Virus record (IMG/VR): IMGVR_UViG_3300025322_000014 | Origin: an uncultured virus (IMG/VR IMGVR_UViG_3300025322_000014) | Lineage: Duplodnaviria > Heunggongvirae > Uroviricota > Caudoviricetes | DNA length: 64,000 bases | Strand: one strand, 5' to 3' | Shown here: positions 1-64,000 of the stretch, piece by piece | Layout: each line of letters opens with the position of its first letter | Numbering within the stretch: the first letter of the stretch is position 1 | Program-made: the position numbers and the translations under genes | The notes under the pieces: model-generated | What the model was told of the DNA's origin: nothing | What the model saw: only the letters and a program-made list of their open reading frames with translations | Database searches by the model: none

Positions 1-180
1 CCATGCTCCATGCTCCGCGCTCCGTGCTCCGTGCTCCATGCTCCATGCTCCGCGCTCCATGCTCCATGCTCCGCGCTCCGTGCTCCGTGCTCCATGCTCC
101 ATGCTCCGCGCTCCGTGCTCCATGCTCCATGCTCCGCGCTCCGTGCTCCATGCTCCGTGCTCCATGCTCCGTGCTCCGCG
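1..180. repeat. Tandem heptamer array CC(A/G)(T/C)GCT, 25 full copies plus a partial copy
   Basis: Read directly: only three variants (CCATGCT, CCGCGCT, CCGTGCT); may extend beyond the window start. Confidence 0.97.
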
Positions 181-218
181 CATGCGCACGCGAAAAAGGA
201 AAAAATGAATCGTGACAC

Positions 219-246
219 TTGCTCTCCGAAAATCTCAAGTTATACT
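219..246 (+). promoter_or_regulatory. Possible sigma70-type early promoter
   Basis: TTGCTC-16 nt-TATACT upstream of the first ORF (300). Confidence 0.4.
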
Positions 247-299
247 TCTGGTAGCCACGAGTTGCTACCACAAACCTCTTTACCACGAAAGACGCAACA

Positions 300-518
300 A
301 TGTTTACTGTCCAAAAACCTCGAACCCCCAAGTGGTGTCGCGAGCACGAAGCATTCATGATTATCAATAACCGCGACGGAATCCTTGTCGCGATTGCGAC
401 ACGGCCAACGATCATTGCGGCGCTCAAAGTCTGCCGAATCCTGAACACTTATGGGCTTACTTGTGGTCGGCCAGCAAACCATTCTGTCGTCCCCACGCGG
501 GACGTGCAACTCGGTTAG
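300..518 (+). CDS. Hypothetical early protein
   Basis: 72-aa ATG ORF, first of a co-oriented small-gene run. Confidence 0.6.
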   Translation: MFTVQKPRTPKWCREHEAFMIINNRDGILVAIATRPTIIAALKVCRILNTYGLTCGRPANHSVVPTRDVQLG

Positions 519-563
519 GGCAACCCACACACCGCTCTCTGCGGAGAGCGGACGTGACTTTCC
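519..563 (+). repeat. Intergenic C(UNCG)G hairpin element, copy 1
   Basis: GGCAACCCACAC-A-CCGCTCTC-TGCG-GAGAGCGG..TTTCC directly after a stop codon. Confidence 0.8.
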
Positions 564-589
564 TTATCCTCCGACACAAGGACATACCG

Positions 590-727
590 ATGAACCTAAT
601 CGAGTGGGAAGTTTTTGACCCTCAAGACGGACGGGCAATCGCGACCACCCGCGACCAGATTGTCGCGGAGTTTCTTGCAATCCGATGGGGCATGGACTAC
701 GCTAGAGTAGGGGAAGGGTGGCTATGA
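590..727 (+). CDS. Hypothetical small protein
   Basis: AAGGA RBS then ATG at 590 (MNLIEWEVFDP...). Confidence 0.6.
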   Translation: MNLIEWEVFDPQDGRAIATTRDQIVAEFLAIRWGMDYARVGEGWL

Positions 728-808
728 TGTCAACGAAGACACAATACGCTGACGAGGTTTTGCGTGAGATGATCGATCTTGTGACACAATACCTTGAGGA
801 GAATCTGT

Positions 809-1246
809 ATGTTGACAGCAACGTTTGAATATTCCGGCATGATCGACTACTGGGGCGGAAACGGGCGTCGGTGGGACGATAACGCGGGGTGCCTCTTCGC
901 GTTCTACGGACCGCACACAACGCTGCGCAATATCATCGACCAGCTTGTGGATGACTTCCAAAGCGGTGGCGATTGTGATAGCTTACCCGAGTCTGTGTCG
1001 GCTGCTGACGTGCGATTAGCGTTGCTCACTGCCCTAACCGATCAGGGACGGGTGGATTATGACAGCGACGCACTATCCGAGTGGGCCATGGAATATGCTG
1101 CCGCAAACGATGACATATATGTCGGCCCGACAGACGAGGACGAAAGCCCTGTTGTGATCGTCCTAATCGAGTACACTCCGGACACTTTTGTCGCGGAGAC
1201 TGATGAAAGCAAAGCTTTCGAGCGAATGTTCGACCAGTCTGTGTAG
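809..1246 (+). CDS. Hypothetical acidic protein
   Basis: GAGGAG RBS then ATG at 809. Confidence 0.75.
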   Translation: MLTATFEYSGMIDYWGGNGRRWDDNAGCLFAFYGPHTTLRNIIDQLVDDFQSGGDCDSLPESVSAADVRLALLTALTDQGRVDYDSDALSEWAMEYAAANDDIYVGPTDEDESPVVIVLIEYTPDTFVAETDESKAFERMFDQSV

Positions 1247-1249
1247 GAC

Positions 1250-1297
1250 GGGCAACCCACATCCCGTCCCCTGCGGGGGGGCGGGCATGGTTTTCCC
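1250..1297 (+). repeat. Intergenic C(UNCG)G hairpin element, copy 2
   Basis: GGCAACCCAC-AT-CCCGTCCCC-TGCG-G-run-CGGG..TTTTCC; shares flanks with copy 1. Confidence 0.8.
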
Positions 1298-1326
1298 TGC
1301 CCAATTGCAAACTGGAGTAGTCACAA

Positions 1327-2067
1327 ATGAAAAGAGAAAAACACCACCGACCGTTGGGATTAGTGATGTGGGAAGGTCCAAGCCGCATCGACGTCGCGCC
1401 CATCGTCGTGATTCTCACAGGATTGCGGCATACCACTCGCAACTCCAAAACCGGACCTATGCTGCAAACATGGATACTCCGATCAGACATACCTCCGCTC
1501 GAAGCAAGGGCAACCGGGCAGGCAAAATCAGTCTGCGGAGCATGTAGTTTGCTCAATACGCTGTGCTACGTCCGCGTTGAACAAGCCCCCACCGAAGTCT
1601 ACAAAACTTGGAAAGCAGGAAAGTACCCCCACTACGTGCCCACTGCGCATGACGCACTAATCGCGCCGCACGCTGTCCGGTTCGGAGCGTATGGGGACCC
1701 GACGGCCGCGCCATACGATGTCTGGGAACAACTGTGGATAATCTGCGCGGGCCACACTGGGTACACACATCAGTGGGCGGACCCGCGTTTCGCTCGGTTC
1801 GCAAACCTCCTGATGGCCAGCTGTGAATCACCCGCCGCTGCGCGAGCAGCGCAAGCGGCCGGATGGCGCACGTTCCGCTTGGGTATGGCTGACGCGGCGA
1901 TCAAAAACCTTGACATCCTTTGCCCATCGGATAGAGTACAGTGCAAGGATTGTGGTCTGTGTAGAGGTGGACAGCGCAAAGCGCGGTCAATCTACATCCA
2001 GGGGCACGGAGGAAACAGCGTAATGCGAAAGATGCGTGAGTTTTTTAAGAAACAATCCGATACTTGA
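1327..2067 (+). CDS. Conserved Cys-containing phage protein (GP88/DUF7227-like, possibly Fe-S binding)
   Basis: NSKTGPM, CGAC..CY, VRFGAYGDP, TGYTHQW and C-terminal CP..CxxCxLC motifs. Confidence 0.6.
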   Translation: MKREKHHRPLGLVMWEGPSRIDVAPIVVILTGLRHTTRNSKTGPMLQTWILRSDIPPLEARATGQAKSVCGACSLLNTLCYVRVEQAPTEVYKTWKAGKYPHYVPTAHDALIAPHAVRFGAYGDPTAAPYDVWEQLWIICAGHTGYTHQWADPRFARFANLLMASCESPAAARAAQAAGWRTFRLGMADAAIKNLDILCPSDRVQCKDCGLCRGGQRKARSIYIQGHGGNSVMRKMREFFKKQSDT

Positions 2068-2280
2068 AAAAGGAGATTCTGTCGTGAGCATTTACCACCA
2101 ACCACCACAGTATCCACTACTTACCACAACGACCACCAACCAGCCGACGTATACCGCCGCGGAAGTAGACCGACTAGTCGCCCACCGCGCGGCGGAAATA
2201 ACCCGCGTGGCAATCGCAGCGCACCTGAATCGATTCTCCGATCTTGTAGACGACCTAGTCCGCGGAGCAAGGGAGGAAGT

Positions 2281-2520
2281 ATGACCGATTTTGCGAAGTT
2301 TCTCGTCCGCTGCGTGGTATGCCGGTCGCGGACAACCCGCCGACATGCACAAGCCCACGACGGCAAATGCAAATCGTGCGTCAGCCCGCACGACCGCGCA
2401 CTCAGCTGGTCACAACGCGATATGTTCGCGCGCCGCAGTGCGGACGGGCGGAAAGATTGCGACGCGGTGCTCGAGCTAGGGTACGAAGTCTATGCAGCGG
2501 AGAACGGTTTTCATGAATGA
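2281..2520 (+). CDS. Small Cys-rich hypothetical protein
   Basis: GGAGG RBS; two CxxC motifs. Confidence 0.65.
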   Translation: MTDFAKFLVRCVVCRSRTTRRHAQAHDGKCKSCVSPHDRALSWSQRDMFARRSADGRKDCDAVLELGYEVYAAENGFHE

Positions 2521-2647
2521 AGCACGTAAAAAATGGAAGGCCCGCCACCGCGAGCGCCGCATCGCCCGCCGGCGGGGACAGCTGTTGTTCGGTAGGATGT
2601 ACCTGCTGAGCCATGCGTATTTCGTCAGTAACCGAAAGGAACCATCA

Positions 2648-2785
2648 TGAACGCATACATTATTAAATACGTCTGCGATTGCGGAGAAACTTGGAATGAC
2701 GAGTACAGCTGTCCGTGCAACGGGGAGTGCCCACGCTGTGGCGTGAAAGACATTGAACCCACCAGTTGGGAGTTGATTGATTGAC
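2648..2785 (+). CDS. Small zinc-ribbon protein
   Basis: AAGGA RBS; MNAYIIKYVCDCGETW...CPCNGECPRCG (below ORF-track cutoff). Confidence 0.6.
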
Positions 2786-2826
2786 CGCCGAAGTCGTAAC
2801 CCCAATATCCCACAGAAAAGACACTA

Positions 2827-3015
2827 ATGGACCCCAACGCAACCCTCGTCCGAATTATCACAGAGGAAACCGCGGGCGGTACCGCGGATGCGGCGTACGA
2901 CTTGCAACGGTGGCTTGAGAACGGAGGATTCCAACCCGACCGGAGCAAGCTTACCGCCGCACAATGGACCGCAATGGTCCGTATGTTCGTAGCTTTGGCC
3001 CGCGAAGTGTACTAA
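2827..3015 (+). CDS. Hypothetical phage protein
   Basis: MDPNATL...LQRWLENGGFQP, a pattern common in small early phage proteins. Confidence 0.7.
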   Translation: MDPNATLVRIITEETAGGTADAAYDLQRWLENGGFQPDRSKLTAAQWTAMVRMFVALAREVY

Positions 3016-3056
3016 CCCCCGACATCCCGCGCCCCTCCGGGGCACGATGGGCGTAG
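3016..3056 (+). repeat. Intergenic hairpin element, copy 3
   Basis: CATCCCGCGCCCC-TCCG-GGGCACGATG directly after a stop codon. Confidence 0.65.
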
Positions 3057-3097
3057 TTAAGACGCGGCCTTTTACTGACCCCAAGGGATAACGAAAA

Positions 3098-3313
3098 ATG
3101 ACCATCAAAAGCAAACGAGAATATGCCGTTTTTGAAGTAGTCATGGACCTATCTGGCAGATCAATACAATTGGTAATAAGTGTGGAAACAAGCCACGATC
3201 AAATCCGGGCAATGATCCTGGATGCATGGAATCGCAATGTAAAAGAGATCACAGTCGGGCCTACCACAGTGCGCATTCATGGGTCCAGACGAGCGCGGAC
3301 GTCATCAAACTGA
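3098..3313 (+). CDS. Hypothetical protein
   Basis: 71-aa ATG ORF with AAGGG RBS. Confidence 0.55.
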   Translation: MTIKSKREYAVFEVVMDLSGRSIQLVISVETSHDQIRAMILDAWNRNVKEITVGPTTVRIHGSRRARTSSN

Positions 3314-3349
3314 CTACACATTAAAGAAAAAGGAGTCTTAATTCCTATT

Positions 3350-3547
3350 ATGGCCAAGAAACGAGCCGGCGGAAAGAACTACGTCCCAGCCATCAGCCAA
3401 ATGGCGTATAGCGGCGTACACCAGCGCGAGCTACAACAGCAACTAGATTGGTTGCGGGCCCACGGGGCAAAGGATATCATTACGGAGCCCGACGAGAGCC
3501 TGTATGACGATCCGGGCCCGTGGTGGATCATTCGGTACGTCCGGTAG
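3350..3547 (+). CDS. Hypothetical protein
   Basis: 65-aa ORF, AGGAG upstream, followed by a terminator. Confidence 0.6.
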   Translation: MAKKRAGGKNYVPAISQMAYSGVHQRELQQQLDWLRAHGAKDIITEPDESLYDDPGPWWIIRYVR

Positions 3548-3563
3548 CCTGCGCGTGCGTCAG

Positions 3564-3596
3564 CAAGCCCCGTCGGGATTCCCACGGGGCTTTTTC
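3564..3596 (+). terminator. Rho-independent terminator
   Basis: GCCCCGT...ACGGGGC stem followed by TTTTT. Confidence 0.8.
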
Positions 3597-3719
3597 GTTG
3601 GCGGGCCCGACTCAGCCAAGACGCAACCGTTTATTGAAACGGATAAATGGAGCGATAATTCCGCTCGGGGCCGGCGGGGTGCCACGTGATTCATCGACCG
3701 AAGGTTTGGCGGCGACTAA

Positions 3720-3960
3720 CTCCGCGGTTAGCTTTTCTTATAAAAACTCACACTGCTAAAGCCAATAAGCGCCTATATTCTACCTAATATCCCCTCTCTA
3801 GTAGTATATAGGGAATTTGTTTATGTTAATGGGAAAAGACGAAGTGCGCGTTTATAAGAAAAGTTGTTCATCTGCAGAGGGGTTCCAGAGGTATAAAAGT
3901 ATTTTCGCTTGGTGGTACAGAAAATATAACCTATAATGAAACTGGTAATATCTTTTCATC
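3720..3960. other. AT-rich non-coding region with inverted repeats; candidate replication origin or control region
   Basis: Perfect 13-bp IR CTTTTCTTATAAA (3732-3744) / TTTATAAGAAAAG (3851-3863); much lower GC than flanks. Confidence 0.5.
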
Positions 3961-3975
3961 AAAGGAGCTTGAAAA

Positions 3976-4335
3976 ATGAGCGAGTGTCTAAACTACGTCG
4001 AGTGTCAAAGTGAAGCTACCAAAGGTGTGTTCTGCGAGCCTTGCTTGGAAAAGTATCTCGCCGAAGAAATGATGCAGACCACCAAACCCTGCGAGCTATG
4101 CGACAAGCGGATCCCCAAGCAAGGCAATCACAGGTGGTGCCCGTCGCACTCCAAGGTTATTCGAGACATGCGGCAACGAAACTACATGCGGGCCCGTCGC
4201 GATGGGCTCGTCGTCGACAAGAATTTTTCCACCGAGCGGCCTTGCCTGGTGTGCGGAAAACTGGTAAGCGGCTACAAACTTTACTGCCCTGAACATCGCA
4301 CCCAAGAAGCAAAAGAAAAGCGAAGCAATTTATGA
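3976..4335 (+). CDS. Multi-CxxC zinc-finger protein
   Basis: AAGGAG RBS; repeated CxxC / CxxH motifs. Confidence 0.75.
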   Translation: MSECLNYVECQSEATKGVFCEPCLEKYLAEEMMQTTKPCELCDKRIPKQGNHRWCPSHSKVIRDMRQRNYMRARRDGLVVDKNFSTERPCLVCGKLVSGYKLYCPEHRTQEAKEKRSNL

Positions 4336-4877
4336 CATTCAGACCTTGCAAAACCAAGAAGTGCGAAAACTTCGTGCCGTTGCCGGAACCAGGCAAGTCA
4401 GGGAGACCGAGAGAATACTGCCACGTTTGTGATCGGCAACGCGATCGGGAACGCAACCGAAAAAAGGGCGGAGCTGCACCCGGCACGTGCAAAACATGTG
4501 GCATCGATATCCCGGTCCATAACGGACGAGGACGACAATTCGAGCGTTGCCTACCATGCCGCCGGATGCGAAACACCTGGCGACCACGCAAGTACAGCCC
4601 CGAGCGGCTCGAGTTTCACCTGCAGGCTCACTCCCGCCTGGCGGCACTGTACAGCCGAGCCGATGCGGAGCAAGCCCTTATCGACGAAGCGCATCGTTTG
4701 TCCGCAACCGGATTGATCCGACGTGATGTCGCGCGGGCAATGCGCAAGCAATACGACACGGTGTCGAAACTTCTCAGTCAACTCCCCACGTCGCATCCCG
4801 CGTACAAACCCCTGGATTCCTTCCTGATTCCCGACCCTCCGAGGGGCTCGGGAGAAAATCTTAACTCTTCGACTTGA
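4332..4877 (+). CDS. Zinc-finger protein with possible C-terminal HTH
   Basis: ATGA overlap with previous gene; GRPREYC..C, CxxC pairs; RRDVARAMRKQYDTVSK. Confidence 0.7.
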   Translation: MTFRPCKTKKCENFVPLPEPGKSGRPREYCHVCDRQRDRERNRKKGGAAPGTCKTCGIDIPVHNGRGRQFERCLPCRRMRNTWRPRKYSPERLEFHLQAHSRLAALYSRADAEQALIDEAHRLSATGLIRRDVARAMRKQYDTVSKLLSQLPTSHPAYKPLDSFLIPDPPRGSGENLNSST

Positions 4878-4902
4878 CAGCCTCGCGGAGCGGTGGTATG
4901 AT
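4874..4902 (+). promoter_or_regulatory. Strong sigma70-type promoter
   Basis: TTGACA-17 nt-TATGAT with extended -10 TG. Confidence 0.85.
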
Positions 4903-4954
4903 TGTGATGCAGTTGTGATTTTCCGCAAAAGAATACATAAGGAAAAGTCAAAAA

Positions 4955-5359
4955 ATGAGCACGTACACCGATGCGGTTAAGGCAATCAAAGTCATCAGTA
5001 ACAGCAAGCAGGACCAGCTGGATCTGAAAGCTGGCGACGCGCGCGCGACAAACCTAGAGGCCCAACGTGCTGCGATCCTTGCGTGGGTTCCTACTACCTC
5101 CCCATGGCACCCGGTCGTCAAATTGCTCGCCGATACGCTCGAGATTGGGGACGAAGAGGATTATCCCCGCTTGCATTTTCCGGACTCAACACGCGACGTG
5201 CTACGCGCAGCTATTGTGGCCGGTTTTGATAATTTTTCGCTTTTGCCGGATTGCACGGGTTTTGAGACCAGCCCCGACCCCGACGCCCATCGCGATGATT
5301 ATGCGGCCTGGTCTGAAGCATCGCAATACCGCGCCAGGCAGTGCCACGCTGCCTTATAA
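4955..5359 (+). CDS. Hypothetical protein
   Basis: 134-aa ORF, TAAGGA RBS, downstream of promoter. Confidence 0.75.
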   Translation: MSTYTDAVKAIKVISNSKQDQLDLKAGDARATNLEAQRAAILAWVPTTSPWHPVVKLLADTLEIGDEEDYPRLHFPDSTRDVLRAAIVAGFDNFSLLPDCTGFETSPDPDAHRDDYAAWSEASQYRARQCHAAL

Positions 5360-5418
5360 GTGCGCAGCCACCACACCCCGTGCCCTCCGGGGGTGCGGTC
5401 GCGGTAGCTTCGCTTTCC
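5360..5418 (+). repeat. Intergenic hairpin element, copy 4
   Basis: CCACACCCCGTGCCC-TCCG-GGGGTGCGG..TTTCC with G-U pairs on the + strand. Confidence 0.7.
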
Positions 5419-5444
5419 TCACCACCTATTGGGAGCATGACAAA

Positions 5445-6461
5445 ATGTCGCACGACATCCTTGAGCACGACAGCGTAGTTCTACGCAACACCGGTGCTTG
5501 GCACGGTTTGGGTACGGTTTTCACTGGTGACAAAACTCCTACGGAGTCATTGTCAGAATTCGGAGGGGACTTCGAGGTCGAACAGGAAGACCTAGTCGCG
5601 ATCAATCGGCGTACCGGTCGCATGCGCAGCGTCGAATCCCATGTCCTGAACGTGAGGCAGGACACAGACGAAGCCTTCGGGATAGTCGGAAAGGATTGGA
5701 CCGTGTACCAAAACGTCGAAGTGGCCCGGTTCGCCGAATCCCTTGCGGAGCAAAGCGACAAGGTGTACATCGAAACCGCGGGTACTATTCGTAACGGCCG
5801 CAAAATCTGGTTTCTCCTCCGCGGCGAATCGTTTTCGGTTCGATCAGAAGAGGATCAAGTCATCCCTTATATCCTTGTCGCAAATGGTCACGACGGTTTG
5901 ACTGGGCTGCACGCCAAAAACACATCGATCCGTGTTGTGTGCAAGAACACGCTGGCGATGGTAATCCCCGGACTTGAAGATCCGGGAGGTCGCAGGAGTG
6001 GGAATTTGGTTGAAAGTGGCTTCAGCTGCACACACGTCGGCGACATTCACGCTAAGGTCAAAGAGGCGCGCGAAGCGCTGAAGCTGTACGAATACAGCTG
6101 TGGGTATCAATTCTCAATGCTGAACGAGCTTGCCCAGCGGGGCGTGAGTTCAGAGCAGGTCAAGGAATTCTTTCTAAAAGCTTACCTTCACGCCGTAGGC
6201 GACTTCAAGCTCAACCCAACGACAGAAGAGCAGCAGACAAAAAAGGACCGGGCGACGAAGTTCCTCGGAAAGTGCTTCTTGAATTTTGAGCATGAATCAG
6301 CGGCCTTCGGCGCCAACGCCTGGACGATGCTGAATTCCTTCACCACTACGTCGCAATCCGCGAAGCGGTCGCAATCCTCTCGCGAGAGCGCTCTACTCTT
6401 CGGTGTTGACGTAATCCGTGGCACCAAAGCCTTGCGGCTGGCTTTGGCCACCGCGGCTTGA
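5445..6461 (+). CDS. DUF932 domain phage/plasmid protein
   Basis: AWHGLG, GIVGKDW..YQN, ETAGTIRNGRKIW, NGHDG, IRVVCKNTL motifs. Confidence 0.88.
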   Translation: MSHDILEHDSVVLRNTGAWHGLGTVFTGDKTPTESLSEFGGDFEVEQEDLVAINRRTGRMRSVESHVLNVRQDTDEAFGIVGKDWTVYQNVEVARFAESLAEQSDKVYIETAGTIRNGRKIWFLLRGESFSVRSEEDQVIPYILVANGHDGLTGLHAKNTSIRVVCKNTLAMVIPGLEDPGGRRSGNLVESGFSCTHVGDIHAKVKEAREALKLYEYSCGYQFSMLNELAQRGVSSEQVKEFFLKAYLHAVGDFKLNPTTEEQQTKKDRATKFLGKCFLNFEHESAAFGANAWTMLNSFTTTSQSAKRSQSSRESALLFGVDVIRGTKALRLALATAA

Positions 6462-6508
6462 GAGCCCACACTACCGCCCCCCTGCGGGGGGCGGACTTGT
6501 GTGCTTTC
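6462..6508 (+). repeat. Intergenic hairpin element, copy 5
   Basis: CCCACACTACCGCCCCCC-TGCG-GGGGGCGG..TGTGTGCTTTC after a stop codon. Confidence 0.8.
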
Positions 6509-6536
6509 GATCCGAAAAAACGTGGGGGAATATTTT

Positions 6537-7119
6537 ATGGCAAAGCTTTACAAACTGACAGACGAAAACTCCAGGACCATCAATAACACACAGCCCGATT
6601 CACGGCGACTTCGAAAATCCGCAACTCTGGGAAGCAGACGGGGATGTCGGGAAAACCGACAACGATCTTAAAGTAGGTTGCACTCGTCTGCGGACGATAC
6701 GACAAATCGATCTGCCGCAGATCACCATCGAGCATAGAGTCCGATTCGCGATTCTGTGCGCCAAACAGGTATACTATACTGAGAACTTCGTGAAGTGGGC
6801 TGATGCGTGGCTCGAAAACAAGGATCGATCGATAGCGGCGGCGATGGCGGCGGCGGTGGCGGCGATGGCGGCGGCGTGGGCGGAGGCGGCGATGGCGGCG
6901 GCGGTGGCGGCGAGGGCGGCGAGGGAGGTGGAGGCAGTGACGTGGGCGGAGGCGGCGATGGCGGCGGCGGTGGCGGCGATGGCGGCGGCGGTGGCGGCGA
7001 TGGCGGCGGCGGTGGCGGCGGGGGCGGCGGCGTGGGCGGTGGCGGCGAGGGAGGCGGCGAAGGTGGCGGAGGCGGAGGGCATCGATCTAATTGCATTAGC
7101 CCACGAAGCGTGGAATTAG
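6537..7119 (+). pseudogene. Frameshifted gene for a phage protein with an Ala-rich C-terminal tract
   Basis: ATG 6537 (MAKLYKLTDENSRTINNTQ) stops near 6670; the +1 frame is open from 6559 with no start codon before 6790 and reads PIHGDFENPQLWEA...WADAWL then the Ala tract. Confidence 0.65.
6835..7078. repeat. GCG-rich low-complexity tract with a 21-bp unit (GCGATGGCGGCGGCGGTGGCG)
   Basis: About 80 codons, almost all ending in G. Confidence 0.9.
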
Positions 7120-7183
7120 TAGCCAACAGCTCCGAACGACCGCGGGCCTGGGATTCGATGTTGTTCCTACCGGAGGTTAAACA

Positions 7184-7504
7184 ATGACCGTTTGCTGGTT
7201 TTGTTTTTGGGGTTGGCCCAAACCAATTCAGGATATTTATAATGTTGCTGTCCAAGAACTCCAAGGCAATAACACCGCGTTATTGTACGGTCCTGCCCAC
7301 ATCGTATGGAGCGACGAAAACTTTGACTCTGCGCAATGGTGCCTTGATCATTTTGAGGACTCCACCGGAGGCTTTACCGAGTGGGAGCTTAATGTTGTTC
7401 GAGAATCTCTCGAGAAACTTGTAGCTGTGCCGGATAAGTACAAAAATTGGCCTACTGATTATGACGGCCAACACCCTGAAAATTTTCCACCGGATTGGGA
7501 TTAG
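7184..7504 (+). CDS. Hypothetical phage protein
   Basis: GGAGG RBS; CWFCFWGW and GPAHIVWSDENF motifs. Confidence 0.8.
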   Translation: MTVCWFCFWGWPKPIQDIYNVAVQELQGNNTALLYGPAHIVWSDENFDSAQWCLDHFEDSTGGFTEWELNVVRESLEKLVAVPDKYKNWPTDYDGQHPENFPPDWD

Positions 7505-7506
7505 CA

Positions 7507-9606
7507 ATGGCGACTTTCATTTTTGATTGCGAGACAAATGCGCTGCTCGACACCGCTACGCAGTTACACTGCATCATGGAAAAAGTGTGCGATGAGGATC
7601 AATTCGTCGCTTATGTTCCCGACTGGCAGGTCGGGCGTGCCAAGGCTTGGGCGCAACTGATTTGCGACCTTACAGGGCAGAGCAAGGTTGACGTGCGGGC
7701 CTTATCGGACTTTTACCCCGTCGGGCACAAACTTGTCGGGCATAACGTCCTCGGCTTCGACATCCCGGTGGTACGGAAGCTGCTCGGGTACGACCTGACT
7801 GCGCACAACGAAGTGCTTGATACTTTGGTCCTTTCGCGATACTGCAACCCGGACCGGCCGGCGCACTCACTCAAATGGTGGGGCACGCAGGTTCAAATCG
7901 AAAAGGTTGAGATTAAAAGCTGGACGGACGGTACACTCGAGTCCTACTTGACGCGGTGTTACGTCGATACACGGATCAACGAAGCGGTACTTGACGCCCT
8001 CCGGGAGGAATTTCACGACCCGCGGCTTCGCGCAGGCTTTGAGCTGGCGTCGTTCACTTACTCCGAAATGTGTCGCCAAGAGCGCACCGGTGCGTTGTTT
8101 GATATCGCCGCTGCAAAAACCTTGCACCGCCGGCTCGAATACGAGATGTCCCACATCGCGGAAACAGTCGAACCGTGCTTTGGCGAAGCCCCTTTGCCAA
8201 AAGCAAGACAGCCGAAGTTTCCGGTTAGGCCGTACAAGAAGAATGGTGAGTTGACGGTATCCGCGCAGCGATACGGCGCCAAGATCGGAATCACGGGTGA
8301 CCTTCCACTACGCGAGTCTCTTGCAGCCGGCCCCGTCTTGCTTACCTCGCCAATCACGCTGAACAATCCTGATCAGGTGAAACAGTATTTGTTCAATAAC
8401 GGCTGGGCTCCCACAATCTGGCGCACGAAGAGACTAGAGCTAGACGGTAAAAGGCGCGTGCCGGATGAGCGGCGACTGAAGCGCGCGACCAAGTATCTAA
8501 AAGATACGTGGAGTAGCCCATATCGCGACATGTTGTGGGACCGGCTCGGGGTACCCCCGGATTACCGCAAGTCTCTGGCAGAGCTGCCTCCGGTGGTGCA
8601 ACAGAAGTTGGTCGAGCTGTTCGCGTTTTGCGGCAAGGAGCTACCTTCGTCGCCCCAATTCTGCCAGCCCGTGAGCAAAACAATTTGCCCCAATCTCGAG
8701 AAGATGGAGGGGAATATTGCCCAGCAGATCATCTCTTGGATGGCCCGCCGCAATCGGCGAGGGGTCCTTGAGAGCTGGCTTAGTCACCCACGGCTCGCGC
8801 GGGATGGTCGCCTCCCTGCGGGAGCGACAAGTATCACAAACACGCACCGGCAACGCCACACTGTAGTGGTGAACGTGCCGCAGGCGGGCGGAAAAGCGAT
8901 CTATGGTAAGGAAATGAGGTCCCTGTTCATCGCCCCATCAGGGTACGTGTGTGTAGGGGCTGATGCCAGCGGGCTCGAGAATCGGATCGCTGGGCACTAT
9001 ACAACGCCGTTTGATGGCGGCGACTACGCGCGAGTGCTTCTTGAGGGAGATACCCACACGGTTAACGCTGCGGCTTACTCTGCTGCGATTGGGCGCGAAG
9101 TCTCGCGTCATGAAAGCAAACCAATTACATACGGTACGATATACGGGGCAGGTACGCGGAAAATCTCCCTCATGCTTGATGTCTCGCTTGATACAGCGAA
9201 GCTAATGACTGAGGCCTTTTGGAAAGCTAATCCTGGGCTCTTGACCTACCGGAAACATCTCGAGCAGGAATGGGAACACAACAACCGCGAGTTTATTGGG
9301 GGTTTAGACGGGCGGCACATTCATACACGCAGCCGACACAGCTTGGTCAACGCCGCGTTCCAATCCGCCGGGGCGATCGTGATGGACCGGGCTTGGTGGG
9401 TTGCGAAGCCATTGCTTGAGCAACTTGACTACCAGCGTGTAGGGTATTGGCACGACGAATATCTATGTTATGCCGCGCCTGATGTTGCCGAGCAAGTCGG
9501 TGCGATTATTAAGCGTAGTATAGCGGAGGCCGGCCGCTACTACAGCTTGAATGTGCCTTTGGATGGCGAGTATCGAGTAGGTTCTTCATGGGCGGAGGTG
9601 CATTGA
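7507..9606 (+). CDS. polA: Family A DNA polymerase with 3'-5' exonuclease
   Basis: Exo motifs FDCET, GHNVLGFD, CYVD; pol motif A DASGLE, motif B RHESKPITYGTIYG, motif C HDE. Confidence 0.96.
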   Translation: MATFIFDCETNALLDTATQLHCIMEKVCDEDQFVAYVPDWQVGRAKAWAQLICDLTGQSKVDVRALSDFYPVGHKLVGHNVLGFDIPVVRKLLGYDLTAHNEVLDTLVLSRYCNPDRPAHSLKWWGTQVQIEKVEIKSWTDGTLESYLTRCYVDTRINEAVLDALREEFHDPRLRAGFELASFTYSEMCRQERTGALFDIAAAKTLHRRLEYEMSHIAETVEPCFGEAPLPKARQPKFPVRPYKKNGELTVSAQRYGAKIGITGDLPLRESLAAGPVLLTSPITLNNPDQVKQYLFNNGWAPTIWRTKRLELDGKRRVPDERRLKRATKYLKDTWSSPYRDMLWDRLGVPPDYRKSLAELPPVVQQKLVELFAFCGKELPSSPQFCQPVSKTICPNLEKMEGNIAQQIISWMARRNRRGVLESWLSHPRLARDGRLPAGATSITNTHRQRHTVVVNVPQAGGKAIYGKEMRSLFIAPSGYVCVGADASGLENRIAGHYTTPFDGGDYARVLLEGDTHTVNAAAYSAAIGREVSRHESKPITYGTIYGAGTRKISLMLDVSLDTAKLMTEAFWKANPGLLTYRKHLEQEWEHNNREFIGGLDGRHIHTRSRHSLVNAAFQSAGAIVMDRAWWVAKPLLEQLDYQRVGYWHDEYLCYAAPDVAEQVGAIIKRSIAEAGRYYSLNVPLDGEYRVGSSWAEVH

Positions 9607-9665
9607 TGGCCCTTATAAGACATGGCTTGGTTGGGCTACTACCGACGAAAATCCCCGGCCGACAT

Positions 9666-9693
9666 TTGACAAACTCGCCTAACTAAGTATAAT
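9666..9693 (+). promoter_or_regulatory. Strong sigma70-type promoter
   Basis: TTGACA-16 nt-TATAAT upstream of groES. Confidence 0.85.
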
Positions 9694-9748
9694 AAAGTAG
9701 TAGCCCTGCGGGATTCTAGTATTTACTCCAACAGAAAGGAACGCAACT

Positions 9749-10027
9749 ATGATCCGTCCGACTGACAACTTTGTTATTATCAAGCCGATTGCGCAGACCA
9801 CATCCCACGGCGGAATTATACTGCCCACAAAGTGCGGAGAACTCGGGACGGCTGCGGTTGTGGCGGTCGGCCCCGGTAGTATTGACAACAACGGCTGCCG
9901 GATTCCCACGGAGTGTGGTGTGTATGACAACGTTCTTTTCCTGAACGATCATGGCTTTGAACTCAACATTGAAGGCGAAAAGCACTTGCTTATACGCGCA
10001 GACGCCATCGTCGGGATTATAGAGTAG
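9749..10027 (+). CDS. groES: Co-chaperonin GroES
   Basis: MIRP..D.V.I, GGIILP, VVAVGPG, IEGEKHLLIRADAIVGII; 92 aa. Confidence 0.93.
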   Translation: MIRPTDNFVIIKPIAQTTSHGGIILPTKCGELGTAAVVAVGPGSIDNNGCRIPTECGVYDNVLFLNDHGFELNIEGEKHLLIRADAIVGIIE

Positions 10028-10138
10028 GACGGTTAGGCGGTGCTCCTGCACGGTCGCTCAAAAACTGCTCGCCATGTGCTGAGGGCTGGCGTTAACTGCC
10101 CTCTGCTTTTTTCTCCATTCTCGTGGAAGGAACTCGTA

Positions 10139-10357
10139 ATGTACAAGATTGTGCGCATGCAGTCGGAGACACCTGTTGGTTGGTGGGCTCTATCAAAAGG
10201 AGACTTTTTCGTGGATGACGGCCGTCTTCACCTTAAAGTCGATGACAATTATTGTATTGCTTTTGAAGGAGTTTCCTCTCCAGCACTAAGCACTAGAACC
10301 GGGCTTTCGAACACGAACCGCCTCAAGCCAGTTAATGTCGAGATAACGGTTTCATAA
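10139..10357 (+). CDS. Hypothetical protein
   Basis: AAGGA RBS; weakly similar to 10540..10758. Confidence 0.65.
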   Translation: MYKIVRMQSETPVGWWALSKGDFFVDDGRLHLKVDDNYCIAFEGVSSPALSTRTGLSNTNRLKPVNVEITVS

Positions 10358-10539
10358 GGCCGAGCTGAATTGGAGTTACCATGACGCAACGTGAGATTAA
10401 ACACATTCTCGAACTAATCGAAAAAATGCCAGGTGGTTAACGTAAGCTCACTCAAGCCGTTTGAAGCCGCCGCGGCCATGAAAGAAATTATTCTCGGGTG
10501 TTTGGCTTTTGACTTCCTAGCAAACTCGGAGACTAAGCG

Positions 10540-10758
10540 ATGACAATAACAGTTGTTCGGCGCTACAAAAAGTTAGAATTTGGTAACTTAGCCAATGGTG
10601 AGTTGTTCCGCCTAGCCGATAACAATTTACTTGGGGATTTGTACCACAAACGTGACGACAGTTTTGCGTATGAGTTTGCGTGCAGAGCTGTGAAGCATTT
10701 TGCGTTTGACGACGAGATCGTCCGCGTAGATGCCAACCTCGAGTGGTGGGATGCGTGA
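10540..10758 (+). CDS. Hypothetical protein
   Basis: GGAG RBS; 72 aa. Confidence 0.7.
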   Translation: MTITVVRRYKKLEFGNLANGELFRLADNNLLGDLYHKRDDSFAYEFACRAVKHFAFDDEIVRVDANLEWWDA

Positions 10759-10943
10759 AGATCAAAGACTGGGAAACGATCGACGGCAAGACCGTACGCG
10801 AATGGATGTGCTGCGGCCTGGTCTGGCAGATGATCATCACGCCGGTCTGGGAAGGATCGTGGTGGAACACACAGTGCCCGAAGTGCGGCGACGAAAAGGA
10901 ACCGCCGCCGGTTCCGATGGATCGTCCTGATTTCAAATGGTAA
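10755..10943 (+). CDS. Small Cys/Trp-rich protein
   Basis: GTGA overlap; CCG..CPKCG. Confidence 0.6.
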   Translation: MKIKDWETIDGKTVREWMCCGLVWQMIITPVWEGSWWNTQCPKCGDEKEPPPVPMDRPDFKW

Positions 10944-11160
10944 GAGGAGATCGCTCAATGATCGCTGGAGCATGCACCGATTGGAATTTCGCCGGGCCAA
11001 ATGTCAACGTGGCCCATGACTACCCTTGCCTACGACTCTGGAAGAAATCTGCCAAGCGGCCGCCGCGCACGCGACAGAACAGGTACGAATTACGCCTACG
11101 GCGTAATGGACACGCAACGACAAAGCCACGAGCACACTGAAATGCTTGTATGAAAGCATA

Positions 11161-11249
11161 GCCCTCCCAGTGGCGGTAGAGTTGGAGGGGCAGGCCCAGC
11201 AGGCGTAGCGTGTCCCGAGCTGGGTTGGTTGGACACCCAAGCCGCCACA
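11161..11249 (+). ncRNA. Candidate pseudoknotted structured RNA heading the tRNA-like array
   Basis: Pairings GCCCTCC/GGAGGGGC, GTGGCGG/CCGCCAC, CCCAGC/GCTGGG, GTGTCC/GGACAC. Confidence 0.45.
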
Positions 11250-11254
11250 TTTTT

Positions 11255-11326
11255 CACCCCGGTCGTTCAGCGGTAGGACACTTTCCATTCCGGAAAGAAA
11301 TATGGGTTCAATTCCCACTGGGGTGT
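11255..11326 (+). tRNA. tRNA-Glu(TTC)-like, atypical (A at position 33)
   Basis: CACCCCG/TGGGGTG acceptor, CTTTC-CATTCCG-GAAAG anticodon arm, GGTTCAATTCCC T arm. Confidence 0.65.
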
Positions 11327-11330
11327 TTTT

Positions 11331-11456
11331 TGCGGTGTAGATCAACGGTAGATCGTCGGGCAAAGCCGGGTGTCGCGAGTCCAAAGGGCTGTGACACGGC
11401 CAGCCACGCGCCCCGGCGTGGACCCAAACATTCCGGTTCGACTCCGGACGCCGCTC
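11331..11456 (+). ncRNA. Initiator-tRNA-shaped RNA with anticodon loop replaced by a ~62-nt structured insert
   Basis: TGCGGTG/CGCCGCT acceptor (1:72 mismatch), GATC/GATC D stem, TCGGG/CCCAA stem, TCCGG-TTCGACT-CCGGA T arm. Confidence 0.75.
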
Positions 11457-11457
11457 T

Positions 11458-11531
11458 GTGGCCGTCGCGTGTTGGTGTCGCGGGCCTGACTGTGGATCAG
11501 GTCGCGTGGGTTCGATTCCCACCGGCCACCC
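11458..11531 (+). tRNA. tRNA-His(GTG), no encoded G-1
   Basis: GTGGCCG/CGGCCAC acceptor, CCTGA-CTGTGGA-TCAGG, GGTTCGATTCCC. Confidence 0.8.
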
Positions 11532-11584
11532 TGCGGGAGCAAACATGAACGCGAAAAAATCGTACCACCTCAAGGAGTCCTATA

Positions 11585-11956
11585 ATGCCTGAGAAAAAGA
11601 AACGAAGTGATGCTGTTCGCGCGTGCGCAACGGCGGCTTGCGACAAATGGTTTTTGGAATCCGGGCGACATGTGTCCGGTAAGATTTTCTACCGCATACT
11701 GGCTGCACTTGAGGGCGCCATGCCCGCGCGCTTCAGCGAACGCCGACCTGCGGTGCCTGAGGAGCCACTGCCGCTTGAGAAGTTCATGGTGCCGGCGCAC
11801 AAACCGATGCTCGTTGAATGGCCTTGTGTTCGCGTCACTAATGATGACTCCGTCGCGCTGTCCACAACTGGCGATCCGGACGTGATTAAATTCCAACCGC
11901 GGCCCTGCGATGTTGTTTTGCCTATCAAAATGGACATACTAGATGACCCTACCTAA
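11585..11956 (+). CDS. Hypothetical protein
   Basis: AAGGAG RBS; 123 aa. Confidence 0.7.
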   Translation: MPEKKKRSDAVRACATAACDKWFLESGRHVSGKIFYRILAALEGAMPARFSERRPAVPEEPLPLEKFMVPAHKPMLVEWPCVRVTNDDSVALSTTGDPDVIKFQPRPCDVVLPIKMDILDDPT

Positions 11957-12118
11957 ACTTCTTCTGCGCCGCGATGGTAAGCAATGGTATGTAAGGGGAC
12001 TACCGGAGTATGAAGTCGACGGGGAGTGGTTCACTGAAGTCGGCCCGTACGATTCCCGTGCCGAGGCAAGTGAATCTCGAGACTCAATGATGTTTGTCTT
12101 TCAAGACTTGGAGAAACC

Positions 12119-12418
12119 ATGAAAGTAAGAGTATCAATCGAAACGGTTAACTGCGACCTTAACGACGATTATTTGGATCCCATCAGCGTGAGTTGTGTCG
12201 ACGACAAGCTGCATTATGCTCTCGCGAGGTGCTTGCGAGCTGTTGATCCTCCGAGGATGTATAACGAGCTTGCCAAAGTAGTTGATTATGTGGCCGATTG
12301 CGACACAACGTCAGAACTTTCAGTCGTCAAGAACGAAACGTTGCTATTTATTCTCGCAGCACGTGATCTAGTTGACCGATACCGGGCTCTCGACAAAGGG
12401 AACTTTGATCGTGTTTGA
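12119..12418 (+). CDS. Hypothetical protein
   Basis: GGAG RBS; 99 aa. Confidence 0.7.
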   Translation: MKVRVSIETVNCDLNDDYLDPISVSCVDDKLHYALARCLRAVDPPRMYNELAKVVDYVADCDTTSELSVVKNETLLFILAARDLVDRYRALDKGNFDRV

Positions 12419-13637
12419 GATCATAAACGCCGAGTGCTTGAGCTATCTCGAAAGTACAACAGAGGTTTCGCTTTGGCATACCATCTTCGCCGACCCGCCG
12501 GATAACATCGGGCTGAAGTATGGGAGCTATGCGGACAACGCGCCGCAAAACGACTATACCAAGACCATGAGGCGATGGATTGAAACTTTCATCGACCATG
12601 CGGAGACAGTCTGGCTGTCGTACAATGCAAAGTGGACGTTTGAAGTCGGAGCGATCGTCAAGAATTTATTGGATGCGCAGCCGTTTTTGAACGCGAAGGC
12701 GTGCGTGCAGACGTTTACTTTCGGTCAGCATAATCAAAAAGACCTTGGGAACAACCACCGTCCGCTGATTCGACTGCAGTGGAATTATGCCAAGCTATAC
12801 CCAGATGCAATCCGCATCCCATCCTGGAGGCAAGAAAACGACGACAAGCGAGCCGACCCACGTGGCCGTGTGCCTGGGGATGCCGCTGAATTTAACCCGC
12901 CCGATACTAAACCATTACCGATATGGGCTCCACAAGACATTATACGATTTCTTGCAAAAGTGCAGCAGGCAGAAAACCATGAATGTTGGGAATGGACCGC
13001 TGGGAAAACTAATGGATATGGCCAGTTTAGAATTGGCACGAATCACTATAGGGCTCCTCGGTTGATGTGGCGGCTTGCGCACGGCTCTGATCCTATGGGC
13101 TCATTGGTCCTGCATGCCTGTGACAATCCTGGATGCTGCAATCCATCCCATCTGTTCTTGGGGTCTGCTTCAGACAACAGCAATGACATGAAACAAAAGG
13201 GGCGAGCAAAACTCTTTATGGGAGAAGAGCATGGCCAAGCGAAATTGTCGGATGAGGCAGTGATTGAAATTTATTGCTCAAGCGAAACGTGCGCAGATCT
13301 AGCCCGAAAGCATGGTGTATCCTCCAGCCTCATTTCTCGTATACGTACAGGCAAGAATTGGACACATGTTACAAGAGATTTACCCCTCTCTGATGTTTTC
13401 AGATTTTCAAGAGTGACCGGGAATTCTAAACAACGAAGGAAGTTCCATCCGACGCAACTTCACGAAGGACTAGTCGAGCGATGTCTGAAGCTGACTACAC
13501 CTCCCGGCGGGAGTGTTCTTGATCCCTTCGGGGGTACGGGAACCACTCTGCGAGTCTGCCGGCGACTAGGTTTTGACTGTACCCTCGTCGAGATTGATCC
13601 GTTTTACTGCGAGAAGATCAGGGAAGAGCACTCCTGA
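12411..13637 (+). CDS. N4/N6 DNA methyltransferase (beta-type order) with in-frame HNH endonuclease + HTH insert
   Basis: ADPPDN near N-term, HPTQ and VLDPFGGTGTT near C-term; internal CWEW..GYG..LHACDNPGCCNPSHL..N..D. Confidence 0.9.
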   Translation: MFEIINAECLSYLESTTEVSLWHTIFADPPDNIGLKYGSYADNAPQNDYTKTMRRWIETFIDHAETVWLSYNAKWTFEVGAIVKNLLDAQPFLNAKACVQTFTFGQHNQKDLGNNHRPLIRLQWNYAKLYPDAIRIPSWRQENDDKRADPRGRVPGDAAEFNPPDTKPLPIWAPQDIIRFLAKVQQAENHECWEWTAGKTNGYGQFRIGTNHYRAPRLMWRLAHGSDPMGSLVLHACDNPGCCNPSHLFLGSASDNSNDMKQKGRAKLFMGEEHGQAKLSDEAVIEIYCSSETCADLARKHGVSSSLISRIRTGKNWTHVTRDLPLSDVFRFSRVTGNSKQRRKFHPTQLHEGLVERCLKLTTPPGGSVLDPFGGTGTTLRVCRRLGFDCTLVEIDPFYCEKIREEHS

Positions 13638-13695
13638 CAAAGGCTACCCAATTGCTAGGCCAATTAAACTAGGTTGCTACCTCGGAGAAAATCTT

Positions 13696-14109
13696 ATGAA
13701 CGTTTATGTTATAATGCATGGCGAGTACTCTGATCAGCGTATCACTGCGGTGTTCAGCGAAGACTATTATACTGAGGCAAAAAAGTTTGCCGAGTTATCG
13801 GACGGTTATCTGCAGGAATTTGAATTAAATTCTTTGCAACCCGAAGATCCCCCGGCAGGCAAGATATTTGTGAGGCTCAACATGCTAAAGGATGGCACTG
13901 TGGCTTCTATCTGGACAGAACATCCGCTTGACTATCAGGGAAAAAGGCGCAAATCTACTTATAGCGTGGACAACGTCATCCGATGGAATCTAGCAGCTCA
14001 CCTATACGCTCTCTCTGAGGAGCACGCCATCAAAGTAGTAAATGAGTTGCGCGGGCACATCCTTGCTGGCTGCACCCCGAACACCAATAACGATTGGCAA
14101 TCTTGTTAG
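13696..14109 (+). CDS. Hypothetical phage protein
   Basis: GGAG RBS; MNVYVIMHGEYSD..I.AVFS N-terminus. Confidence 0.75.
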   Translation: MNVYVIMHGEYSDQRITAVFSEDYYTEAKKFAELSDGYLQEFELNSLQPEDPPAGKIFVRLNMLKDGTVASIWTEHPLDYQGKRRKSTYSVDNVIRWNLAAHLYALSEEHAIKVVNELRGHILAGCTPNTNNDWQSC

Positions 14110-14137
14110 TATGACAGCAAAGGCTGGCGAGTAGTTT

Positions 14138-14219
14138 GCGTCGGCACCGGGCATTGGCGAGCCCAAGTGACTGTAAATCACCCGCTTCGGCTGTGCAGGT
14201 TCGACTCCTGCCCGGCGCA
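14138..14219 (+). tRNA. tRNA-Tyr(GTA)
   Basis: GCGTCGG/CCGGCGC acceptor, GTGA-CTGTAAA-TCAC, long variable arm, GGTTCGACTCC. Confidence 0.85.
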
Positions 14220-14237
14220 CTCCTGCGGAGCAATGAG

Positions 14238-14468
14238 ATGAGTAAGATTTGGTTTGAAGGCCAGTATGGTATGTCGAATTTTAAGGCTGCCGAATTCCAC
14301 GGTACGGTCTACTGGGCCACAAACGGCGAGGGATACGCGGCGGTGTTTAATGGTTGGACACTTAAGAAGAGGTTTTCAAGCGTTGACGAAGCCAAAAGAG
14401 CCGTTGAGAAACTGGCCAGGACGAAAGCTACCCAATTGTTGGACCTGCTCGGTCCTACGGAGCAATGA
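14238..14468 (+). CDS. Hypothetical protein, paralog of 14829..15062
   Basis: MSKIWFEG..FHG.VY..FNG..KK.F..EKLAR.KATQLL shared. Confidence 0.8.
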   Translation: MSKIWFEGQYGMSNFKAAEFHGTVYWATNGEGYAAVFNGWTLKKRFSSVDEAKRAVEKLARTKATQLLDLLGPTEQ

Positions 14469-14469
14469 G

Positions 14470-14808
14470 ATGAACGAGCCACTCGTGCAATTAACCATCA
14501 CCGAGATGTCAATGATCCACAAAGCCAGAAATAAAGAGTGTAGAGCTGCGTGGGATCGGCACAAGGAAGCCGAGGCGATAGGAGACAAAGCCGGCTCGGC
14601 TGCAGCTAGAGCGGAATATGATGACGTTTGTGCGTTCATGGATTTTTGGAGTAACCTTATCCGGCAGGACAAGGCCCTAGGGGTCGAAACCGAAATGTGC
14701 TTTATTTGTACGCACTACTACAACAAAGAAGATGAGTGTCTTCGTGACGGAATAAATTTATGTCCTGATTGCGCTGAAAATAGATACAATCCACCGTGGT
14801 ACAACTAG
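14470..14808 (+). CDS. Hypothetical protein with C-terminal CxxC pairs
   Basis: Same GGAGCAATGAGATG leader as both flanking paralogs. Confidence 0.75.
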   Translation: MNEPLVQLTITEMSMIHKARNKECRAAWDRHKEAEAIGDKAGSAAARAEYDDVCAFMDFWSNLIRQDKALGVETEMCFICTHYYNKEDECLRDGINLCPDCAENRYNPPWYN

Positions 14809-14828
14809 CACTCTTGCGGAGCAATGAG

Positions 14829-15062
14829 ATGAGTGAAATTTGGTTTGAAGGCCCGTACGGTACGTTGAAATTTCATGCTGCTGGATTCCATGGATCGGTA
14901 TATTCGGCCGCGGACGGAGGAGGATTCAAGGCCGAATTCAACGGCCGGGCAATCAAAAAGAAATTTTTTACGACTTGTAAAGCAAAGAAAGCTATGGAGA
15001 AACTGGCAAGGCTGAAAGCTACCCAATTGCTAGCGTGTCTAGACGCTGGCATCAGCGATTAG
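14829..15062 (+). CDS. Hypothetical protein, paralog of 14238..14468
   Basis: Clear aa and nt similarity. Confidence 0.8.
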   Translation: MSEIWFEGPYGTLKFHAAGFHGSVYSAADGGGFKAEFNGRAIKKKFFTTCKAKKAMEKLARLKATQLLACLDAGISD

Positions 15063-15113
15063 CCCTTCTTATGTGCTATTATTGATACCGTGAGTATCAA
15101 AAACGACGCAAAA

Positions 15114-15869
15114 CTAAAGAGCCTGCTGGAACGGCACGCAGCCAAGAATCTTGTCAACTGCCCAGCTTAAATCTGGGATCTCGACTTCCTCATGCGCCCC
15201 GCCCAGACGAATCCAGATCAGAGTCATCAACTCGGCGCCGTAGTTGTAGCGATCAGCTAGGATCCGGCGGTACAGGTTAAGCTGGAGCGCGTAGTGCCAG
15301 ACGTTGCTGTCGTGGAGTTTTCGCAGCGGCGTCTTCATCCGCTTGTATCCCGCCAGGTCGATTTTAGCTGAGGTTTTGAAGTCAACAATGGCAGGCACCC
15401 CACGCAAGCTGCAGACTAGGTCGCAGGTCCCCGCGATACCCCACTCGGGCTGACAGATGCGAACCTCTGGGACGGCCCAGCCAAACGACAGCTCAGCATG
15501 AGCCTCGTAGAAACCCCAGACGCCCAGGTAATACCCCCCGGCCGGACGGTTTGGGGGGACCTCCCCCCTCGTCCATGCTCCGCAGGAATTGACCTGGTGC
15601 GCGATTCGCTCCGCCTCTTGGTGCACCTCCGTACCGAGATCGGCGGCGTCCTGTCCCTTCTGGTGCCAGTCCTGGAGCACTGAATCGACCGATCTTCCTT
15701 CACGGTAGGCTACCCTACCGGCGTGAAACTGGGCATCAAAGGGGTGCGAGAAGGATTCGACAACGCGGGTAACGGACGTTAACCGCTGCCCGCGGTACGT
15801 GTAGGCGTGCTCCGCAGGATCGAAGACAAGATCGGAGTCGAAGAAATCATCCTGTGTTAGAGTACCCAC
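15114..15869 (-). CDS. PD-(D/E)XK exonuclease (Cas4/RecB-like)
   Basis: SVT, GTEVH, IAGTCDL..IVDFKT, YALQLNLY. Confidence 0.88.
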   Translation of the reverse strand: MGTLTQDDFFDSDLVFDPAEHAYTYRGQRLTSVTRVVESFSHPFDAQFHAGRVAYREGRSVDSVLQDWHQKGQDAADLGTEVHQEAERIAHQVNSCGAWTRGEVPPNRPAGGYYLGVWGFYEAHAELSFGWAVPEVRICQPEWGIAGTCDLVCSLRGVPAIVDFKTSAKIDLAGYKRMKTPLRKLHDSNVWHYALQLNLYRRILADRYNYGAELMTLIWIRLGGAHEEVEIPDLSWAVDKILGCVPFQQAL

Positions 15870-16480
15870 TTGCTCAATGCCTCTTGGCTCTCTTCTCCCT
15901 TTAGGAGTATCTGGATGCTATCAACAATTCCGACATCGGTCAGCTCCGCTGGTCTTTCTGTGATGGCTTGCGATACGCCAGGCTCTTCCCGGTCATGCAT
16001 GCATATCAAGCCGCCGGCAGCGACTTTTGGAGCCCAGCAGCGCAGATCAGTCATCACTTCGTGGTAGTGGTGGTCACCATCGATGAACAGGAGGTCGATG
16101 CTCCCGCAGGGCCAGGCTGCGGCGGCGCGGGCAGAGGGTAACTCGACCGCCGAGATCACCCCTCCTAGGCCGGAAGTCATGACATTCTTTCGCCACTGTG
16201 TTGCATCACCGGGGCCATACGCAATTGTGGCACTTGTTAGACTTGGCAAGTGTGGGTCGACGCAATATATTCTGGCACCACCCCCGTGAAAACTACCGTA
16301 GGCCATGGCGAGCGCGGACAGCCCTTGGTAGGTCCCGATCTCGACAATATCTTGATACGCAACAACGCGGTTTGCGGCGTGCGAGATAAAATATGCTTCA
16401 TTGATAGTCAACCAACCGCGAACTCGATTTGACATGTCACGGAAAAAGACATCGAAGTAGAAGATATTGAAGTTTGTCAT
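15857..16480 (-). CDS. Class I SAM-dependent methyltransferase (Methyltransf_24-like)
   Basis: GWL...E, IVEIGTYQGLS, IDLLFIDGDH, GGLICMHD. Confidence 0.88.
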   Translation of the reverse strand: MTNFNIFYFDVFFRDMSNRVRGWLTINEAYFISHAANRVVAYQDIVEIGTYQGLSALAMAYGSFHGGGARIYCVDPHLPSLTSATIAYGPGDATQWRKNVMTSGLGGVISAVELPSARAAAAWPCGSIDLLFIDGDHHYHEVMTDLRCWAPKVAAGGLICMHDREEPGVSQAITERPAELTDVGIVDSIQILLKGEESQEALSKWVL

Positions 16481-16515
16481 GATTGTTTATGGGAGTGAGA
16501 AAGTGTTTTTTATCA

Positions 16516-17565
16516 TTAGATTGCATTCTTTTCCAGAACATACGCACCGTTTTTGATAGCCGAAATCATCTCATCCGGCGTGTCGAACCCCTTCCTATGG
16601 AGGTCAATGCGGCTCCAGAATTCCGTACCGTCCAGACGATCACCGTTAACATATCCCGAGTATGCGTCAATCCACTGGCACATGTGGCCGTTGATCATCT
16701 CTTCCTTCTCGAATCTCGAGTTCTCTGGCCTCTGAATATCCGGCGGGTCACTTGCCGCGTGGGCGCCGTTGTGGTAACTTTGTTCCTTTGTGTGCAGTGT
16801 ATGTCCACGTATTGTGGACATACTGTCACTTGCCGCTATCGCCGCCTCAAATGCGCGACTCACCGGCTCGATCCCTGCGGGGGCTGCTTGCTCGGCGTCT
16901 TCAAATGCTTTTCGATTTGTAGTCCAGTCCATGACAAAATCTACGGGATTTTTAATTACTTTTTTCCCCCACACAACATCGTCAAGTGTGCCGCGGATTT
17001 CTTGGCGGTCGTTCTTACGATCTACCGGCTCGAATTGTGTGGCCACATAATCAAACCATTCCTTTGCCCACGGGGAGTCGTTGTGCGGCGTGGATTCCTG
17101 ACACCACACGATCTTCTTGCCCTTGAAGTATGTGTCGCCGTCTTTGATTGTGTACTGCTTCGGATTGTGATCCTTGAACACCTCTTTGAGATGGGCGACA
17201 TGTTTCTCCAGCTCATTGATGCGTTTGTCAATAGGCGCTGCAGGCGGTCGATCATCTTCCAGCTTCCCACACAGCTCAGCGTCCAGGAGTATTCCGGCGG
17301 AGGCAATGATGCTTGCGAGATGTTTGACCTGGGTCTTCGGGTCCTCGTTCTGCCCGTTCCACCACTCCATCATGTGCCTGCCCATCGCTTCGCGATAGAT
17401 TGAGGCACGTACGCCGGCGATTCGCCAGTTGTAGCGGCCGTATTTCAAGGCGCCTTCGAGGAACGCCATGGATACTTCGACGTCGATTGTGTCGGGGATT
17501 AAGCCGAGTGGAATCTTTCCACTGCCGATGATATCCTTCGGGTTGGATGGTTTTGTATCGCTCAT
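16516..17565 (-). CDS. dATP/dGTP diphosphohydrolase (DUF5664) domain protein with C-terminal extension
   Basis: NPKD..G..K.PL.LIP, EGALKYGRYNWR, AM.RH..W.NG...DP....HL. Confidence 0.85.
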   Translation of the reverse strand: MSDTKPSNPKDIIGSGKIPLGLIPDTIDVEVSMAFLEGALKYGRYNWRIAGVRASIYREAMGRHMMEWWNGQNEDPKTQVKHLASIIASAGILLDAELCGKLEDDRPPAAPIDKRINELEKHVAHLKEVFKDHNPKQYTIKDGDTYFKGKKIVWCQESTPHNDSPWAKEWFDYVATQFEPVDRKNDRQEIRGTLDDVVWGKKVIKNPVDFVMDWTTNRKAFEDAEQAAPAGIEPVSRAFEAAIAASDSMSTIRGHTLHTKEQSYHNGAHAASDPPDIQRPENSRFEKEEMINGHMCQWIDAYSGYVNGDRLDGTEFWSRIDLHRKGFDTPDEMISAIKNGAYVLEKNAI

Positions 17566-17831
17566 AGCGGGGTACCTTTCTTGTGGTAGGCCAGGTCATG
17601 CAGGTCGTAATCAGCCGCCGGATCGAATCCTTCCTCGTGCAAACATTTGGCCAATCCCCACATTTCATTTCGGGCGTAGCGCCCCATGATCAAGCGGCAA
17701 AAAAATCGGGCCCATCGCGGGCGAGCACGAAAGGCCCGACAGAAATCCAGGGCCCACATGGTTATTCTAGAGTAATCGCTGGGCATTTTTACCCCCGGAG
17801 GGTTGCATTCATCTGTTTTCCATAGGTGCAT
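17562..17831 (-). CDS. Hypothetical protein
   Basis: Fills the gap in the operon; start uncertain. Confidence 0.5.
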   Translation of the reverse strand: MHLWKTDECNPPGVKMPSDYSRITMWALDFCRAFRARPRWARFFCRLIMGRYARNEMWGLAKCLHEEGFDPAADYDLHDLAYHKKGTPL

Positions 17832-18732
17832 AGGCTGGCTGTTTGGCCGCAGATTCAGGTCCCTGAAAGATCACGTCCAAAGCCTCAACCGGCATCTCTT
17901 GCATCTCGCGAAGGGTTGGGGCCTCTACTGTTTGATCCAGTGCCCACATAACCTTATTTGTCGATGCCCATTCCCGCATTCTTCGTATGGGGACGATCAA
18001 GTTGAATGTCTCGCCCGCGCCGCGAACAAGCATCCCTATGTATTCGCCTTGATGTTCACCACCGGCCAAATACACGCCGCCTCCGCTTGATCCAGGAAAT
18101 GCTGCGCACGTCGATTGGTCGAATGTTTTGCCGGCGGTTTGCCCTATGTTTAGCACACGGCCGGTTTGCGAAATGATACCTGTGGTAAGTGAGTTTGCCC
18201 CCACTTGGCCTAATAAACTACCAACGTGATAAAGAGGGGAACCCACTTTTGGTACTGTTTCATCTAAATAGAACCGGGCCGACGTGTCCACGAAATTGGT
18301 CTTGCGGACCATCAGGATCGCCAAGTCATCGCCGTTCTCTGAGTCGCTATATTTGATAACTCGCGCATCAAAAGCGATCTCGCCGACCTTGCGGCCGTCC
18401 TCGTTCAACTCCTTGACGATGCTGGCGTCCTTGAATTGAATCGCCGTCTTCTTTGCGCCGGTCTTGGGATCAATCACCTCGCGCGTCGAACGCAGCCCGT
18501 CGACGACGTGCCCGGCCGTCCAGATAAAATTGATTTTCACTTTCGCGTCACTCGTGGAATCCTTCTTGATTTCGCGAGTAAAGATCACGCCGGAACCTTG
18601 CGACGTACCGGCACGAATCGTCAAGCTGATGTCTTGCAGATACGCCGGCAAGTCGGCAATCGGTTCGCCCGCTGCCGCGAGCCCGCTGCTCAGCAGAATC
18701 GCAATACCAAGCACAAGATTTCTCAACAACAT
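17809..18732 (-). CDS. Trypsin-like serine protease with signal peptide
   Basis: GSGV, TAGHVV, DLAIL, PGSSGGGV catalytic motifs; hydrophobic N-terminus. Confidence 0.9.
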   Translation of the reverse strand: MLLRNLVLGIAILLSSGLAAAGEPIADLPAYLQDISLTIRAGTSQGSGVIFTREIKKDSTSDAKVKINFIWTAGHVVDGLRSTREVIDPKTGAKKTAIQFKDASIVKELNEDGRKVGEIAFDARVIKYSDSENGDDLAILMVRKTNFVDTSARFYLDETVPKVGSPLYHVGSLLGQVGANSLTTGIISQTGRVLNIGQTAGKTFDQSTCAAFPGSSGGGVYLAGGEHQGEYIGMLVRGAGETFNLIVPIRRMREWASTNKVMWALDQTVEAPTLREMQEMPVEALDVIFQGPESAAKQPAYAPMENR

Positions 18733-18996
18733 TTCAATTCTCCTTTGCAAAGAATACCGGACTAAACTTCTGGAATAACGGTTGACAGAGCGGAACGACA
18801 CCGTTTCAGCGCGTCCCACATATGCTCATATGCGATAACTGCGACGTTCCATTGATCGATTGTCAGCGATCCTTCGCGCCATAGTTTCGTGACCGCGCGG
18901 ACTTTACTCACGATGTCATTGACCGCTTGGTCCATAGTCTCCAGGCCTTGGATACTCGTTGGGGTCGGATGACCGACGGGATGTTCTGGGTACATA

Positions 18997-19446
18997 CTAG
19001 GTCTCCATGTTGAAGAAAGATCGAATGCGACGTGCGAGCCGCGACACCGGGCTTTTGTATCCGAAGCACATCAACGCCAGATAGATCGCCGCGGCTCGCC
19101 AACGCCGTACACCAAAGGCGAGCATCATCCAGTACATCATTGTGTTTGCCTTTTCCCGCGGCCAGTTGTTAACGCAAGCAAAGTCATGGATCACCGAGGC
19201 CTCCAGTACGCCGGGGTTGTCGCGCGCACCGATGAAGACCTGCGCAAGCAGTGGGATAGTGGCAAAATCGGTCTGAAACCCATTGGGCACTGTAATATTT
19301 TCGTAGAGCCCAACACCCCGCACAATCACCTTGAAAGGCGATGTCACCATGTAAACACGCCGACGGCCGTTCATGAGATTCGTGGGGGAGATAAGCAAAC
19401 TGGAGACATTGATTTTCAAGCCGTTTCGTTGGTATGTGGTGCTCAT
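18997..19446 (-). CDS. DUF1353 domain protein
   Basis: ITVPNGFQTDFATIP..ASVIHD. Confidence 0.85.
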   Translation of the reverse strand: MSTTYQRNGLKINVSSLLISPTNLMNGRRRVYMVTSPFKVIVRGVGLYENITVPNGFQTDFATIPLLAQVFIGARDNPGVLEASVIHDFACVNNWPREKANTMMYWMMLAFGVRRWRAAAIYLALMCFGYKSPVSRLARRIRSFFNMET

Positions 19447-20228
19447 GTTTTTCTATACTCCTCTGGCAGAATTTGTCGCGGATGTGGGTCATTGTTGTAT
19501 CCCCACAATCCGCGGTTTACAAAACCCCATCCGCCGTGATGTTCAATTATTAGATCCTTTATTGCATAATATGGATAGCCAAGTCCATCCATCCATCGCG
19601 AGAAATCCCAATCTTCGGGAATGACATAAAACTGAGGCACATCCTTTGTGTTCCACTCAATTATATCATGAATCTGGAATCCAGGGAAGCGATCTTTTGC
19701 CCAAGGAAATTGCCGCAGGTTGATGCACAGCACACCTGTGTTGATCAACATCGGTCCGGTTTTTGCCGGGTCCAACTTCAAAGTCTCGCAGATATCGAGT
19801 CTGGATATGAATCGCTCCGGCATGCGGGCCAGCTCTCGCACAGCGATTCGGCGGAAGCTGTACGGGTTTATGGGATCTTCTTGGATCGCGAGGCTGGTTA
19901 GGCCGTCGAATGTCTTGATCGCCACCACACACGACAACGCGGCTGCTTTTAACTCTAGCGTACGCCGCACCAGGACGTCAAGCCAGCTGCCTTCGTAACC
20001 GGGCAATTGAACACCTATATCGGAATGAAGCATGATTAGGAAATCGTGATTGCCGTTCCAGGCGTTGCAAAAAATTCGGTTGAAGTTGTTCGCCAACAAC
20101 GACATTCCGGAGACCTGGTAGTTGATACACATGCCGCCCTGGCTGCCACCTTCAAGCAGCGAGGTGAGAATCGACGTTGCTATATCACCTTTGTGCGTGG
20201 GAATTCCGACGAGAACGCGGACGGGCAT
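19443..20228 (-). CDS. GT-A fold glycosyltransferase-like protein
   Basis: VLVGIPT, DFLIMLHSDI, PEDWDFS, late H. Confidence 0.7.
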   Translation of the reverse strand: MPVRVLVGIPTHKGDIATSILTSLLEGGSQGGMCINYQVSGMSLLANNFNRIFCNAWNGNHDFLIMLHSDIGVQLPGYEGSWLDVLVRRTLELKAAALSCVVAIKTFDGLTSLAIQEDPINPYSFRRIAVRELARMPERFISRLDICETLKLDPAKTGPMLINTGVLCINLRQFPWAKDRFPGFQIHDIIEWNTKDVPQFYVIPEDWDFSRWMDGLGYPYYAIKDLIIEHHGGWGFVNRGLWGYNNDPHPRQILPEEYRKT

Positions 20229-20229
20229 G

Positions 20230-21411
20230 TTACTTTTCTCCTACGAAAATGGGGATACTCATCGTTTTCCCTCGGGTTTTATCGATCACAATCATTGTTT
20301 GTGTTGGTTCTTGGTATTCTGCTTTGATTGACATAGCATATGGTCCGTAGCCCACAAGACAGCCACAGGACGTCCACCGCCATGTCTCGAGGTACTGATG
20401 CCAGTGTCCAAAGATATCATAGTCCGCGCGTTTTGACAAGTTCCACTGGTGTATTGCTTTGTTGACTGGTATCGTAATTCCGCCGCTTCCTCCTTGATAT
20501 TTCATCTGATCCCCGTGCGAGAACCGAACAGTGTATCCTTGCACATCCACGTAATTGAAGTACCCCCGTGCGATTTGCCACGTAACGCCGGGATGCCAGA
20601 CCTGGCTCGCCATTGTGCAATACCCGAGGTATTCCCAATTTGTTTTGTAACCAGTAGCAATACGCGGTTTATGCACAGACCTCGCGTGGTTACCGACGTT
20701 GCATACCACACGTAAGCTTTCGAGATTAGCGCCGGACTTCAGTTTGTGGATGCCCTTTGCGACCATCTCCTGTATGAACAAAATCGCCTCGGTCGGCCCG
20801 CAGAAGTTACCCTCTTGCATCTCCTCGTGGATATACCCGTTGATCAAATCACCGCCGAGCCACAGCACTACGTCTTGGATGTCGCAGATTTGACGCGCAA
20901 ACTCAATGAGATAAAGTGACTTATCCCATAGACGATTCACACGGCTCTGACAGATGTCGGGATTGAATACGTTCAGGTCATTAACGATGTCTGCTTGGAT
21001 GTTTTCTTCAGCATGCCAATCACAAGCGCAAATGATAGCAGTCGCTGGTGTCCGGGTTCCTGAGGCTTTCTTTTGTATCGGCCGCGGGGTCGCCGGCACA
21101 TGCTCCTTAACTTCCGTCGCGATCTTCAAATTCTTCTCGGCCTGATCCAGGGCTTCCTCCGTGTCTCTCCTCTTCTTTGTTTCTATTTTTAACCTAAGTT
21201 CGAGATCCCTCAGTTTTCGCCCGAGTTTCAGCAAGTCATCAACGCCTTCCTCGAATATTGGTCGGTTTTGCTTCTCAATCCACCTGCGTAACGCAGCCCG
21301 GCTGACGTCTAGATCTCTCGCTGTGGCTGACACATTACCGCCTCGATCCTTTAGCGACATGGTCACTTCTGCCAACGTATAGTCGTGGATATCGTTAAAC
21401 TCATATGCCAT
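20230..21411 (-). CDS. HTH + coiled coil + calcineurin-like metallophosphoesterase
   Basis: GNVSATARDLDVSR; DWH, GGD, GNH, HGD, GHWH motifs. Confidence 0.88.
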   Translation of the reverse strand: MAYEFNDIHDYTLAEVTMSLKDRGGNVSATARDLDVSRAALRRWIEKQNRPIFEEGVDDLLKLGRKLRDLELRLKIETKKRRDTEEALDQAEKNLKIATEVKEHVPATPRPIQKKASGTRTPATAIICACDWHAEENIQADIVNDLNVFNPDICQSRVNRLWDKSLYLIEFARQICDIQDVVLWLGGDLINGYIHEEMQEGNFCGPTEAILFIQEMVAKGIHKLKSGANLESLRVVCNVGNHARSVHKPRIATGYKTNWEYLGYCTMASQVWHPGVTWQIARGYFNYVDVQGYTVRFSHGDQMKYQGGSGGITIPVNKAIHQWNLSKRADYDIFGHWHQYLETWRWTSCGCLVGYGPYAMSIKAEYQEPTQTMIVIDKTRGKTMSIPIFVGEK

Positions 21412-21413
21412 CT

Positions 21414-21764
21414 CTAGAGCTCTCCCTTTTCATTTGCGGCGTCAAAAGCGCGGTACAGATCAGCATACACTATGCCCCACGCTCGACTGTGGTGTTTGTT
21501 GTGGTTCGATTCGTAGCCGTCGCGATCGAAAACGATCAGATGAGCCGCCTCGTGGAGTGCACTTTCGATTGCCGACTCATGACTTTGGTTTCGGGACAGC
21601 CGCATAACCCATTCATGTGTCTTTGGATTTTGGTATACCTCGCCCAGCAGGCTTTCATAATCTTCGTCAACCAATCTGTCAGTCGTAACAAGTTTGAACT
21701 TTGGGACTCGTTTTCGGAGCCAATGAATAACGCGATCAAAATCGCCGCCAAAATAGCTCGACAT
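21414..21764 (-). CDS. Small HExxH zinc metallopeptidase-like protein
   Basis: ALHEAAH...HHSRAW. Confidence 0.7.
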   Translation of the reverse strand: MSSYFGGDFDRVIHWLRKRVPKFKLVTTDRLVDEDYESLLGEVYQNPKTHEWVMRLSRNQSHESAIESALHEAAHLIVFDRDGYESNHNKHHSRAWGIVYADLYRAFDAANEKGEL

Positions 21765-21778
21765 GACTGATCGTCACC

Positions 21779-22459
21779 TTATTTAATACCGCAATCCGCC
21801 GCCAGGTGCATCGCGCATTTTTTCTTTAAGGCCGCGAAAATTTGATGGGCTCTTTGCGAGCTGATTCGTAGTGCCCGTCCAATCTCAACATACGTTGCAC
21901 CAGTTAAACGCAGGTCGAATACGTGCCGTTCATCTTTTTTAGCGATCGCGAGGACTTTTTCGAGAACAAATGCCGCCTGCTCCCTCGCGTCTACTTCTTC
22001 TTCGTGAGTGCGAGATACATTGTGAACTACACAATTTTCCACCGAGCAACGGCGATTGTCTTCGCCGAAAGTAGTATCGACCGGCATATCTCTAATTCGG
22101 CCAGATCTCAGCGCAATGCTGATCTTGTCTTTTGTATCCTGTTGCCGAGCATTATGCAATTGACTAAAAACATGCGCTTGTAGCTTAAAAACCGAGGCGT
22201 TCTTTGAACACACGTCCTTCATAGCTTCCTTTATTGCCTTGTATGCGTATGTTTTGAACGATACACCGCGACTTTTGTCGAATTTCTTAGACGCTCGAAG
22301 CAACGCCATCATACCTTCTTGGATAAGGTCGTCTTCGTCGATGCCAAAGCCTGTTGACAGGCCATCACAGCTGCCATACACCATGTGATGAAATCGCTGG
22401 TGTAGGACGTGGTACACCAGCGGTTTCCATTTTTGAATGATAGCGTTTTCGTCGGTCAT
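21779..22459 (-). CDS. Sigma-70 family RNA polymerase sigma factor
   Basis: DLIQEG..AL..A..KFD.SRG.SF.TYA region 2; TYVEIGRALRISSQRAHQI region 4. Confidence 0.9.
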   Translation of the reverse strand: MTDENAIIQKWKPLVYHVLHQRFHHMVYGSCDGLSTGFGIDEDDLIQEGMMALLRASKKFDKSRGVSFKTYAYKAIKEAMKDVCSKNASVFKLQAHVFSQLHNARQQDTKDKISIALRSGRIRDMPVDTTFGEDNRRCSVENCVVHNVSRTHEEEVDAREQAAFVLEKVLAIAKKDERHVFDLRLTGATYVEIGRALRISSQRAHQIFAALKKKCAMHLAADCGIK

Positions 22460-22718
22460 GAGTAATCTTATGACAAGGAAAAATCTGCTTGTCGCAGTGT
22501 CTCTATTAGCAAGGCGGTGGTAGGTAGGGAATGGCAATTATCGAATGCCACAGAAACCGAAACTGAGACACCGCGTCGGCCAGTGCGACAAGGCCGATAC
22601 ATGCAATCGTGAATGCCCCCGCTACTGCAAAGATGGCAGCAGCATAACTTAACGTTGTTATGCTTTTTTGGTACTTTTCGTCGGTGGTCATGAAGCGCCT
22701 CAATCTAAAAAAGGAAGA

Positions 22719-22786
22719 TGCCCGGTAGGATTTGAACCTACACTGTCACCATTGTCTGGCTGTCTCTTTTCTTGGGCTACGGGCAC
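22719..22786 (-). tRNA. Degenerate tRNA-like element
   Basis: TGCCCG/CGGGCA acceptor and GTAGG-TTCAAAT-CCTAC T arm; D and anticodon arms degraded. Confidence 0.5.
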
Positions 22787-22794
22787 CGCGGTCA

Positions 22795-23094
22795 CTACGG
22801 TTGCGCCGGGGGTTGCTGGGTCGATCGAGCCGCTTGTACGACCTGGACGTCATACCCCAAAACGTTGCGGGCAAATGTCACTGCGGCGCCCACGGAGAAT
22901 CTGATAAGGTCTCCGAGCTGAGCATCTCCGCCTGCCCCGCCATGAAATTTGCCAACCTCCTGGACGTAGATTTGGGTTGCAATCGCATTGATGTGATTCC
23001 GCCGCACTAATTCCTGCGCAGCAAGTTTATCCTGTTCGGCACGAAGGTCTGCCGCCACTTTTGCCTCTTGATTCGGATCCATATGTTCCTCCAT
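22795..23094 (-). CDS. Hypothetical protein
   Basis: 99-aa ORF in operon. Confidence 0.65.
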   Translation of the reverse strand: MEEHMDPNQEAKVAADLRAEQDKLAAQELVRRNHINAIATQIYVQEVGKFHGGAGGDAQLGDLIRFSVGAAVTFARNVLGYDVQVVQAARSTQQPPAQP

Positions 23095-23147
23095 TAAAAT
23101 AAAATCTACCGATCACTATTTTAGTCTATCAAAGTTTGCCACTTTAG

Positions 23148-25661
23148 TCAAGAGAGATCAGCAAAAATATGTTGCTGCGGCCGCTTGTTCAACGTGCTTT
23201 CGCTATTCCACATGATTAGTTTCAGCCCCGCTCGCCGCCGGATCGTCCCCTCTTTTTGCTTGGGATACCCCCGTTCCCCAATCGTCGTTCCAAACCTGGC
23301 TTGCGACATCGGCCGACACCCCACGCGGCCGCACCAATTCCGGTAGGCATCATACAGGTCCGAGGCCAAACACGAATACTTCAGATCGAGCAGGCATTCG
23401 TCCTCTAGAAATTGTCCGATTGTGTCCATCTCGGCCTTGTATTCTTCCGTCGCCTGGCCGACGGATTCACTGCTGCCGATTCCGTGTTGCTGCCATGCGA
23501 GACACCCCGAAATTGCCCAGTTTAGGATTCCGGGTAGCTCCTTGAACAACTTGGACGGCAGAGCATGGTCCTGTTCCTTGTCAGGAATATGAGCCAGAAA
23601 TGGAACCAACTTGAGGCGCCGCCAAATGCCGTGGTCTGAACCGCGAACCACTGGCCGGTGGTTAGTGGTCAGCCATGTTTTGTGCGTGGGCAGGAATTCA
23701 AAAAAATCCTGCCGCATTTTCCGCGCGCGGATCTTGTCCCCCCCTGTGATCTCTTTTATCGTCGTTTCATTCAAACGTTTACCATCGCCAGTTTCAACCG
23801 CTACAACAAAGCGTTTGCCGCATACATCTGCTTTTTCCGTGGGGTGTGGTTCGTACTGAGTTTCCATTAGCAGAGTTGCCGTCGCTTTCATGGAGTAGTC
23901 TTCGCCGAGGAGAGCCATAATCGCGTTTACAAACGTCGATTTTCCGTTGCTCCCCGTGCCGTACAGGACCGGTAACACATGCTCTGAAACTACGCCGGTG
24001 AGGCTGTATCCCACCATGCGTTGGATGTACGCAACTGTCTCCAGATCGCCACAGAAGATCTCATCGAGGAAGTTCAGCCAGGTTGGGCATTCTGCCGTCG
24101 GATCGTATACCGTCGGTGAGATCGACGTTAGGTAATCCTCGCGGCTGTGTCCACGGATTTGCCCGGTGTGCAGATCAAGTGTGCCGTTTGCCACGTTGAG
24201 AAGCCAGGGCTTGTCGTCGAAGTGACTTTGCTCGACCTCGAGCATACCTCTGGCAGTACGTGGAACCTCACGTAAGTGCCCGCCGCTTTCAGATTGGAGC
24301 GCCCAGGATGTGATCAAATCTCGTTGCTCTTGAGTGGTGGCGATCTTAACTTCCTGCGGTATAGCCCGCGCGGTTTCATGTGCCATCATCTCAATCTTGT
24401 ATTCTCCGCCAGCTTTCCACGCAGTTCCGTCCCAGTACATCCATGTTTCGCGCGAGCGATTATACAAGGCCTTCTTTCCGTGCCGGGCCAGGAAGCGATC
24501 GGCGTTTCCGAGGTCAGAAAGCGGAAAAACCCCCGGCGGGAGCGAGGATTTGTCGCGTTTCTTCGGCTTCAGCGGCGGATCATAGTGGTCTGCACGCGGC
24601 GGGCCGATGGCCTGCTTGAATTCTTGCCAACCGGCGCTGCACGAGTTATGCATACATTGGGCCGACATTTTCCCCGAAGGGTCTTGCATTATGCATACTT
24701 CACCTGTCGCGCCATGGCTGGAGTCGAAGGGGCACTGTTTGAGAACCCATATTGTGCGGCCGTCAGCGGATGGTTTATCTTTTTTTGCGAACTCAACGCC
24801 GCGATCAGCGAGCCATCGGTCCACTAAAAGCCTCGACCGCGAGCTGGGGTCGATGTGTTGGTGTGGATTACTGGTTGATGCCATCGCTGGTGCTGGTATC
24901 CGCGCCTCTAAAAGTTTTACGACAGGTGTCATAATGTCGGTAGTGACAATGACTCTAGATTCTGGAACAGACAGCACGTGGCTTCGCCGGTGCGGGCGAT
25001 CGGGTGTGTTAAACCCCTTACGTGTGACCGTTCCCCACACTTTTACGATTCTGCTTAAATTGTGGACTGAAGAGTCTATTTTGACCCCGGCCCCGGTTTG
25101 ACAAAACTTTTCATTAAGACCTATCAGCAGCTGACGAACCAGATCGGTACTTTGCGCATCGGCCGGGAGATCCACACGGTAGACTAGGTGGAGTCCGTTC
25201 CCAGAATGGGCTTGGATTGGTTCCCCGAAGCCGTGTTCACTGAGAAACAATAGAACCTGGTTTGCTACATTCGCTGAAAGTTCTATTTCATTGTCCGTGG
25301 CACTCACGCCAGCCGGTCTGCTGGCGTCGATGTCAATTAAAAGATTCTGCCGGCGGGGGATGTCCTCATCTGAGGTAGTGTGGCGAGCGTACGCGACAAT
25401 CGTATTCGGAGCCCTGGCGAGGAGAGTTGGATTGACGCCGTTGAGTGTGCAGTAAATGCCTGACGGCTCTCGCACCGCGTCAACATGTGCAATTTCTGCC
25501 GCGCAGCGATGTAGGTCGTTAAAATAGCCCGATGCGGTGTAAGGTCTACCTCCGCTGCTTTTCGCACCCAGGACTCGGACTTCGATTACGTCACCTTCGT
25601 TAATCAGAAGTCGCAGATTACGCTCGATTTGATCTGCGATTTCTTCTACTTCATTTGTCAT
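23148..25661 (-). CDS. P4-family/D5-like primase-helicase
   Basis: IDID..R and SGNGLH primase motifs; CPF..H zinc motif; SDLGNADRF; GTGSNGKST Walker A; TNHRP..GIWRR. Confidence 0.93.
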   Translation of the reverse strand: MTNEVEEIADQIERNLRLLINEGDVIEVRVLGAKSSGGRPYTASGYFNDLHRCAAEIAHVDAVREPSGIYCTLNGVNPTLLARAPNTIVAYARHTTSDEDIPRRQNLLIDIDASRPAGVSATDNEIELSANVANQVLLFLSEHGFGEPIQAHSGNGLHLVYRVDLPADAQSTDLVRQLLIGLNEKFCQTGAGVKIDSSVHNLSRIVKVWGTVTRKGFNTPDRPHRRSHVLSVPESRVIVTTDIMTPVVKLLEARIPAPAMASTSNPHQHIDPSSRSRLLVDRWLADRGVEFAKKDKPSADGRTIWVLKQCPFDSSHGATGEVCIMQDPSGKMSAQCMHNSCSAGWQEFKQAIGPPRADHYDPPLKPKKRDKSSLPPGVFPLSDLGNADRFLARHGKKALYNRSRETWMYWDGTAWKAGGEYKIEMMAHETARAIPQEVKIATTQEQRDLITSWALQSESGGHLREVPRTARGMLEVEQSHFDDKPWLLNVANGTLDLHTGQIRGHSREDYLTSISPTVYDPTAECPTWLNFLDEIFCGDLETVAYIQRMVGYSLTGVVSEHVLPVLYGTGSNGKSTFVNAIMALLGEDYSMKATATLLMETQYEPHPTEKADVCGKRFVVAVETGDGKRLNETTIKEITGGDKIRARKMRQDFFEFLPTHKTWLTTNHRPVVRGSDHGIWRRLKLVPFLAHIPDKEQDHALPSKLFKELPGILNWAISGCLAWQQHGIGSSESVGQATEEYKAEMDTIGQFLEDECLLDLKYSCLASDLYDAYRNWCGRVGCRPMSQARFGTTIGERGYPKQKEGTIRRRAGLKLIMWNSESTLNKRPQQHIFADLS

Positions 25662-25666
25662 GATTA

Positions 25667-26104
25667 CTACTTTCCCCATGCTCTCAAATATCTAGCCGCT
25701 GCCTCCGCTACCACAGACGAATCTTTCAGGTGACTTAATGCCAAGTTACATGGAAAACAAAGAATTCCCCTGATCTTTCCTGAGTTGTGGCAATGATCAA
25801 CACACCAGTTTAAATAGGACGACTCTGAGTAGGATATTTTTTTCTCCCCGCATATCGCGCACGAGTAATTCTGCGCTTTCAAGATATCTTCAAATGCCGT
25901 TTCGTCCAGTCCGTACTTCTTTTTTAGGTTGTATTCGCGATGGTACTTCTTGAGGTAGGATTTCTGATTTTTGGCGCGTTCGCTTACGCATAATTTGCAT
26001 CTATACCCTAATCCACTGTTGGTGCTCCTGTCTTTATAAAACTCCGACCGATCCAACATTCTTCCGCACTTACTACACTTCTTTTTTTGCTCTTCTTCGC
26101 TCAT
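25667..26104 (-). CDS. Endonuclease VII-like (homing-type) nuclease
   Basis: KYGL..Q...CAICG, VDHCH.SGKIRGILC..CN. Confidence 0.9.
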   Translation of the reverse strand: MSEEEQKKKCSKCGRMLDRSEFYKDRSTNSGLGYRCKLCVSERAKNQKSYLKKYHREYNLKKKYGLDETAFEDILKAQNYSCAICGEKKISYSESSYLNWCVDHCHNSGKIRGILCFPCNLALSHLKDSSVVAEAAARYLRAWGK

Positions 26105-26576
26105 CGCGGTACCACCTATCCAAAATCTTCCAGACCGATTTCGCCGCCGCATATCGCCCCGGCCGCCAGTACCAATGAACCCCGCGGAAACGTTGATTCC
26201 ACGCGAGTATCGAGCTGTCCAGCGATGCCGGATTGTACCCGGTCTTGATCGCAGCCCAGTGCATCACGTTTTGCCACAAATCTTCGACAATAACAGCCGC
26301 AAAATCAAGCTGCTGAAGCCTGGCAAGTTCACGCTCAAAGCGATCGCGATTATGGGCCACCGTGCTCACCAAATCTTTGCAAGACTTACGTTCAATCGCC
26401 ACGCGGTTTTCAAACCCGACAATGCTGTAGTCACCCTGCTGCAGAGTCGCAACCTGCGCGAGTATGATAATCGGAGTTTTATTTTTGCCGACGGTGATGC
26501 CCTCGAAGCTGAAGGGTTGCTGCTCACGTGAATCAATCGCTATTACAAACGGGCACTTGCTTTCCATAGCTCTCAA
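26073..26576 (-). CDS. ERCC4-domain nuclease
   Basis: IDSREQ, GDYS, IERKS..DL. Confidence 0.9.
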   Translation of the reverse strand: MRAMESKCPFVIAIDSREQQPFSFEGITVGKNKTPIIILAQVATLQQGDYSIVGFENRVAIERKSCKDLVSTVAHNRDRFERELARLQQLDFAAVIVEDLWQNVMHWAAIKTGYNPASLDSSILAWNQRFRGVHWYWRPGRYAAAKSVWKILDRWYRDERRRAKKEV

Positions 26577-28755
26577 ACCAATCGAGCATGAAACTTTTGC
26601 GATCCCATATCCGAATTTGTCGGCATGCGTTGCGAAGAGTATCGTTTTTGGTAAAAAGTATGCACAAATCTTGGGCGCGAGTCAACGCAGTATAAATCCA
26701 TTCGACTGAGGTTACCATGCTTGCCTTGTAATCTCCGCTAAGCATTACCGCCGTAACTGACGATTGCGAGCCCTGGAATTTGTGACCTGTGCAGCAGTAA
26801 CCCAAGTCGAAACCAGCGCCGATAGGACCACAAGGAATATACAAAGAAAGCTTGGGATTTGATTCCATTGTAACAACAATGCGTCTCTCAAGCGATCTAG
26901 TAACATAACCTGTTTCTCCATTGGCAACGTAGTGCTCCTCTCCTGCGATTTGCTGGCCGCGGTCATCAGCGGCCTTGAAACGAGAGTTTGCCGTGCACAT
27001 CACTCTGTCGCCGACCTTGAAAATCGAATGCAAGCCTCCGGCGCCTGGATTTATTTGTCTTTGCAGCACCCGATTCAATTCGTCTTTCCCGGCGGGACTA
27101 CCTGCGTTCGTCGCGGTGATGACCTGAAAGTCCCGCTTTAGATCAGTCCCCCGTTGCTGCAAGTCAACAACAAAACGCAGCAACTTTTGCTGCGCAGCTT
27201 CGTCGTCCTCGCAATGCACCAGTTGGAGATTATCCGCTGGATCGTTCGTGATGATTGGCTGCGATACCGGATCAAGCATCGGCAACTTCTTCTCGCGAAT
27301 CTCTTTGCACACCATTGCGATCTTGCCTGCGTTTCGGTGCACCTCAGTCAGCCGACCGTAGGTGTACCTCGGATTCGCATCACACCAGGCTTCCCAATCA
27401 CGAAGCATTGTACCGCGACCAACCGGCGGCAGTTGACTTGGATCCCCCAGCATGAGGATCAAGGTATCCTTCGACACCGCCTTCAGCAGCGTTGCCGCGA
27501 GGTAATTATCGAGCATACTTACTTCATCAACCACGAGCAAATCTGCGCCGATCTGCTCCGCGATGCCATCAACTCCAAAGATCCAGTTTCCATTTGCGGG
27601 CCTAGCTTTCAACAACCGGTGAATCGTCGTAGGAACGATGTCTGTGATACCCCGCTTGCGCAAAAAATGGCCCATTCGCTGCGCGGCCTTGCCGGTCGGC
27701 GCGCAGGCTATGATCCGTTTGTACTGCTTCATAACCGCCGCGGCGGACGATGTTTTGCCTGTTCCTGCGGAGCCAAGAAGGAACGCAATTCCCCCGTTCG
27801 CAAAAGCCTTATGTAGTTCCGTGGCCTGATGCGCTGTTATACCTTTGCCGTACATATTCGGGATAATAGCCAATTCAGTTGTATGGCTTTTTTCAATAAG
27901 CAATCGACACATTTGCTCTTCGAGCTTCGCAGCCTCAGCCAACGCTAGATACCCTTGTCGGTAAACGATCATGCCATCGTGCACGCGGTTGTTGATACAC
28001 GTCCTCACGATATCGGTGTCAGACTGCAAGAAGTTAGCCACCTCAGCCAGGAAAATATCCTTCTGAATCCAGGTCTCGCTACTTTTGTCTTTGAATACCT
28101 GGATCACAGCCGCCCCGTATCGCTCGGGCATATATGCCGGCAGGCCAAGCTTGGTACGCAGCTGGTCACACCGATTGAATCCGCATCCGGTAAATTGCAT
28201 CAGCCAGAACGGGTTTATCGTGATCTTTCCGACCGGGTCCGGTGTGCTCGTGTCTGTGATTCGCTCAGGAAGGTCCTTCGGAAACGCGATGCCGGAGAGC
28301 AGAGTGATGAGGGGTAACTGACTTTCAATTTTGCCGAGGAGATCTGCCAACAAGGCAGCCGCGCCCTTCTTATCGACCACGTGTTTGGGCAGAATCTCCG
28401 GGTTCCGAATGATAGCCTCCACCGCACCATCGCCGTAGGCATCCCACAGCTTACTGGCGGTAACTTTTCCGACGCCGGGCACGGAAGAAATCAGCGCGAT
28501 CATTCCTTCGCGGCCGGCGGGTCGGCAGAGTGCGTGGCTGGAGAACTTAAATTGGCGACCGTACTCCGAGTCCTCCCAGTTTCCAAACAGCACCAAGTCC
28601 ATGTTGGTGTTTCGGGCGGCGTCGGAGATTAAGCCAACAGCCTTGAAGTCGCCGAACTCTTTGTTGTAGAAACGAAAAACCCCCCAACTCTGACCGGAGG
28701 AGTTTGGTGGTTTGATATGGATGTGTCCCTGGTAAGCAACTTTGATTTGTGGCAT
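26533..28755 (-). CDS. RecD2/TraA-like SF1 helicase
   Basis: HhH GVGKVTA; GSAGTGKT, APTGKAA, VVDEVSM, GDPSQLPPV, HKFQGSQ, YTALTRA. Confidence 0.93.
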   Translation of the reverse strand: MPQIKVAYQGHIHIKPPNSSGQSWGVFRFYNKEFGDFKAVGLISDAARNTNMDLVLFGNWEDSEYGRQFKFSSHALCRPAGREGMIALISSVPGVGKVTASKLWDAYGDGAVEAIIRNPEILPKHVVDKKGAAALLADLLGKIESQLPLITLLSGIAFPKDLPERITDTSTPDPVGKITINPFWLMQFTGCGFNRCDQLRTKLGLPAYMPERYGAAVIQVFKDKSSETWIQKDIFLAEVANFLQSDTDIVRTCINNRVHDGMIVYRQGYLALAEAAKLEEQMCRLLIEKSHTTELAIIPNMYGKGITAHQATELHKAFANGGIAFLLGSAGTGKTSSAAAVMKQYKRIIACAPTGKAAQRMGHFLRKRGITDIVPTTIHRLLKARPANGNWIFGVDGIAEQIGADLLVVDEVSMLDNYLAATLLKAVSKDTLILMLGDPSQLPPVGRGTMLRDWEAWCDANPRYTYGRLTEVHRNAGKIAMVCKEIREKKLPMLDPVSQPIITNDPADNLQLVHCEDDEAAQQKLLRFVVDLQQRGTDLKRDFQVITATNAGSPAGKDELNRVLQRQINPGAGGLHSIFKVGDRVMCTANSRFKAADDRGQQIAGEEHYVANGETGYVTRSLERRIVVTMESNPKLSLYIPCGPIGAGFDLGYCCTGHKFQGSQSSVTAVMLSGDYKASMVTSVEWIYTALTRAQDLCILFTKNDTLRNACRQIRIWDRKSFMLDWFESYGKQVPVCNSD

Positions 28756-28770
28756 TTTTCTTTTCGCAAA

Positions 28771-29109
28771 TCAGCCATATAGCGGCAGCCAATAATCAAC
28801 ATCATCAAGTTCCCAGCCCCACGGTTCGTCTGCCTCCTCGACATTTAAAAAATCATCGTCGCATCTGATCGTAATCACAGCGAGGCAATACCTGTAGAGC
28901 CAATCTGGTTTGTCATTATCGATACACACAGGAACCGCCGCAAGGATTACTTGGCCATCGCACCATATTGTGTGTGAATCCTTTGTCTTCCAGTCACACT
29001 GTTGCAGCGACGCTGGTAACAGTGTCCGGTCTGGGGAATGGGTGTGAATCTCGCGCTTTTTCACGTTATGCTCCTGACAAAAACAACCCCGCGCGTGCTT
29101 CCTGCACAT
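28771..29109 (-). CDS. Hypothetical protein
   Basis: ORF in operon; start uncertain. Confidence 0.55.
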   Translation of the reverse strand: MCRKHARGCFCQEHNVKKREIHTHSPDRTLLPASLQQCDWKTKDSHTIWCDGQVILAAVPVCIDNDKPDWLYRYCLAVITIRCDDDFLNVEEADEPWGWELDDVDYWLPLYG

Positions 29110-29154
29110 GCGGGGAAGAGGAATTACGGCCTCCTGCCTCTGCGCAGCTGTGGC

Positions 29155-29631
29155 TCAGAATGGGATCTCGCTGCTCGGGTCGCTGCTCTTTTCAAAATCG
29201 TACCGCGGGTATCCCTGCGCTTCCGGCGATTTCGGGTTTACAAACGTAAATTCCACGCCAACCTTTGCCTTCCCTTGATAAGTGCTGGCTTCAAGATTGG
29301 TCATGAAATCGCGATGGCGCGACATTTCGAACGGGATTTCCACATTATTTCCCGACGCCATTTTGCGGATAATCTCCTCTTTCGTTACGACGCCACACGC
29401 GATTAAATAGGAGAAGGCACGATTCAATGACTTACCATCCTTTTTGAACCAGATCCTGAGTTTCTTGTTTTCCTGCCCCGGTTTCTCGTGCGCCTTGATG
29501 ACGCACAAAACTTCCAGGGTATCCTCCTTTTCGATCGTGTCGATCACAAGAAGGTGGCACTTTCCTGGCAGTGGAAGCCCCGAAGAATCCATTGACTTGG
29601 GATCGAAGTCGGCTGTGTTGAAAACGGTCAT
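29155..29631 (-). CDS. Putative single-stranded DNA-binding protein
   Basis: Follows AAA ATPase; acidic tail ending EIPF. Confidence 0.5.
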   Translation of the reverse strand: MTVFNTADFDPKSMDSSGLPLPGKCHLLVIDTIEKEDTLEVLCVIKAHEKPGQENKKLRIWFKKDGKSLNRAFSYLIACGVVTKEEIIRKMASGNNVEIPFEMSRHRDFMTNLEASTYQGKAKVGVEFTFVNPKSPEAQGYPRYDFEKSSDPSSEIPF

Positions 29632-29634
29632 AGA

Positions 29635-30855
29635 TCAACTACCCTTTAATTTAGAGGCAGCTTCTAACGCGATTCCCTTCATGAATTGCCCGTACTCCGC
29701 GCGGGTCAACTGTTTTACTCTTTCTATGTTTGCAGCAGCCGGCTCGACGCCTCGCCGCCGCAGCATTTTGTCAATTCCGTCGTTCACGCGGCAAAACATA
29801 CCAATTGCTTTCGCTGCTGAAAGCAAATCGAGAGCCTCATCATCCGTCAGAGGCTTCTCGATTTCCATCCTGTCGGGCTCTTCATTGATTGGCCGCCGCT
29901 CCTTGCTTTGGCTTTGAGCCCGCTCCCTCGCGACTCGGTTGGCCTCCGCTATTGCCGAGTCGATCTTCGCTGCCTCAAGCTTCGCCTCCATACTTGCGCG
30001 TTCATCAGCGGCAATACTAGCTTGAAACTCCATCTTCTGCCCCTCCGTGAGTTCCTTATCCTTTACCCTTTCCTCCTCTGGAACTACGTCATAATTGGCA
30101 GGATTTAAAATGTAATGCCGTATGGTATTCGGTGTTGCGACAGGCAGCCGCACGGGCAGATATGGTTGGATGGTCAACACTCCATCGTTCAGACTTTTGT
30201 GACACAGCCTATCCTTCAAGACACGAGCGCTCGGTGCTTTCGGCGCTGTGCCGTCGGCACGAGGTTCTCGGTCCAGAAAAAGATATAGAGAAGCGAGCTG
30301 ATAGAAAGCCCCGCGGCCGCGCGGAATGAGTGGGCCTGTGCTCTTTCGCAAGGATTCATTCCAGCCTTGTTTGGTGTGATTGCAGAAACAAAAGCACTCA
30401 CAGCGCGAGGCTACTTCTAGTAGCGTCTGCTCCCAAAACGAGTTGCAATAGGACTGCATAACACCGCCGGTTGCGGCAAAGGTCTCAGGGCTCTTGAACC
30501 CATAATCGGAATGTTTGTGCTTGATATAGTCGACCAGGCCTGTTTCCAGGCGATCCGCCGGATCGGTTACAATAACGGCATACTTACCTGCGGGAATCGC
30601 CCGCATCGACTCGAGCCACAACTGGAACAATTGACGCGGCATAGCCCCATTAGGATATTGTTTCAGCAAGACTGATGCGAAGTCAATTCGCTCAAGACCG
30701 GTATGCTCCCAGCCGATCGCCCCGCACTCTAGATCACAGCACAAAGTCCCTTTTGGGAAGATCGAAAGTGCGAATGTAGTTTTTCCGGAGCCATGTCCCC
30801 CTGTGATACCGATGACAGGGATTGAGATACCGTTTGGCCACAGGCTACTTGACAT
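29635..30855 (-). CDS. AAA/P-loop ATPase (Sak4-like recombination protein)
   Basis: GGHGSGKTT, DLE.G, VIVTD. Confidence 0.75.
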   Translation of the reverse strand: MSSSLWPNGISIPVIGITGGHGSGKTTFALSIFPKGTLCCDLECGAIGWEHTGLERIDFASVLLKQYPNGAMPRQLFQLWLESMRAIPAGKYAVIVTDPADRLETGLVDYIKHKHSDYGFKSPETFAATGGVMQSYCNSFWEQTLLEVASRCECFCFCNHTKQGWNESLRKSTGPLIPRGRGAFYQLASLYLFLDREPRADGTAPKAPSARVLKDRLCHKSLNDGVLTIQPYLPVRLPVATPNTIRHYILNPANYDVVPEEERVKDKELTEGQKMEFQASIAADERASMEAKLEAAKIDSAIAEANRVARERAQSQSKERRPINEEPDRMEIEKPLTDDEALDLLSAAKAIGMFCRVNDGIDKMLRRRGVEPAAANIERVKQLTRAEYGQFMKGIALEAASKLKGS

Positions 30856-31355
30856 CTTGAGTTCCTTAAATAATCGATTGCCTTAGACGCGATTTCTTCT
30901 GAGTCTCTCATGCGGCCCAGCATTGTATTACAATTTACACACAGGATCCCTCGTATTTTCCCGCTGTCATGAGAGTGATCCGTTTGCCAACCTTGCCCAC
31001 CAGGTTCTGATGCTCCGCAGATTGCACATGTGTTTCCTTGCGCATCAAATAGGCTGCGCCATTCCGGCAACGTTAGGCCGTATTTTCTTTTTAGGTTATT
31101 TTTCCGATTTAAAACTCGCGTGCGATTTAGATTGGATTCTCGCCACTTTTTATTGGCCGCTTTTACTCGGTCCGGGTTGGCCCTTCGCCATTTTTCGGCA
31201 CGAACTCTCGCGCGCTCTCGATTGGCCTCTAAATATTTTTGATTACCAACGTTTTTGCACTTCTTGCATTGGCTTGTTAAACCCTCTTTTGCGTATTTAT
31301 TTTTATAGAACTCATTCCTCGGTTTTGTCTCCCCGCACTTCGTACATTGTTTCAT
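30729..31355 (-). CDS. Endonuclease VII-like (homing-type) nuclease
   Basis: KQCTKCG, KYGL..QGNTCAICG, DHSHDSGKIRGILC.NCN; tail overlaps ATPase start. Confidence 0.9.
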   Translation of the reverse strand: MKQCTKCGETKPRNEFYKNKYAKEGLTSQCKKCKNVGNQKYLEANRERARVRAEKWRRANPDRVKAANKKWRESNLNRTRVLNRKNNLKRKYGLTLPEWRSLFDAQGNTCAICGASEPGGQGWQTDHSHDSGKIRGILCVNCNTMLGRMRDSEEIASKAIDYLRNSRCQVACGQTVSQSLSSVSQGDMAPEKLHSHFRSSQKGLCAVI

Positions 31356-31642
31356 GACTCGCCACTCTCGCCCAAATCTTCACAGTCATTCTCCGCCGGC
31401 AGTTTCTCACCGACTACCAGGCTAAGCCGATACGAATGCTCGCGGAGAACCGTGTCGGCGTGACTGCCCTCCTGCAAGGTTAACTTGGAGGTCTGAAGAT
31501 CAACAAGGGCCGCAGTGAACACCGTTCCTTCGGCGAACTCGCCAATCTCTTGCTTCAGCTTTACATCATAGTAGACGGCAATCCCCTCGTCAATAGAGTC
31601 CCACCCTCGCCACTCAAACCACTTAGATTCACACGATGTCAT
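31352..31642 (-). CDS. Hypothetical protein
   Basis: 96 aa, coupled overlap. Confidence 0.7.
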   Translation of the reverse strand: MTSCESKWFEWRGWDSIDEGIAVYYDVKLKQEIGEFAEGTVFTAALVDLQTSKLTLQEGSHADTVLREHSYRLSLVVGEKLPAENDCEDLGESGES

Positions 31643-31648
31643 GCTCGG

Positions 31649-32464
31649 CTATGCTCCTGTAATTAGACCCATACATTTGGCCACATTGTATGTGGCAATA
31701 ATATCCGACGCCAAATACCGTTCGGCCAATTCCTTCTGCCCGTCGCGAAGCAGCTGCCAGAATTGGTCGCCGGTTACGCCTTCTAGTTTCCCTTGGACGC
31801 CCATCAGCTTCGCTAGATGGTCAAGCTTCGCGTACGCGCGATTGTCGCCACAGCTCCATCGCCGCAGCGTGTCTTCGACAAAGTCTTCTGGTTTCCCATA
31901 CTTCGTGAAGAGGTAGGGAGGGTTTATGCCGTACTTCCACGACCGGCGCGTCAAGAACGGCAAGTCAAAATTGTTGCTGTTATGCCCGATCAGTCGCCCC
32001 CCGTGCCGGCGGATTTCGACCACCATATCCCAGAAATCCCCGAGCATCTCCCATTCGCCCCGCATGTCGACGTAAACACGTAAGCCTTCGGCGGTGTCGA
32101 TGCCATAACCAATTGCCAGCACGCGGCCGCAAATTGAGCTGAGCGGAGCGGAATTGATAAAATCTGTCCACGCTGCTTGCTTGGCCGCTTCAACCGCGGG
32201 CTTCCAATCTCGCACGCGCTCGTCATGCTTCGCGCATTCTTCTGCGATCTTCGCGCCGATTTTTATCGGATCTTTGAGGTTGCCGACTTTCACTGCCTTA
32301 GGATCAAACTTGCCGGGATCAGCGGGCAGAGCAATTTTTGTCTCGTCATAAAACTGGCGCAGGACCGCTTCGCACTCCGGACCAGTCTCGATGTCGAAGC
32401 AAACCTTCGGGAACTCGCGGTTCAATAGGCGAAAAAACTGCTCGCGGTCAATCACGTTTGACAT
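31649..32464 (-). CDS. DnaQ/PolB-type 3'-5' exonuclease
   Basis: FDIET, GHNSNNFDLPFL.RR, Y..SD. Confidence 0.88.
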   Translation of the reverse strand: MSNVIDREQFFRLLNREFPKVCFDIETGPECEAVLRQFYDETKIALPADPGKFDPKAVKVGNLKDPIKIGAKIAEECAKHDERVRDWKPAVEAAKQAAWTDFINSAPLSSICGRVLAIGYGIDTAEGLRVYVDMRGEWEMLGDFWDMVVEIRRHGGRLIGHNSNNFDLPFLTRRSWKYGINPPYLFTKYGKPEDFVEDTLRRWSCGDNRAYAKLDHLAKLMGVQGKLEGVTGDQFWQLLRDGQKELAERYLASDIIATYNVAKCMGLITGA

Positions 32465-32465
32465 C

Positions 32466-32636
32466 TCAGCTGCTTTCCCATGTGAATACGTAGTAAAAAA
32501 CATAAAACCAACTGCAGATACCGTGTAGCGCTGCCCAAAGAATTGATTTGTGCAAGGACCATGAGATCGTAACGGCGATTACTGATCCGAGGCCAACCCC
32601 ACAGTGGCTGATTGTGGTACTAGTGCTGTCACTCAT
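32466..32636 (-). CDS. Small membrane protein
   Basis: 56 aa GLGSVIAVTISWS..KSILWAALHG..SWFYV (below ORF-track cutoff). Confidence 0.7.
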   Translation of the reverse strand: MSDSTSTTISHCGVGLGSVIAVTISWSLHKSILWAALHGICSWFYVFYYVFTWESS

Positions 32637-32662
32637 AAACCACTTTCTTTTTGCTATTTAGG

Positions 32663-32854
32663 CTAAGCGTTCGACACCGCGCGTAATTCATTTAGCCGGA
32701 TAATCTGCTTTGTCCCGGCCGCACTTTTCGGCGTGACGACATGCACGAGGAAATATAGAGTAGGCTCCCAACCGCGGGACCGGCCGTCGATGGTCTGAAG
32801 CACCGTTCCGGTCAGAAAGCTAGTGCGTACTAAGTCGCCTTGCTTGACAAGCAT
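32663..32854 (-). CDS. Hypothetical protein
   Basis: First gene after the promoter. Confidence 0.6.
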   Translation of the reverse strand: MLVKQGDLVRTSFLTGTVLQTIDGRSRGWEPTLYFLVHVVTPKSAAGTKQIIRLNELRAVSNA

Positions 32855-32910
32855 AAATGCCCTAAAGGAAAGAAAAGGCCACAACGGTTGCAATGCATCC
32901 GTCTGGCCTT

Positions 32911-32939
32911 ATTATACCAAGGTCTCGGGCCTGAGTAAA
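32911..32939 (-). promoter_or_regulatory. Sigma70-type promoter driving the replication module
   Basis: TTTACT-17 nt-TATAAT with extended TG on the - strand. Confidence 0.65.
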
Positions 32940-32954
32940 GGCCCTTCGATCCTT

Positions 32955-33239
32955 TTATTTTTGGATTAGAATGAGAATTTGTGCTTGGAGGTCTCGGATC
33001 TCCGATACATCCTGTCGGATATAATCGATGTCCTGCCGGAGGCCCGCCACCTGTTTGTCGGCATACACTTGAGCCTCAGCTACTATCCGGCGCTCATCGT
33101 CCACCGTCAGGCTGCGGTATTCAGCGCTTGCCATGCCGATCAAAATCCAGCCCAACACACCAAGAACGGCTGTGAGAAACACGGGAGCTGTGAACAGGAC
33201 GATATCTTTCCAGAGTTTAGAACCCATTTTGCTACTCAT
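32955..33239 (-). CDS. Single-TM coiled-coil protein (holin/hemolysin-like candidate)
   Basis: N-terminal hydrophobic helix plus heptad pattern. Confidence 0.5.
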   Translation of the reverse strand: MSSKMGSKLWKDIVLFTAPVFLTAVLGVLGWILIGMASAEYRSLTVDDERRIVAEAQVYADKQVAGLRQDIDYIRQDVSEIRDLQAQILILIQK

Positions 33240-33587
33240 TGAGTCGATTATCGATTCGTTCGGTCGCCGCGTCGACTATTACCGGCCCGAACCGCCCCCA
33301 TACTTTAGACAGAACGGGGCGATTCATTAGCATGTAGGGCACCGCTGTCGTGGCGGCGAACGTGAGAGCCATAACCGCCAGTTTCTTAACGAGAAGCGCT
33401 TTAAGCATGGCTATTTGCCCTTCTTCTTCTTCTTCTTCGGGGCTTTGGCCGGCAATCCCTTAGGACTTTGCCCGGCGACAAACTCCTTAGCTTGGGTCGT
33501 ACTTGGGCCGCCCTTTTTCCGGGCTCGACCATGAGCTACCGCTTGCATGTACGAAAATTGCGCTTGAGAGACTGCAGGAGCCATGCC

Positions 33588-33980
33588 TTACTCCTTAGCC
33601 GGCGCTGGCGTGACGGTTACGATAACACCCAGCTTTTTCTGAATGTAATCCACCAGCGCGGTGCGACTATCCGTGTCGGCGAGGCGTTTGTCAAGTTGTG
33701 TCTTCAGAAACAAATCGACTGCCTGCTTAGATAATTCGGCGTCGCCGACGATCTCATGCATATGCTGCAGGGCATACAAGCTGCCTGAATAATTACCGAT
33801 CGAATACTCAGTTAACAGAGAACTCAATGTTGGAAGGCCATTAGCCTGGCACCACGCGCCCAAGCGAGCAGCCTGCCGGCGGCGATCTTCCACGCGGGTA
33901 TCAGCTTTTACCAAAAGCTTACCACCAAAAAACGCTCCTGCTGAAATCCCTGCAATCAGCAGCATCGACTGCATGTCCAT
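33588..33980 (-). CDS. Membrane-anchored hypothetical protein
   Basis: N-terminal hydrophobic segment. Confidence 0.7.
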   Translation of the reverse strand: MDMQSMLLIAGISAGAFFGGKLLVKADTRVEDRRRQAARLGAWCQANGLPTLSSLLTEYSIGNYSGSLYALQHMHEIVGDAELSKQAVDLFLKTQLDKRLADTDSRTALVDYIQKKLGVIVTVTPAPAKE

Positions 33981-34000
33981 GTTGTGTCTCCAAATCCAAA

Positions 34001-34699
34001 TTAAGAGTGGTCAAATGATTTCCAGATACCCAGGCCTGCGGCAGCAAGTGGAATCAGTAAAGCGAGCAACGGTATGCCTCCCTCGTCCTCCTCTGGTGCC
34101 GTAGGCGGAATAATCGTCGGCACAATTGGCTTGATCTCTGGTGGCGGTGTAACAGGCGACAGCGGAGGAGCAGGTTGTGGCTGGGGTTGCGGATGGGGGG
34201 CGGGCCGTGGCAAAGGCACTCGTGGTAGAACGGGATAAGGGCACGGACCGCCGGGAGGGCACGGCCGTTGCTGCTTCGCAGCATATGTGTCGACTGCGTC
34301 CTGCAATCTGCGCGCCAGAACACTTGTTTTGAGATTGTTACTGGCGGCAAAGAATACGACCTGAGACTTCCCTGTTTCATCGGGCGGGGCTTGCAACAGC
34401 AACGCAGGCCGCTGGGTTCCGAGAAACGTGGCCCAATCTGTTTTTCTCACGGTCGGAGTGGCATCGGTCCACTCGTTGTACACCACCTGTGGTTTGAGCT
34501 GAATCATTGCCTTGTTGGTGGCCATAAAATCCAGGAGATTTCGATCAGCTTCCGTGGGTAGTTCACTTACCACCAGGGTGAGATACCACCGTCCCGCGGC
34601 GATCTCTGGCAAATTGATCACACGCTCTGTGACTTGCGACCCAGCGAGGGCCAGTGAGGATGCCAGAAACAACATCAAAGAACCAAGAAATGTGCGCAT
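34001..34699 (-). CDS. Exported protein with Pro-rich linker and C-terminal TM anchor
   Basis: Signal peptide; CPPGGPCP; Pro tract; IPLLALLIPLAAAGLGIW. Confidence 0.75.
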   Translation of the reverse strand: MRTFLGSLMLFLASSLALAGSQVTERVINLPEIAAGRWYLTLVVSELPTEADRNLLDFMATNKAMIQLKPQVVYNEWTDATPTVRKTDWATFLGTQRPALLLQAPPDETGKSQVVFFAASNNLKTSVLARRLQDAVDTYAAKQQRPCPPGGPCPYPVLPRVPLPRPAPHPQPQPQPAPPLSPVTPPPEIKPIVPTIIPPTAPEEDEGGIPLLALLIPLAAAGLGIWKSFDHS

Positions 34700-34727
34700 A
34701 GTGTGCTCCTGTGTGAGGCCTCGGTAA

Positions 34728-35264
34728 TTATTCGGGTAAAACCTGCTGACGGCAATCGCTTAGTGCGTTTTCGGATAGGGCGGAGGGTTCGTATTGGACC
34801 AGGATTTCCTTGGCGTATCTTATCAGGTCCTCAACTCGCTGTCCAGCCGGCTGGCTTTTGCACCAAAGTTCTAGATTTTCGGGACGGTTGTCTTTCCTGA
34901 TCCCATTTTTATGGTGAACAGTTTCGTTGGATCTTAGTCTTCTCCCAATAATCTTCTCTGCGACAAGCCTGTGATCAAAAATATATCCCCTCCCAGGTAT
35001 ATTAGTCTTTGTGTATCCCTGGTTTTCAATTTTTCCACCTTTCCAATTTGTGCTGAATTTTCCTGTTCTTGCACACCGGCCGGCATAAAAGTCTTTGAGT
35101 AGACACCCACAACTTCTTGTCTTGTGCGCAGTAAGTTCTCTTCCATCTATGATTTTTGAGTTTCCACAATCACAGACACACAACCATTTTCTGTTTCCTT
35201 TGTAGGATACAGCTGTTAAACGGCCGTACTGCTTTCCTGTCCGGTCTAATATTGGCTTGGCCAT
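34728..35264 (-). CDS. HNH homing endonuclease
   Basis: TGKQYGRLT..WLCVCDCG; HRLVAE..VHHKNG...DNRPENL. Confidence 0.9.
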   Translation of the reverse strand: MAKPILDRTGKQYGRLTAVSYKGNRKWLCVCDCGNSKIIDGRELTAHKTRSCGCLLKDFYAGRCARTGKFSTNWKGGKIENQGYTKTNIPGRGYIFDHRLVAEKIIGRRLRSNETVHHKNGIRKDNRPENLELWCKSQPAGQRVEDLIRYAKEILVQYEPSALSENALSDCRQQVLPE

Positions 35265-35794
35265 GGAGGTGGAGGCATCCGAATAAAAGTCCAACAGAAA
35301 CTTCCGCGTGCTCTCCATTCCAGCAGAAAAGCCTCACGGTCATAAACAATATAGGTCTGCGATGTGTTATTGTCAAGCACTATAGCTTTTTTTCCGCCTT
35401 CAATGTATCCGAGAAAGTTTTGGGCATGGGCCTGGCCAAAAAAAATTCCCGCTGGGATCCGGTTTCGTGAGCACCATTCAAGCAATTCTTCACTACCATC
35501 ACTTGAGTACGCAAACTTCAAACCAGAGTCTTGCATGTGTTGAATGTGACTTGTGGTTATTTCTCCCCCTTCAAAATTCTGTCTCCACCAAGTTGCGTGC
35601 TCATACAATCCTAAAAAATTTAAAATCGTGATTGTGCTGGCGTTAACGCAGCTTCCTCGGCTATCTCTACTCGAGTCCCAATTTGGTTGCCTTAACTGCC
35701 ACGGCACGTCTGCTAGTGTCTCTATAACTTTACCCGGCGTCTGCGCCGCAACCGGCGCCGCGCACAACATCAGAAATATCACCGTTCGGTGCAT
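35246..35794 (-). CDS. Exported papain-fold (C39-like) cysteine peptidase
   Basis: Signal peptide; GSCVNAS, HAQNF, LDNN putative Cys-His-Asp. Confidence 0.65.
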   Translation of the reverse strand: MHRTVIFLMLCAAPVAAQTPGKVIETLADVPWQLRQPNWDSSRDSRGSCVNASTITILNFLGLYEHATWWRQNFEGGEITTSHIQHMQDSGLKFAYSSDGSEELLEWCSRNRIPAGIFFGQAHAQNFLGYIEGGKKAIVLDNNTSQTYIVYDREAFLLEWRARGSFCWTFIRMPPPPWPSQY

Positions 35795-35797
35795 ATT

Positions 35798-38700
35798 CTA
35801 CTCCACATTAAAAAATCTGGTTATGGTTTCTTGGTCAACGCCCAGTCTCTGCAGCGATCTGCGTCGTGCGATCGTGCTCCTCGGAGCCGCTCGCTTTCGC
35901 GGTATCTCGCCCCTTTTTTCGGCTTCCTCATTTTCACTTTCCTGATCGTCAGCCAACAACTTTCGCCAGAGTGACTCTATTCCCTGCTGTATACCAACTC
36001 CGTTAGCATCCAATTCTGCCAAGGCATTTTCAACAGTCACTCGGGTCTTCTCCGTCTCAACGGGGCGAGACGCTGTCTGCACCATTGTGCCGATTACGTC
36101 GTCTCGCTTTGCTTCCAGCAGATTTTTGTGCTCGGGCGTCGCCACCTGCAACATCTTGTCCAACGAAGTTAATGACGATGGAATATACGGCTGATACTCG
36201 TTTTTGAGCAATGCCGCCGTCATGGCTTTCGCAACACCATTATCCTCTAGGATTTTCTGCGCGTCCTTCTCATCGAAGTTGTATCCTTTAAGCAACGTCA
36301 ACATTCCTTGCACATTCTTAGCCATTACGTCAAATGCTTCGCGGCGATTTCGTTCAGTGCGTTCATACGCCGACTCCAACTCAGATTGAGACACAGCGCC
36401 TGTGCGATTAGCTACGCTGTTGAAAATTCCATTCGTCTCTGACATCTCGTTTTGAAACCGCGAAACTTTGAAACTAGTAGACTGGCGTGGATCGGCGGCA
36501 GTCAATCGCACACCGGTTGTTAACGCAGCAACCTCATTCTTCAACTTGTATCGCTTACCTTCTTCTTCCGAGGTCGGCCGAATTCCACGAGCGATACGTT
36601 TTCCCGATGTGACAATTCCAGGCTCGAGCGCAGTATTCATGACGTGTTGCACACCAAGCCAGAATTTCATTAGTTCGTCGTCTTGTTGATTATATATCGT
36701 TCTTTTTTCGTAGGTTTCACCCTGCCGGGCTTCATCAAGAGCCTTAAAAAGAATCTTAGGCTCACCGTATGAAGAAAAGAACGCCCCGAGCGCACCCCAT
36801 ATATCTCCACGCTTGGCGGCATTTGCCGACTCCACAGCGAAACTGAGAGGATCAGTGAATGACATATCGACGTATGATCGTATGCCTTCGTCATCAGTAC
36901 CAAGATGAATGAGTGTAGCGTATCGCGACCACCATGGAACGTGCCCACGTAATGCTTCTTCTTCTTCTTTCGAGGTGTGGGTTAAAAATCGTGACAATGC
37001 CGCGAGACTCAATGGGATTGCCCGCGCAGCGATCTGACCGGCCGCGAGTTTTGCGCCCATAAATCTTGTTCGAGGATCAGCCAGCCATTTAATTGTGTAC
37101 CCGGCACGATACCATTGGTTCCTTATTTGCTCGCTTTCAAAACTGATAAAATTCCCAAGCGGCGATCGCTTCAAACTACGCAGGACCGGCGGAATACGTG
37201 AATACATAGTAGTCGTATTACGGGTAACCTTGGCAGCTTCATCCATCAACTGCTCTTCAGTCCATTCGGGGTAGGCCTTGCGAAAATCTCGCATAGTAGC
37301 TTCCCAATTTGCAAGTTTGAAAATATCGTCCATCGTGCCGTAAAGTCGACTAGGCAGACTTATAAGTTTTCTCAGGCCCGTCTGAAACTTACCGCCGGTC
37401 AATTCTCGAATTGCTTCTGAGAGTAAGCCTTGAGTCGCGCGGTCCTCAATCGTGCCGAGGTCTAGATTCTCGCCGACGACACCACGCGAAATCGCTTTTA
37501 GCAAATATTCTTGATTCGCACTATTGTCGGTATTAAACAGATTCGTCCACGCGACGCCAATCATTGTTGCGAATTCAAGTGGATTGTGCCCGTTGGAAAG
37601 TTCAGACAGCATGTTGCTTGGCAGTTGACGAATCGTAGCCATTGGCGAACCGGCGGTTTTTCCCAGCTCCGAAACCGACGAAGCAAACATCAGTGCTTTG
37701 TACCACGATGCATCCATGTTTGTTTTGTCCGCCGCCGCGAATGCCTCGGCGACCTCGGGATACGTTACAAGCCCGGATAATGGATATCGTCCTTCATTCG
37801 TCGGAGCAGCGATTTGGGCGTACATTCCCTCCGGGGGTTTGCCTTCCTTCGGGTCGAAGAAGTAGCCTTTCGCTAAACCGTCGGCGCGCATCTCCGTGTA
37901 CATCTGATGTGTCGCATTTAGCTGCGCGATTCGCTGTACTGAATCAAGATAATTCAAAATCGGATCGTCGCGTTCGCCAAGGAATTTACGCCACACCTCT
38001 GGTAAATTTTTCTTGTGCTTGAGCCCGTCCAAATCCTTAGCTGGGATAAATCCTCTGGCGAGAAACTCCAGTGGGCTCCCTGCTTTTTTAGCCTCGAGCA
38101 AAATGCGGTTAGCGTCGTTGCGTGCATCAACCTCCGTCCAATCAGGATGCTCACCACGCAACCAATTCACGAAATCATTGAAAGTTTCCCGCGGCATGCG
38201 CTCAGACCAATTCGGGTCGAGGAATGCATCGTACGCCGTTGTCAAATAGGCACCATCATTCGCGATAATCTTCACCAGAGTCGCTGCACGCTTCTCGGGA
38301 ATGCCGTAGCTAACAAGCTCTTGAACGGCGTTATTAAATGCGTTTGGTTCGCCACTTTCAATCGCCGTGCGAATGTCGTCGTACAATTCCGTTCGCGAGA
38401 TCAAATGCTCTGGGAAGTTAATCTCAAGCATGCCCTCGACCGCACCCGAGTTCACCAGCTCGCGGCTAAGCGCATCAACATGCTTGCGCATAGCCCGCAC
38501 AGGCTCACGAACTTCGGCTGGCAGAATGTCAATGCTCTCTTCGCCGCGCAAAACACTGCGAATCGTGTCCTTTGTATCGGCGTCGAGTTCGCCTAGCAGC
38601 GGCACACCATAGGCTTTGTGTGCAGCTTTTCGGAACTTTTGCACAGCGAAGCCAACCATCTTCATTTCGGTTTTGATGCGAAAGTTACGTTTTTCGAGCG

Positions 38701-40705
38701 CCGCAAAAGAGCCCTTTTCAAGATTCCCTCGTGAACGCACCTGACCTGTGAATGCTCGCCAATTTTTACTGATCAGCTTACCCAGCCGTCCGCCGACTAT
38801 GGCTTTCGCGCCTTGAACACTTCCACCGGTGGCAACTCGCACCAGAGCACCGACGTCGAGGGATCCTTCTTCTTCGGTTACCAACGGAGGGAGAAGCGGC
38901 GTTTTTGCAGGTCTCTTCTTTTTTGCTTTGCGCTTAACTTCCTCAGCCTCAAAGTCAGCCTGCACTTTGCCAATGATCGCTTCATCCCTGGCTTTTGCTT
39001 TAAGATATGCTGTCTCGTCCACTGGTCGAAGATCAATCTGGGGCGGCAAAACTAACTTGTCTCCGCTTTCGCTCTTCGCTACTGCTTTCAATCGATCCTT
39101 GATTTTCATGCCAAGACTTCGGGCAGTAGGCTCGTCTACACCCAATACCTTAGTTGCGAATCGAATATAATCCGCATCGCGTTTACTCGGTTTTGCTTGG
39201 GCTGCAATATAAAGAGCCCTATCTACGTCGCTTTCAAATTCGACAGAGAAGTGCCTGTAGCGAGGAGCTGCCTTCGATAATTCATGAGGTAGTTTTGGTT
39301 CGATTAACTTCGCTTTTTCCGCAACGTACGCCTTCTCCCTCTCCGCACCTGGCTCAAATACTGCTCGCACTGTTACCGCAGGCGTAGGCTCCACTGCTGC
39401 CGCAGGCGTAGGCTCCACTGCTGCCGCAGGCGTAGGCTCCACTGCTGCCGCAGGCGTAGGCTCCACTGCTGCCGCAGGAGCAGATACAGGCGCTGCTTCG
39501 TCTTCAACCAGCGTCTTCGATGCCTCGGTTATGGCCTCGTCCAGTGTCTGCTGCTCGTATTCTGTTTTTGATAAAGTACCAACTCTAATGTCTGTAGTCT
39601 CAGGCAGCGCCGCACGCAGCGAATCAACCAACGTCTCACGTTGATCGGTACTCAAATTCAAGCGAAACCCAGCGTCCTTAAAGTCCTTCCTAGTCGGATT
39701 CGCAATCGAACTCAACTTAGCCAATCCCTCTGGTCCACCGGGTTTCTGCATGATTGATTCCACCTGCGTAGCAAACTGATCGATCTTTCGCATATCTCTA
39801 TCTGCGAAGGCAGTCTCGGCGCCAATTCTCAAGCCGGCCGCCATCTCGCCGCCGAAGAATCCGATCACTCCCTCTTTGGCCCGCCGGCCAAGAAATCCCT
39901 TGAAAGCCTCCGGGTCATTCTCGAATGCCCACTGCGTCAAATCGTTTGCCGATCCTTCGACGATTTCGGCGAAAGCTTCAGCACCACCAACCGCGGTGGT
40001 TCGCGCGGCTCGTTGACCAATAATTCCCATGAGGGTTTTCTTCGCCGCTGGCGTCTTTGTGAGAAGATCCATGCCAGGCTTGTTCATGACCCCTACTGTA
40101 GCGGAAACAATCGCGCCCTCTCCAAGAGCCAAACGCGCGGAGGTTGTGCTATCGTATCCCTTCTCCACCATGCGGTCATACGCATCGCCCATCGTCAAAC
40201 CGCCGGCCTTTCCTGCCATGTACGCTAAGCCGGATCCGGGCACTAGTGCGGTCATCCCAACTGCTGCTACAAGGTCAGCGCCTGCGTCGAGTGTATGCTC
40301 TGCGATCCACGCAGGGCTCTTATACCACTCGTCGCTTTTTTCAGCTTCCTGAGCGGCCTTTGAATACGGGAACACGGTGGTGCCGCTGCGTTTCTTGATT
40401 TCTTTACGAGCCCAATCGAGCGTGCGCAGCTCATAAGTCTCGGGAAAACCAAGCGCACGTTCCGCGGCGGAAACCGCTCCGATCTCAGCTCCCACTAAAC
40501 TTAACGCAGTTCGACCGGCAACATTCTTGATAGTTGCTGCGGCGCTTTTTCCAAGACGGACGAGTGTTGATTCTTCGTCTTGAACGAAATCATCTTCTTC
40601 CTCCCGAAAAGCATCGCTTATTGAGATGGTAGATGGTTTCGCCCTCAGAGAAATGGAGCGCTGTCGCGGAAATAGCTCTGAGATGCTGTAGGTCTCAATC
40701 GGCAT
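35798..40705 (-). CDS. Large internal virion/ejection protein
   Basis: 1635 aa, mostly helical, at the end of the virion module as in podoviruses. Confidence 0.7.
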   Translation of the reverse strand: MPIETYSISELFPRQRSISLRAKPSTISISDAFREEEDDFVQDEESTLVRLGKSAAATIKNVAGRTALSLVGAEIGAVSAAERALGFPETYELRTLDWARKEIKKRSGTTVFPYSKAAQEAEKSDEWYKSPAWIAEHTLDAGADLVAAVGMTALVPGSGLAYMAGKAGGLTMGDAYDRMVEKGYDSTTSARLALGEGAIVSATVGVMNKPGMDLLTKTPAAKKTLMGIIGQRAARTTAVGGAEAFAEIVEGSANDLTQWAFENDPEAFKGFLGRRAKEGVIGFFGGEMAAGLRIGAETAFADRDMRKIDQFATQVESIMQKPGGPEGLAKLSSIANPTRKDFKDAGFRLNLSTDQRETLVDSLRAALPETTDIRVGTLSKTEYEQQTLDEAITEASKTLVEDEAAPVSAPAAAVEPTPAAAVEPTPAAAVEPTPAAAVEPTPAVTVRAVFEPGAEREKAYVAEKAKLIEPKLPHELSKAAPRYRHFSVEFESDVDRALYIAAQAKPSKRDADYIRFATKVLGVDEPTARSLGMKIKDRLKAVAKSESGDKLVLPPQIDLRPVDETAYLKAKARDEAIIGKVQADFEAEEVKRKAKKKRPAKTPLLPPLVTEEEGSLDVGALVRVATGGSVQGAKAIVGGRLGKLISKNWRAFTGQVRSRGNLEKGSFAALEKRNFRIKTEMKMVGFAVQKFRKAAHKAYGVPLLGELDADTKDTIRSVLRGEESIDILPAEVREPVRAMRKHVDALSRELVNSGAVEGMLEINFPEHLISRTELYDDIRTAIESGEPNAFNNAVQELVSYGIPEKRAATLVKIIANDGAYLTTAYDAFLDPNWSERMPRETFNDFVNWLRGEHPDWTEVDARNDANRILLEAKKAGSPLEFLARGFIPAKDLDGLKHKKNLPEVWRKFLGERDDPILNYLDSVQRIAQLNATHQMYTEMRADGLAKGYFFDPKEGKPPEGMYAQIAAPTNEGRYPLSGLVTYPEVAEAFAAADKTNMDASWYKALMFASSVSELGKTAGSPMATIRQLPSNMLSELSNGHNPLEFATMIGVAWTNLFNTDNSANQEYLLKAISRGVVGENLDLGTIEDRATQGLLSEAIRELTGGKFQTGLRKLISLPSRLYGTMDDIFKLANWEATMRDFRKAYPEWTEEQLMDEAAKVTRNTTTMYSRIPPVLRSLKRSPLGNFISFESEQIRNQWYRAGYTIKWLADPRTRFMGAKLAAGQIAARAIPLSLAALSRFLTHTSKEEEEALRGHVPWWSRYATLIHLGTDDEGIRSYVDMSFTDPLSFAVESANAAKRGDIWGALGAFFSSYGEPKILFKALDEARQGETYEKRTIYNQQDDELMKFWLGVQHVMNTALEPGIVTSGKRIARGIRPTSEEEGKRYKLKNEVAALTTGVRLTAADPRQSTSFKVSRFQNEMSETNGIFNSVANRTGAVSQSELESAYERTERNRREAFDVMAKNVQGMLTLLKGYNFDEKDAQKILEDNGVAKAMTAALLKNEYQPYIPSSLTSLDKMLQVATPEHKNLLEAKRDDVIGTMVQTASRPVETEKTRVTVENALAELDANGVGIQQGIESLWRKLLADDQESENEEAEKRGEIPRKRAAPRSTIARRRSLQRLGVDQETITRFFNVE
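39378..39477. repeat. 24-bp tandem repeat x4 encoding AAAVEPTP
   Basis: GCAGGCGTAGGCTCCACTGCTGCC repeated. Confidence 0.95.
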
Positions 40706-40726
40706 TTGTTCCTCGAGTATTACGTA

Positions 40727-42694
40727 CTACATGTTAAACACGGATACAAAAGGTATCTCGCTCGGCGGTTTCTTTTTCTTGAGCCCGCCTTTCTTTTTAA
40801 GACCGATTTTGCGCGGTGGAATTTTTGCGAGTTCACTGGTACTCGACTTGTAGTACAGTACGCCGCGAATAGAAACGACTGATCCGACCGGAGCAGATTC
40901 GGCGTCCTGCGGAGTATTCGCAACGATTGGACGTTCGACCTTTCCACGCAACTGCTCATTACTTTCCCAGTTTTCGAGCGTAGTGTCTATTGACGGTTCT
41001 GTCCTTTTTTGGCGAGCGGCCAATCCAGAAGTCGGTCTACTGACGCCCCTAGTTTCCACAGCTTGTTCATCGGCCTGTTGAATAAAAGGATTCTCGACAA
41101 ATCCACCAGGCGTACCGGACTCGATCTGCCGCATCGCTTGGGCAACAATGTCCTGCTGGGATTCCTTGGGTTGGCGTTGGCGATCAATAGCCTGAGCGTA
41201 ATCTTGATCAATCCGAACCTGAGCGACCGCGGCTGCGTATTCCTTACTTTTTGTTCCCTTTTTTCTGGCGACATCCTCGGCTTTGTCCTGGCTATCACGG
41301 TATGCATCAACTGCGTCGTTGTAGACTTGATCGAATCGAGTTTCTCGTTGTTGCGTAATGGCTTCTGTGTGGGCCTTGCTATATGGAACTTCCCAAAACT
41401 TACCTTTGTCCTTGACATAACGTCGGCCATCCGGCAATTCAGCAACTGTTCCATCTGCGGCGTTTTTGAAAGTTGTTTTCAATTCATCCTTGCTATATGC
41501 GATCGCCGGGCGATCCATGGCCGCCGCTTCGATAAGCATCTGCGGACCCCATTCCTTCGTCCTAACAACCGCACCTTCCTGCCGCATCGCCGCGGACGCT
41601 GCCGCACTAACTTTTCGGCTGCGGATTGCCTCTTGAATATCTGTTCGCAAGTCATCCTCGGCCGAAATCGGTCTGCGAATGTTAGACCACGGGCCTGCCG
41701 GCGGCTGTTGTCCTTGCCCAGGTACTGGTCCAGGCGACGGTGTTGGCGCTGCTCCGGTGGCCATCCGTCGCTTCAACGCATCTTGGTAGTCTGTTACAAA
41801 CGGATCATATGTCTCGCCTTTCAGTACCGTTTTCGAGGGGTCAGTAATCCCGGAATCAGAGATCAACTTTTGCGCGTGCTTTGCCTGCAGGTACTGTTTA
41901 ACGTAGAGTTGCCCAGCCTGTATCGACATCTCGGCCTCCTCCTCGGGCGAGAATGGTTGGTAACCGATTACGTTGTCCTCTTCATCCTTGACTTCCTTGC
42001 CTGGCAACCTGGATTCCCGGATCTTTTCATAGCGTTCGGTGATTTTCTTGTATGCATCCTCGGTACCTTTTTGCTCGTCTGAGAAGTTTCTTTCGGCACC
42101 GTTGCCGCGAGGCACTATTTGATATCCGGCCTTCGGAGATGTTGGCACAGCGAGGCTATCTTCACCAACCTGAATTGTATTGTTCTTGATGTAATCCGGC
42201 GTATACCCCAGAATTTCAACTCCTTTTTCGGTCTTGATTTTCTGAACCCCGTTATCATCGGTTATGTCGCCAACCTGCGAACCTGGTTCATTGACGTGGT
42301 ACTGCCACTTATATTCCTCGGCCTCATCGTAGATCGAATTTATGGCCTTGAGATATTCATCTCGGCGGACGCGGCCTTCTTTGTAAGCTTTGTAGATCGC
42401 CTCGGTTTTCTTGTTCAGATCATTGACTTGCGCTTTGGCAGGCTGATCGAATGTTTGGTATTGCTGACCGAGTTGACCCCGCGCTTTTTCCCATGAGTCG
42501 AGGCGGCCCGACAAAAAACTATCTTCAGCGGATCTAGAGGCTCTAGGAGAATAGAAATCGCTGTAATTTTGACGAAGAGCCCCAAGCGCCGGCTGAGAAA
42601 GATCTGTGTCAAACAAAGACGGATCTCGAGTCGTATTGAATCCCGAATATGGATTATAAATGTAAGGATCAGTTTCTTGGTATGTAATTGCCAT
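40727..42694 (-). CDS. Putative internal virion protein
   Basis: 655 aa; position between pilot-like genes and the large protein. Confidence 0.6.
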   Translation of the reverse strand: MAITYQETDPYIYNPYSGFNTTRDPSLFDTDLSQPALGALRQNYSDFYSPRASRSAEDSFLSGRLDSWEKARGQLGQQYQTFDQPAKAQVNDLNKKTEAIYKAYKEGRVRRDEYLKAINSIYDEAEEYKWQYHVNEPGSQVGDITDDNGVQKIKTEKGVEILGYTPDYIKNNTIQVGEDSLAVPTSPKAGYQIVPRGNGAERNFSDEQKGTEDAYKKITERYEKIRESRLPGKEVKDEEDNVIGYQPFSPEEEAEMSIQAGQLYVKQYLQAKHAQKLISDSGITDPSKTVLKGETYDPFVTDYQDALKRRMATGAAPTPSPGPVPGQGQQPPAGPWSNIRRPISAEDDLRTDIQEAIRSRKVSAAASAAMRQEGAVVRTKEWGPQMLIEAAAMDRPAIAYSKDELKTTFKNAADGTVAELPDGRRYVKDKGKFWEVPYSKAHTEAITQQRETRFDQVYNDAVDAYRDSQDKAEDVARKKGTKSKEYAAAVAQVRIDQDYAQAIDRQRQPKESQQDIVAQAMRQIESGTPGGFVENPFIQQADEQAVETRGVSRPTSGLAARQKRTEPSIDTTLENWESNEQLRGKVERPIVANTPQDAESAPVGSVVSIRGVLYYKSSTSELAKIPPRKIGLKKKGGLKKKKPPSEIPFVSVFNM

Positions 42695-42710
42695 TCTTGC
42701 GTAGTCGCCC

Positions 42711-44033
42711 TTAGAAATAATTTGTTGTTATTCTTTTTCCTTGAGCAGCCAACTGAGCGGACGGCGAAGTAGCTGACGCAGTCTTACGAGCCAGATCGGC
42801 CAACTGCTGCTGTTGAAGTATCTGCGCGTACCCAAGCGACGTGGTCGATCCTAACTGGCCTAATTGAGCAGCCCTTTGTTGATCAGCGAGCCTCTGGGCC
42901 TCGTTCATTTGGAGGTAACTGAGATTCACACCCTGCTGGGCCTGCTGATAGCCCAGGCCTGTTTGTATTCCCGAGATCTGTTCTTGAGCCTGGAGTTGCG
43001 CTAATTGCTGTCGAACATTGACAGGAAGTCCTTGTGCTTGGAACCCAAGTTGGGCCGCTTGGGTTCCATACCCAGCCAGCCCGAATTGGCCTTGCAAGGT
43101 TTCGCCGCTTAACCCGCCAAGATAGCCCATTTTTTCCGCCGTCAGTCGTCCTTCAAGACCTGATGCCTCCATCCCCGCTGCTTCTTCTACGCCTCTTCGA
43201 GCTGCATCCAAAGCCGTTGTCTTGCCTACGCCACGGCTGATTGCTTGCTGCGTTGTGCTCGCTAACGCTTGTTGCCGGCGCCGATCGAGCAAAGCTCGCT
43301 CAGCAGATCCAAGGCCTTCGGCAAGAGGAGAAAGAGCGGCCTCCCTGGATGTATATTGTTGAGCTAATGCCTCTGCAGATGACTTAGCAGCACCGATATC
43401 GCTCATGGCTTGGCCAGCCACTCCTCTTGCTTCCGATAGGATTGAGCTGTAATCACCAGGAGGAATCATCCCTCTCGTAAGGGATGGTGGTATCTGCGGC
43501 TGCGTCGTGCCCGGCTTGAATCCTGTGAGTTGTTGTTGCGATCGCTGCGCGGCGCCGGTAATGTCTGTTTTTGGCGCTGTCGGCCCCCCAAGCAATCCAC
43601 CACCGCCGCCAACTAAACCACCACCGCCTCCTCCTCCACCTCCGCCGCCTCCTTTGCCACCTGTGGTTCCACCACCTACACTGAATGGACCATGCCATCC
43701 CGGACCGGCATTGGTTCTCTCGTTTGCCTCTCGCTCTTCCCAATATCGAGCGGTTTGCTCGGCTTGGGCTAGAGCGTTTTCAGATTTTTGCACCCAATTC
43801 GCCCAACCTTTTTGAGCAAATTTTTGGATGTCGGCTTTTGCCTGCTCGGCCTTTGCTTTCCATTCCGCGATTTGCTTGCCATAATTTCCTTGCGCGGCGG
43901 CACCAGCTAATTGGCCAAGAGCACCACCTACCAGCCCTCCGACTGGCCCACCAACGGCTCCACCAACTATCCCGCCGATATTTCCTAAAGCACCGGCTGC
44001 AGTAGACCCAGCAACGCCTATCGGAGTAGCCAT
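42711..44033 (-). CDS. Gly/Gln/Ala-rich ejection (pilot-like) protein
   Basis: N-terminal glycine zipper, poly-Gly, Q-rich helices; paralog of 44046..45011. Confidence 0.7.
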   Translation of the reverse strand: MATPIGVAGSTAAGALGNIGGIVGGAVGGPVGGLVGGALGQLAGAAAQGNYGKQIAEWKAKAEQAKADIQKFAQKGWANWVQKSENALAQAEQTARYWEEREANERTNAGPGWHGPFSVGGGTTGGKGGGGGGGGGGGGLVGGGGGLLGGPTAPKTDITGAAQRSQQQLTGFKPGTTQPQIPPSLTRGMIPPGDYSSILSEARGVAGQAMSDIGAAKSSAEALAQQYTSREAALSPLAEGLGSAERALLDRRRQQALASTTQQAISRGVGKTTALDAARRGVEEAAGMEASGLEGRLTAEKMGYLGGLSGETLQGQFGLAGYGTQAAQLGFQAQGLPVNVRQQLAQLQAQEQISGIQTGLGYQQAQQGVNLSYLQMNEAQRLADQQRAAQLGQLGSTTSLGYAQILQQQQLADLARKTASATSPSAQLAAQGKRITTNYF

Positions 44034-44045
44034 GGCTTAGTTCCT

Positions 44046-45011
44046 TTACAGATACCCTTGACTAACAATTCTTGCGTAGTCTTGACTTGCCCATGGAGTT
44101 CCACTGCCGATTCCACTGATTGCGCCACGAGATAGATCGGCCCACGACGGTTGATTTGGCGACATTTTGCCAATGTCTACTCCTATCGGAGCGGTTGACA
44201 TTTGATAGATTGCGGCTTGGCTTTTTGCTTTGGCATCCGCCATAGACTGCTGCAGGCCAAGATAGTCAAGAGCCGTGGACTGCTGCAGCCCAAGTCTTTG
44301 CAACGCAAGGTCTGCGGTTTGCTGCGCCGCCCTGCTTCTAATCTGGGCTTCGGCCGTGGCTTGTTGGCCCTGTAGTTGCGCATAGCCCACGCCAGTTTTT
44401 CTTTGTGCATCTCGTATCGCAGCATCTAACTCCGCACCTTGCAGCCCAACGCTTACCGGCAGCTGCCTCATCTCAAGTGCTTGCGCAGCAGTGCCAAACT
44501 GACCTTTAACAACTGCTTCCCGCGCAGCCAGCGTTTCGCCGCTCAAGGCACTACGATAGTTCATCTGCTCCCGCGTTTGTCGCTCTCTCATGAGATCGCT
44601 CAGCTGCGAACCCGTAGCTGCAATTCCCCCCTGCACAGCAGTCTGGGTGCCTTGGTTGTAAAGCCCGCGTTGAATCAGGTCAGCGTCGACGCCGCCTTGA
44701 AGAGCCTGTTGTCTTTCTTGGAGTCTACCTTGCTCAGCTTGCTGCAACCCCCCAAGAAAATTGGTGAGATTCTGCTCTCTTGCTCCATATTGCTGCGCAA
44801 CAGCTTCCCTTTGTGCTTGCGCCTGATTTAATGCTAACGATTGTGTGGTAGCTGCCTGTCGAGCCTCATCGATAATTGGTCCATATTGAGCATTAAAGAA
44901 AGGCTGGGATTCAACCGGGGAAACACCAAACACAGGTTGAGAGACTGTCTGCGGTATCGCAACTGCGTTATTAGTCGGGGGCAATGTTTTAGTCGCAGCA
45001 AAAGCAGCCAT
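44046..45011 (-). CDS. Gln/Ala-rich ejection protein paralog
   Basis: Shares EAR..AQQY..RE..I.RG..LSGETL..LPV.V with neighbour. Confidence 0.7.
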   Translation of the reverse strand: MAAFAATKTLPPTNNAVAIPQTVSQPVFGVSPVESQPFFNAQYGPIIDEARQAATTQSLALNQAQAQREAVAQQYGAREQNLTNFLGGLQQAEQGRLQERQQALQGGVDADLIQRGLYNQGTQTAVQGGIAATGSQLSDLMRERQTREQMNYRSALSGETLAAREAVVKGQFGTAAQALEMRQLPVSVGLQGAELDAAIRDAQRKTGVGYAQLQGQQATAEAQIRSRAAQQTADLALQRLGLQQSTALDYLGLQQSMADAKAKSQAAIYQMSTAPIGVDIGKMSPNQPSWADLSRGAISGIGSGTPWASQDYARIVSQGYL

Positions 45012-45020
45012 TTTTCAGCC

Positions 45021-45695
45021 CTACGTCAATGGATAAGCAAAGGTTTCACTTATCCTTGTCCTACCTTTTCCAGTTTTAACAAGTGACAATTTCGCGCGAA
45101 TCTTTTCCAAGGCCCACGCAGTGGACGCATCCGTCGTCCCGACTTTCAGATACACGTAATACCCGCGCTCCCGCGGGTTATCTGCGAAACCCATACCGGC
45201 CTCAAAAGTTCCATCTCCAGAAAAAGTCGCGGCCTCTGTCTCCAAAGCCTCTTCTGGAGTATCACCAATCAGTACCTCGTACTTGAGAACATTGCCGTCC
45301 GGATCCGTGTGAGATTGCAACTCAGACAAAATCAGCGGAATCGCCGTGTCACCGCTGCTCAGTGGTCCGATGATTGCAAAGGCTTCAATGGCCGTTCCGT
45401 CATCCGTCACCACCGATGAATCGATCTTTCGTACGTAGCCGTCTTCGCTTCCAAGCAACAGCACGCGGTCGTCGGGGCTATCCCCATCGAACACCATCAA
45501 TGCCATTGGATTGTGGTCTGCCGATGCGAAGACATCCTTAAACCATCCTTTGCTCCTCGCATCGAAGAACCAATTATTTGCGGCGGCCGGTGTTACGGAC
45601 GTGAGAGTAAAGAAAATCCCCCCGAGCTGAAACTCGTTCTCGAGATCAATTGTCTCGTTTATAAACAAATCGCCTACTTGATATTCTCTTGACAT
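45021..45695 (-). CDS. C-terminal part of tail nozzle/stabilization protein
   Basis: LLGSEDGYVRK...TDDGTAI, RG.YVYLK...WALE, as at the end of P22 gp10/T7 gp12-like proteins. Confidence 0.65.
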   Translation of the reverse strand: MSREYQVGDLFINETIDLENEFQLGGIFFTLTSVTPAAANNWFFDARSKGWFKDVFASADHNPMALMVFDGDSPDDRVLLLGSEDGYVRKIDSSVVTDDGTAIEAFAIIGPLSSGDTAIPLILSELQSHTDPDGNVLKYEVLIGDTPEEALETEAATFSGDGTFEAGMGFADNPRERGYYVYLKVGTTDASTAWALEKIRAKLSLVKTGKGRTRISETFAYPLT

Positions 45696-47215
45696 TATGC
45701 TATGGTCATTTTTGGATCAAAGTAAATTGTTTGGCTAACTTTCGCTAAGCAAACTCTCGCCAGAATCGGTCCTTTTTCTGCCGTGGTGAACGACACCGCA
45801 AGCTTCTGCTTAATTGGCGTGGTGAGGCCTGTCGTAGTCCACGACGCCGTGCTGGTAGTTTGATTAGCGGCCGAAGCCAGCACGTCGGCTTTGCTATCGC
45901 TGGCGAAGGATGCCAGCGGAAAACCGGACGTTCCAAGATATTCAATCTCGAGCCACACCTCAGCGTCAGTTAACGTCGATCCGTCGTTGACGATCTCCAC
46001 GGTGGCTGTTAAAGCCCCTACGCTATCATTCCACGTAATGATCGGATCAGATACAAGCGGCGTCACAAATTTTGCGTTGGCCGTCGTAACCATTTTTCGG
46101 CTGAGATTTGTCGTTCCGTCGGAAGCACCCGCAAGTTTCACAATCGTTGTTTCGTGATAGATTTGACCTTGATATCGAATCTTATTGTATCGATAGTTTG
46201 TGTCGGCAGAATCACAATTCACAACATCGACGTCGGTCCCACCTTGATCGACCGGCACGTTAGTTGGATCAAAGATACTAACACTAGCCCCCAACTTGCA
46301 ATTTTCAAAACGGACAACATTTGGACCGGTGGCGCTGGGGTCAACGAGGTAATTCGTTGCCCCTGTTATCGCAGACAAATCAACTCCGCGAAGGTATATA
46401 TCACCCGTATTGCCCGATGACACCAGAGGGAAAAGTGTGCCTGGAGCCGTGCCAACAATTGCGCTAGGCGTATCGATCCATCTCACCCTGCAGCTAAATA
46501 TGATACCCTGCGTGCTGGCCGCGAATGAAAAAGTTGTGTTTACCAACTCAATCATTTGGCCGTCTGTGCCGGTAGCTTTCTCACCAAACTTCCATCGAGC
46601 TGCGCTACCTGAGGTCAGTTTTAGTTGGCAATTTTCAAATTTGAACCACCACGGAGTCTGACTCAAGAAACCTTGTGAGGGAGATGTCGTTGCGGTTGCA
46701 AATGTAATTCCTTGGATGTAAGCGAAGCCCGCAAAAGAAAAAACTTGGTTACCAGTGGTCGTGACTGTGGCAGTAGTAGCTTGGGCCGTAGGAGGCGTCG
46801 CTGTGTCGGCGACACAAATTATCTCATTCGGAGCAGCGGCGGTGCCGGTAAATGTCAATGTGATGGCAGCTGTTCCAGTTTCTGCGTGAGCGTTACTGAC
46901 GTACAACGTATCGCCGGCGGCCATCCACTCCAGCGCGGGATTCATTCGGGCGTGGGGCGCAGTCCAGCCATATGCCGTATTCCCAGTGACTTCAGTCCAA
47001 ACGGCCCCGCCGTCGGCTGTAGTGCTGCCCTTTGTTAACGACCAGGAAGGTTCGGCTCCGCCAGATGTTCCAGCGGTCGTACAACGAAACACCCGTTCGC
47101 TATTTACGGCCGGCGCGGCCAACTGTCGCCGTAGGTCCCCTACGGAATAGGAAGTGGTCGCCGCCCACGCTGTAACTGCAGTCCATTTCGTTGATCCAAG
47201 ATACCAGACAGCCAT
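45695..47215 (-). CDS. Thr/Ala-rich virion protein (spike/fibre-like) inserted within nozzle locus
   Basis: WAATTSYSVGD..FRCTTAGTSG..EP.W module, beta-rich body. Confidence 0.7.
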   Translation of the reverse strand: MAVWYLGSTKWTAVTAWAATTSYSVGDLRRQLAAPAVNSERVFRCTTAGTSGGAEPSWSLTKGSTTADGGAVWTEVTGNTAYGWTAPHARMNPALEWMAAGDTLYVSNAHAETGTAAITLTFTGTAAAPNEIICVADTATPPTAQATTATVTTTGNQVFSFAGFAYIQGITFATATTSPSQGFLSQTPWWFKFENCQLKLTSGSAARWKFGEKATGTDGQMIELVNTTFSFAASTQGIIFSCRVRWIDTPSAIVGTAPGTLFPLVSSGNTGDIYLRGVDLSAITGATNYLVDPSATGPNVVRFENCKLGASVSIFDPTNVPVDQGGTDVDVVNCDSADTNYRYNKIRYQGQIYHETTIVKLAGASDGTTNLSRKMVTTANAKFVTPLVSDPIITWNDSVGALTATVEIVNDGSTLTDAEVWLEIEYLGTSGFPLASFASDSKADVLASAANQTTSTASWTTTGLTTPIKQKLAVSFTTAEKGPILARVCLAKVSQTIYFDPKMTIA

Positions 47216-48277
47216 TTATGCACTCACGAAAGGTGTTATGAACAGATAAAAGCCTTGCTGGGTTTCGTCCCAGGCCATCCGAACGAACGTACGATTCAGG
47301 TCGGTGTCCACTAACAAAGGGGCTATGACGTTATTGGTCAGCGGCTCTGGTTCTCCCCCGCCTCCCGCTAGGGAGTACACGTGCCCGCGGGAGCTAAAGA
47401 AATAGATCATCCCCGAAGCATCTCGGCAGTACGGTCTACCAAATGCCATACCGACGGTGTCGGAAAGCAGATCGATTCGGCCATTGCTAGCCTGTGGATC
47501 GCCATTCATTTGGTAGATAGAATGATCGCAACCGATGATCAAAACATCGTCGGAATATGGAATCAGGCAATTCACGACATCTCCGACTTTCCCAACTACA
47601 CCGGTGCCTCCGGTCACAGCCTGAATTTCTGTCACCACAGCAGGGGCGTAGTCCCAATCTAACGGATCGCCAAGTTTGCTCATGAACCAGTTGTGTGGAT
47701 CAGTCCGCAAACCAGACAACACTATCCGCGATCGCCACATTTCAATCAATCGCGGGACCGACGATCCATCCGTGCCAGGCAAACTGCCTGCGGTAGGAGT
47801 CCAATCAGTCGCTGCGTTGGTTGATCCTGTCCACACCTTATAGCTAATGCCATCTGTGAAATACACCTTGCCAAATAGCTCAGCTGACAAAATGAAGGGA
47901 GCCGTCGCGCTCAATGTTCTAGAGCCGGATGCCGTCGCGGCCGAAGTACCAGAATCAGCAAACGTGTAAATCGCTCCACCGGAAACCGCGACTGCCGTTA
48001 CTGTCCTAACACCCAAAGAAAGAGTGGAAGGATTTGTTGCAGAAATCACTGTTGTATAATTTAAGTCCTGTATGCGAATGTCGCCATTGATCTGCGATGA
48101 CAGGAATTTTGATAGTCCAGGCCTGATTCCCCCGCGAGCCCGACTTTCCAGGACGTCGAACAAGCGAACATTCTGGCAATCAACGCAGGTTCCGTCCGGC
48201 TGCGAAATACGAGACGCAACCACGTTTATTCCGTTGGCCGGAAACTTCAGCGATATGTTTTGCACATCTCGAGCCAT
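47216..48277 (-). CDS. N-terminal part of tail nozzle/stabilization protein
   Basis: CQNVR....RPGL, WRSRIVL..WFMSKLGDPLDWD beta-propeller motifs; follows adaptor. Confidence 0.7.
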   Translation of the reverse strand: MARDVQNISLKFPANGINVVASRISQPDGTCVDCQNVRLFDVLESRARGGIRPGLSKFLSSQINGDIRIQDLNYTTVISATNPSTLSLGVRTVTAVAVSGGAIYTFADSGTSAATASGSRTLSATAPFILSAELFGKVYFTDGISYKVWTGSTNAATDWTPTAGSLPGTDGSSVPRLIEMWRSRIVLSGLRTDPHNWFMSKLGDPLDWDYAPAVVTEIQAVTGGTGVVGKVGDVVNCLIPYSDDVLIIGCDHSIYQMNGDPQASNGRIDLLSDTVGMAFGRPYCRDASGMIYFFSSRGHVYSLAGGGGEPEPLTNNVIAPLLVDTDLNRTFVRMAWDETQQGFYLFITPFVSA

Positions 48278-48981
48278 TACTTGACAGCATCCTTCTGGAG
48301 CTGATCGCTTCGCAACGCATGCGATAGCGACTCAACAAATTTTTGCTGCAACGGCCCCGCAGGGTCATCGTCATGCCTGGCCTCAGCCGCTGCCAAGAAG
48401 GCAGCTGTTATGGTCTCGCCGTACTGTGCCCCCCCTACGGGGTAGATGTTAGTATTGCTGATTGAGTCCGGCACGAATACATATCTATAAGTCAAGGCTA
48501 AGTTGTTTTCTGCCGCCGTGGGCGTTGGATAAACAATCATCTCCCATCTTTGCCCGTTAACTGCGTCATGCGCCTTGTTGCGTACAGCGTAATACTTTGG
48601 TACGCCAGTTTGGTTGTCTGAGGATTGAATCCTACGAATAGTTGTTTCATCCTCAATCCCCAAGGGCCTTTTGTTTTGTCCTGCGGCGTATGTTACGCTA
48701 TCGTCCAAAATGGTTCCGCCAAAATCGTCCGGCAAGGTATATGTCGTCGTGTTGGTATTGAGCGTAACTGTTCCCGTCTTGCGCATGAACGACCACTCAT
48801 ACCGCGGTTGGTCAGGTCCGGTCGGAGGATAATAAAACATCCTCAGCGCTCGCAGTGCGATGTCATCGAAATCTTGGAGATTCGTATTAGACCACGAAGC
48901 AACAGCCCGCGGCCACCCCAACAGAACAGCGACCTCTCTTCGGAGAGTATTAGTTGTTACAGAGAGACCAGGTTCAGTCAT
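48277..48981 (-). CDS. Head-tail adaptor (tail tubular A-like)
   Basis: EWSFMR..T..Y.LPDDF, G.P.YYA, YPTP. Confidence 0.75.
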   Translation of the reverse strand: MTEPGLSVTTNTLRREVAVLLGWPRAVASWSNTNLQDFDDIALRALRMFYYPPTGPDQPRYEWSFMRKTGTVTLNTNTTTYTLPDDFGGTILDDSVTYAAGQNKRPLGIEDETTIRRIQSSDNQTGVPKYYAVRNKAHDAVNGQRWEMIVYPTPTAAENNLALTYRYVFVPDSISNTNIYPVGGAQYGETITAAFLAAAEARHDDDPAGPLQQKFVESLSHALRSDQLQKDAVK

Positions 48982-48990
48982 CGAATAACC

Positions 48991-50442
48991 CTATGCTAAA
49001 ACATGCCAGTTTGTGTTATCGCTAGCGAGCGCGGCTGAGCTATATATCCCCCAAAGCTCTATTCCACTTCCCCCATCGATCGTAGCGGCGTCTGCGGTGT
49101 TGACGACAACATGACCGGTGCTGCCGTCGACCTTCTTGATATAGACTGGCTCGCCAGAGTAGAAAGATGTGTTTGCATTTGGTAATTCAATGGTTACTGT
49201 ATTTTCGCTGGTGGCAACCAAAATAATTGTCTTCGGTTCAGCTACACTGTAATCCGCGCTTACTGACGTTACGTTGCTGAGTTTCGGTCGCCTATCTGAA
49301 ATTATATGCCAATCGGTACCATCATTGGCAAAACCCAATGCTTGGTACTGCAGGTGTATTTCTTGCGTGGCCGCCCCATCTATGTTTGCGCTATCGGCGG
49401 TGTTAACTGTAACAATTCCGGCGCCAGAATCGACTTTCTTGATAAAAATTGGTTCGTCGTAATAAAAACGACTGCTAACTACAGGTAATTCGATATTTAC
49501 AGTATTCGCCGCCGTGGTCACAAGGACTACGTTGATCGGTTCAGCTACTGTGTAACCAGCGCTAATTGCTCTCGTGAACCGAGCCGTTGCCTCTCTTTCC
49601 GAGATGATGTACCAATCGGCTCCATCGCTGACTAACGCAATTGCCCGGTACTGCCCGACAAGGGTCGTGTTGGCATCTCCATTGATCGTGTCCCCGACTC
49701 CAGGTGTGAGTATTACATTACCAACGCCCGAGTCGATTTTGGCGACGTACAGCAAGTCGCTAACATAGTCCGTAGCATCTGGCAGCGTAATCGTTCTGTC
49801 AGACCCACCTGTTGTTACAAGAATAGTTCGTTCGGGCTCAGCCACTGTGTGATTAGTGTTGACAACAGCCGTTGCTGTGCCAAATGCGTGTGGGTCGGCA
49901 GCTCCAGCGGCTCGTAACAAAACCCAATTTGTATTCGTACTTACATAAAACAACAGCGCCGAACCGTAGTTGGTATCAAGTAAACTCTTGGACGCCGAAC
50001 TTCCGTTGATAGTATACGTTGTGTTGGCTGTATTTGGGTTGATGTAGACGACTTTTTCTTTTGCCACACCTGCCGAATCATAAAAGCCAATCCAGGATCC
50101 TGTTTGCAATCTTTCGGTGTACGCTGGAAGCGTGATCGTAAAAGCCCCGGCGTTGGAGTTACAAGCAACATAATCGCCGAGGTTATGGGATGTTGTCGTG
50201 GAAAGGGTTACGTTTCCATTAACTGCCGTTGTTGATTGAAAGTTAAAAAAAGTACCGGCAGTGCCGGTCTTGAAGTATTCATCGCCGTAAACATCAGAAA
50301 TTTCAAACGTTGCATTTCCTGTCAGGGCGACGGTAATATCAGAATCGCCACTACCCGGAACGTAAAAAGCATTACTAAGACGCCGCAACCTAATCGGTCC
50401 GGAGCGTTTCGTTATGCGCGGCGGCGTTCGATATTCGGCCAT
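48991..50442 (-). CDS. Tail fibre protein with four ~100-aa repeats
   Basis: Repeated T(I/V).LP..K.D......TI.G......Y....L.SDG..W. Confidence 0.8.
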   Translation of the reverse strand: MAEYRTPPRITKRSGPIRLRRLSNAFYVPGSGDSDITVALTGNATFEISDVYGDEYFKTGTAGTFFNFQSTTAVNGNVTLSTTTSHNLGDYVACNSNAGAFTITLPAYTERLQTGSWIGFYDSAGVAKEKVVYINPNTANTTYTINGSSASKSLLDTNYGSALLFYVSTNTNWVLLRAAGAADPHAFGTATAVVNTNHTVAEPERTILVTTGGSDRTITLPDATDYVSDLLYVAKIDSGVGNVILTPGVGDTINGDANTTLVGQYRAIALVSDGADWYIISEREATARFTRAISAGYTVAEPINVVLVTTAANTVNIELPVVSSRFYYDEPIFIKKVDSGAGIVTVNTADSANIDGAATQEIHLQYQALGFANDGTDWHIISDRRPKLSNVTSVSADYSVAEPKTIILVATSENTVTIELPNANTSFYSGEPVYIKKVDGSTGHVVVNTADAATIDGGSGIELWGIYSSAALASDNTNWHVLA

Positions 50443-50444
50443 TC

Positions 50445-50852
50445 CTACTCCACAACCACGATATCAACTTTAGCTGTACTTCCGCTTTCATTGTGCGCCA
50501 CGACTGAGTTAATTGTCGTCGTGCTGTTTACTGTTTCATCTAACCCAAGTTGGAACGGCAGGCCATACTCATTTGCCCGCCCAGTGCCCCGAAGCTGCAT
50601 GTTGAATGTTCCGCTATTTGTGTCGGTGAACACAACCCGCGTATTGAAGTCGGAAGCAATCCGCATGTAGCTGAAATCGCCCAGCTCATCGGCGTACATA
50701 GTCGCGTTTGCGGCATTAGCAATCGTCTCGGTCTTGGCGAATTTGTTGCCAGTCACCGAGATCGAAACAGGCTTCTCGAGACTGCCGCGTGTTATGGACT
50801 CACCGTCTACTCGCGAGGCAAGCTTCTGCCAAATCTGCAAATTAAAAGTCAT
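50445..50852 (-). CDS. Hypothetical virion protein
   Basis: 135 aa, beta-rich. Confidence 0.65.
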   Translation of the reverse strand: MTFNLQIWQKLASRVDGESITRGSLEKPVSISVTGNKFAKTETIANAANATMYADELGDFSYMRIASDFNTRVVFTDTNSGTFNMQLRGTGRANEYGLPFQLGLDETVNSTTTINSVVAHNESGSTAKVDIVVVE

Positions 50853-51272
50853 TTACGCTTCTCCAATAAGCTTCAATTCTTCGCGGGACGGGTGTCGAAC
50901 TCCAGTAGCGGAAAAGCGTCGCTCTTCTTCTCCGTTGTCATCATCAAGGGTCACAATCACCTTTTTCTGTTGATGATCATGCTTGACAAACCGCCCCCAT
51001 TTCCAGCCGTTACGGTACTTGGCTAAAACGCGATCACCAGTTTTGATATCTCGTTCGTCTAAAAAGGAAGTCGGGTCTGCCTGCGTCGGTCGCCCTGCAA
51101 GCACAACAACCAAAATCAATTCGTGAACCGAAAGGTTCTGACCCAATCGTCGCGCGGTCCTCTCGATATCCCAGTATAAATCGACCACATCCGACGGGAG
51201 GTCTGTGTTCGATTCAAGCTTCAATGCGTTCCTCAGAATTGCTTCGTGGTTCTCATCCATAACGAGCGGCAT
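50853..51272 (-). CDS. Hypothetical protein with SH3/Tudor-like C-terminus
   Basis: AAGGAG RBS; KTGDRVLAKY..W..G. Confidence 0.65.
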   Translation of the reverse strand: MPLVMDENHEAILRNALKLESNTDLPSDVVDLYWDIERTARRLGQNLSVHELILVVVLAGRPTQADPTSFLDERDIKTGDRVLAKYRNGWKWGRFVKHDHQQKKVIVTLDDDNGEEERRFSATGVRHPSREELKLIGEA

Positions 51273-51291
51273 AAATTCTCCTTTGATAAAC

Positions 51292-51330
51292 AAAAAACCC
51301 GGTCCCGGAATCGACGTCCGAGAGCCGGGC
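51292..51330 (-). terminator. Rho-independent terminator
   Basis: CCCGG.TC.CGGA...TCCGGGACCGGG followed by T6. Confidence 0.75.
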
Positions 51331-51353
51331 CTGCACAAATCCAACTATCGAAA

Positions 51354-51578
51354 TTAACCAGCGCCAATAGCTGCCTGCAGTTTGGCAATAAGTGCATTTG
51401 TTGTAGACAGAATATCCGCGCTTTCGGCCTGGTACACTTCATCCGCTGCACTTGCCGCAGCATTGGCCGCCGCAGCAACTTCTGCCTTGGCGTCCAAGTC
51501 AGTCTTTGCGACAGCAGCTTCGATTGTTTCGATTTCTAGTTGATTCACCAACAGCCGTAGTTCTACAAAATCAAACAT
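51354..51578 (-). CDS. Small Ala-rich coiled-coil protein
   Basis: GAGGA RBS; 74 aa. Confidence 0.65.
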   Translation of the reverse strand: MFDFVELRLLVNQLEIETIEAAVAKTDLDAKAEVAAAANAAASAADEVYQAESADILSTTNALIAKLQAAIGAG

Positions 51579-51632
51579 AGTTTGTCCTCTCATCAAAAGG
51601 TATCTGCGAAACCACCACACATGAAATTTTCC

Positions 51633-52313
51633 TTAATCGGTGATAGTTGCGGCTCCTGCGCCAGGCATGAAAACCCACGACGTGCCGTCACAAATCCACT
51701 TACAGGAGGCGCCGATGATCTGGTTTGCTGTGGACAAGGCCACGCTGTTTGCATTGAGGGTATTCAAGGCCAAAATCGTATTTACTGTATTCGCCGTAAA
51801 GGTCGTGTTCTGGCCGACGCCCGAAACGTACTCAAACCATTTTCCGTTGACTTCAGCCGAAATGTCCGGCAATGTGTAATTTCGATCACTCGCGGCGCGG
51901 TTTGTGACCAACGCCCCCCAGTGAGTTGCGTTGAGAGTTGTATTCGTATTCTGAACCACAACCTTCTGGTCGACTGAGCCGTTCGTCGTGGGGACAACAG
52001 ACCCCGTCAGGTTGACTGTCGCAGCGTTAAGGGTCGTGAACGTGGCGGTACCGGTCGTGTTGATCGCGGCGTTGGAGCTAATGCCGACGCCAGCAAGTGT
52101 CATTGACGCGGCCCCTTTGTCGAACAAGACGGTCGTCGCCGTGTCGCCCAAGAAGATCTTCACATCAGCGTCATACGTGCCGTCGCCGAACGCAAAAACA
52201 CCGGTGTCGTCGACCGCGGGCAAAAAGTTGGCGACCTCACCTGAGGCCAGATCAAAGCGTTCGTCGCTTACCAAGCCTTCCTGCAGAAGGCGGATGATGT
52301 TTTTCGATCCCAT
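51633..52313 (-). CDS. Putative head fibre/decoration protein
   Basis: YTLP..G..F and CDGTSW fibre-type motif. Confidence 0.6.
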   Translation of the reverse strand: MGSKNIIRLLQEGLVSDERFDLASGEVANFLPAVDDTGVFAFGDGTYDADVKIFLGDTATTVLFDKGAASMTLAGVGISSNAAINTTGTATFTTLNAATVNLTGSVVPTTNGSVDQKVVVQNTNTTLNATHWGALVTNRAASDRNYTLPDISAEVNGKWFEYVSGVGQNTTFTANTVNTILALNTLNANSVALSTANQIIGASCKWICDGTSWVFMPGAGAATITD

Positions 52314-52473
52314 GTTTGCTTCCTCTCATTTTACAACGAAAAAGTTGGTCTCGGACGGCACTATGCCGCAAGCACCTCTAATGCTCTTCGCCGGGCCGAG
52401 GCGCCGCGTATACCGGCGGCGTACGGTGTTCACTCATCACTACCGCATGAAAGTGGCAGTTTCAGTGTCAAAA

Positions 52474-52545
52474 TAGCGGGGGCGGGATTCGAACCCGCGG
52501 TCTCAAGCGTATGAAGCTCGCAAGTTGCCTCTACTCCACCCCGCA
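52474..52545 (-). tRNA. tRNA-Met(CAT), initiator-like acceptor
   Basis: TGCGGGG/CCCCGCT, CGAGC-TTCATAC-GCTTG, GGTTCGAATCCC. Confidence 0.88.
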
Positions 52546-52546
52546 G

Positions 52547-52619
52547 TCGGGCACCCATGACTCGCACATGGCGCCTCCTGATCCCAAATCAGGCGTGCCG
52601 CTACCTGCACCTCTGCCCG
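52547..52619 (-). tRNA. tRNA-Pro(TGG), atypical
   Basis: CCTGA-TTTGGGA-TCAGG; T loop TGCGAGT; mismatch at acceptor pair 7. Confidence 0.65.
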
Positions 52620-52695
52620 AATCGCGGCTCTTTTTTATCAAGGTGGCCGCCGGCTACCCGATGACCGGGCTCCTTCACCTAGCTTGCTTAAAAAG

Positions 52696-52768
52696 AGCTG
52701 CCATCTGGAATTGAACCAGAATCTGATGCCTTACAAGAGCACCGCTTTGCCTGTTAAGCTACAGCAGC
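52696..52768 (-). tRNA. tRNA-Thr(TGT)
   Basis: GCTGCTG/TGGCAGC, GTGCT-CTTGTAA-GGCAT, GGTTCAATTCC. Confidence 0.88.
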
Positions 52769-52854
52769 CAAGCAGGACTGATTTTTTTAACGTGGTGCAA
52801 CGTCCCGCTACCATCCACGGCGGAAGTAAGCCTTACCGCATGCTTGCTTATAAG

Positions 52855-52926
52855 AGCAGCAAGCCGGTTATGATCCGGCACGGCCAGTTTGGAAGACTGG
52901 TGCTCTACCAGTTGAGCTATTGCCGC
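52855..52926 (-). tRNA. tRNA-Gly(TCC), atypical T loop
   Basis: GCGGCAA/TTGCTGC, CCAGT-CTTCCAA-ACTGG; T loop ATCATAA. Confidence 0.8.
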
Positions 52927-53076
52927 TTCTCGACCAGATTATCGTGCTGGTCTACCCACGGCTGCATTATTGGCAGTACAGCTTCTGCCATGTCTGGGCG
53001 CCCTTGTTTAGGCCGGCGCGCCGCCCGCCACTTTAAGTACCGATCACTACCGTCATCGGATTGAGCCCCGCAGGGA

Positions 53077-53919
53077 TTACTCTTCCCCGTCGGCGTACTG
53101 GGCCGCCGCCACAAAGTCCAACTGCATCTTTGCCTCCGCCGCCGTGCCAACCTTTGTCAACCACAGCGGAATAAGGGCCTCCCCTTCAGGGAAAGTTGCG
53201 GCGTCCAGGTTGGTTGTCGTGACGTACGAGCCAGAATCAGCCTTGTCGATATAGAAGACGATCTTCTTGGCGTCGTCTGCCGATGGGTCGTAAACAAACC
53301 CAACCTTGTACCACGTGTTGGCCACAAGAGTCAAGGCGTTTGCCTCGACTTGCTGCAAGGTTTGGCTCGCAGCCTGGTAGATGATGTCCAGCTTATCGCC
53401 GTCATCATTCAGACGCTGGAAACCAATGAATGCACCGGTCGTGATCAACGCGCCCGTGTCATCCACAAGCGTATTCGCTCCAACGCCCGCGGCAGCGGCA
53501 CTGCCAAGGCCAAGGAAGAACGCGCAGCCATTGTCGGCGATCGACTCGGTGCGGAACCGCGCCTCGTACATGACCTTACCAGTGTTGCCCGCGCCATTGT
53601 CAATCTTGAATTGAGCACCACTTCCGAATTGAACATGGCCCTCATCGTTGTCCGCGTCGTTGCCTGCGATCTCGAGAACGCCGAGGGCGTTGGCCAGGTC
53701 GCACGTTGTCCAACCTTGGATTGTCACGCCAGTGTCTTGGTACGTGTACGGATTGCCGCTGGCCCCGGCGGAAGTCAGAACCGGCGGGTTACCGAAGTCG
53801 TCGTAGACAACTACGGCCTTGCCGATAATCTCGTCATGCTGAAGCTTGGCGATGTCGCCAAAGATGATGGGAGAAGGACCACGGTTGGTCTCTCCGAAGT
53901 ACCGCGTGTAGTTGGAAAT
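53077..53919 (-). CDS. Capsid-associated (decoration/cement-like) protein, probable ATT start
   Basis: Frame open 64 codons upstream of the GTG at 53727; GGAGGT RBS 5 nt before ATT at 53919. Confidence 0.7.
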   Translation of the reverse strand: MSNYTRYFGETNRGPSPIIFGDIAKLQHDEIIGKAVVVYDDFGNPPVLTSAGASGNPYTYQDTGVTIQGWTTCDLANALGVLEIAGNDADNDEGHVQFGSGAQFKIDNGAGNTGKVMYEARFRTESIADNGCAFFLGLGSAAAAGVGANTLVDDTGALITTGAFIGFQRLNDDGDKLDIIYQAASQTLQQVEANALTLVANTWYKVGFVYDPSADDAKKIVFYIDKADSGSYVTTTNLDAATFPEGEALIPLWLTKVGTAAEAKMQLDFVAAAQYADGEE

Positions 53920-54035
53920 GATACACCTCCGAGTCTTAAAAGAGTTTACTTTCGACGCCCCCGCCGAACTACGATTCCCCGATCCTTGGGTGGGTTACTA
54001 GCTAAACTCCGCACTTAACATCGCGGAGGTTCAGT

Positions 54036-54299
54036 TTACTTCGACAGCCGGCTCCGGGCGTATTTTTCGCCGTATTGCTTGCCGTACGTTGAGGCGATGT
54101 CGAGCGACTTTCGTGTGATGTCTTCAAAGTTGGTGCTCAAGTGAGTCCGATTTGGTGCTACCGAAGCCTGTTTCGGTACCACTGGCGTGGGCCCGGCGGC
54201 TACTCGCTGCGAGGCTTTTTGCTGCGCCTTCCACGTGTCAAGTTTGTGTTGCTTCATCCAAGGACTGTCGGTTGATTTATACTGAACGGGTGCTGGCAT
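54036..54299 (-). CDS. Small basic hypothetical protein
   Basis: GGAG RBS; 87 aa. Confidence 0.6.
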   Translation of the reverse strand: MPAPVQYKSTDSPWMKQHKLDTWKAQQKASQRVAAGPTPVVPKQASVAPNRTHLSTNFEDITRKSLDIASTYGKQYGEKYARSRLSK

Positions 54300-54331
54300 G
54301 TTAGTAAGAACTCCGCTTCTTGCCCATCGCT

Positions 54332-54808
54332 TTACGCGACTTCTCGCGTTCGCGCTTCGCCATCGCGTCGACCATCGACTTCTTGGAGGGCATCTGTTTG
54401 CGACCGCCGGTCATTGGCATACGAGCCATAATGTGCTCCTGTTGGGTTTAGGTAGGCGAAAAACTTTTCAGCGATCGGGGCTATACGTTTCTCATAGTAA
54501 CCGACTGCGATGTTGCACGGTCTGCACAAAATACCTCTCACTTGGCCTGTCTCATAGTTGTGGTCTATGTGAGAACTTTTGTTAATCAAGCATCCGCATA
54601 AAGCGCATTGGAAATTCTGCGATTCCAGCAACGCTTTATGTTGGTGCTTGTTAAGACCGAATTTTGCTTTCCGGCTCGAAGCAACATTGTTGTCCGCGCA
54701 AACTTGGCATTTTGTCTTGTCAGGGCGCCTATCACGACCGCACTGACATTTACCGGCGGCCTTTTTTTTATCCCGCCATCTTTTTACCGGCCAGTAATTT
54801 GGATGCAC
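54332..54808 (-). CDS. Endonuclease VII-like (homing-type) nuclease
   Basis: KFGL..QNFQCALCG, HIDH...TGQVRGILC..CN. Confidence 0.88.
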   Translation of the reverse strand: MHPNYWPVKRWRDKKKAAGKCQCGRDRRPDKTKCQVCADNNVASSRKAKFGLNKHQHKALLESQNFQCALCGCLINKSSHIDHNYETGQVRGILCRPCNIAVGYYEKRIAPIAEKFFAYLNPTGAHYGSYANDRRSQTDALQEVDGRRDGEARTREVA

Positions 54809-54911
54809 TGCTGTTTCCCCCAACAGAAAACACCCAAGAAAAATCAAAGGGGCAGGCGGCTTGGGGACCGCTTTTCGGCGATCAACCTAGCCCCAATGTT
54901 ATTCTACTGCG

Positions 54912-55955
54912 TTAGACCGAAGTCGTAAAGACAGCCTGTCGGCGGCGATCAAAGCATAAGAAATTGTAGCTGAGATCGAGAAATACCTGCCAAACGTTAT
55001 GTTGGTTGGGCGCCTTTGTGGCCTCGCTCTCTCGCAAATAATCACCTTTGAGGCAAACGGGCATAAAAGCACTGTGGTCGATCATGTAGACCGGCCCATC
55101 GCTACGCGAATCCAGTTTCGGGATCCAGATGATCGGATGCTTGCGGAAGAGCATCTGCCCGTCCATCGCGGCGATGTCGCGGCCCAAATTCTCGTTCTGC
55201 CCTTCGCCAACGTCCTCGATCGAGAGAATCACGGACTCGGGAACGTAGATCCGATATCGCTCGCCCATCGAGCCGCGGTAGTCCTGTTCCGTCACCGGGC
55301 TCTTGAAGCGAATCTTCCGGTGCGCGGTTCGCATCTTCGAGATCAGATCCGACTTCGTTACACTGGTATAAACAGCCGTGTAGTTCTTGAAGTTCGGGCT
55401 GTCGGTCAAATCGACACCGCCGATCGTCGCGTGGCTGCCAGGCAGGCCGCCGTTGAAACCAGTCGTGGCGTTCTCAACAACCCAATACTGAATCGAATAA
55501 GGCAAAATCTTGTCGGTCGTGCCCGGAGCCGCGCCCCACGCGCGGTCTTCCAGCTCCTCAACGAGTCCCAACAGAGCAGCTGCCCGGCGGGGTTTGATAA
55601 CGTTCAATACGAGGCTTTTGCCGCGGTTCATCAGGATGTCAGTCTGATAGATCAGGGCCCACGATGTCTGCGCGTGGCGCCACGGAATCTGGATCTGATC
55701 CAGGACATCGGGGATGTTAACTTGGTCGGTGTCCATGAGCCCGACGTGCTTGGCGCTGGTGCTGTCCAGCTTGCTCATCAGCGTACGCTGGATACCAATT
55801 CCAGAGTCAAACATCACCTTGTCTTTCTTGAACCACTTCGAGAAAACCTCGTAGTAGGGGAGAGACTGGGCGATTTGCTGAAACCGCAGCGGTCCCAGAT
55901 CGTAAAGAGTAGCTGCCACAAGGTCGGCAATGTCGGTCGCGGTCAAAGCTGCCAC
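54912..55955 (-). CDS. Major capsid protein
   Basis: 347 aa, GTG start with AAGGA RBS, strong codon bias, HK97-like layout ending RRRQAVF. Confidence 0.85.
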   Translation of the reverse strand: MAALTATDIADLVAATLYDLGPLRFQQIAQSLPYYEVFSKWFKKDKVMFDSGIGIQRTLMSKLDSTSAKHVGLMDTDQVNIPDVLDQIQIPWRHAQTSWALIYQTDILMNRGKSLVLNVIKPRRAAALLGLVEELEDRAWGAAPGTTDKILPYSIQYWVVENATTGFNGGLPGSHATIGGVDLTDSPNFKNYTAVYTSVTKSDLISKMRTAHRKIRFKSPVTEQDYRGSMGERYRIYVPESVILSIEDVGEGQNENLGRDIAAMDGQMLFRKHPIIWIPKLDSRSDGPVYMIDHSAFMPVCLKGDYLRESEATKAPNQHNVWQVFLDLSYNFLCFDRRRQAVFTTSV

Positions 55956-56145
55956 GGAAGTGTTCCTTCAGATTGTATTGTTACCGCCAATTTACTTGGC
56001 GCAAGGTCAACCAAAAATGACTACCAGCCTTCAACCCGCCACAAGACTTCGGCGACTGCATCGCACATTGCGGAAAAACACCGGCAAACGGGGATAGCCT
56101 GTTGTATAATTATTCGGGTTTGGACGCTAAAAGACAACGTTGCTT

Positions 56146-56982
56146 TTACTGACCCGAGTACGATGTATTTGAATACGTAGCATCGTTGTAGAAGATGCCG
56201 TTCAAACGTCGCAATTTTGAGCGTCCAAAAGTATCCAACGCTAAATTTCCGTTGTATCCCAGCACATGTGCATTTCTCTGCCTATCGCGAACAATATTTC
56301 CGGCCAGCTTCTGCATGAAAACCTGAAATAGCGGGCCCTGCATTCCAATTTTGCGAAGCTCGGCGACCGCCATGCATGAAGCCAGGATCCCTGGACCATG
56401 AACTTGCCCGCCCAGCGGGAAAGGCGCATCCTCCGTCAGTCGCTGCGCGTGGGCTTGGTAGCGGAGTGCCATACGGTACTGAGCATCCGGGGTCGGGTGC
56501 AGCACAAGAATCAATGTCTGTTTCTCGGTCCCGGCGGAATCCATCGGTTCGATCGCAAAATATTCTGGCGGCGACGTAAATGATGTGCGGGCTTCGAGAG
56601 CCAGGAGCCGCGACGGGCTCGCGTGCTTCGCCGTTGGAAAGGCATTGTCGGTATCGAGGTACACCAGATCTCCGATGGGCCGGTCGAATGTCGACGGCAG
56701 CGCATACCGTCGTTCATCCGCTTCGGTGGTAAACTCCCAGGTCGGTCGCATAAAAGACCATTCGTGAACATCACCTTCTACGATCGTATATGGCGGTTGC
56801 AGCGGCGGAGGAAAGTAGTACGACCTTAAACCTTCGTCGATAACCTCTTGAACAGTTTGCTCAGTCTCGTCATTCCAGTCTGCGTGATTGATACCAAAAC
56901 CGAGGTATCCACCAATCTGCCGACGAAGGTAGTAAAAATCGATTTCGAGCGAATCTGCGCGATTTGCAATTGGCCAAGGCAT
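56146..56982 (-). CDS. Second head-tail adaptor-like protein (paralog of 48277..48981)
   Basis: LRR....LG, LR.YY.PP, EWSFMR, Y.LP..F, P.YFA, HPTP, PLGG..HG. Confidence 0.75.
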   Translation of the reverse strand: MPWPIANRADSLEIDFYYLRRQIGGYLGFGINHADWNDETEQTVQEVIDEGLRSYYFPPPLQPPYTIVEGDVHEWSFMRPTWEFTTEADERRYALPSTFDRPIGDLVYLDTDNAFPTAKHASPSRLLALEARTSFTSPPEYFAIEPMDSAGTEKQTLILVLHPTPDAQYRMALRYQAHAQRLTEDAPFPLGGQVHGPGILASCMAVAELRKIGMQGPLFQVFMQKLAGNIVRDRQRNAHVLGYNGNLALDTFGRSKLRRLNGIFYNDATYSNTSYSGQ

Positions 56983-56994
56983 GTTCGCACTTTC

Positions 56995-57741
56995 CTACGT
57001 AATAGTTGTCCAGGACAGGCCCCACTTCGTCCCTAAGGCACTGCCGATTTCATTCTCTTCTGTCGTTGTTAGCACGCGATCGAATCTTGCGTACTCACCA
57101 ATGGCCCCGTCCGTAGCTTGTGTGCCCGCGGCCAGAGAGAGCAACGTTACCGCGGCATCCGTGCCAGTCCCGGCGTTTCCCGAAGCAACCGCTACGCCGC
57201 CGTTGACGTAAAGCAATGAGGCAGTCGAATTGAATTCGGCCAACCAAATCTCAAGCGTGTTCGCGGTGTACGTGCCGTCAGCGAGCTGCGTGCCCGCGCG
57301 TATGAACCTCGCATCAGCGGCGGTAATCCCTAGTCGACTCTGCGAGGCACCGGAGAAGTGCCGAACCGTGCTGCCTTCAGGCGCTTTCACAACAATGAAA
57401 ATCGTCTTCGGGTCCGGTGATAAGAGTGAGCCAGTGGCTAAAAACGCAGCGGCGTTGCCCTGAATCCCCGTTAGGCTCCCAGCCAGCGTTGTTACGGCAG
57501 GTTGCAGCGACGTATTGGCCTGCACGGCATGGTTGCCATTCCCGGTTTGATCCGTCACTGAGGTCACCAAACTGTTGACGACCGTCATGTGGTTTTCGGT
57601 GCTGGCGGACATGTCGTATCGAAACACAAGGCCAGGATAATCCCCCCACGAAAACTCTGGACCGCCACCATCCGCACCGCCCTGCGGGTTGATCGCCGAG
57701 AGGCCGCTAAGACCGGATGCGAGTGGCTTGGTTAGAGACAT
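56995..57741 (-). CDS. Concanavalin/LamG-like virion accessory protein
   Basis: DQTGNGNHAVQA...QP; GAIGE...FDRVLT..E.....L..KWG. Confidence 0.7.
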   Translation of the reverse strand: MSLTKPLASGLSGLSAINPQGGADGGGPEFSWGDYPGLVFRYDMSASTENHMTVVNSLVTSVTDQTGNGNHAVQANTSLQPAVTTLAGSLTGIQGNAAAFLATGSLLSPDPKTIFIVVKAPEGSTVRHFSGASQSRLGITAADARFIRAGTQLADGTYTANTLEIWLAEFNSTASLLYVNGGVAVASGNAGTGTDAAVTLLSLAAGTQATDGAIGEYARFDRVLTTTEENEIGSALGTKWGLSWTTIT

Positions 57742-57744
57742 CGT

Positions 57745-58080
57745 CTATCTTTTTTGCACCGTTAATTTTTTTGTGGCCGTGCCATCGAGCAACGTAATAG
57801 TGACCGCGGCGCTAATAGGCACAACTATTCCGCGATCTCCAAACATAATTTGCCCAGGACCGCTGGCTGTAATATCCGCCGCGAGCAGAGTTGTATTATT
57901 GGTGGAGTCTACGATTGTCAGGCCACCACTGGTCGGCGCAGTTGCATAAGACCACGTAATCCAGTCCAAAACATTGTACTCGTTAGCGACGGCATTGATA
58001 GTGATAACTGAATTTGAACCGCTTGCAGCAGTGTTGTAATCAGTATCTTGCAACGCCATCGTGTCTGGAAGGCCGCGCAT
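57745..58080 (-). CDS. Small beta-sandwich virion protein, paralog of 60980..61315
   Basis: MRGLPDT..YNTAASG.NSV..DWI.WSY..PTSG..DSTNNTTL. Confidence 0.8.
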   Translation of the reverse strand: MRGLPDTMALQDTDYNTAASGSNSVITINAVANEYNVLDWITWSYATAPTSGGLTIVDSTNNTTLLAADITASGPGQIMFGDRGIVVPISAAVTITLLDGTATKKLTVQKR

Positions 58081-58081
58081 T

Positions 58082-59134
58082 TTATCTCGTTCTCCATAAA
58101 GCCCTGCGAAGCAGGAATTGATATTTTCTCAACTGAGCACCGCTGAAAGTTAAATTGGCCGGTTTTCCGCTAATTGAATACGCACCAGAACCTGCGGAAA
58201 GCAATCGACCAAATTTAGGAGTAGCGGCAGTTCCGGTAACTGAAAAAGATCCTGAGTTTGCAGCAAGCTTGCGACCAAACAATACGTCGGCCGAGGAGCC
58301 AGTTACACTAAATGAGCCTGAACCGGCCGAAAGCAAACGACCAAATTTTAAGGTTGCGGCGGTGCCTGTTAATGAATATGAACCGGAGTCCGCCGCAATA
58401 CTAAACGTGCCGGCTGCAGCGTTCCGCTTTAATGTTTTACGCCTCGGCAGGATGATGCCGGTCGGGTTGCTGTAGATGTCCCAGACTTCGCTGTCCGTGA
58501 GGGCACGGGAATACACACGTACATCGCTGATGGCGCCTTGCGTTCGTGTAAATCCGGCTATATTCCCCATATAGGCTGCTACTGCAGAGTGATCCCCAGG
58601 GGCACCCAAAGCCGCTGATTGATCTGGTTTTCCATTGATGTATAGACGACCAGCCGTGTCTCGTCTTAAGGCAAAATGGTAGTGCAATCCCGTTGTAAAT
58701 GTACCGACACCAGTGATAGTTGCAAAGCCGCCTCCTGAATAGGTTCGCGCGTATAGTACATTTGCAGTGGTTGCACCGAAACGAATTCCATTTGTGGCAT
58801 CATCCTTTCCGAATAAATCATGGAAAATTCCAGTCTGTGCTGGTTTGAAAAACAACGAAATTGTAAACTCTGACCAATTGCCTAACCTCGTTCCGAGATT
58901 GACATAATCATTCGATCCATCAAAATCCAACGCCATACCATGGTGGCCGTCGACCCAATCCGTGGGTGGGTCCATGCTGGTGAGGGTGCCGTGGTTCCGG
59001 TAAAGCGACGAGTCGAAGCAGAGCGTGCTGCCTGGGTGCTGGCCAGCAAACCAGAACGCGAGTTCCTTGCCCTGGCCGTCACGGTCAATGTCGTCCAGGT
59101 CGAAGTCTTCTGGGAATTGTTCGTAGAATGCCAT
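58082..59134 (-). CDS. LamG-domain protein with Ser/Gly repeats
   Basis: DSS...NHGTL, ALDFDGSNDYV, LYING, G.ISDVRVYSRALT..EV; C-terminal SGSFS.TG repeats. Confidence 0.85.
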   Translation of the reverse strand: MAFYEQFPEDFDLDDIDRDGQGKELAFWFAGQHPGSTLCFDSSLYRNHGTLTSMDPPTDWVDGHHGMALDFDGSNDYVNLGTRLGNWSEFTISLFFKPAQTGIFHDLFGKDDATNGIRFGATTANVLYARTYSGGGFATITGVGTFTTGLHYHFALRRDTAGRLYINGKPDQSAALGAPGDHSAVAAYMGNIAGFTRTQGAISDVRVYSRALTDSEVWDIYSNPTGIILPRRKTLKRNAAAGTFSIAADSGSYSLTGTAATLKFGRLLSAGSGSFSVTGSSADVLFGRKLAANSGSFSVTGTAATPKFGRLLSAGSGAYSISGKPANLTFSGAQLRKYQFLLRRALWRTR

Positions 59135-59139
59135 TTATA

Positions 59140-59700
59140 CTAAGAGGCTGCCACATCATCGACGTTCGGAATTAAAGCCACATACATCTCGACCGCGTCA
59201 GCAATGAACGCTTGACCGCAATCATTTTTAATTACAACTTGGCCATATCTAGACGGTGGGAAAAAACGGCTGCGAAGAAGAGCAACCTGCGGTATTGCAT
59301 CGGCGGTCATTGCCATTACCCCGAGAAATATCAATTGACGTTTGAACTCGTCGATATCCGCCTCGGCACCGCCACCTGGGACCCAAGCAGCGTCCGCACC
59401 CGTCACCGACGTGCCGCCGTCGTTGCCTGTCCCCGCCGTAGTCACAAAAGACGAAGACCAGTAAAATTCCACACGATTCCCGGCTGTTGGTGCCACACCG
59501 GGCTCGATACACGCTTTGACGGCGTAACTGCCGGCCCTGTTAGCAGTCAAATCGGCCTTTGCACCTTGTCTCGCGGCGCCATCAGCAATACTTGTGAGAT
59601 CAAGTTGATGAGTCCTTGTTATACCGCTAGCCGTGCTGCTGTAGTCCGTGGTGTCCGCCCAGCAAATCGGCGTACCCATTTCAACTGTTACGTCTGCCAT
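59140..59700 (-). CDS. Hypothetical virion protein
   Basis: 186 aa in structural operon. Confidence 0.7.
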   Translation of the reverse strand: MADVTVEMGTPICWADTTDYSSTASGITRTHQLDLTSIADGAARQGAKADLTANRAGSYAVKACIEPGVAPTAGNRVEFYWSSSFVTTAGTGNDGGTSVTGADAAWVPGGGAEADIDEFKRQLIFLGVMAMTADAIPQVALLRSRFFPPSRYGQVVIKNDCGQAFIADAVEMYVALIPNVDDVAAS

Positions 59701-60002
59701 TATACAATCCCTCCGGTGACTAGAGCCTCTACGGCAGTATTGACCTGCGACTGCACTGCGGAATCAGACGCGCCGTTGATTTGGGCCGTAGACAAATCTT
59801 TGTTGGCAGCCAGTATGTAATTCATCAACTCATCAGCTTCGTGCAAAGGGTTGGCGAATGTGTTGCTGGCCCACGTCAACTGATTAAGTGTGGGAGTTGC
59901 TCCGACAACATACGCCTGCGCTTTAATAACCGCCGCTACGGCGAGTTTATTGCGCAGGGCGGTATTTGTACGCAAATTAAACAGCTCTTCATAGGTTGCC
60001 AT
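59700..60002 (-). CDS. Hypothetical protein
   Basis: 100 aa, TAATG coupling. Confidence 0.7.
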   Translation of the reverse strand: MATYEELFNLRTNTALRNKLAVAAVIKAQAYVVGATPTLNQLTWASNTFANPLHEADELMNYILAANKDLSTAQINGASDSAVQSQVNTAVEALVTGGIV

Positions 60003-60251
60003 CTGTCTTTAGCCTTTTCTACCGCTTAACGGCGGCTACGCAATTACGTGGTGACCATCATAGCCCGCATATTGCCGGCCTCAGCCCGCATCCAATAGTG
60101 TTTATTACCACACACAGAACACTTTCGGACGGCCTTGAACTCCTGTTCCTCCACAACTATTAAGTTGTTGAAGTCACGGCAGCAAGCGTACATATCCGGT
60201 TGCCGGCGCAACGAATTATTCCACCGCAAAATAGAACAAAAATCCATGGCA

Positions 60252-60539
60252 CTACTTTCCAGTTAAGAAGTTCCAAGTTCTCTTATACCACGGTGGTCTT
60301 TCTGCCTCGGCCTCATTGGCAACCCTAAGGGCTCGAACATCTTTAAGCAATATCCACACTTCGTCCATAACTCGATCAGGATATCGTGGGCAATCGAAAG
60401 CCCCAGACGGAACAGTTTTTTCTGCGTAGAAAGCTCCACTACGGACAAAAATCTTGTGTTCCTCGACGCCAGACGGCGGCTGGTCGATCGAAAATCTTTC
60501 ATCTTGGCCAAGCGAAGATACTAAATTCTCGTAGATCAT
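60252..60539 (-). CDS. Hypothetical protein
   Basis: AAGGA RBS. Confidence 0.55.
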   Translation of the reverse strand: MIYENLVSSLGQDERFSIDQPPSGVEEHKIFVRSGAFYAEKTVPSGAFDCPRYPDRVMDEVWILLKDVRALRVANEAEAERPPWYKRTWNFLTGK

Positions 60540-60549
60540 AAAAATATCC

Positions 60550-60975
60550 TTAAGCCAGCGTAAGAACACTTGCACCAAAATCAACTGTAAACGTCTCGGG
60601 TGCGGAAGGGGTTACTGAAGATCCGTAATCCCACCAACCAATCAGCGGATCGGCCGGCGAAGTGGGAGTGTCGTTGTACAGAACAATGTATCGCAGCGGA
60701 CCAAATGTCCCGCCGGAGGCCGTCCAAACAACATCCGTTCCCACGAGGGTCGCTGTCCCGCCGGTTTCCGACCAATCATTAGCAATGTCAGTCCCTCCGG
60801 ACGGATATCCGTTTTCCGCCGTTATTTCCGCCAAATCTACCTTAACGGTATCCAAGGAAGCGCTGGGTGTGGCGTTAGATGCATAGACCTTTAGGGTATG
60901 ACCGGCAGCCTGTAGTTGATGCGTTCCAAGGCCTAACTGCTCAGCAAAGTCGTTGAATTTATTAAAAGCAACCAT
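60550..60975 (-). CDS. Conserved phage virion accessory protein
   Basis: FNKFN.F, EI...NGY..GG, W.ASGG.FGP.RY.VLYNDT..DPLIGWWDYG. Confidence 0.75.
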   Translation of the reverse strand: MVAFNKFNDFAEQLGLGTHQLQAAGHTLKVYASNATPSASLDTVKVDLAEITAENGYPSGGTDIANDWSETGGTATLVGTDVVWTASGGTFGPLRYIVLYNDTPTSPADPLIGWWDYGSSVTPSAPETFTVDFGASVLTLA

Positions 60976-60979
60976 GATG

Positions 60980-61315
60980 TTACCTATATTGAACAGTGAG
61001 ATGTTTGCCTGCACCGCCATCAGCAAGGGTGAATGTAGTGATTGTGTTTTGCGGTGTAACCATGCCACGTTCACTAAAAAAAGTACCACCAGGTCCGTCG
61101 GTAGTAATAGACCATTTCGCTAACGTCGTGTTGTTTGTCGAGTCTGTAACCGTTAGACTGCCAGACGTTGGTGTTGCATCATATGACCAAATAATCCAAT
61201 CGATCACATTATAACCGTCAGCAATCGCTGCAAGCGTTACTACTGAATTACCACCACTGGCTGCAGTATTGTAACTCGTAACTTGCTTCGCTGCTGTATC
61301 TGGTAATCCGCGCAT
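60980..61315 (-). CDS. Small beta-sandwich virion protein, paralog of 57745..58080
   Basis: Same length (111 aa) and motifs. Confidence 0.8.
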   Translation of the reverse strand: MRGLPDTAAKQVTSYNTAASGGNSVVTLAAIADGYNVIDWIIWSYDATPTSGSLTVTDSTNNTTLAKWSITTDGPGGTFFSERGMVTPQNTITTFTLADGGAGKHLTVQYR

Positions 61316-61327
61316 TACTTCTCTCCT

Positions 61328-62446
61328 TTAGATGACCTCAAGATCTTCTGAATCTTGGTCTATGGTCGCACGATTCTTCTTGAAGAAATTCTCGGCGGCA
61401 TGAATAGCCCGCTCCTCGCCGGTCATTTGTTTGCTGCGTCTGTGAGTCGGTCTTTCGGTGACCAATCGCTGGCGCTTTGCAGCATCCGCGATGACTTCGC
61501 GACGAACGGCTTGCTTTTGTGCCTCTGGAAATGCCACTCGGAGAGCACGCGACAATAAATCTTTCCGCCCAAGATCTGGCTGATTATAAGCGCGGCGACC
61601 CGCTTCCATTTGCGACGCTATGCGATCCAAATGAACTCTATTCTGCAAGGCAAGACTGTTGACTGGCAGGGAATACCCGTCGCCGGACCCAAGGATAGGT
61701 TTCCACGTGTCTCCTAACTCTGACACGAATCCATCGAATTCTTGAACATATCGCTGCTGCTGCTCAACCTGCGTTTGCCGCGCCATCAGAGACAAAGCTT
61801 CGGCATGTTGCTGCAAAGCTTTATCCCGCTCTGCCAGTTGCTGCTGGAATCGCTTGCTGATTTCCATTGCGACCTGGCGCGTGTCTTCGTCCCAGTCTTT
61901 GCCGAAATCATCTTCTAGGAAACCAGTCTTTTCTTTGCTGCCTGTCTCAGCCTGCCGTTCGGGAGCCGCGGGAATCACCGCCGGCGGCGTATACTGATAG
62001 GTCTGCCCCGCCTGAACAAAGCGCGCGTCCATGGATCGCACTTGAGTTTCGAGAGCCTCGGGGGTCAGAAATTGTTCCTTAGCTTCACTAGCCGTCAGCC
62101 CAGCGGCGTTCAGCAAGTCAATGGGAAACTCTGGCTCCGCGGCTGCTGATCCATCGCCCTCATCGTCATCACCGCCTTCGGCTGGCACAGCCGAGGCGTC
62201 TGTATCGTCGTCCCCGCCACCATCCGCCTGATCTTGAACCACATCGTCTGCAATGGGCGGCTCTGAATCGTCCTCCTGCGCGGCGGGCGGAGCACCAGCG
62301 CGGGCTAGAACCTCGGGTGCAAACGTGCCTTCCGTGTCATCATATTGTGATGCATCGGTCGCCGGCGCAAACTCTGGCTGCGGCAGCGGCTTGATGGCGT
62401 CGGTGTTCGTCGTTCCGAAAGCGTTGTCCTTACTTTTCTTGGCCAC
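61328..62446 (-). CDS. Putative capsid scaffolding protein
   Basis: AGGAG RBS + GTG; acidic disordered N-half and coiled-coil C-half; near portal. Confidence 0.65.
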   Translation of the reverse strand: MAKKSKDNAFGTTNTDAIKPLPQPEFAPATDASQYDDTEGTFAPEVLARAGAPPAAQEDDSEPPIADDVVQDQADGGGDDDTDASAVPAEGGDDDEGDGSAAAEPEFPIDLLNAAGLTASEAKEQFLTPEALETQVRSMDARFVQAGQTYQYTPPAVIPAAPERQAETGSKEKTGFLEDDFGKDWDEDTRQVAMEISKRFQQQLAERDKALQQHAEALSLMARQTQVEQQQRYVQEFDGFVSELGDTWKPILGSGDGYSLPVNSLALQNRVHLDRIASQMEAGRRAYNQPDLGRKDLLSRALRVAFPEAQKQAVRREVIADAAKRQRLVTERPTHRRSKQMTGEERAIHAAENFFKKNRATIDQDSEDLEVI

Positions 62447-62459
62447 AAAGTTCTCCTGA

Positions 62460-62858
62460 TTAAGTGTCGAAATCACCACGATCAACCGCGCGACGTAGTT
62501 CAGCTCTTTTGGTTGCCGGCTGTCTGCCTGAAAGGATTTGATTCCCTTCGTAATCACGCACGTTATAGCCATCTCTCCCGGTTCGTAGCCCCGAGGCCCG
62601 AGAAATATCTTGGAATTGCTTATCGCTCGTTACTATACATCGCCCGGCGTTATCAAAATCAGCCGCCACTCCGTGAGCGCGAAGATGGGCCATAGCTCGC
62701 GGCACATCCGCCGGATCCACGCCGAGCGCATCGCTATGATGTGCTTTCACCCACGCACCTGCGTTGCGGACCTGCACATGCTCGCGCAGCGGCGTTTGGG
62801 GGTAAGCAGTTAGCTGCGTATGAATTGCTTTGCGAATATCATCGGTCAAAATTGTCAT
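62460..62858 (-). CDS. Hypothetical protein
   Basis: SDALGV.P..V...LR.HGV..DF...G motif between portal and scaffold. Confidence 0.7.
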   Translation of the reverse strand: MTILTDDIRKAIHTQLTAYPQTPLREHVQVRNAGAWVKAHHSDALGVDPADVPRAMAHLRAHGVAADFDNAGRCIVTSDKQFQDISRASGLRTGRDGYNVRDYEGNQILSGRQPATKRAELRRAVDRGDFDT

Positions 62859-64000
62859 GCTACCTTTTCCCTGCCGGCTATCATTAACGCGGAAATGTTT
62901 TTCTTTGTCCGCTCCTCAGCACCTTGCGTGGAGCGGCTTTCTCTAATGTAGCTACGTGTTGTTGACGGACTCTGCAGAGGCCTGCGCCCAGGAGTCTGTG
63001 GCATCATTTGATCTTGACCTTGAAACGCCATCTCAGACGAAATCAGCTCGATAATCTCTGGGAGGTCGGAATATTTCGCTATCAATTCAACCAACTTTTT
63101 CAAATTCAACGACATTCCCCAAGCACCCATCATCGGCGCTAGCGGCAGGAAAACCTGAGTTGCCAGTTGCATAATAGTGCCGAGTCGCTGCTCTGGGCCT
63201 TTGCTCTTCAAACTGTAAGGCGCGACTCGAAATTGATAGCGGAAGAAATCCTTCTCGTCCAAATCTTCAGCATTCCACTTAAACGGAACCTCTCCGAATC
63301 CCTCGATCTGTTTCGACAAATCCAACTCAAGAAACGGATCAGAATATAGATACCAAGCCAGGTCTTTGATCACATCGGCCGTGAACGTCACAACCTTTGA
63401 TTGCATATCGCGGAGCATCTCTGACGAAGATTGAACAAGCAATTGCTCCTGACCAAGAGTCCCTCCCTGCTGCGATAGCCCACCCATGGCATCCAAATTT
63501 CCAGCCATATACGACATAGTTTCTTTAAGCCATTGAACGAACCCAAAGTTCCCTGGGTCAACCCCGCCGTATTTCATTTCCCTGACGCTGTCAACATGTG
63601 TTGCCTGGATGACTTGTCCATCCTCGGCTTCCATAATCGCCTGTGCTGTCCCATCGGCAACCGCACGCCCGTCGGCGATGGTAAGTGTCTTCTGCCGCTT
63701 CGCCTGTAACCCGATCTGATTTACGAGAACAGTCAGCAGGTCCTGCAGGTCAAACAGATGCTGTGCAGGAGCGGACGGCATAATATTGCCCGGCACTGTA
63801 GAAAGCGCCAGCAAGTGAAATGGACCGTGTTCTGGGCCTTCCCATTCACGCACCAGCAATGGTTGAAGACCTTGCTGCGCGGGTAAAGTTATGAACAAAT
63901 TGTCGCCAGGAATCCAAATATCCCAAAGATCGACGTGTTGACGATATTCTGTTTTTGAAATCGCATTTCCGGCTGTCCAGTCCGAGGTATTTTCTTGCCC
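62855..64000 (-). CDS. Portal protein, C-terminal part (truncated at window edge)
   Basis: Frame open to 64000; GN...MGG.....TLGQEQL pattern and position typical of podoviral portals. Confidence 0.75.
   Translation of the reverse strand, partial: GQENTSDWTAGNAISKTEYRQHVDLWDIWIPGDNLFITLPAQQGLQPLLVREWEGPEHGPFHLLALSTVPGNIMPSAPAQHLFDLQDLLTVLVNQIGLQAKRQKTLTIADGRAVADGTAQAIMEAEDGQVIQATHVDSVREMKYGGVDPGNFGFVQWLKETMSYMAGNLDAMGGLSQQGGTLGQEQLLVQSSSEMLRDMQSKVVTFTADVIKDLAWYLYSDPFLELDLSKQIEGFGEVPFKWNAEDLDEKDFFRYQFRVAPYSLKSKGPEQRLGTIMQLATQVFLPLAPMMGAWGMSLNLKKLVELIAKYSDLPEIIELISSEMAFQGQDQMMPQTPGRRPLQSPSTTRSYIRESRSTQGAEERTKKNISALMIAGREKVA

Follow-up and report, generated by a model that had tools for sequence, protein, structure and literature searches.

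A 126-nt tRNA-like element with an initiator-type frame and a 62-nt insert replacing its anticodon loop, in the tRNA cluster of an uncultured phage

Phage tRNA genes have been described as serving, in part, as replacements for host tRNAs lost to anticodon nucleases, with anticodon arms altered to escape them (PMC10264068), and VapC-type toxins are reported to cleave tRNA-fMet within the anticodon stem-loop (PMC4705866). Several RNAs that borrow the tRNA shape, or that lie among tRNA genes, have also been described. Accounts of the T4 RNAC (species 1 RNA, 139 nt) present its role as never established (PMC3014915, PMC9697503). The tRNAs of Lak megaphages are reported to carry "enigmatic" introns, missed by bacterial tRNA finders and matching no Rfam family (PMC6784885). 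The bacterial Y RNA YrlA is described as containing a tRNA-like module that is non-decoding (PMC4201824), and the tRNA-Other of Bacillus cereus as a pseudo-tRNA outside translation, yet with a phenotype or regulatory role (PMC3399842). In the laboratory, the engineered tRNA scaffold is reported to have a structured RNA in the position of the anticodon stem-loop while the acceptor, T and D arms are retained, the product being processed and accumulating in E. coli (PMC3753655). In the open-access literature that we searched, we found no description of a natural phage counterpart of this scaffold, nor of a phage initiator-type tRNA with the anticodon loop replaced by a branched domain.

The element analysed here lies in a 64-kb window (64,000 nucleotides, the whole stretch of DNA under study) of a phage detected in metagenomes from soil and sediment. 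The window encodes a family A DNA polymerase (7495-9606), a GroES-like protein, a sigma-factor-like protein, a D5-type primase-helicase and SU10-type adaptor proteins, the last accompanied by a weak, sub-threshold portal match. The 131 bases that separate tRNA-Glu from tRNA-His consist of TTTT, the 126-nt element and a single T, so that tRNA-Glu is followed after 4 nt by the element and the element, after 1 nt, by the G-1 of tRNA-His. The three are co-oriented with the flanking genes, and the coordinates of all parts are collected in Table 1.

Table 1. Parts of the tRNA-like element and tRNA genes of the same phage (window coordinates)
Feature	Position	Strand	Basis
Whole element, 126 nt	11331..11456	+	Sequence; ARAGORN intron mode calls the exact span; self-score of the covariance model built from the element, 160.6 bits
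Acceptor stem, 5' strand (U1, G2-G7); U1 unpaired versus U72	11331..11337	+	Sequence, ARAGORN; pair probabilities 0.99-1.0
D arm: GATC/GATC stem, AACGGTA loop with GG, A11:U24	11340..11354	+	Fold, pair probability 0.93; alignment to E. coli metZ
Anticodon stem, 5' strand (U27 C28 G29 G30 G31)	11356..11360	+	Sequence, metZ alignment, fold
62-nt insert replacing the anticodon loop, without CAT	11361..11422	+	Sequence; single copy in the window
Hairpin HP1: 7+5 bp, one bulged G, AAA loop	11370..11397	+	Fold
Hairpin HP2: 6 bp, 6-nt loop GCCCCG	11404..11421	+	Fold
Anticodon stem, 3' strand (C39 C40 C41 A42 A43)	11423..11427	+	Sequence, metZ alignment, fold
Variable loop, 4 nt	11428..11431	+	Sequence
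T arm: 5 bp, loop TTCGACT, G53:C61	11432..11448	+	Sequence, ARAGORN; exact T-loop motif at 11435-11445
Acceptor stem, 3' strand (C66-C71), U72, discriminator C73; no encoded CCA	11449..11456	+	Sequence, ARAGORN
tRNA-Glu(UUC)	11255..11326	+	ARAGORN, Rfam
tRNA-His(GUG) with encoded G-1	11458..11531	+	ARAGORN, Rfam
tRNA-Met(CAU), decoding	52474..52545	-	ARAGORN; covariance model of the element, 33.5 bits

A preliminary description of this DNA, made from the letters, had proposed a full cloverleaf frame with a 1:72 mismatch, a GATC/GATC D stem and a canonical T arm, and each of these parts is borne out by the sequence, the acceptor, D and T arms also by ARAGORN in intron mode. The frame is paired at 6/6 positions in the acceptor stem (G2-G7, 11332-11337, with C66-C71, 11449-11454), at 4/4 in the D arm, where A at 11341 pairs with T at 11353, and at 5/5 in the T arm; the mismatch is formed by U1 (11331) opposite U72 (11455), followed by the discriminator C at 11456. 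In the anticodon stem, U27 (11356) pairs with A43 (11427) and G29-31 (11358-11360) with C39-41 (11423-11425), with a C28·A42 mismatch between them that is the sole stem mismatch among the ~64 positions of the frame. The conserved tRNA positions are all present, namely U8, A14, G18-G19, A21, G53:C61 and the T loop, with U8-A9 between the acceptor and D stems and G26 before the anticodon stem. Only C32 and A38 are kept from the anticodon loop, flanking the insert; five loop nucleotides are missing and no remnant of CAU is seen. The insert of about 62 nt with two hairpins that had been noticed proved to be 62 nt long and to contain HP1, extendable by 3 bp (11365-11367 with 11398-11400), and HP2. 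As in the neighbouring tRNA genes, a U precedes the element at -1 and no CCA is encoded.

Gene finders see this element poorly. The tRNA-finder and Rfam checks suggested in the preliminary description gave a call by ARAGORN in intron mode only, which returned exactly 11331-11456 as a tRNA, the default mode missing it, and no Rfam family matched this interval either at gathering thresholds or at E ≤ 10; this includes the tRNA family RF00005, whose gathering score is 29 bits. A tmRNA was rejected, with no ARAGORN -m call in 11201-11600 and no Rfam match, as was YrlA or another bacterial Y RNA, with no Rfam match at E ≤ 10 and no Ro60/TROVE domain in the 88 ORFs scanned. A greedy rule had selected 92 ORFs, of which 84 were scanned, together with four others; of the remaining eight, two are the small ORFs 11943-12122 and 14796-15062, and the rest either overlap tRNA genes or are antisense to called genes.

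To which tRNA the frame is related was judged from a covariance model built from the element alone. Searched against the window at E ≤ 10, the model recovered, besides the element itself, the tRNA-Met (33.5 bits) and a tRNA-Tyr (12.5 bits) and nothing more. Among ten other loci, its best matches were E. coli metZ, metW and metV (35.3 bits each), and it also reported two viral tRNA-Met genes (30.1 and 28.0 bits) and one odd tRNA-like sequence (21.7 bits); one viral tRNA-Met was missed, and the T4 tRNAs together with the Glu, Trp, Asp and Arg tRNAs of these loci all went unreported at E ≤ 10. Note that the model was blank on a fragment of the same phage despite an identical tRNA-Met stretch, so that its blanks there and in the records of four relatives carry no weight. 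The 5' half of the element aligned to metZ with a score of 23.5 over 31 positions (one per match, gaps penalised), against 10-18 for the other tRNAs of the phage. The ARAGORN call, the T-loop motif and these model matches set the tRNA frame clearly apart from chance. A purine at 11 facing a pyrimidine at 24, here A11:U24, is an initiator mark. Further marks of initiators are an unpaired 1:72 position, here U1·U72, and three consecutive G-C pairs between 29-31 and 39-41, which the element has as letters. Matching Met-type tRNAs and almost nothing else, the frame is, as judged from these alignments, of initiator type, as had been proposed, and probably derived from an initiator-type (Met) tRNA gene.

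The separate tRNA-Met of the phage that had been pointed out in the preliminary description is confirmed by ARAGORN on the minus strand. It has in common with the element the U1·U72 mismatch, the G2-G5 acceptor and A11:U24, and it aligns to the element with scores of 16 over 31 positions (5' halves) and 20 over 35 positions (3' halves). It lacks the run of three G-C pairs that the element has, and its anticodon stem differs; by these comparisons, the tRNA-Met is not a copy of the element.

The element is predicted to be unable to decode. CAT was sought throughout the insert and is absent, as had been claimed, and no 7-nt anticodon loop exists anywhere in the element. There are eight ways to keep 7 nt between G31 and C39, none of which gives U33 (0/8). 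A group I intron was also rejected, 62 nt being far too short, in line with the earlier remark, and no Rfam intron or ribozyme matching at E ≤ 10. Since there is no CAT, no U33 in any 7-nt join and no intron match, the non-decoding part of the earlier reading, a non-decoding tRNA-like RNA, is supported. MetRS requires the CAU anticodon, and the element, which has none, should therefore stay uncharged by this enzyme.

We then considered how the whole element and the insert would fold. In the nearest-neighbour model, the minimum free energy fold (-55.8 kcal/mol) forms a competing 4-bp hairpin, UCGG/CCGG, at the expense of the three G-C pairs, so that 11356-11360 is drawn into pairing with 11366-11369, and the cloverleaf with a three-way junction lies at -51.5 to -52.1 kcal/mol. 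The three consecutive G-C pairs that had been placed at the bottom of the anticodon stem are present as letters, and it is their formation that is less secure, with a probability in the folding ensemble of 0.17 versus about 0.37 for the rival hairpin. Nearest-neighbour folding models are blind to tRNA tertiary contacts, and the preference for the competing hairpin is for this reason a caveat and not a refutation. Compared with shuffled sequences, the whole element gave z = -2.0 (8 of 200 shuffles as good) and the insert alone z = -1.6 to -1.7 (10-11 of 200). The HP1 pattern matches once in the window, versus 0.04 matches expected. Overall, these models indicate that the fold is only mildly better than that of shuffles and that the structure of the insert is less secure than that of the tRNA frame.

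Relatives of the element were sought in four collections. With blastn, the region 11200-11600 had no match in GenBank phages at E ≤ 1e-5, and the element alone, at E ≤ 10, matched 21 records, all with E ≥ 1 and with at most 25% of its length covered. A 24-nt match in Caulobacter phage CcrRogue was rejected: a tRNA cluster is adjacent, but the match is on the opposite strand, and the covariance model finds nothing like the element there. Relatives of the DNA polymerase are distant, with at most 42% identity in IMG/VR (11 loci), at most 47% in JGI metagenomes (8 loci) and, among 3037 GenBank phage records, none of which reached 60%, a maximum of about 32%, and the loci of the best ones (42-47%) contain at most one tRNA-Arg. 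ARAGORN with introns allowed found no insert-bearing tRNA in 27 loci (L001-L027). In IMG/VR, a pattern scan with the 30-nt HP1 stretch gave 0 matches and the insert had none; a scan for an fMet-type stem followed by a 40-70-nt insert and a T arm gave eight matches, none like the element, five being ordinary tRNAs with a chance upstream word and three having no ARAGORN call. Arms of the other tRNAs were used in the same collection: the anticodon arm of tRNA-Glu and the arm of tRNA-His gave 0 matches each, a shorter form of the tRNA-Glu arm gave 20 chance matches with 0 tRNAs and no likeness to the window, and that of tRNA-Met gave one match, a 14.5-kb fragment identical over 523 aligned bases. 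This fragment was rejected as a relative, since it comes from the same phage; its sequence spans the other tRNA cluster. Among GTDB genomes (one per species), the D arm and fMet stem with a 40-70-nt insert gave 0 matches, and the same frame with a 7-nt loop gave seven, none of them a tRNA. By these sequence searches, the element has no homolog in IMG/VR, JGI metagenomes, GTDB genomes or GenBank phages and is a singleton.

The 15 sequencing runs that contain the stretch are all soil or sediment DNA runs, with no RNA run among them. In three runs of the same strain (X12-X14), the flanks are covered and no contig spans the tRNA cluster, roughly 11070-11725, a gap to which we attach no meaning. 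A further soil run (X15) yielded a 617-nt contig, a single contig of depth 3.8, whose tRNA-Glu is about 92% identical to that of the window (6 differences in 72), one of the differences making the anticodon CUC. After tRNA-Glu, 417 letters of this contig lack a match to the window at ≥ 80% identity, and the contig then matches 11955-12026 with 11 differences. It thus seems, as weakly suggested by this one contig, that the 631 nt carrying the element, tRNA-His and the next ORF have been exchanged or have diverged strongly in this relative of about 90% identity, the nearest one seen. Provided that the contig is sound, the element would lie in a variable, accessory part of the genome; tRNA-His would go with it, and the difference therefore says little on function.

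We tentatively read the element as a processed and selected tRNA-shaped RNA, a carrier or a decoy, with rather less than even confidence. From what is established on bacterial tRNA maturation, we infer that it is transcribed, processed and stable; a role as carrier or decoy is speculative. The Glu-element-His cluster would be transcribed into one precursor, in which RNase P would cut the 5' end of the element; the 3' end would arise from the RNase P cut before the G-1 of tRNA-His, trimming of the one-base trailer and addition of CCA. RNase P needs only the stack of acceptor and T arm and the elbow. With this stack, the elbow and a U at -1 all present, cleavage is expected and should release a discrete RNA whether it is useful or not. 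Maturation would thereby yield a stable RNA of tRNA shape, about 126-130 nt long and with a two-hairpin domain at its anticodon end, which could act in either of two ways: by showing the hairpin domain on a nuclease-resistant tRNA body, as a natural "tRNA scaffold", or as bait for host factors that recognise the body of the initiator tRNA. The more specific proposal, in which host RNase P, 3' trimming and CCA addition release, stabilise and perhaps modify the 62-nt domain, and in which this domain or the uncleavable body binds or baits a host factor, is a doubtful one. A candidate target of such bait would be a defence nuclease or protein recognising initiator tRNA, for instance toxins of the VapC type. 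That the decoding tRNA-Met lacks the three G-C pairs and the element has them is compatible with phage tRNAs escaping host nucleases through changes in the anticodon arm, and also with the element baiting nucleases such as VapC, as suggested in the preliminary description.

The reading that competes most closely is that of a dead gene, in which the anticodon loop of an initiator-type tRNA was destroyed by one recombination or insertion, the RNA still being cut out together with its neighbours, inert, and bound to decay or be lost. We regard this as quite possible, and it is nearly in balance with a selected RNA, the remaining odds going to other readings. A dead gene would fit a singleton with no detectable homolog, a nearest relative that seems to differ across this very stretch, the C28·A42 mismatch, an insert whose fold is not statistically exceptional and the presence of another tRNA-Met that shares the unusual acceptor and could serve as a spare. 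The same absence of homologs, fold score (z = -2.0), mismatch and apparent difference in the X15 contig count against a selected RNA, as do the thermodynamic preference for a fold without the G-C pairs and the lack of an evident partner protein, the 123-aa ORF downstream of the element giving no Pfam, PHROG or Atlas lead. However, apart from C28·A42, every helix of the frame and every conserved tertiary nucleotide is intact, and the element is tightly packed among tRNA genes on the transcribed strand, both of which speak for a selected RNA, as does the initiator kinship. Precedents are the engineered tRNA scaffold, for stability, and T4 RNAC, for a phage. The five loop nucleotides are gone rather than displaced, for which a plain insertion is insufficient, and nowhere else in the 64 kb is the insert repeated. 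The supposed spare is not a copy of the element either, given its low alignment scores and different anticodon stem. A replaced loop within a nearly flawless frame would be unexpected for simple insertion followed by neutral decay and tilts the argument slightly toward selection; one complex recombination event could give the same replaced loop.

It is improbable, in our estimate, that the 62 bp matter as DNA, be it as a palindrome bound by a protein, as a site of recombination or as a small mobile hairpin element that inserted into a tRNA gene, the RNA then being irrelevant. Such an element would account for HP1 being a near-perfect inverted repeat with a pattern unique in the window, for the 21-nt inverted repeat (11053-11073 / 11620-11640, 86% complementary) that brackets the tRNA cluster and for the seeming variability of the stretch between strains. 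Against it, neither the insert nor HP1 has a second copy in the 64-kb window, in IMG/VR or, above chance, in GenBank phages, and the ends of the insert show no visible target-site duplication. Scans of 10300-12200 found one promoter-like and two terminator-like sites, no more than in shuffles, and none of them inside the insert. An origin of the insert from a neighbouring tRNA was rejected as well: it has a 9-nt word in common with tRNA-His, and the local-alignment p of 0.038, in one of 12 tests, is not significant.

An intron, removed from the RNA to leave a working tRNA, is very improbable: ARAGORN in intron mode does propose a tRNA-Ala(AGC) with a 44-nt intron, and the unexplained "introns" of Lak megaphage tRNAs offer a precedent in print (PMC6784885, as described there), but the proposed product, rejected here, has neither G3:U70 nor U33 and carries a 15-nt unpaired variable region, and the insert, besides being without CAT and too short for a group I intron, shows bulge-helix-bulge arrangements at chance level only (26 with a loose motif versus a mean of 19.2 and a maximum of 32 in shuffles), none of the 26 lying next to the anticodon stem in a way that would leave a normal loop. 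The pair G3:U70 is the alanine identity mark. No RNA ligase, splicing endonuclease or tRNA enzyme domain was found by Pfam among the 88 ORFs scanned, and the earlier claim that splicing cannot restore a Met anticodon agrees with all of these results.

As a single sequence, the element is a lead and not a functional finding. If the reading as a selected RNA is true, a non-decoding, initiator-shaped RNA would point to a second strategy beside tRNA replacement, namely bait or carrier. The laboratory tRNA scaffold would then have a counterpart in nature, and T4 RNAC would be joined by a second example. Under the more specific, doubtful proposal, the element would belong to an undescribed class of counter-defence or regulatory RNAs in phages. 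If it is a dead gene, it still illustrates how genes of phage tRNA clusters that derive from tRNAs and carry large inserts escape both tRNA finders and Rfam.

Among known systems, the E. coli initiator genes metZ, metW and metV (NC_000913.3 2947387-2947683) are closest in sequence, with a 1:72 mismatch, G2:C71, C3:G70, G4:C69, G5:C68, A11:U24 and the TCGGG...CCC strands of the anticodon stem. The element differs from them at 1:72, where it has U·U and they have C·A, at the discriminator, C73 against A73, and at C28·A42, which stands where they have a C:G pair; it also has a 4-nt variable loop and 62 nt in place of the CAU loop. With no anticodon, it would thus stand, by function, outside the initiator tRNA family from which it appears to derive.

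Lak megaphage tRNAs, as phage tRNA genes with inserted sequence, are the nearest published insert-bearing case; they differ in that excision yields a named tRNA with an anticodon and in that the inserts are conserved across cohorts, according to the description of these phages (PMC6784885). YrlA and tmRNA resemble the element in being non-decoding, in mimicking the acceptor and T arms and in placing another domain where the anticodon arm would be. Unlike both, the element begins and ends in its acceptor stem and possesses a complete D arm, and unlike tmRNA it has no apparent tag-peptide frame in the insert. The B. cereus tRNA-Other is set apart by its description, as a chromosomal gene apparently without a large insert (PMC3399842).

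The resemblance to T4 RNAC and RNAD lies first in the arrangement, small RNA genes packed against tRNA genes: in the T4 locus, tRNA-Arg is followed after 1 nt by rnaD, and rnaD after 6 nt by rnaC. RNAC, itself part of a tRNA cluster, also combines a canonical T arm and a closing stem with internal hairpins, whereas it has no recognisable D arm or initiator marks and the element has the complete cloverleaf frame; the covariance model found nothing in the T4 locus at E ≤ 10 and thus no homology to RNAC or RNAD. The architecture of the engineered tRNA scaffold fits that of the element, with the difference that the scaffold is man-made. We would thus place the element with the tRNA-derived small RNAs or pseudo-tRNAs of phage tRNA clusters, as a variant with a replaced loop, which would work most like the engineered tRNA scaffold and T4 RNAC.

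In the region of the Glu–tRNA-like element–His cluster, a relative seen in soil run X15, a single contig ~90% identical to the window where the two align (11252-11323 and 11955-12026), carries 417 unlike letters in place of the window's 631. Its tRNA-Glu carries C for T at window position 11288, which makes the anticodon CUC, versus UUC in the window.

Upstream of the tRNA-Glu, at 11170-11250, a stretch of ~65 nt is closed off by a stem of 8 bp (GTGGCGGT / GCCGCCAC), and the terminal ATTTTT of this structure lies directly 5′ of the tRNA. Its fold z-score is only -1.4, and it was called neither by ARAGORN nor by R1, the covariance model built from the tRNA-like element alone. The entire stretch from leader to tRNA-His is enclosed by a 21-nt inverted repeat (11053-11073 / 11620-11640; 86% complementary), both arms of which fall within the flanking small ORFs; possible readings of this repeat are a stem formed over a long distance for processing, or a cassette boundary.

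The phage tRNA-Met(CAU) displays the following initiator-type acceptor marks: U1·U72, G2:C71, C3:G70, G4:C69, G5:C68, A11:U24 and A73. The anticodon stem, CGAGC/GCTTG, lacks the three consecutive G-C pairs, and this tRNA combines features of an initiator with those of an elongator.

Coordinates of the features discussed, with the basis of each assignment
Feature	Location	Strand	Basis
421-aa ORF, HNH endonuclease + partial N6/N4 DNA methylase	window 12372-13637	+	domain matches
349-aa protein	window 16516-17565	-	dATP/dGTP diphosphohydrolase N-terminal domain, PF18909, 2.7e-22
tRNA-Met(CAU)	window 52474-52545	-	marks read from sequence/alignment
int-alpA RNA (Rfam match)	window 54833-54897	-	37.7 bits
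rnaC (phage T4)	L036 (T4 tRNA-cluster locus) 1909-2047	-	

Elsewhere in the window, the 421-aa ORF looks like a methylase gene with a homing endonuclease inside, the HNH domain occupying residues ~174-330 and the methylase domain being represented by its C-terminal part only (residues 332-417). The gene of the PF18909 protein is adjoined by a methyltransferase gene (15857-16480) and an exonuclease-like gene, a neighborhood suggestive of editing of the nucleotide pool or of a genome containing modified bases. The int-alpA match, barely above the Rfam gathering score of 35.8 bits, overlaps the start of the endonuclease VII gene (54332-54847).

Three IMG/VR viral loci from the pattern scan, L021, L023 and L026 (the last two being identical stretches), each combine a canonical T arm with an acceptor-like closing stem and may be additional phage tRNA look-alikes; ARAGORN made no tRNA call in any of them, even in its intron-allowing mode, and L021 scored 21.7 bits with R1. 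RNAC of phage T4, which has no Rfam family, ends in a canonical T arm. Its fold is much better than that of shuffled sequences (z-score -4.6, 0 of 200 as good), and part of it is called by ARAGORN, in intron mode, as a tRNA-Leu-like gene.

Follow-up and report, generated by a model that had tools for sequence, protein, structure and literature searches.

One gene in the window (the whole 64,000-nt stretch of viral DNA that was analysed) encodes a 408-aa beta-class N6_N4 DNA methyltransferase that is interrupted, in frame, by an HNH nuclease. Judged from sequence, this is probably a homing endonuclease gene that is translated as an unspliced internal domain, at the point where the target-recognition region of the methyltransferase ends. 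The initial annotation had put forward such an unspliced homing endonuclease as one of two readings, and it is this one that our analysis favours: the insert is patchily distributed, near-identical alleles occur with and without it, its history is discordant with that of its host gene, in-frame remnants of it survive in relatives, and free-standing homologs of it neighbour some of the empty alleles.

Architecture of the interrupted methyltransferase

The open reading frame extends from 12372 to 13637 on the plus strand (open-frame listing and translation). We take the GTG at 12411 as its likely start because the insert-free homolog P0034 begins MFEIINADCLDY where the protein here has VFEIINAECLSY; this choice was made by alignment with P0034 and other homologs. 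From that codon, a single frame of 408 codons spans the insert with no in-frame stop, as first described. Its features are:

12411..13637, plus strand: whole gene, methyltransferase::HNH frame of 408 codons, GTG start and TGA stop (ORF list, translation)
12411..12878, plus strand: methyltransferase N-terminal part, residues 1–156, ending in the conserved PSWRQENDDKRADPRGRVPG segment (Pfam PF01555)
12492..12503, plus strand: motif IV, DPPD, residues 28–31 (read from the sequence)
12879..13391, plus strand: in-frame insert of 171 codons, a complete HNH_3 nuclease and a putative helical DNA-binding tail (alignment with insert-free homologs)
12879..12882, plus strand: GATG, left copy of the 4-nt junction repeat (sequence)
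13053..13181, plus strand: HNH_3 nuclease core, residues 215–257, HACDNPGCCNPSHLFLG...DN..D (Pfam HNH_3, zf-His_Me_endon)
13251..13373, plus strand: C-terminal helical module of the insert, about residues 281–321, probably HTH (predicted models, weak HTH matches)
13392..13395, plus strand: GATG, right copy of the 4-nt junction repeat (sequence)
13392..13634, plus strand: methyltransferase C-terminal part, residues 328–408, with DVFRFSRVTGNSKQRR, HPTQ and FGGTG (Pfam, phmmer to 8urk)
Within the methyltransferase C-terminal part: HPTQ, residues 346–349
13527–13544, plus strand: FGGTG, motif I, residues 373–377 (sequence)

Alignment with insert-free homologs places the extra piece between RGRVPG and DVFRFSRVTGNSKQRR and fixes its length, earlier estimated at about 171 codons, at exactly 171 residues. 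Because GATG does occur at both ends (12879–12882 and 13392–13395), the boundary is ambiguous by 4 nt, and 12882–13394, as originally given, is equally valid. The insert lacks its own start, stop and ribosome-binding site; the earliest in-frame start-capable codon within it, a GTG at V184, already lies inside the first conserved helix.

Two stretches of the host protein match N6_N4_Mtase (PF01555), at 89.1 bits (cut-off 26.7). The insert comes after DPP and before FGGTG, in agreement with the initial placement between DPP and FxGxG, and this is the normal beta-class order: in our alignments, the succession of motif IV, target-recognition region, X and I matches that of M.RsrI and M.BceJIV. The initial annotation had also drawn attention to DPPD in place of DPPY. 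This departure is real, in that the aromatic fourth residue of (D/N/S)PP(Y/F/W/H) is absent, but it bears no relation to the insert, since D occupies the fourth column in 114/114 homologs with a residue there and the motif is thus family-wide. Given this invariance, the host protein may not be a conventional adenine methyltransferase. Another invariant residue, Y37, lies six residues past DPPD and aligns with Tyr68 of M.BceJIV, described in the available text of PMC11380664 as contacting the flipped adenine. The DPPD motif is not mentioned in the literature that was searched.

Aligned with M.BceJIV and M.RsrI, the PSWRQENDDKRADPRGRVPG segment that leads into the insert falls at the end of their target-recognition region (phmmer to 8urk and 1eg2; the limits of this region are those in the available text of PMC11380664). 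The DVFRFSRVTGNSKQRR segment that follows aligns with strand β6 and loop-6F of M.BceJIV (phmmer to 8urk), and the same text describes loop-6F as DNA-contacting. The insert site is the border where the target-recognition region ends and strand β6 begins, a surface slot that is variable among beta-class enzymes. A Foldseek search with an AF2 model of the whole protein (mean pLDDT 88.4) returned M.BceJIV as its best match (8urk; E 4.7e-14, target-normalised TM 0.77), with RsrI, CcrM and MboIIA among the further matches, and the model resembles beta-class N6A methyltransferases on both sides of the insert. Model confidence is lowest in two linkers (10-residue block means of 72 and 70 for residues 151–170, and 58 for residues 321–330), and pLDDT dips to 64–77 within the insert, at residues 251–280. 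The structure prediction that had been recommended as a check therefore yields two folds: in the model, those of the methyltransferase and the HNH nuclease are both intact, joined by low-confidence linkers.

The inserted nuclease and the absence of splicing signatures

Residues 215–257 match the Pfam family HNH_3 at 34.2 bits (cut-off 24.8), and zf-His_Me_endon also matches. Free-standing HNH proteins of 145–170 aa, from phages and metagenomes, cover 83–95% of the insert at 40–50% identity, and compared with these proteins the insert shows no internal deletion; by these sequence comparisons, it is one whole free-standing phage HNH endonuclease. A second HNH_3 gene in the window (34731–35318, minus strand) was considered as a close relative of the insert and rejected (BLASTP E 4.7). 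The core, H.CDNP.CCNP.HLFLG..dN.D, is at least 90% conserved across the 54 inserts found at this site (see below); across 83 HNH homologs, H79, C81, D82, C86, H91 and N100 do not vary. Comparing L001 with L002, we obtained pN/pS of 0.193/0.781 for the HNH part, and 0.112/0.557 and 0.133/0.554 for the flanks. Core conservation and these substitution patterns indicate that the nuclease is maintained.

In structure, the resemblance of the insert to solved homing endonucleases is moderate. When the model of the insert was searched with VIA, I-PpoI (Z 6.9) and I-HmuI (Z 6.8; rmsd 2.9 over 86 residues) were the top two of 48161 chains, at Z values (<8) that can arise by chance. A Foldseek search of the PDB with the same model gave no match at E ≤ 0.001 (best, I-PpoI at 0.067 and I-HmuI at 0.16), and a PDB sequence search with the insert gave 0 matches at E ≤ 1. 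Less can be said for the HTH that had been placed in the insert: helices in the C-terminal module are seen in the whole-protein and the insert-only models, and residues 112–170 of the latter match HTH domains weakly (Z up to 4.7).

The HNH of this copy shares no more than 58% identity with that of any other insert found; it lies on a long end branch (0.91), as the most divergent of its subclade, and its donor is therefore not among the sampled inserts. Such divergence would also be expected of a tolerated relic, that is, an insert that arrived by homing, no longer cuts, and sits harmlessly in a dispensable methyltransferase. Decay remnants in relatives, which show that the lineage degenerates, speak for the same idea, as does the finding that only the occupied allele (≥99% identity) was seen in four soil metagenome runs. 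We nevertheless consider a relic improbable: all 13 columns that are invariant among the 83 homologs are kept in this copy, including the core H, C, D, N and H, the insert modelled alone folds at a mean pLDDT of 93.9, and it lacks internal deletions when set against the free-standing homologs.

Nothing that would excise the insert was recognized. Neither a Hint nor an intein family was matched in Pfam at E ≤ 0.1, and the nuclease and its helical tail take up all 171 residues, with no space for a splicing domain. The end residues of an intein are absent as well, as initially reported: the insert starts D/A and ends L-S(-D), followed by D/V/F, with no nucleophile at the junctions. The reported lack of an intron core also stands, in that an Rfam E-value scan of 10000–16000 against the curated families gave only tRNAs and chance-level rows, and no group I or II intron. 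Furthermore, both flanking motifs lie in one stop-free frame in 75/75 loci that were fetched with tblastn, independently of gene calls; the motifs are 139–308 codons apart in 14 of these loci and 131–138 codons apart in the other 61. The absence of known signatures and the conserved frame argue against splicing.

The initial annotation had noted that the two flanks echo each other. In this copy the echo is weak (D-x-x-x-F; DAAEF versus DVFRF); it is clearer in relatives (PGDV..F.. versus sDVF.F) and strong, at 5–19 aa, in non-HNH inserts at the same site. We have considered whether this junction repeat might be the signal for an uncatalogued form of splicing, at the RNA or the protein level, bearing in mind that the start of the insert echoes downstream host sequence both here and, in the available text of PMC11855218, in ShiLan elements, and that GATG stands at both junctions. 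We judge this very improbable. A protein-level route is opposed by the lack of a Hint domain, of spare residues and of a junction nucleophile. As to an RNA-level route, no Rfam intron is present, protein-level constraint on the whole insert leaves no room for an RNA core, and 14/14 of the longer loci keep the frame open, which would be unnecessary if the RNA were spliced.

This phage was found in 17 sequencing runs, all of them DNA, from soil or sediment metagenomes. Reads from four soil metagenome runs (X11–X14; positions 12000–14000, depth 2–6) included only pieces of at least 99% identity, bridged both junctions and contained no joints; no insert-free variant of this phage was present among them.

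Occupied, empty and remnant alleles

Among the best 120 homologs, 54 carry a full insert, at an identical site in every case, and 56 are empty, so that the domain is not a fixture of the family, a possibility that the initial annotation had raised. In the other ten, we found an in-frame partial remnant (five), an 11-aa footprint (four) or 3 extra residues (one). Some of the remnants have lost the nuclease, kept the frame, and retain the HTH only. Since the HNH was part of the query, insert-bearers are over-represented in this set: in samples drawn without ranking on the HNH, a full insert occurs in only 2/57 viral loci and 0/27 loci of cellular genomes. Cellular copies of this methyltransferase family are almost all in Planctomycetota.

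On an unrooted tree built solely from the methyltransferase part (114 rows, after removal of 6 fragments), full inserts are scattered: 16 changes are needed, at least nine of them forced by starred branches. In an AU test on an 82-row subclade (LG+G4; 32 deep rows left out), holding the 17 full rows as one clade costs 731 lnL (p-AU 3.6e-7). One pair of opposite states, P0007 (full) and P0096 (empty), differ at 4/251 residues, plus the insert. P0001 and the empty P0034 differ at 29/235 residues; 22 of these fall in residues 1–63, and four hug the junction (V154I, D328S, R331D and S333P). The position after DVF carries a signature: it is D in 50/56 empty alleles versus only 6/54 occupied ones. 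P0096 is empty yet has the ‘occupied’ N signature, which suggests that at least some of the changes are losses. The tree, being unrooted, reads gain and precise loss alike.

The histories of the two parts were also compared directly. The 54 inserted HNHs occupy one side of a branch (support 81) that separates them from 117 free-standing and two adjacent homologs; in this tree, the inserted HNHs at this site are one lineage. The methyltransferase parts of P0015 and P0019 are 91% identical but their HNH parts 55%, and the HNH tree rejects the two as sisters (p-AU 0.0063, for a pair picked after the identities were known). Many HNH and methyltransferase clades are congruent, which points to much vertical inheritance, and over 1128 pairs the HNH parts are on average 55% identical and the methyltransferase parts 56%.

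Several other arrangements of the same components were observed. Homologous free-standing HNH ORFs lie immediately downstream of the empty alleles in L030 and L036 (39–48% identity to this insert, E 1e-40 to 1e-46), and in P0112 an HNH is fused in frame at the C-terminus of the methyltransferase. A free-standing HNH gene next to the methyltransferase gene was probably the starting point of the lineage. The same site is used in P0339 by another HNH lineage, unrelated to the first, and a free-standing member of that lineage lies downstream in L035 (45% identity over 106 aa). We also scanned 30 longer HNH-matching proteins for nestings within other host proteins: the only other nesting in a methyltransferase is P0339. 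HNH_3 alone is shown by 27/30, often with zf-His_Me_endon and/or HTH-type families; P0315 has HTH-type and other families and no HNH_3, and P0329 has a single HNH_3 domain.

We propose that an HNH_3 (His-Me finger) homing endonuclease lives in the phage beta-class methyltransferase gene as a permanent in-frame domain. The fusion protein would be made as such, with the methyltransferase presumably still functional. On meeting a relative with an empty allele, through co-infection or as a prophage, the HNH would nick or cut the conserved DNA that encodes the GRVPG/DVFDFPRVTGNSKQRR junction, and repair, with the occupied allele as template, would transfer the insert and a few codons next to it. 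The nuclease would afterwards decay by in-frame deletions or be lost precisely, to leave HTH-only remnants, short duplicated footprints and empty sites.

The same data have to be weighed against a domesticated fusion, in which the HNH-HTH is a working part of the enzyme, either as a nuclease directed against unmethylated DNA of competitors or of the host, in a single-chain, restriction-modification-like protein, or as an extra DNA-recognition module next to the target-recognition region. It could explain why the insert lies exactly at the end of the target-recognition region, beside the loop that aligns with loop-6F, why the nuclease core is conserved over a lineage as deep as the methyltransferase family (by the mean identities above), and why so many clades of the two parts are congruent. 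Yet near-identical alleles exist with and without the insert, remnants stay in frame without the nuclease, short footprints persist, and full inserts are rare once ranking on the HNH is avoided. Small free-standing phage genes of this HNH family are, moreover, common, and an unrelated HNH lineage at the same site fits a homing target better than a co-adapted domain. A domesticated fusion therefore seems unlikely to us. The second reading in the initial annotation, a single-chain nuclease-methylase for self/non-self discrimination, fares no better: nothing specific favours it, and it clashes with the frequency of empty, remnant and footprint alleles.

Relation to known inserted endonucleases

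To our knowledge, homing endonuclease genes are thought to survive in essential or useful genes only inside a self-splicing intron or intein. Work on the ShiLan domain suggested a third way, in the available text, whereby the insert is simply translated through (PMC9957025; PMC11855218). Here, the nuclease is itself the translated insert, so that a second frame, a second start codon and a splicing step are all unneeded; we view this locus as the plainest form of that idea.

ShiLan, or ‘hidden HNH’, is an insertion in actinobacteriophage DNA methylases (Gosselin et al. 2023, PMC9957025; Arsenault, Gosselin & Gogarten 2025, PMC11855218) and is the closest precedent. As far as the available text of these papers describes it, both systems have a frame-preserving insertion in a phage DNA methyltransferase gene, no detectable intein or intron, a disjunct distribution among close alleles, an HNH endonuclease, and an insert start that echoes the residues after the site (weakly in this copy). 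In that text, however, the ShiLan HNH has a GTG start and a TAA stop to itself and is read in a frame other than that of the methylase, whose own frame yields a featureless loop across the insertion; here the HNH_3 match lies in the methyltransferase frame, and the HNH must therefore be part of the methyltransferase polypeptide, as a domain within it. The type of HNH is also different (HNH_3 and a helical tail here), as are the host methyltransferase (the actinophage methylases are about 28% identical to the present family) and the hosts (see Planctomycetota, above). The same-frame version appears to be new: in the literature searched, only the ShiLan papers bear on an unspliced, same-frame HNH in a methyltransferase, and their supplements or the authors' repository may hold cases. 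A methylase of the actinophage Taj gp79 type contains a lone in-frame LAGLIDADG domain (available text of PMC9957025 and PMC11855218). It resembles the present protein in having a homing-type endonuclease domain in the methylase frame with no intein or intron detected there; it differs in its LAGLIDADG type, in its site, and in that its carriers are one clade and look vertically inherited, whereas the HNH here is patchy. Inteins with an HNH endonuclease domain likewise interrupt a phage gene in frame, at a conserved position (available part of bioRxiv 10.1101/2025.01.02.630785). Unlike these, the present insert has neither a splicing domain nor nucleophiles at its junctions.

In T-even phages, free-standing endonucleases home without an intron, and the neighbouring HNH genes in the present family resemble them. 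I-HmuI is intron-encoded. The insert shares with I-HmuI (PDB 1U3E) and with free-standing phage HNH_3 proteins a layout with the nuclease at the N-terminus and a helical DNA-binding part at the C-terminus, and some of the free-standing homologs directly adjoin the methyltransferase gene; the difference is that the insert is nested inside its presumed target gene. In fungal mitochondrial genes, in-frame homing endonuclease insertions carry a duplicate of the displaced host segment. The likeness is that an endonuclease is fused in frame to a host gene with its target region partly duplicated; the fungal enzymes, however, are LAGLIDADG or GIY-YIG and fused terminally, whereas the HNH here is internal, and we treat the resemblance as a lead.

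The family preserves what can be read as stages: free-standing neighbour, C-terminal fusion, nested domain, nuclease-less remnant, footprint and empty site. Two unrelated HNH lineages converge on the one site. Matched pairs of occupied and empty alleles occur naturally, and a single small gene lends itself to a direct test.

Two further ideas are held only tentatively, and we think it doubtful that either applies. One is a coupling of nuclease and methyltransferase: as the HNH-HTH hangs beside a DNA-contacting loop, DNA recognition or methylation state could steer or gate the nuclease, and one polypeptide would then mark self DNA and cut unmarked rival alleles or genomes. The other is that the duplicated target segment may reflect a common, undescribed, splice-free route by which endonuclease genes integrate; ShiLan elements have such a segment, as do several non-HNH inserts at this site.

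An HNH endonuclease nested in frame in a methyltransferase gene

The window is a phage genome fragment, encoding SU10-type portal and adaptor proteins, a family A DNA polymerase, a D5-like primase-helicase, a RecD-like helicase and six tRNAs. The gene of interest has these features:

12372-13637, + strand: methyltransferase::HNH ORF, from the ORF list
12411, + strand: likely GTG start, so placed because it matches the first residue of insert-free homologs
12879-13391, + strand: 171-codon insert, from alignment with homologs

Pfam assigns the 408-residue product (P0001) to N6_N4_Mtase through two separated stretches (89.1 bits against a cut-off of 26.7), and its residues 215-257 to HNH_3 (34.2 bits against a cut-off of 24.8); zf-His_Me_endon also matches these residues, below threshold. 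Alignment with homologs shows an extra piece of exactly 171 residues, with RGRVPG before it and DVFRFSRVTGNSKQRR after; its boundary slides by four bases because GATG is present at both junctions. The initial annotation had thus described the insert correctly, as about 171 in-frame codons that split the methyltransferase.

Pfam finds no Hint or intein domain in P0001 at E ≤ 0.1, and the junction residues (D/A at the insert start; L-S-D at its end, then V/F) include no nucleophile and no His-Asn, which bears out an earlier claim that intein ends are absent. An Rfam E-value scan of 10000-16000 returned tRNAs and chance-level rows only. In all 75 homologous loci with both flanking motifs in one frame, no stop codon lies in between (139-308 codons separate the motifs in 14 loci, 131-138 in the other 61), and no tblastn-fetched locus has the motifs in different frames. 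Because these loci came from tblastn and not from gene calls, ORF prediction cannot account for the frame conservation. The open frame speaks for translation through the insert, and methyltransferase and HNH would then probably be made as one chain. Beside this open frame, we regard it as very improbable that an uncatalogued splicing mechanism removes the insert.

Modelled alone, the insert is predicted to fold with a mean pLDDT of 93.9, all 171 residues being taken up by that protein. Its residues 1-110 are closest to two His-Me finger homing endonucleases, I-PpoI (Z 6.9) and I-HmuI (Z 6.8, with an rmsd of 2.9 across 86 residues), which rank first and second among 48161 chains, and its final 60 residues are similar to HTH domains, with Z reaching 4.7. 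All of these are middling Z values, and with the insert model Foldseek gives no match at E ≤ 0.001; the family assignment therefore comes mainly from Pfam, PHROG HNH families and sequence relatives. The insert is matched by 1508 proteins at E ≤ 0.001; among the best 120 of these, three are methyltransferase fragments and many others are small free-standing HNH_3 proteins (145-170 aa), which, among the matches listed, show 40-50% identity across 83-95% of the insert. On these grounds, the insert is a complete phage HNH endonuclease without a start or stop of its own. The window has a second, free-standing HNH_3 gene (34731-35318, - strand; 196 aa) between the replication and structural modules, whose product is not close kin of the nested insert (BLASTP E 4.7).

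The host methyltransferase and its insertion slot

The AF2 model of the whole of P0001 (mean pLDDT 88.4, pTM 0.66) is least confident at two linkers, where means of 10-residue blocks are 72 and 70 for residues 151-170 and 58 for residues 321-330. Within the insert, confidence drops again, to 64-77, at residues 251-280. Foldseek aligns this model across the insert to beta-class N6-adenine methyltransferases, M.BceJIV being the best match (8urk; E 4.7e-14, target-normalised TM 0.77) and RsrI, CcrM and MboIIA further ones. In phmmer alignments of the empty homolog P0034, the insertion point falls after 'nP' and before 'kdVw' in M.BceJIV; in M.RsrI, 'GRNPT' precedes it and 'NVWRMSRLNGNSLER' follows. 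According to the M.BceJIV paper (PMC11380664), the target-recognition region comprises residues 167-194, and loop-6F, which follows it, contacts minor-groove bases through Arg203, His205 and Gln207. Chain index and paper numbering differ by one residue; once this is corrected for, alignment to these M.BceJIV elements puts the insert at the end of the target-recognition region, directly ahead of strand beta6, so that the nuclease would hang beside the DNA-binding face; RVTGNSKQRR, downstream of the insert, aligns with loop-6F. This slot varies naturally among beta-class enzymes, which offers a reason for tolerance of a 171-residue domain, and the fusion protein may well retain methyltransferase activity.

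Motif IV (12492-12503) reads DPPD, not DPPY/F/W/H. This had been noticed in the initial annotation and is real; it is unrelated to the insert, being family-wide (D in 114 of the 114 listed homologs with a residue at that column). In a literature search on the term DPPD, none of the papers listed uses it. Members of the family may be something other than conventional adenine methyltransferases, or may rely on an invariant Tyr six residues downstream.

Distribution and history of the insert

State of the insertion site in the best 120 of 1895 matches to P0001, a set in which insert-bearers are over-represented, since the HNH was part of the query
Full insert, 162-189 residues: 54 of 120
Empty site: 56 of 120
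Partial insert, 43-61 residues: 5 of 120
11-residue footprint: 4 of 120
3 extra residues at the site: 1 of 120

In DNA fetched by tblastn, the full insert is present in 2 of 57 viral loci (L001 and L002) and 0 of 27 cellular loci; four metagenome runs contained the occupied allele only, at low depth, and no RNA run was listed among those containing the window's sequence. On a methyltransferase tree (methyltransferase columns only; 114 rows, six fragments having been dropped), full inserts need 16 state changes, at least nine of which are forced by well-supported branches. Within an 82-row subclade that includes P0001, constraining the 17 full rows to be monophyletic lowers the log-likelihood by 731 units (p-AU 3.6e-7, LG+G4). 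Our trees are unrooted and made by a quick method, and any assignment of these changes to gain or loss is accordingly provisional.

In several sister pairs one member is full and the other empty: P0007 (full) and P0096 (empty) differ at 4 of 251 residues. At the protein level, P0001 differs from the empty P0034, its nearest relative among the matches listed, at 29 of 235 residues; 22 of these differences lie in residues 1-63 and four within six residues of the junction, and residues 64-131 and 334-407 are identical. Beside such mixed pairs, a domesticated, functionally coupled nuclease-methyltransferase fusion, to which the predicted position at the DNA-binding face might be suited, seems to us improbable. 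Among the best 120 matches, 50 of 56 empty alleles have D immediately after DVF, versus 6 of 54 occupied ones, which mostly have N (32) or R (11) there. P0096 is empty and carries the 'occupied' N, which hints at precise loss of the insert.

The 54 inserted HNHs lie on one side of a branch that separates them from 117 free-standing and two gene-adjacent homologs (FastTree, support 81), a grouping that would be compatible with one original capture. Identities of the HNH and methyltransferase parts are only moderately correlated (r = 0.54, 1128 pairs of full sequences): the methyltransferase parts of P0015 and P0019 are 91% identical and their HNH parts 55%, and the values for P0004 and P0013 are 87% and 64%. 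A sister relationship of P0015 and P0019 is rejected on the HNH tree (p-AU 0.0063, for a pair picked after the identities had been seen). For other clades the two trees agree, and vertical descent is therefore common too.

Across the 54 inserts, conservation of the nuclease core, H.CDNP.CCNP.HLFLG..dN.D, is 90% or higher. Between L001 and L002, pN and pS are 0.193 and 0.781 in the HNH part, and 0.112/0.557 and 0.133/0.554 in the flanks; the ratio in the HNH part resembles that of the flanks and its total divergence is larger. Bearing this conservation in mind, we think it quite unlikely that the P0001 copy specifically is an inactive, tolerated relic.

Related forms, precedents and genomic setting

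In P0052, P0054, P0056 and locus L004, only the C-terminal helical part of the insert remains, in frame, and P0073, P0077, P0100 and P0103 carry an 11-residue tandem echo, GDVFDMQYPEPGDVFDF. Short non-HNH inserts of 22-59 aa occupy the same site in L025 (4001-4885), L036 (4001-4800), L037 (4001-4807), P0065 and P0067, each lying beside a duplicated copy of a host motif 5 to about 19 residues in length (for example PGDVLDF...PGDVLDF, and DAFDFTKLPEKQRRDWH versus DHFDFTRVTGNSKQRRNWH); endonuclease attack could have left them as scars, or they could be what remains of other elements. In L030 (39% identity, E 8e-40) and L036 (48%, E 4e-46), an empty allele is followed immediately by an insert homolog with an ORF of its own. 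P0112, which may be cut by a contig end, is an empty methyltransferase extended in frame at its C-terminus by an HNH that shares 54% identity with the free-standing HNH of L036; the methyltransferase sister of P0112, P0045, has the nested form. A different HNH lineage, with no BLASTP match to the insert at E ≤ 0.01, is nested at the same site in P0339, a distant homolog (36% identical; Pfam N6_N4_Mtase and HNH_3). This second lineage, of the DH..DRN..NN..NL type with what by eye is an AP2-like tail, also occurs as a separate gene in L035 (about 4700-5300; 45% over 106 residues), where it follows closely on an empty methyltransferase allele.

The simplest account of the locus is that a homing endonuclease gene without a splicing vehicle is translated together with its target gene and forms a surface domain of the resulting protein, and we consider this probable. 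The in-frame endonuclease would spread when empty alleles, its putative cleavage target, are cleaved and then repaired from an occupied allele; it would decay by in-frame deletion, and would sometimes be lost precisely.

In a literature search that took in the main text of Arsenault et al. 2025 (PMC11855218), the only close precedent is ShiLan, described there and by Gosselin et al. 2023 (PMC9957025) as an unspliced, frame-preserving insertion in actinophage methylases with its HNH in another frame; some methylases of this type have a lone in-frame LAGLIDADG domain (PMC9957025, PMC11855218). HNH-like insertions in other methylases are mentioned without detail (PMC11855218). The start of the ShiLan insert echoes the residues after the insertion site (PMC9957025, PMC11855218), as does, though weakly, that of the present insert. 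In contrast to ShiLan, the present nuclease is in the host frame, and sits in another methyltransferase family, the cellular copies of which come nearly all from Planctomycetota MAGs, with a fuller series of evolutionary stages and a second HNH lineage converging on the same site.

Of the cellular copies (L081-L107), 23 of 27 are named as planctomycete lineages and 2 of 27 as Aureliella, a planctomycete genus; one Thermoguttaceae chromosome has three (L081, L093, L094). This near-confinement, together with three copies on one chromosome, suggests that the cellular copies are prophages and that the window's phage has a planctomycete host.

Other features of the window were noted:

16519-17565 and 15860-16480, - strand: dATP/dGTP diphosphohydrolase N-terminal domain protein (PF18909, E 2.7e-22) adjoining a Methyltransf_24 protein
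14212-14241, 14444-14473, 14803-14832: 30-nt element ending GGAGCAATGAGATGA, three copies ahead of small genes
13636-13661, 14420-14445, 15011-15036: 26-nt element containing CTACCCAATTG
54335-54847, - strand: endonuclease VII family protein (PF02945, E 1.3e-14), among structural genes

Diphosphohydrolases of this type belong to phage DNA base-replacement pathways; no adenylosuccinate-synthase-like partner was found at E ≤ 1e-4 among 74 ORFs scanned in the window. The small genes 14136-14468 and 14796-15062, both preceded by the 30-nt element, are paralogs; the 26-nt element forms their 3' ends and also lies directly after the methyltransferase stop codon, and these repeats may mark a recombination seam.
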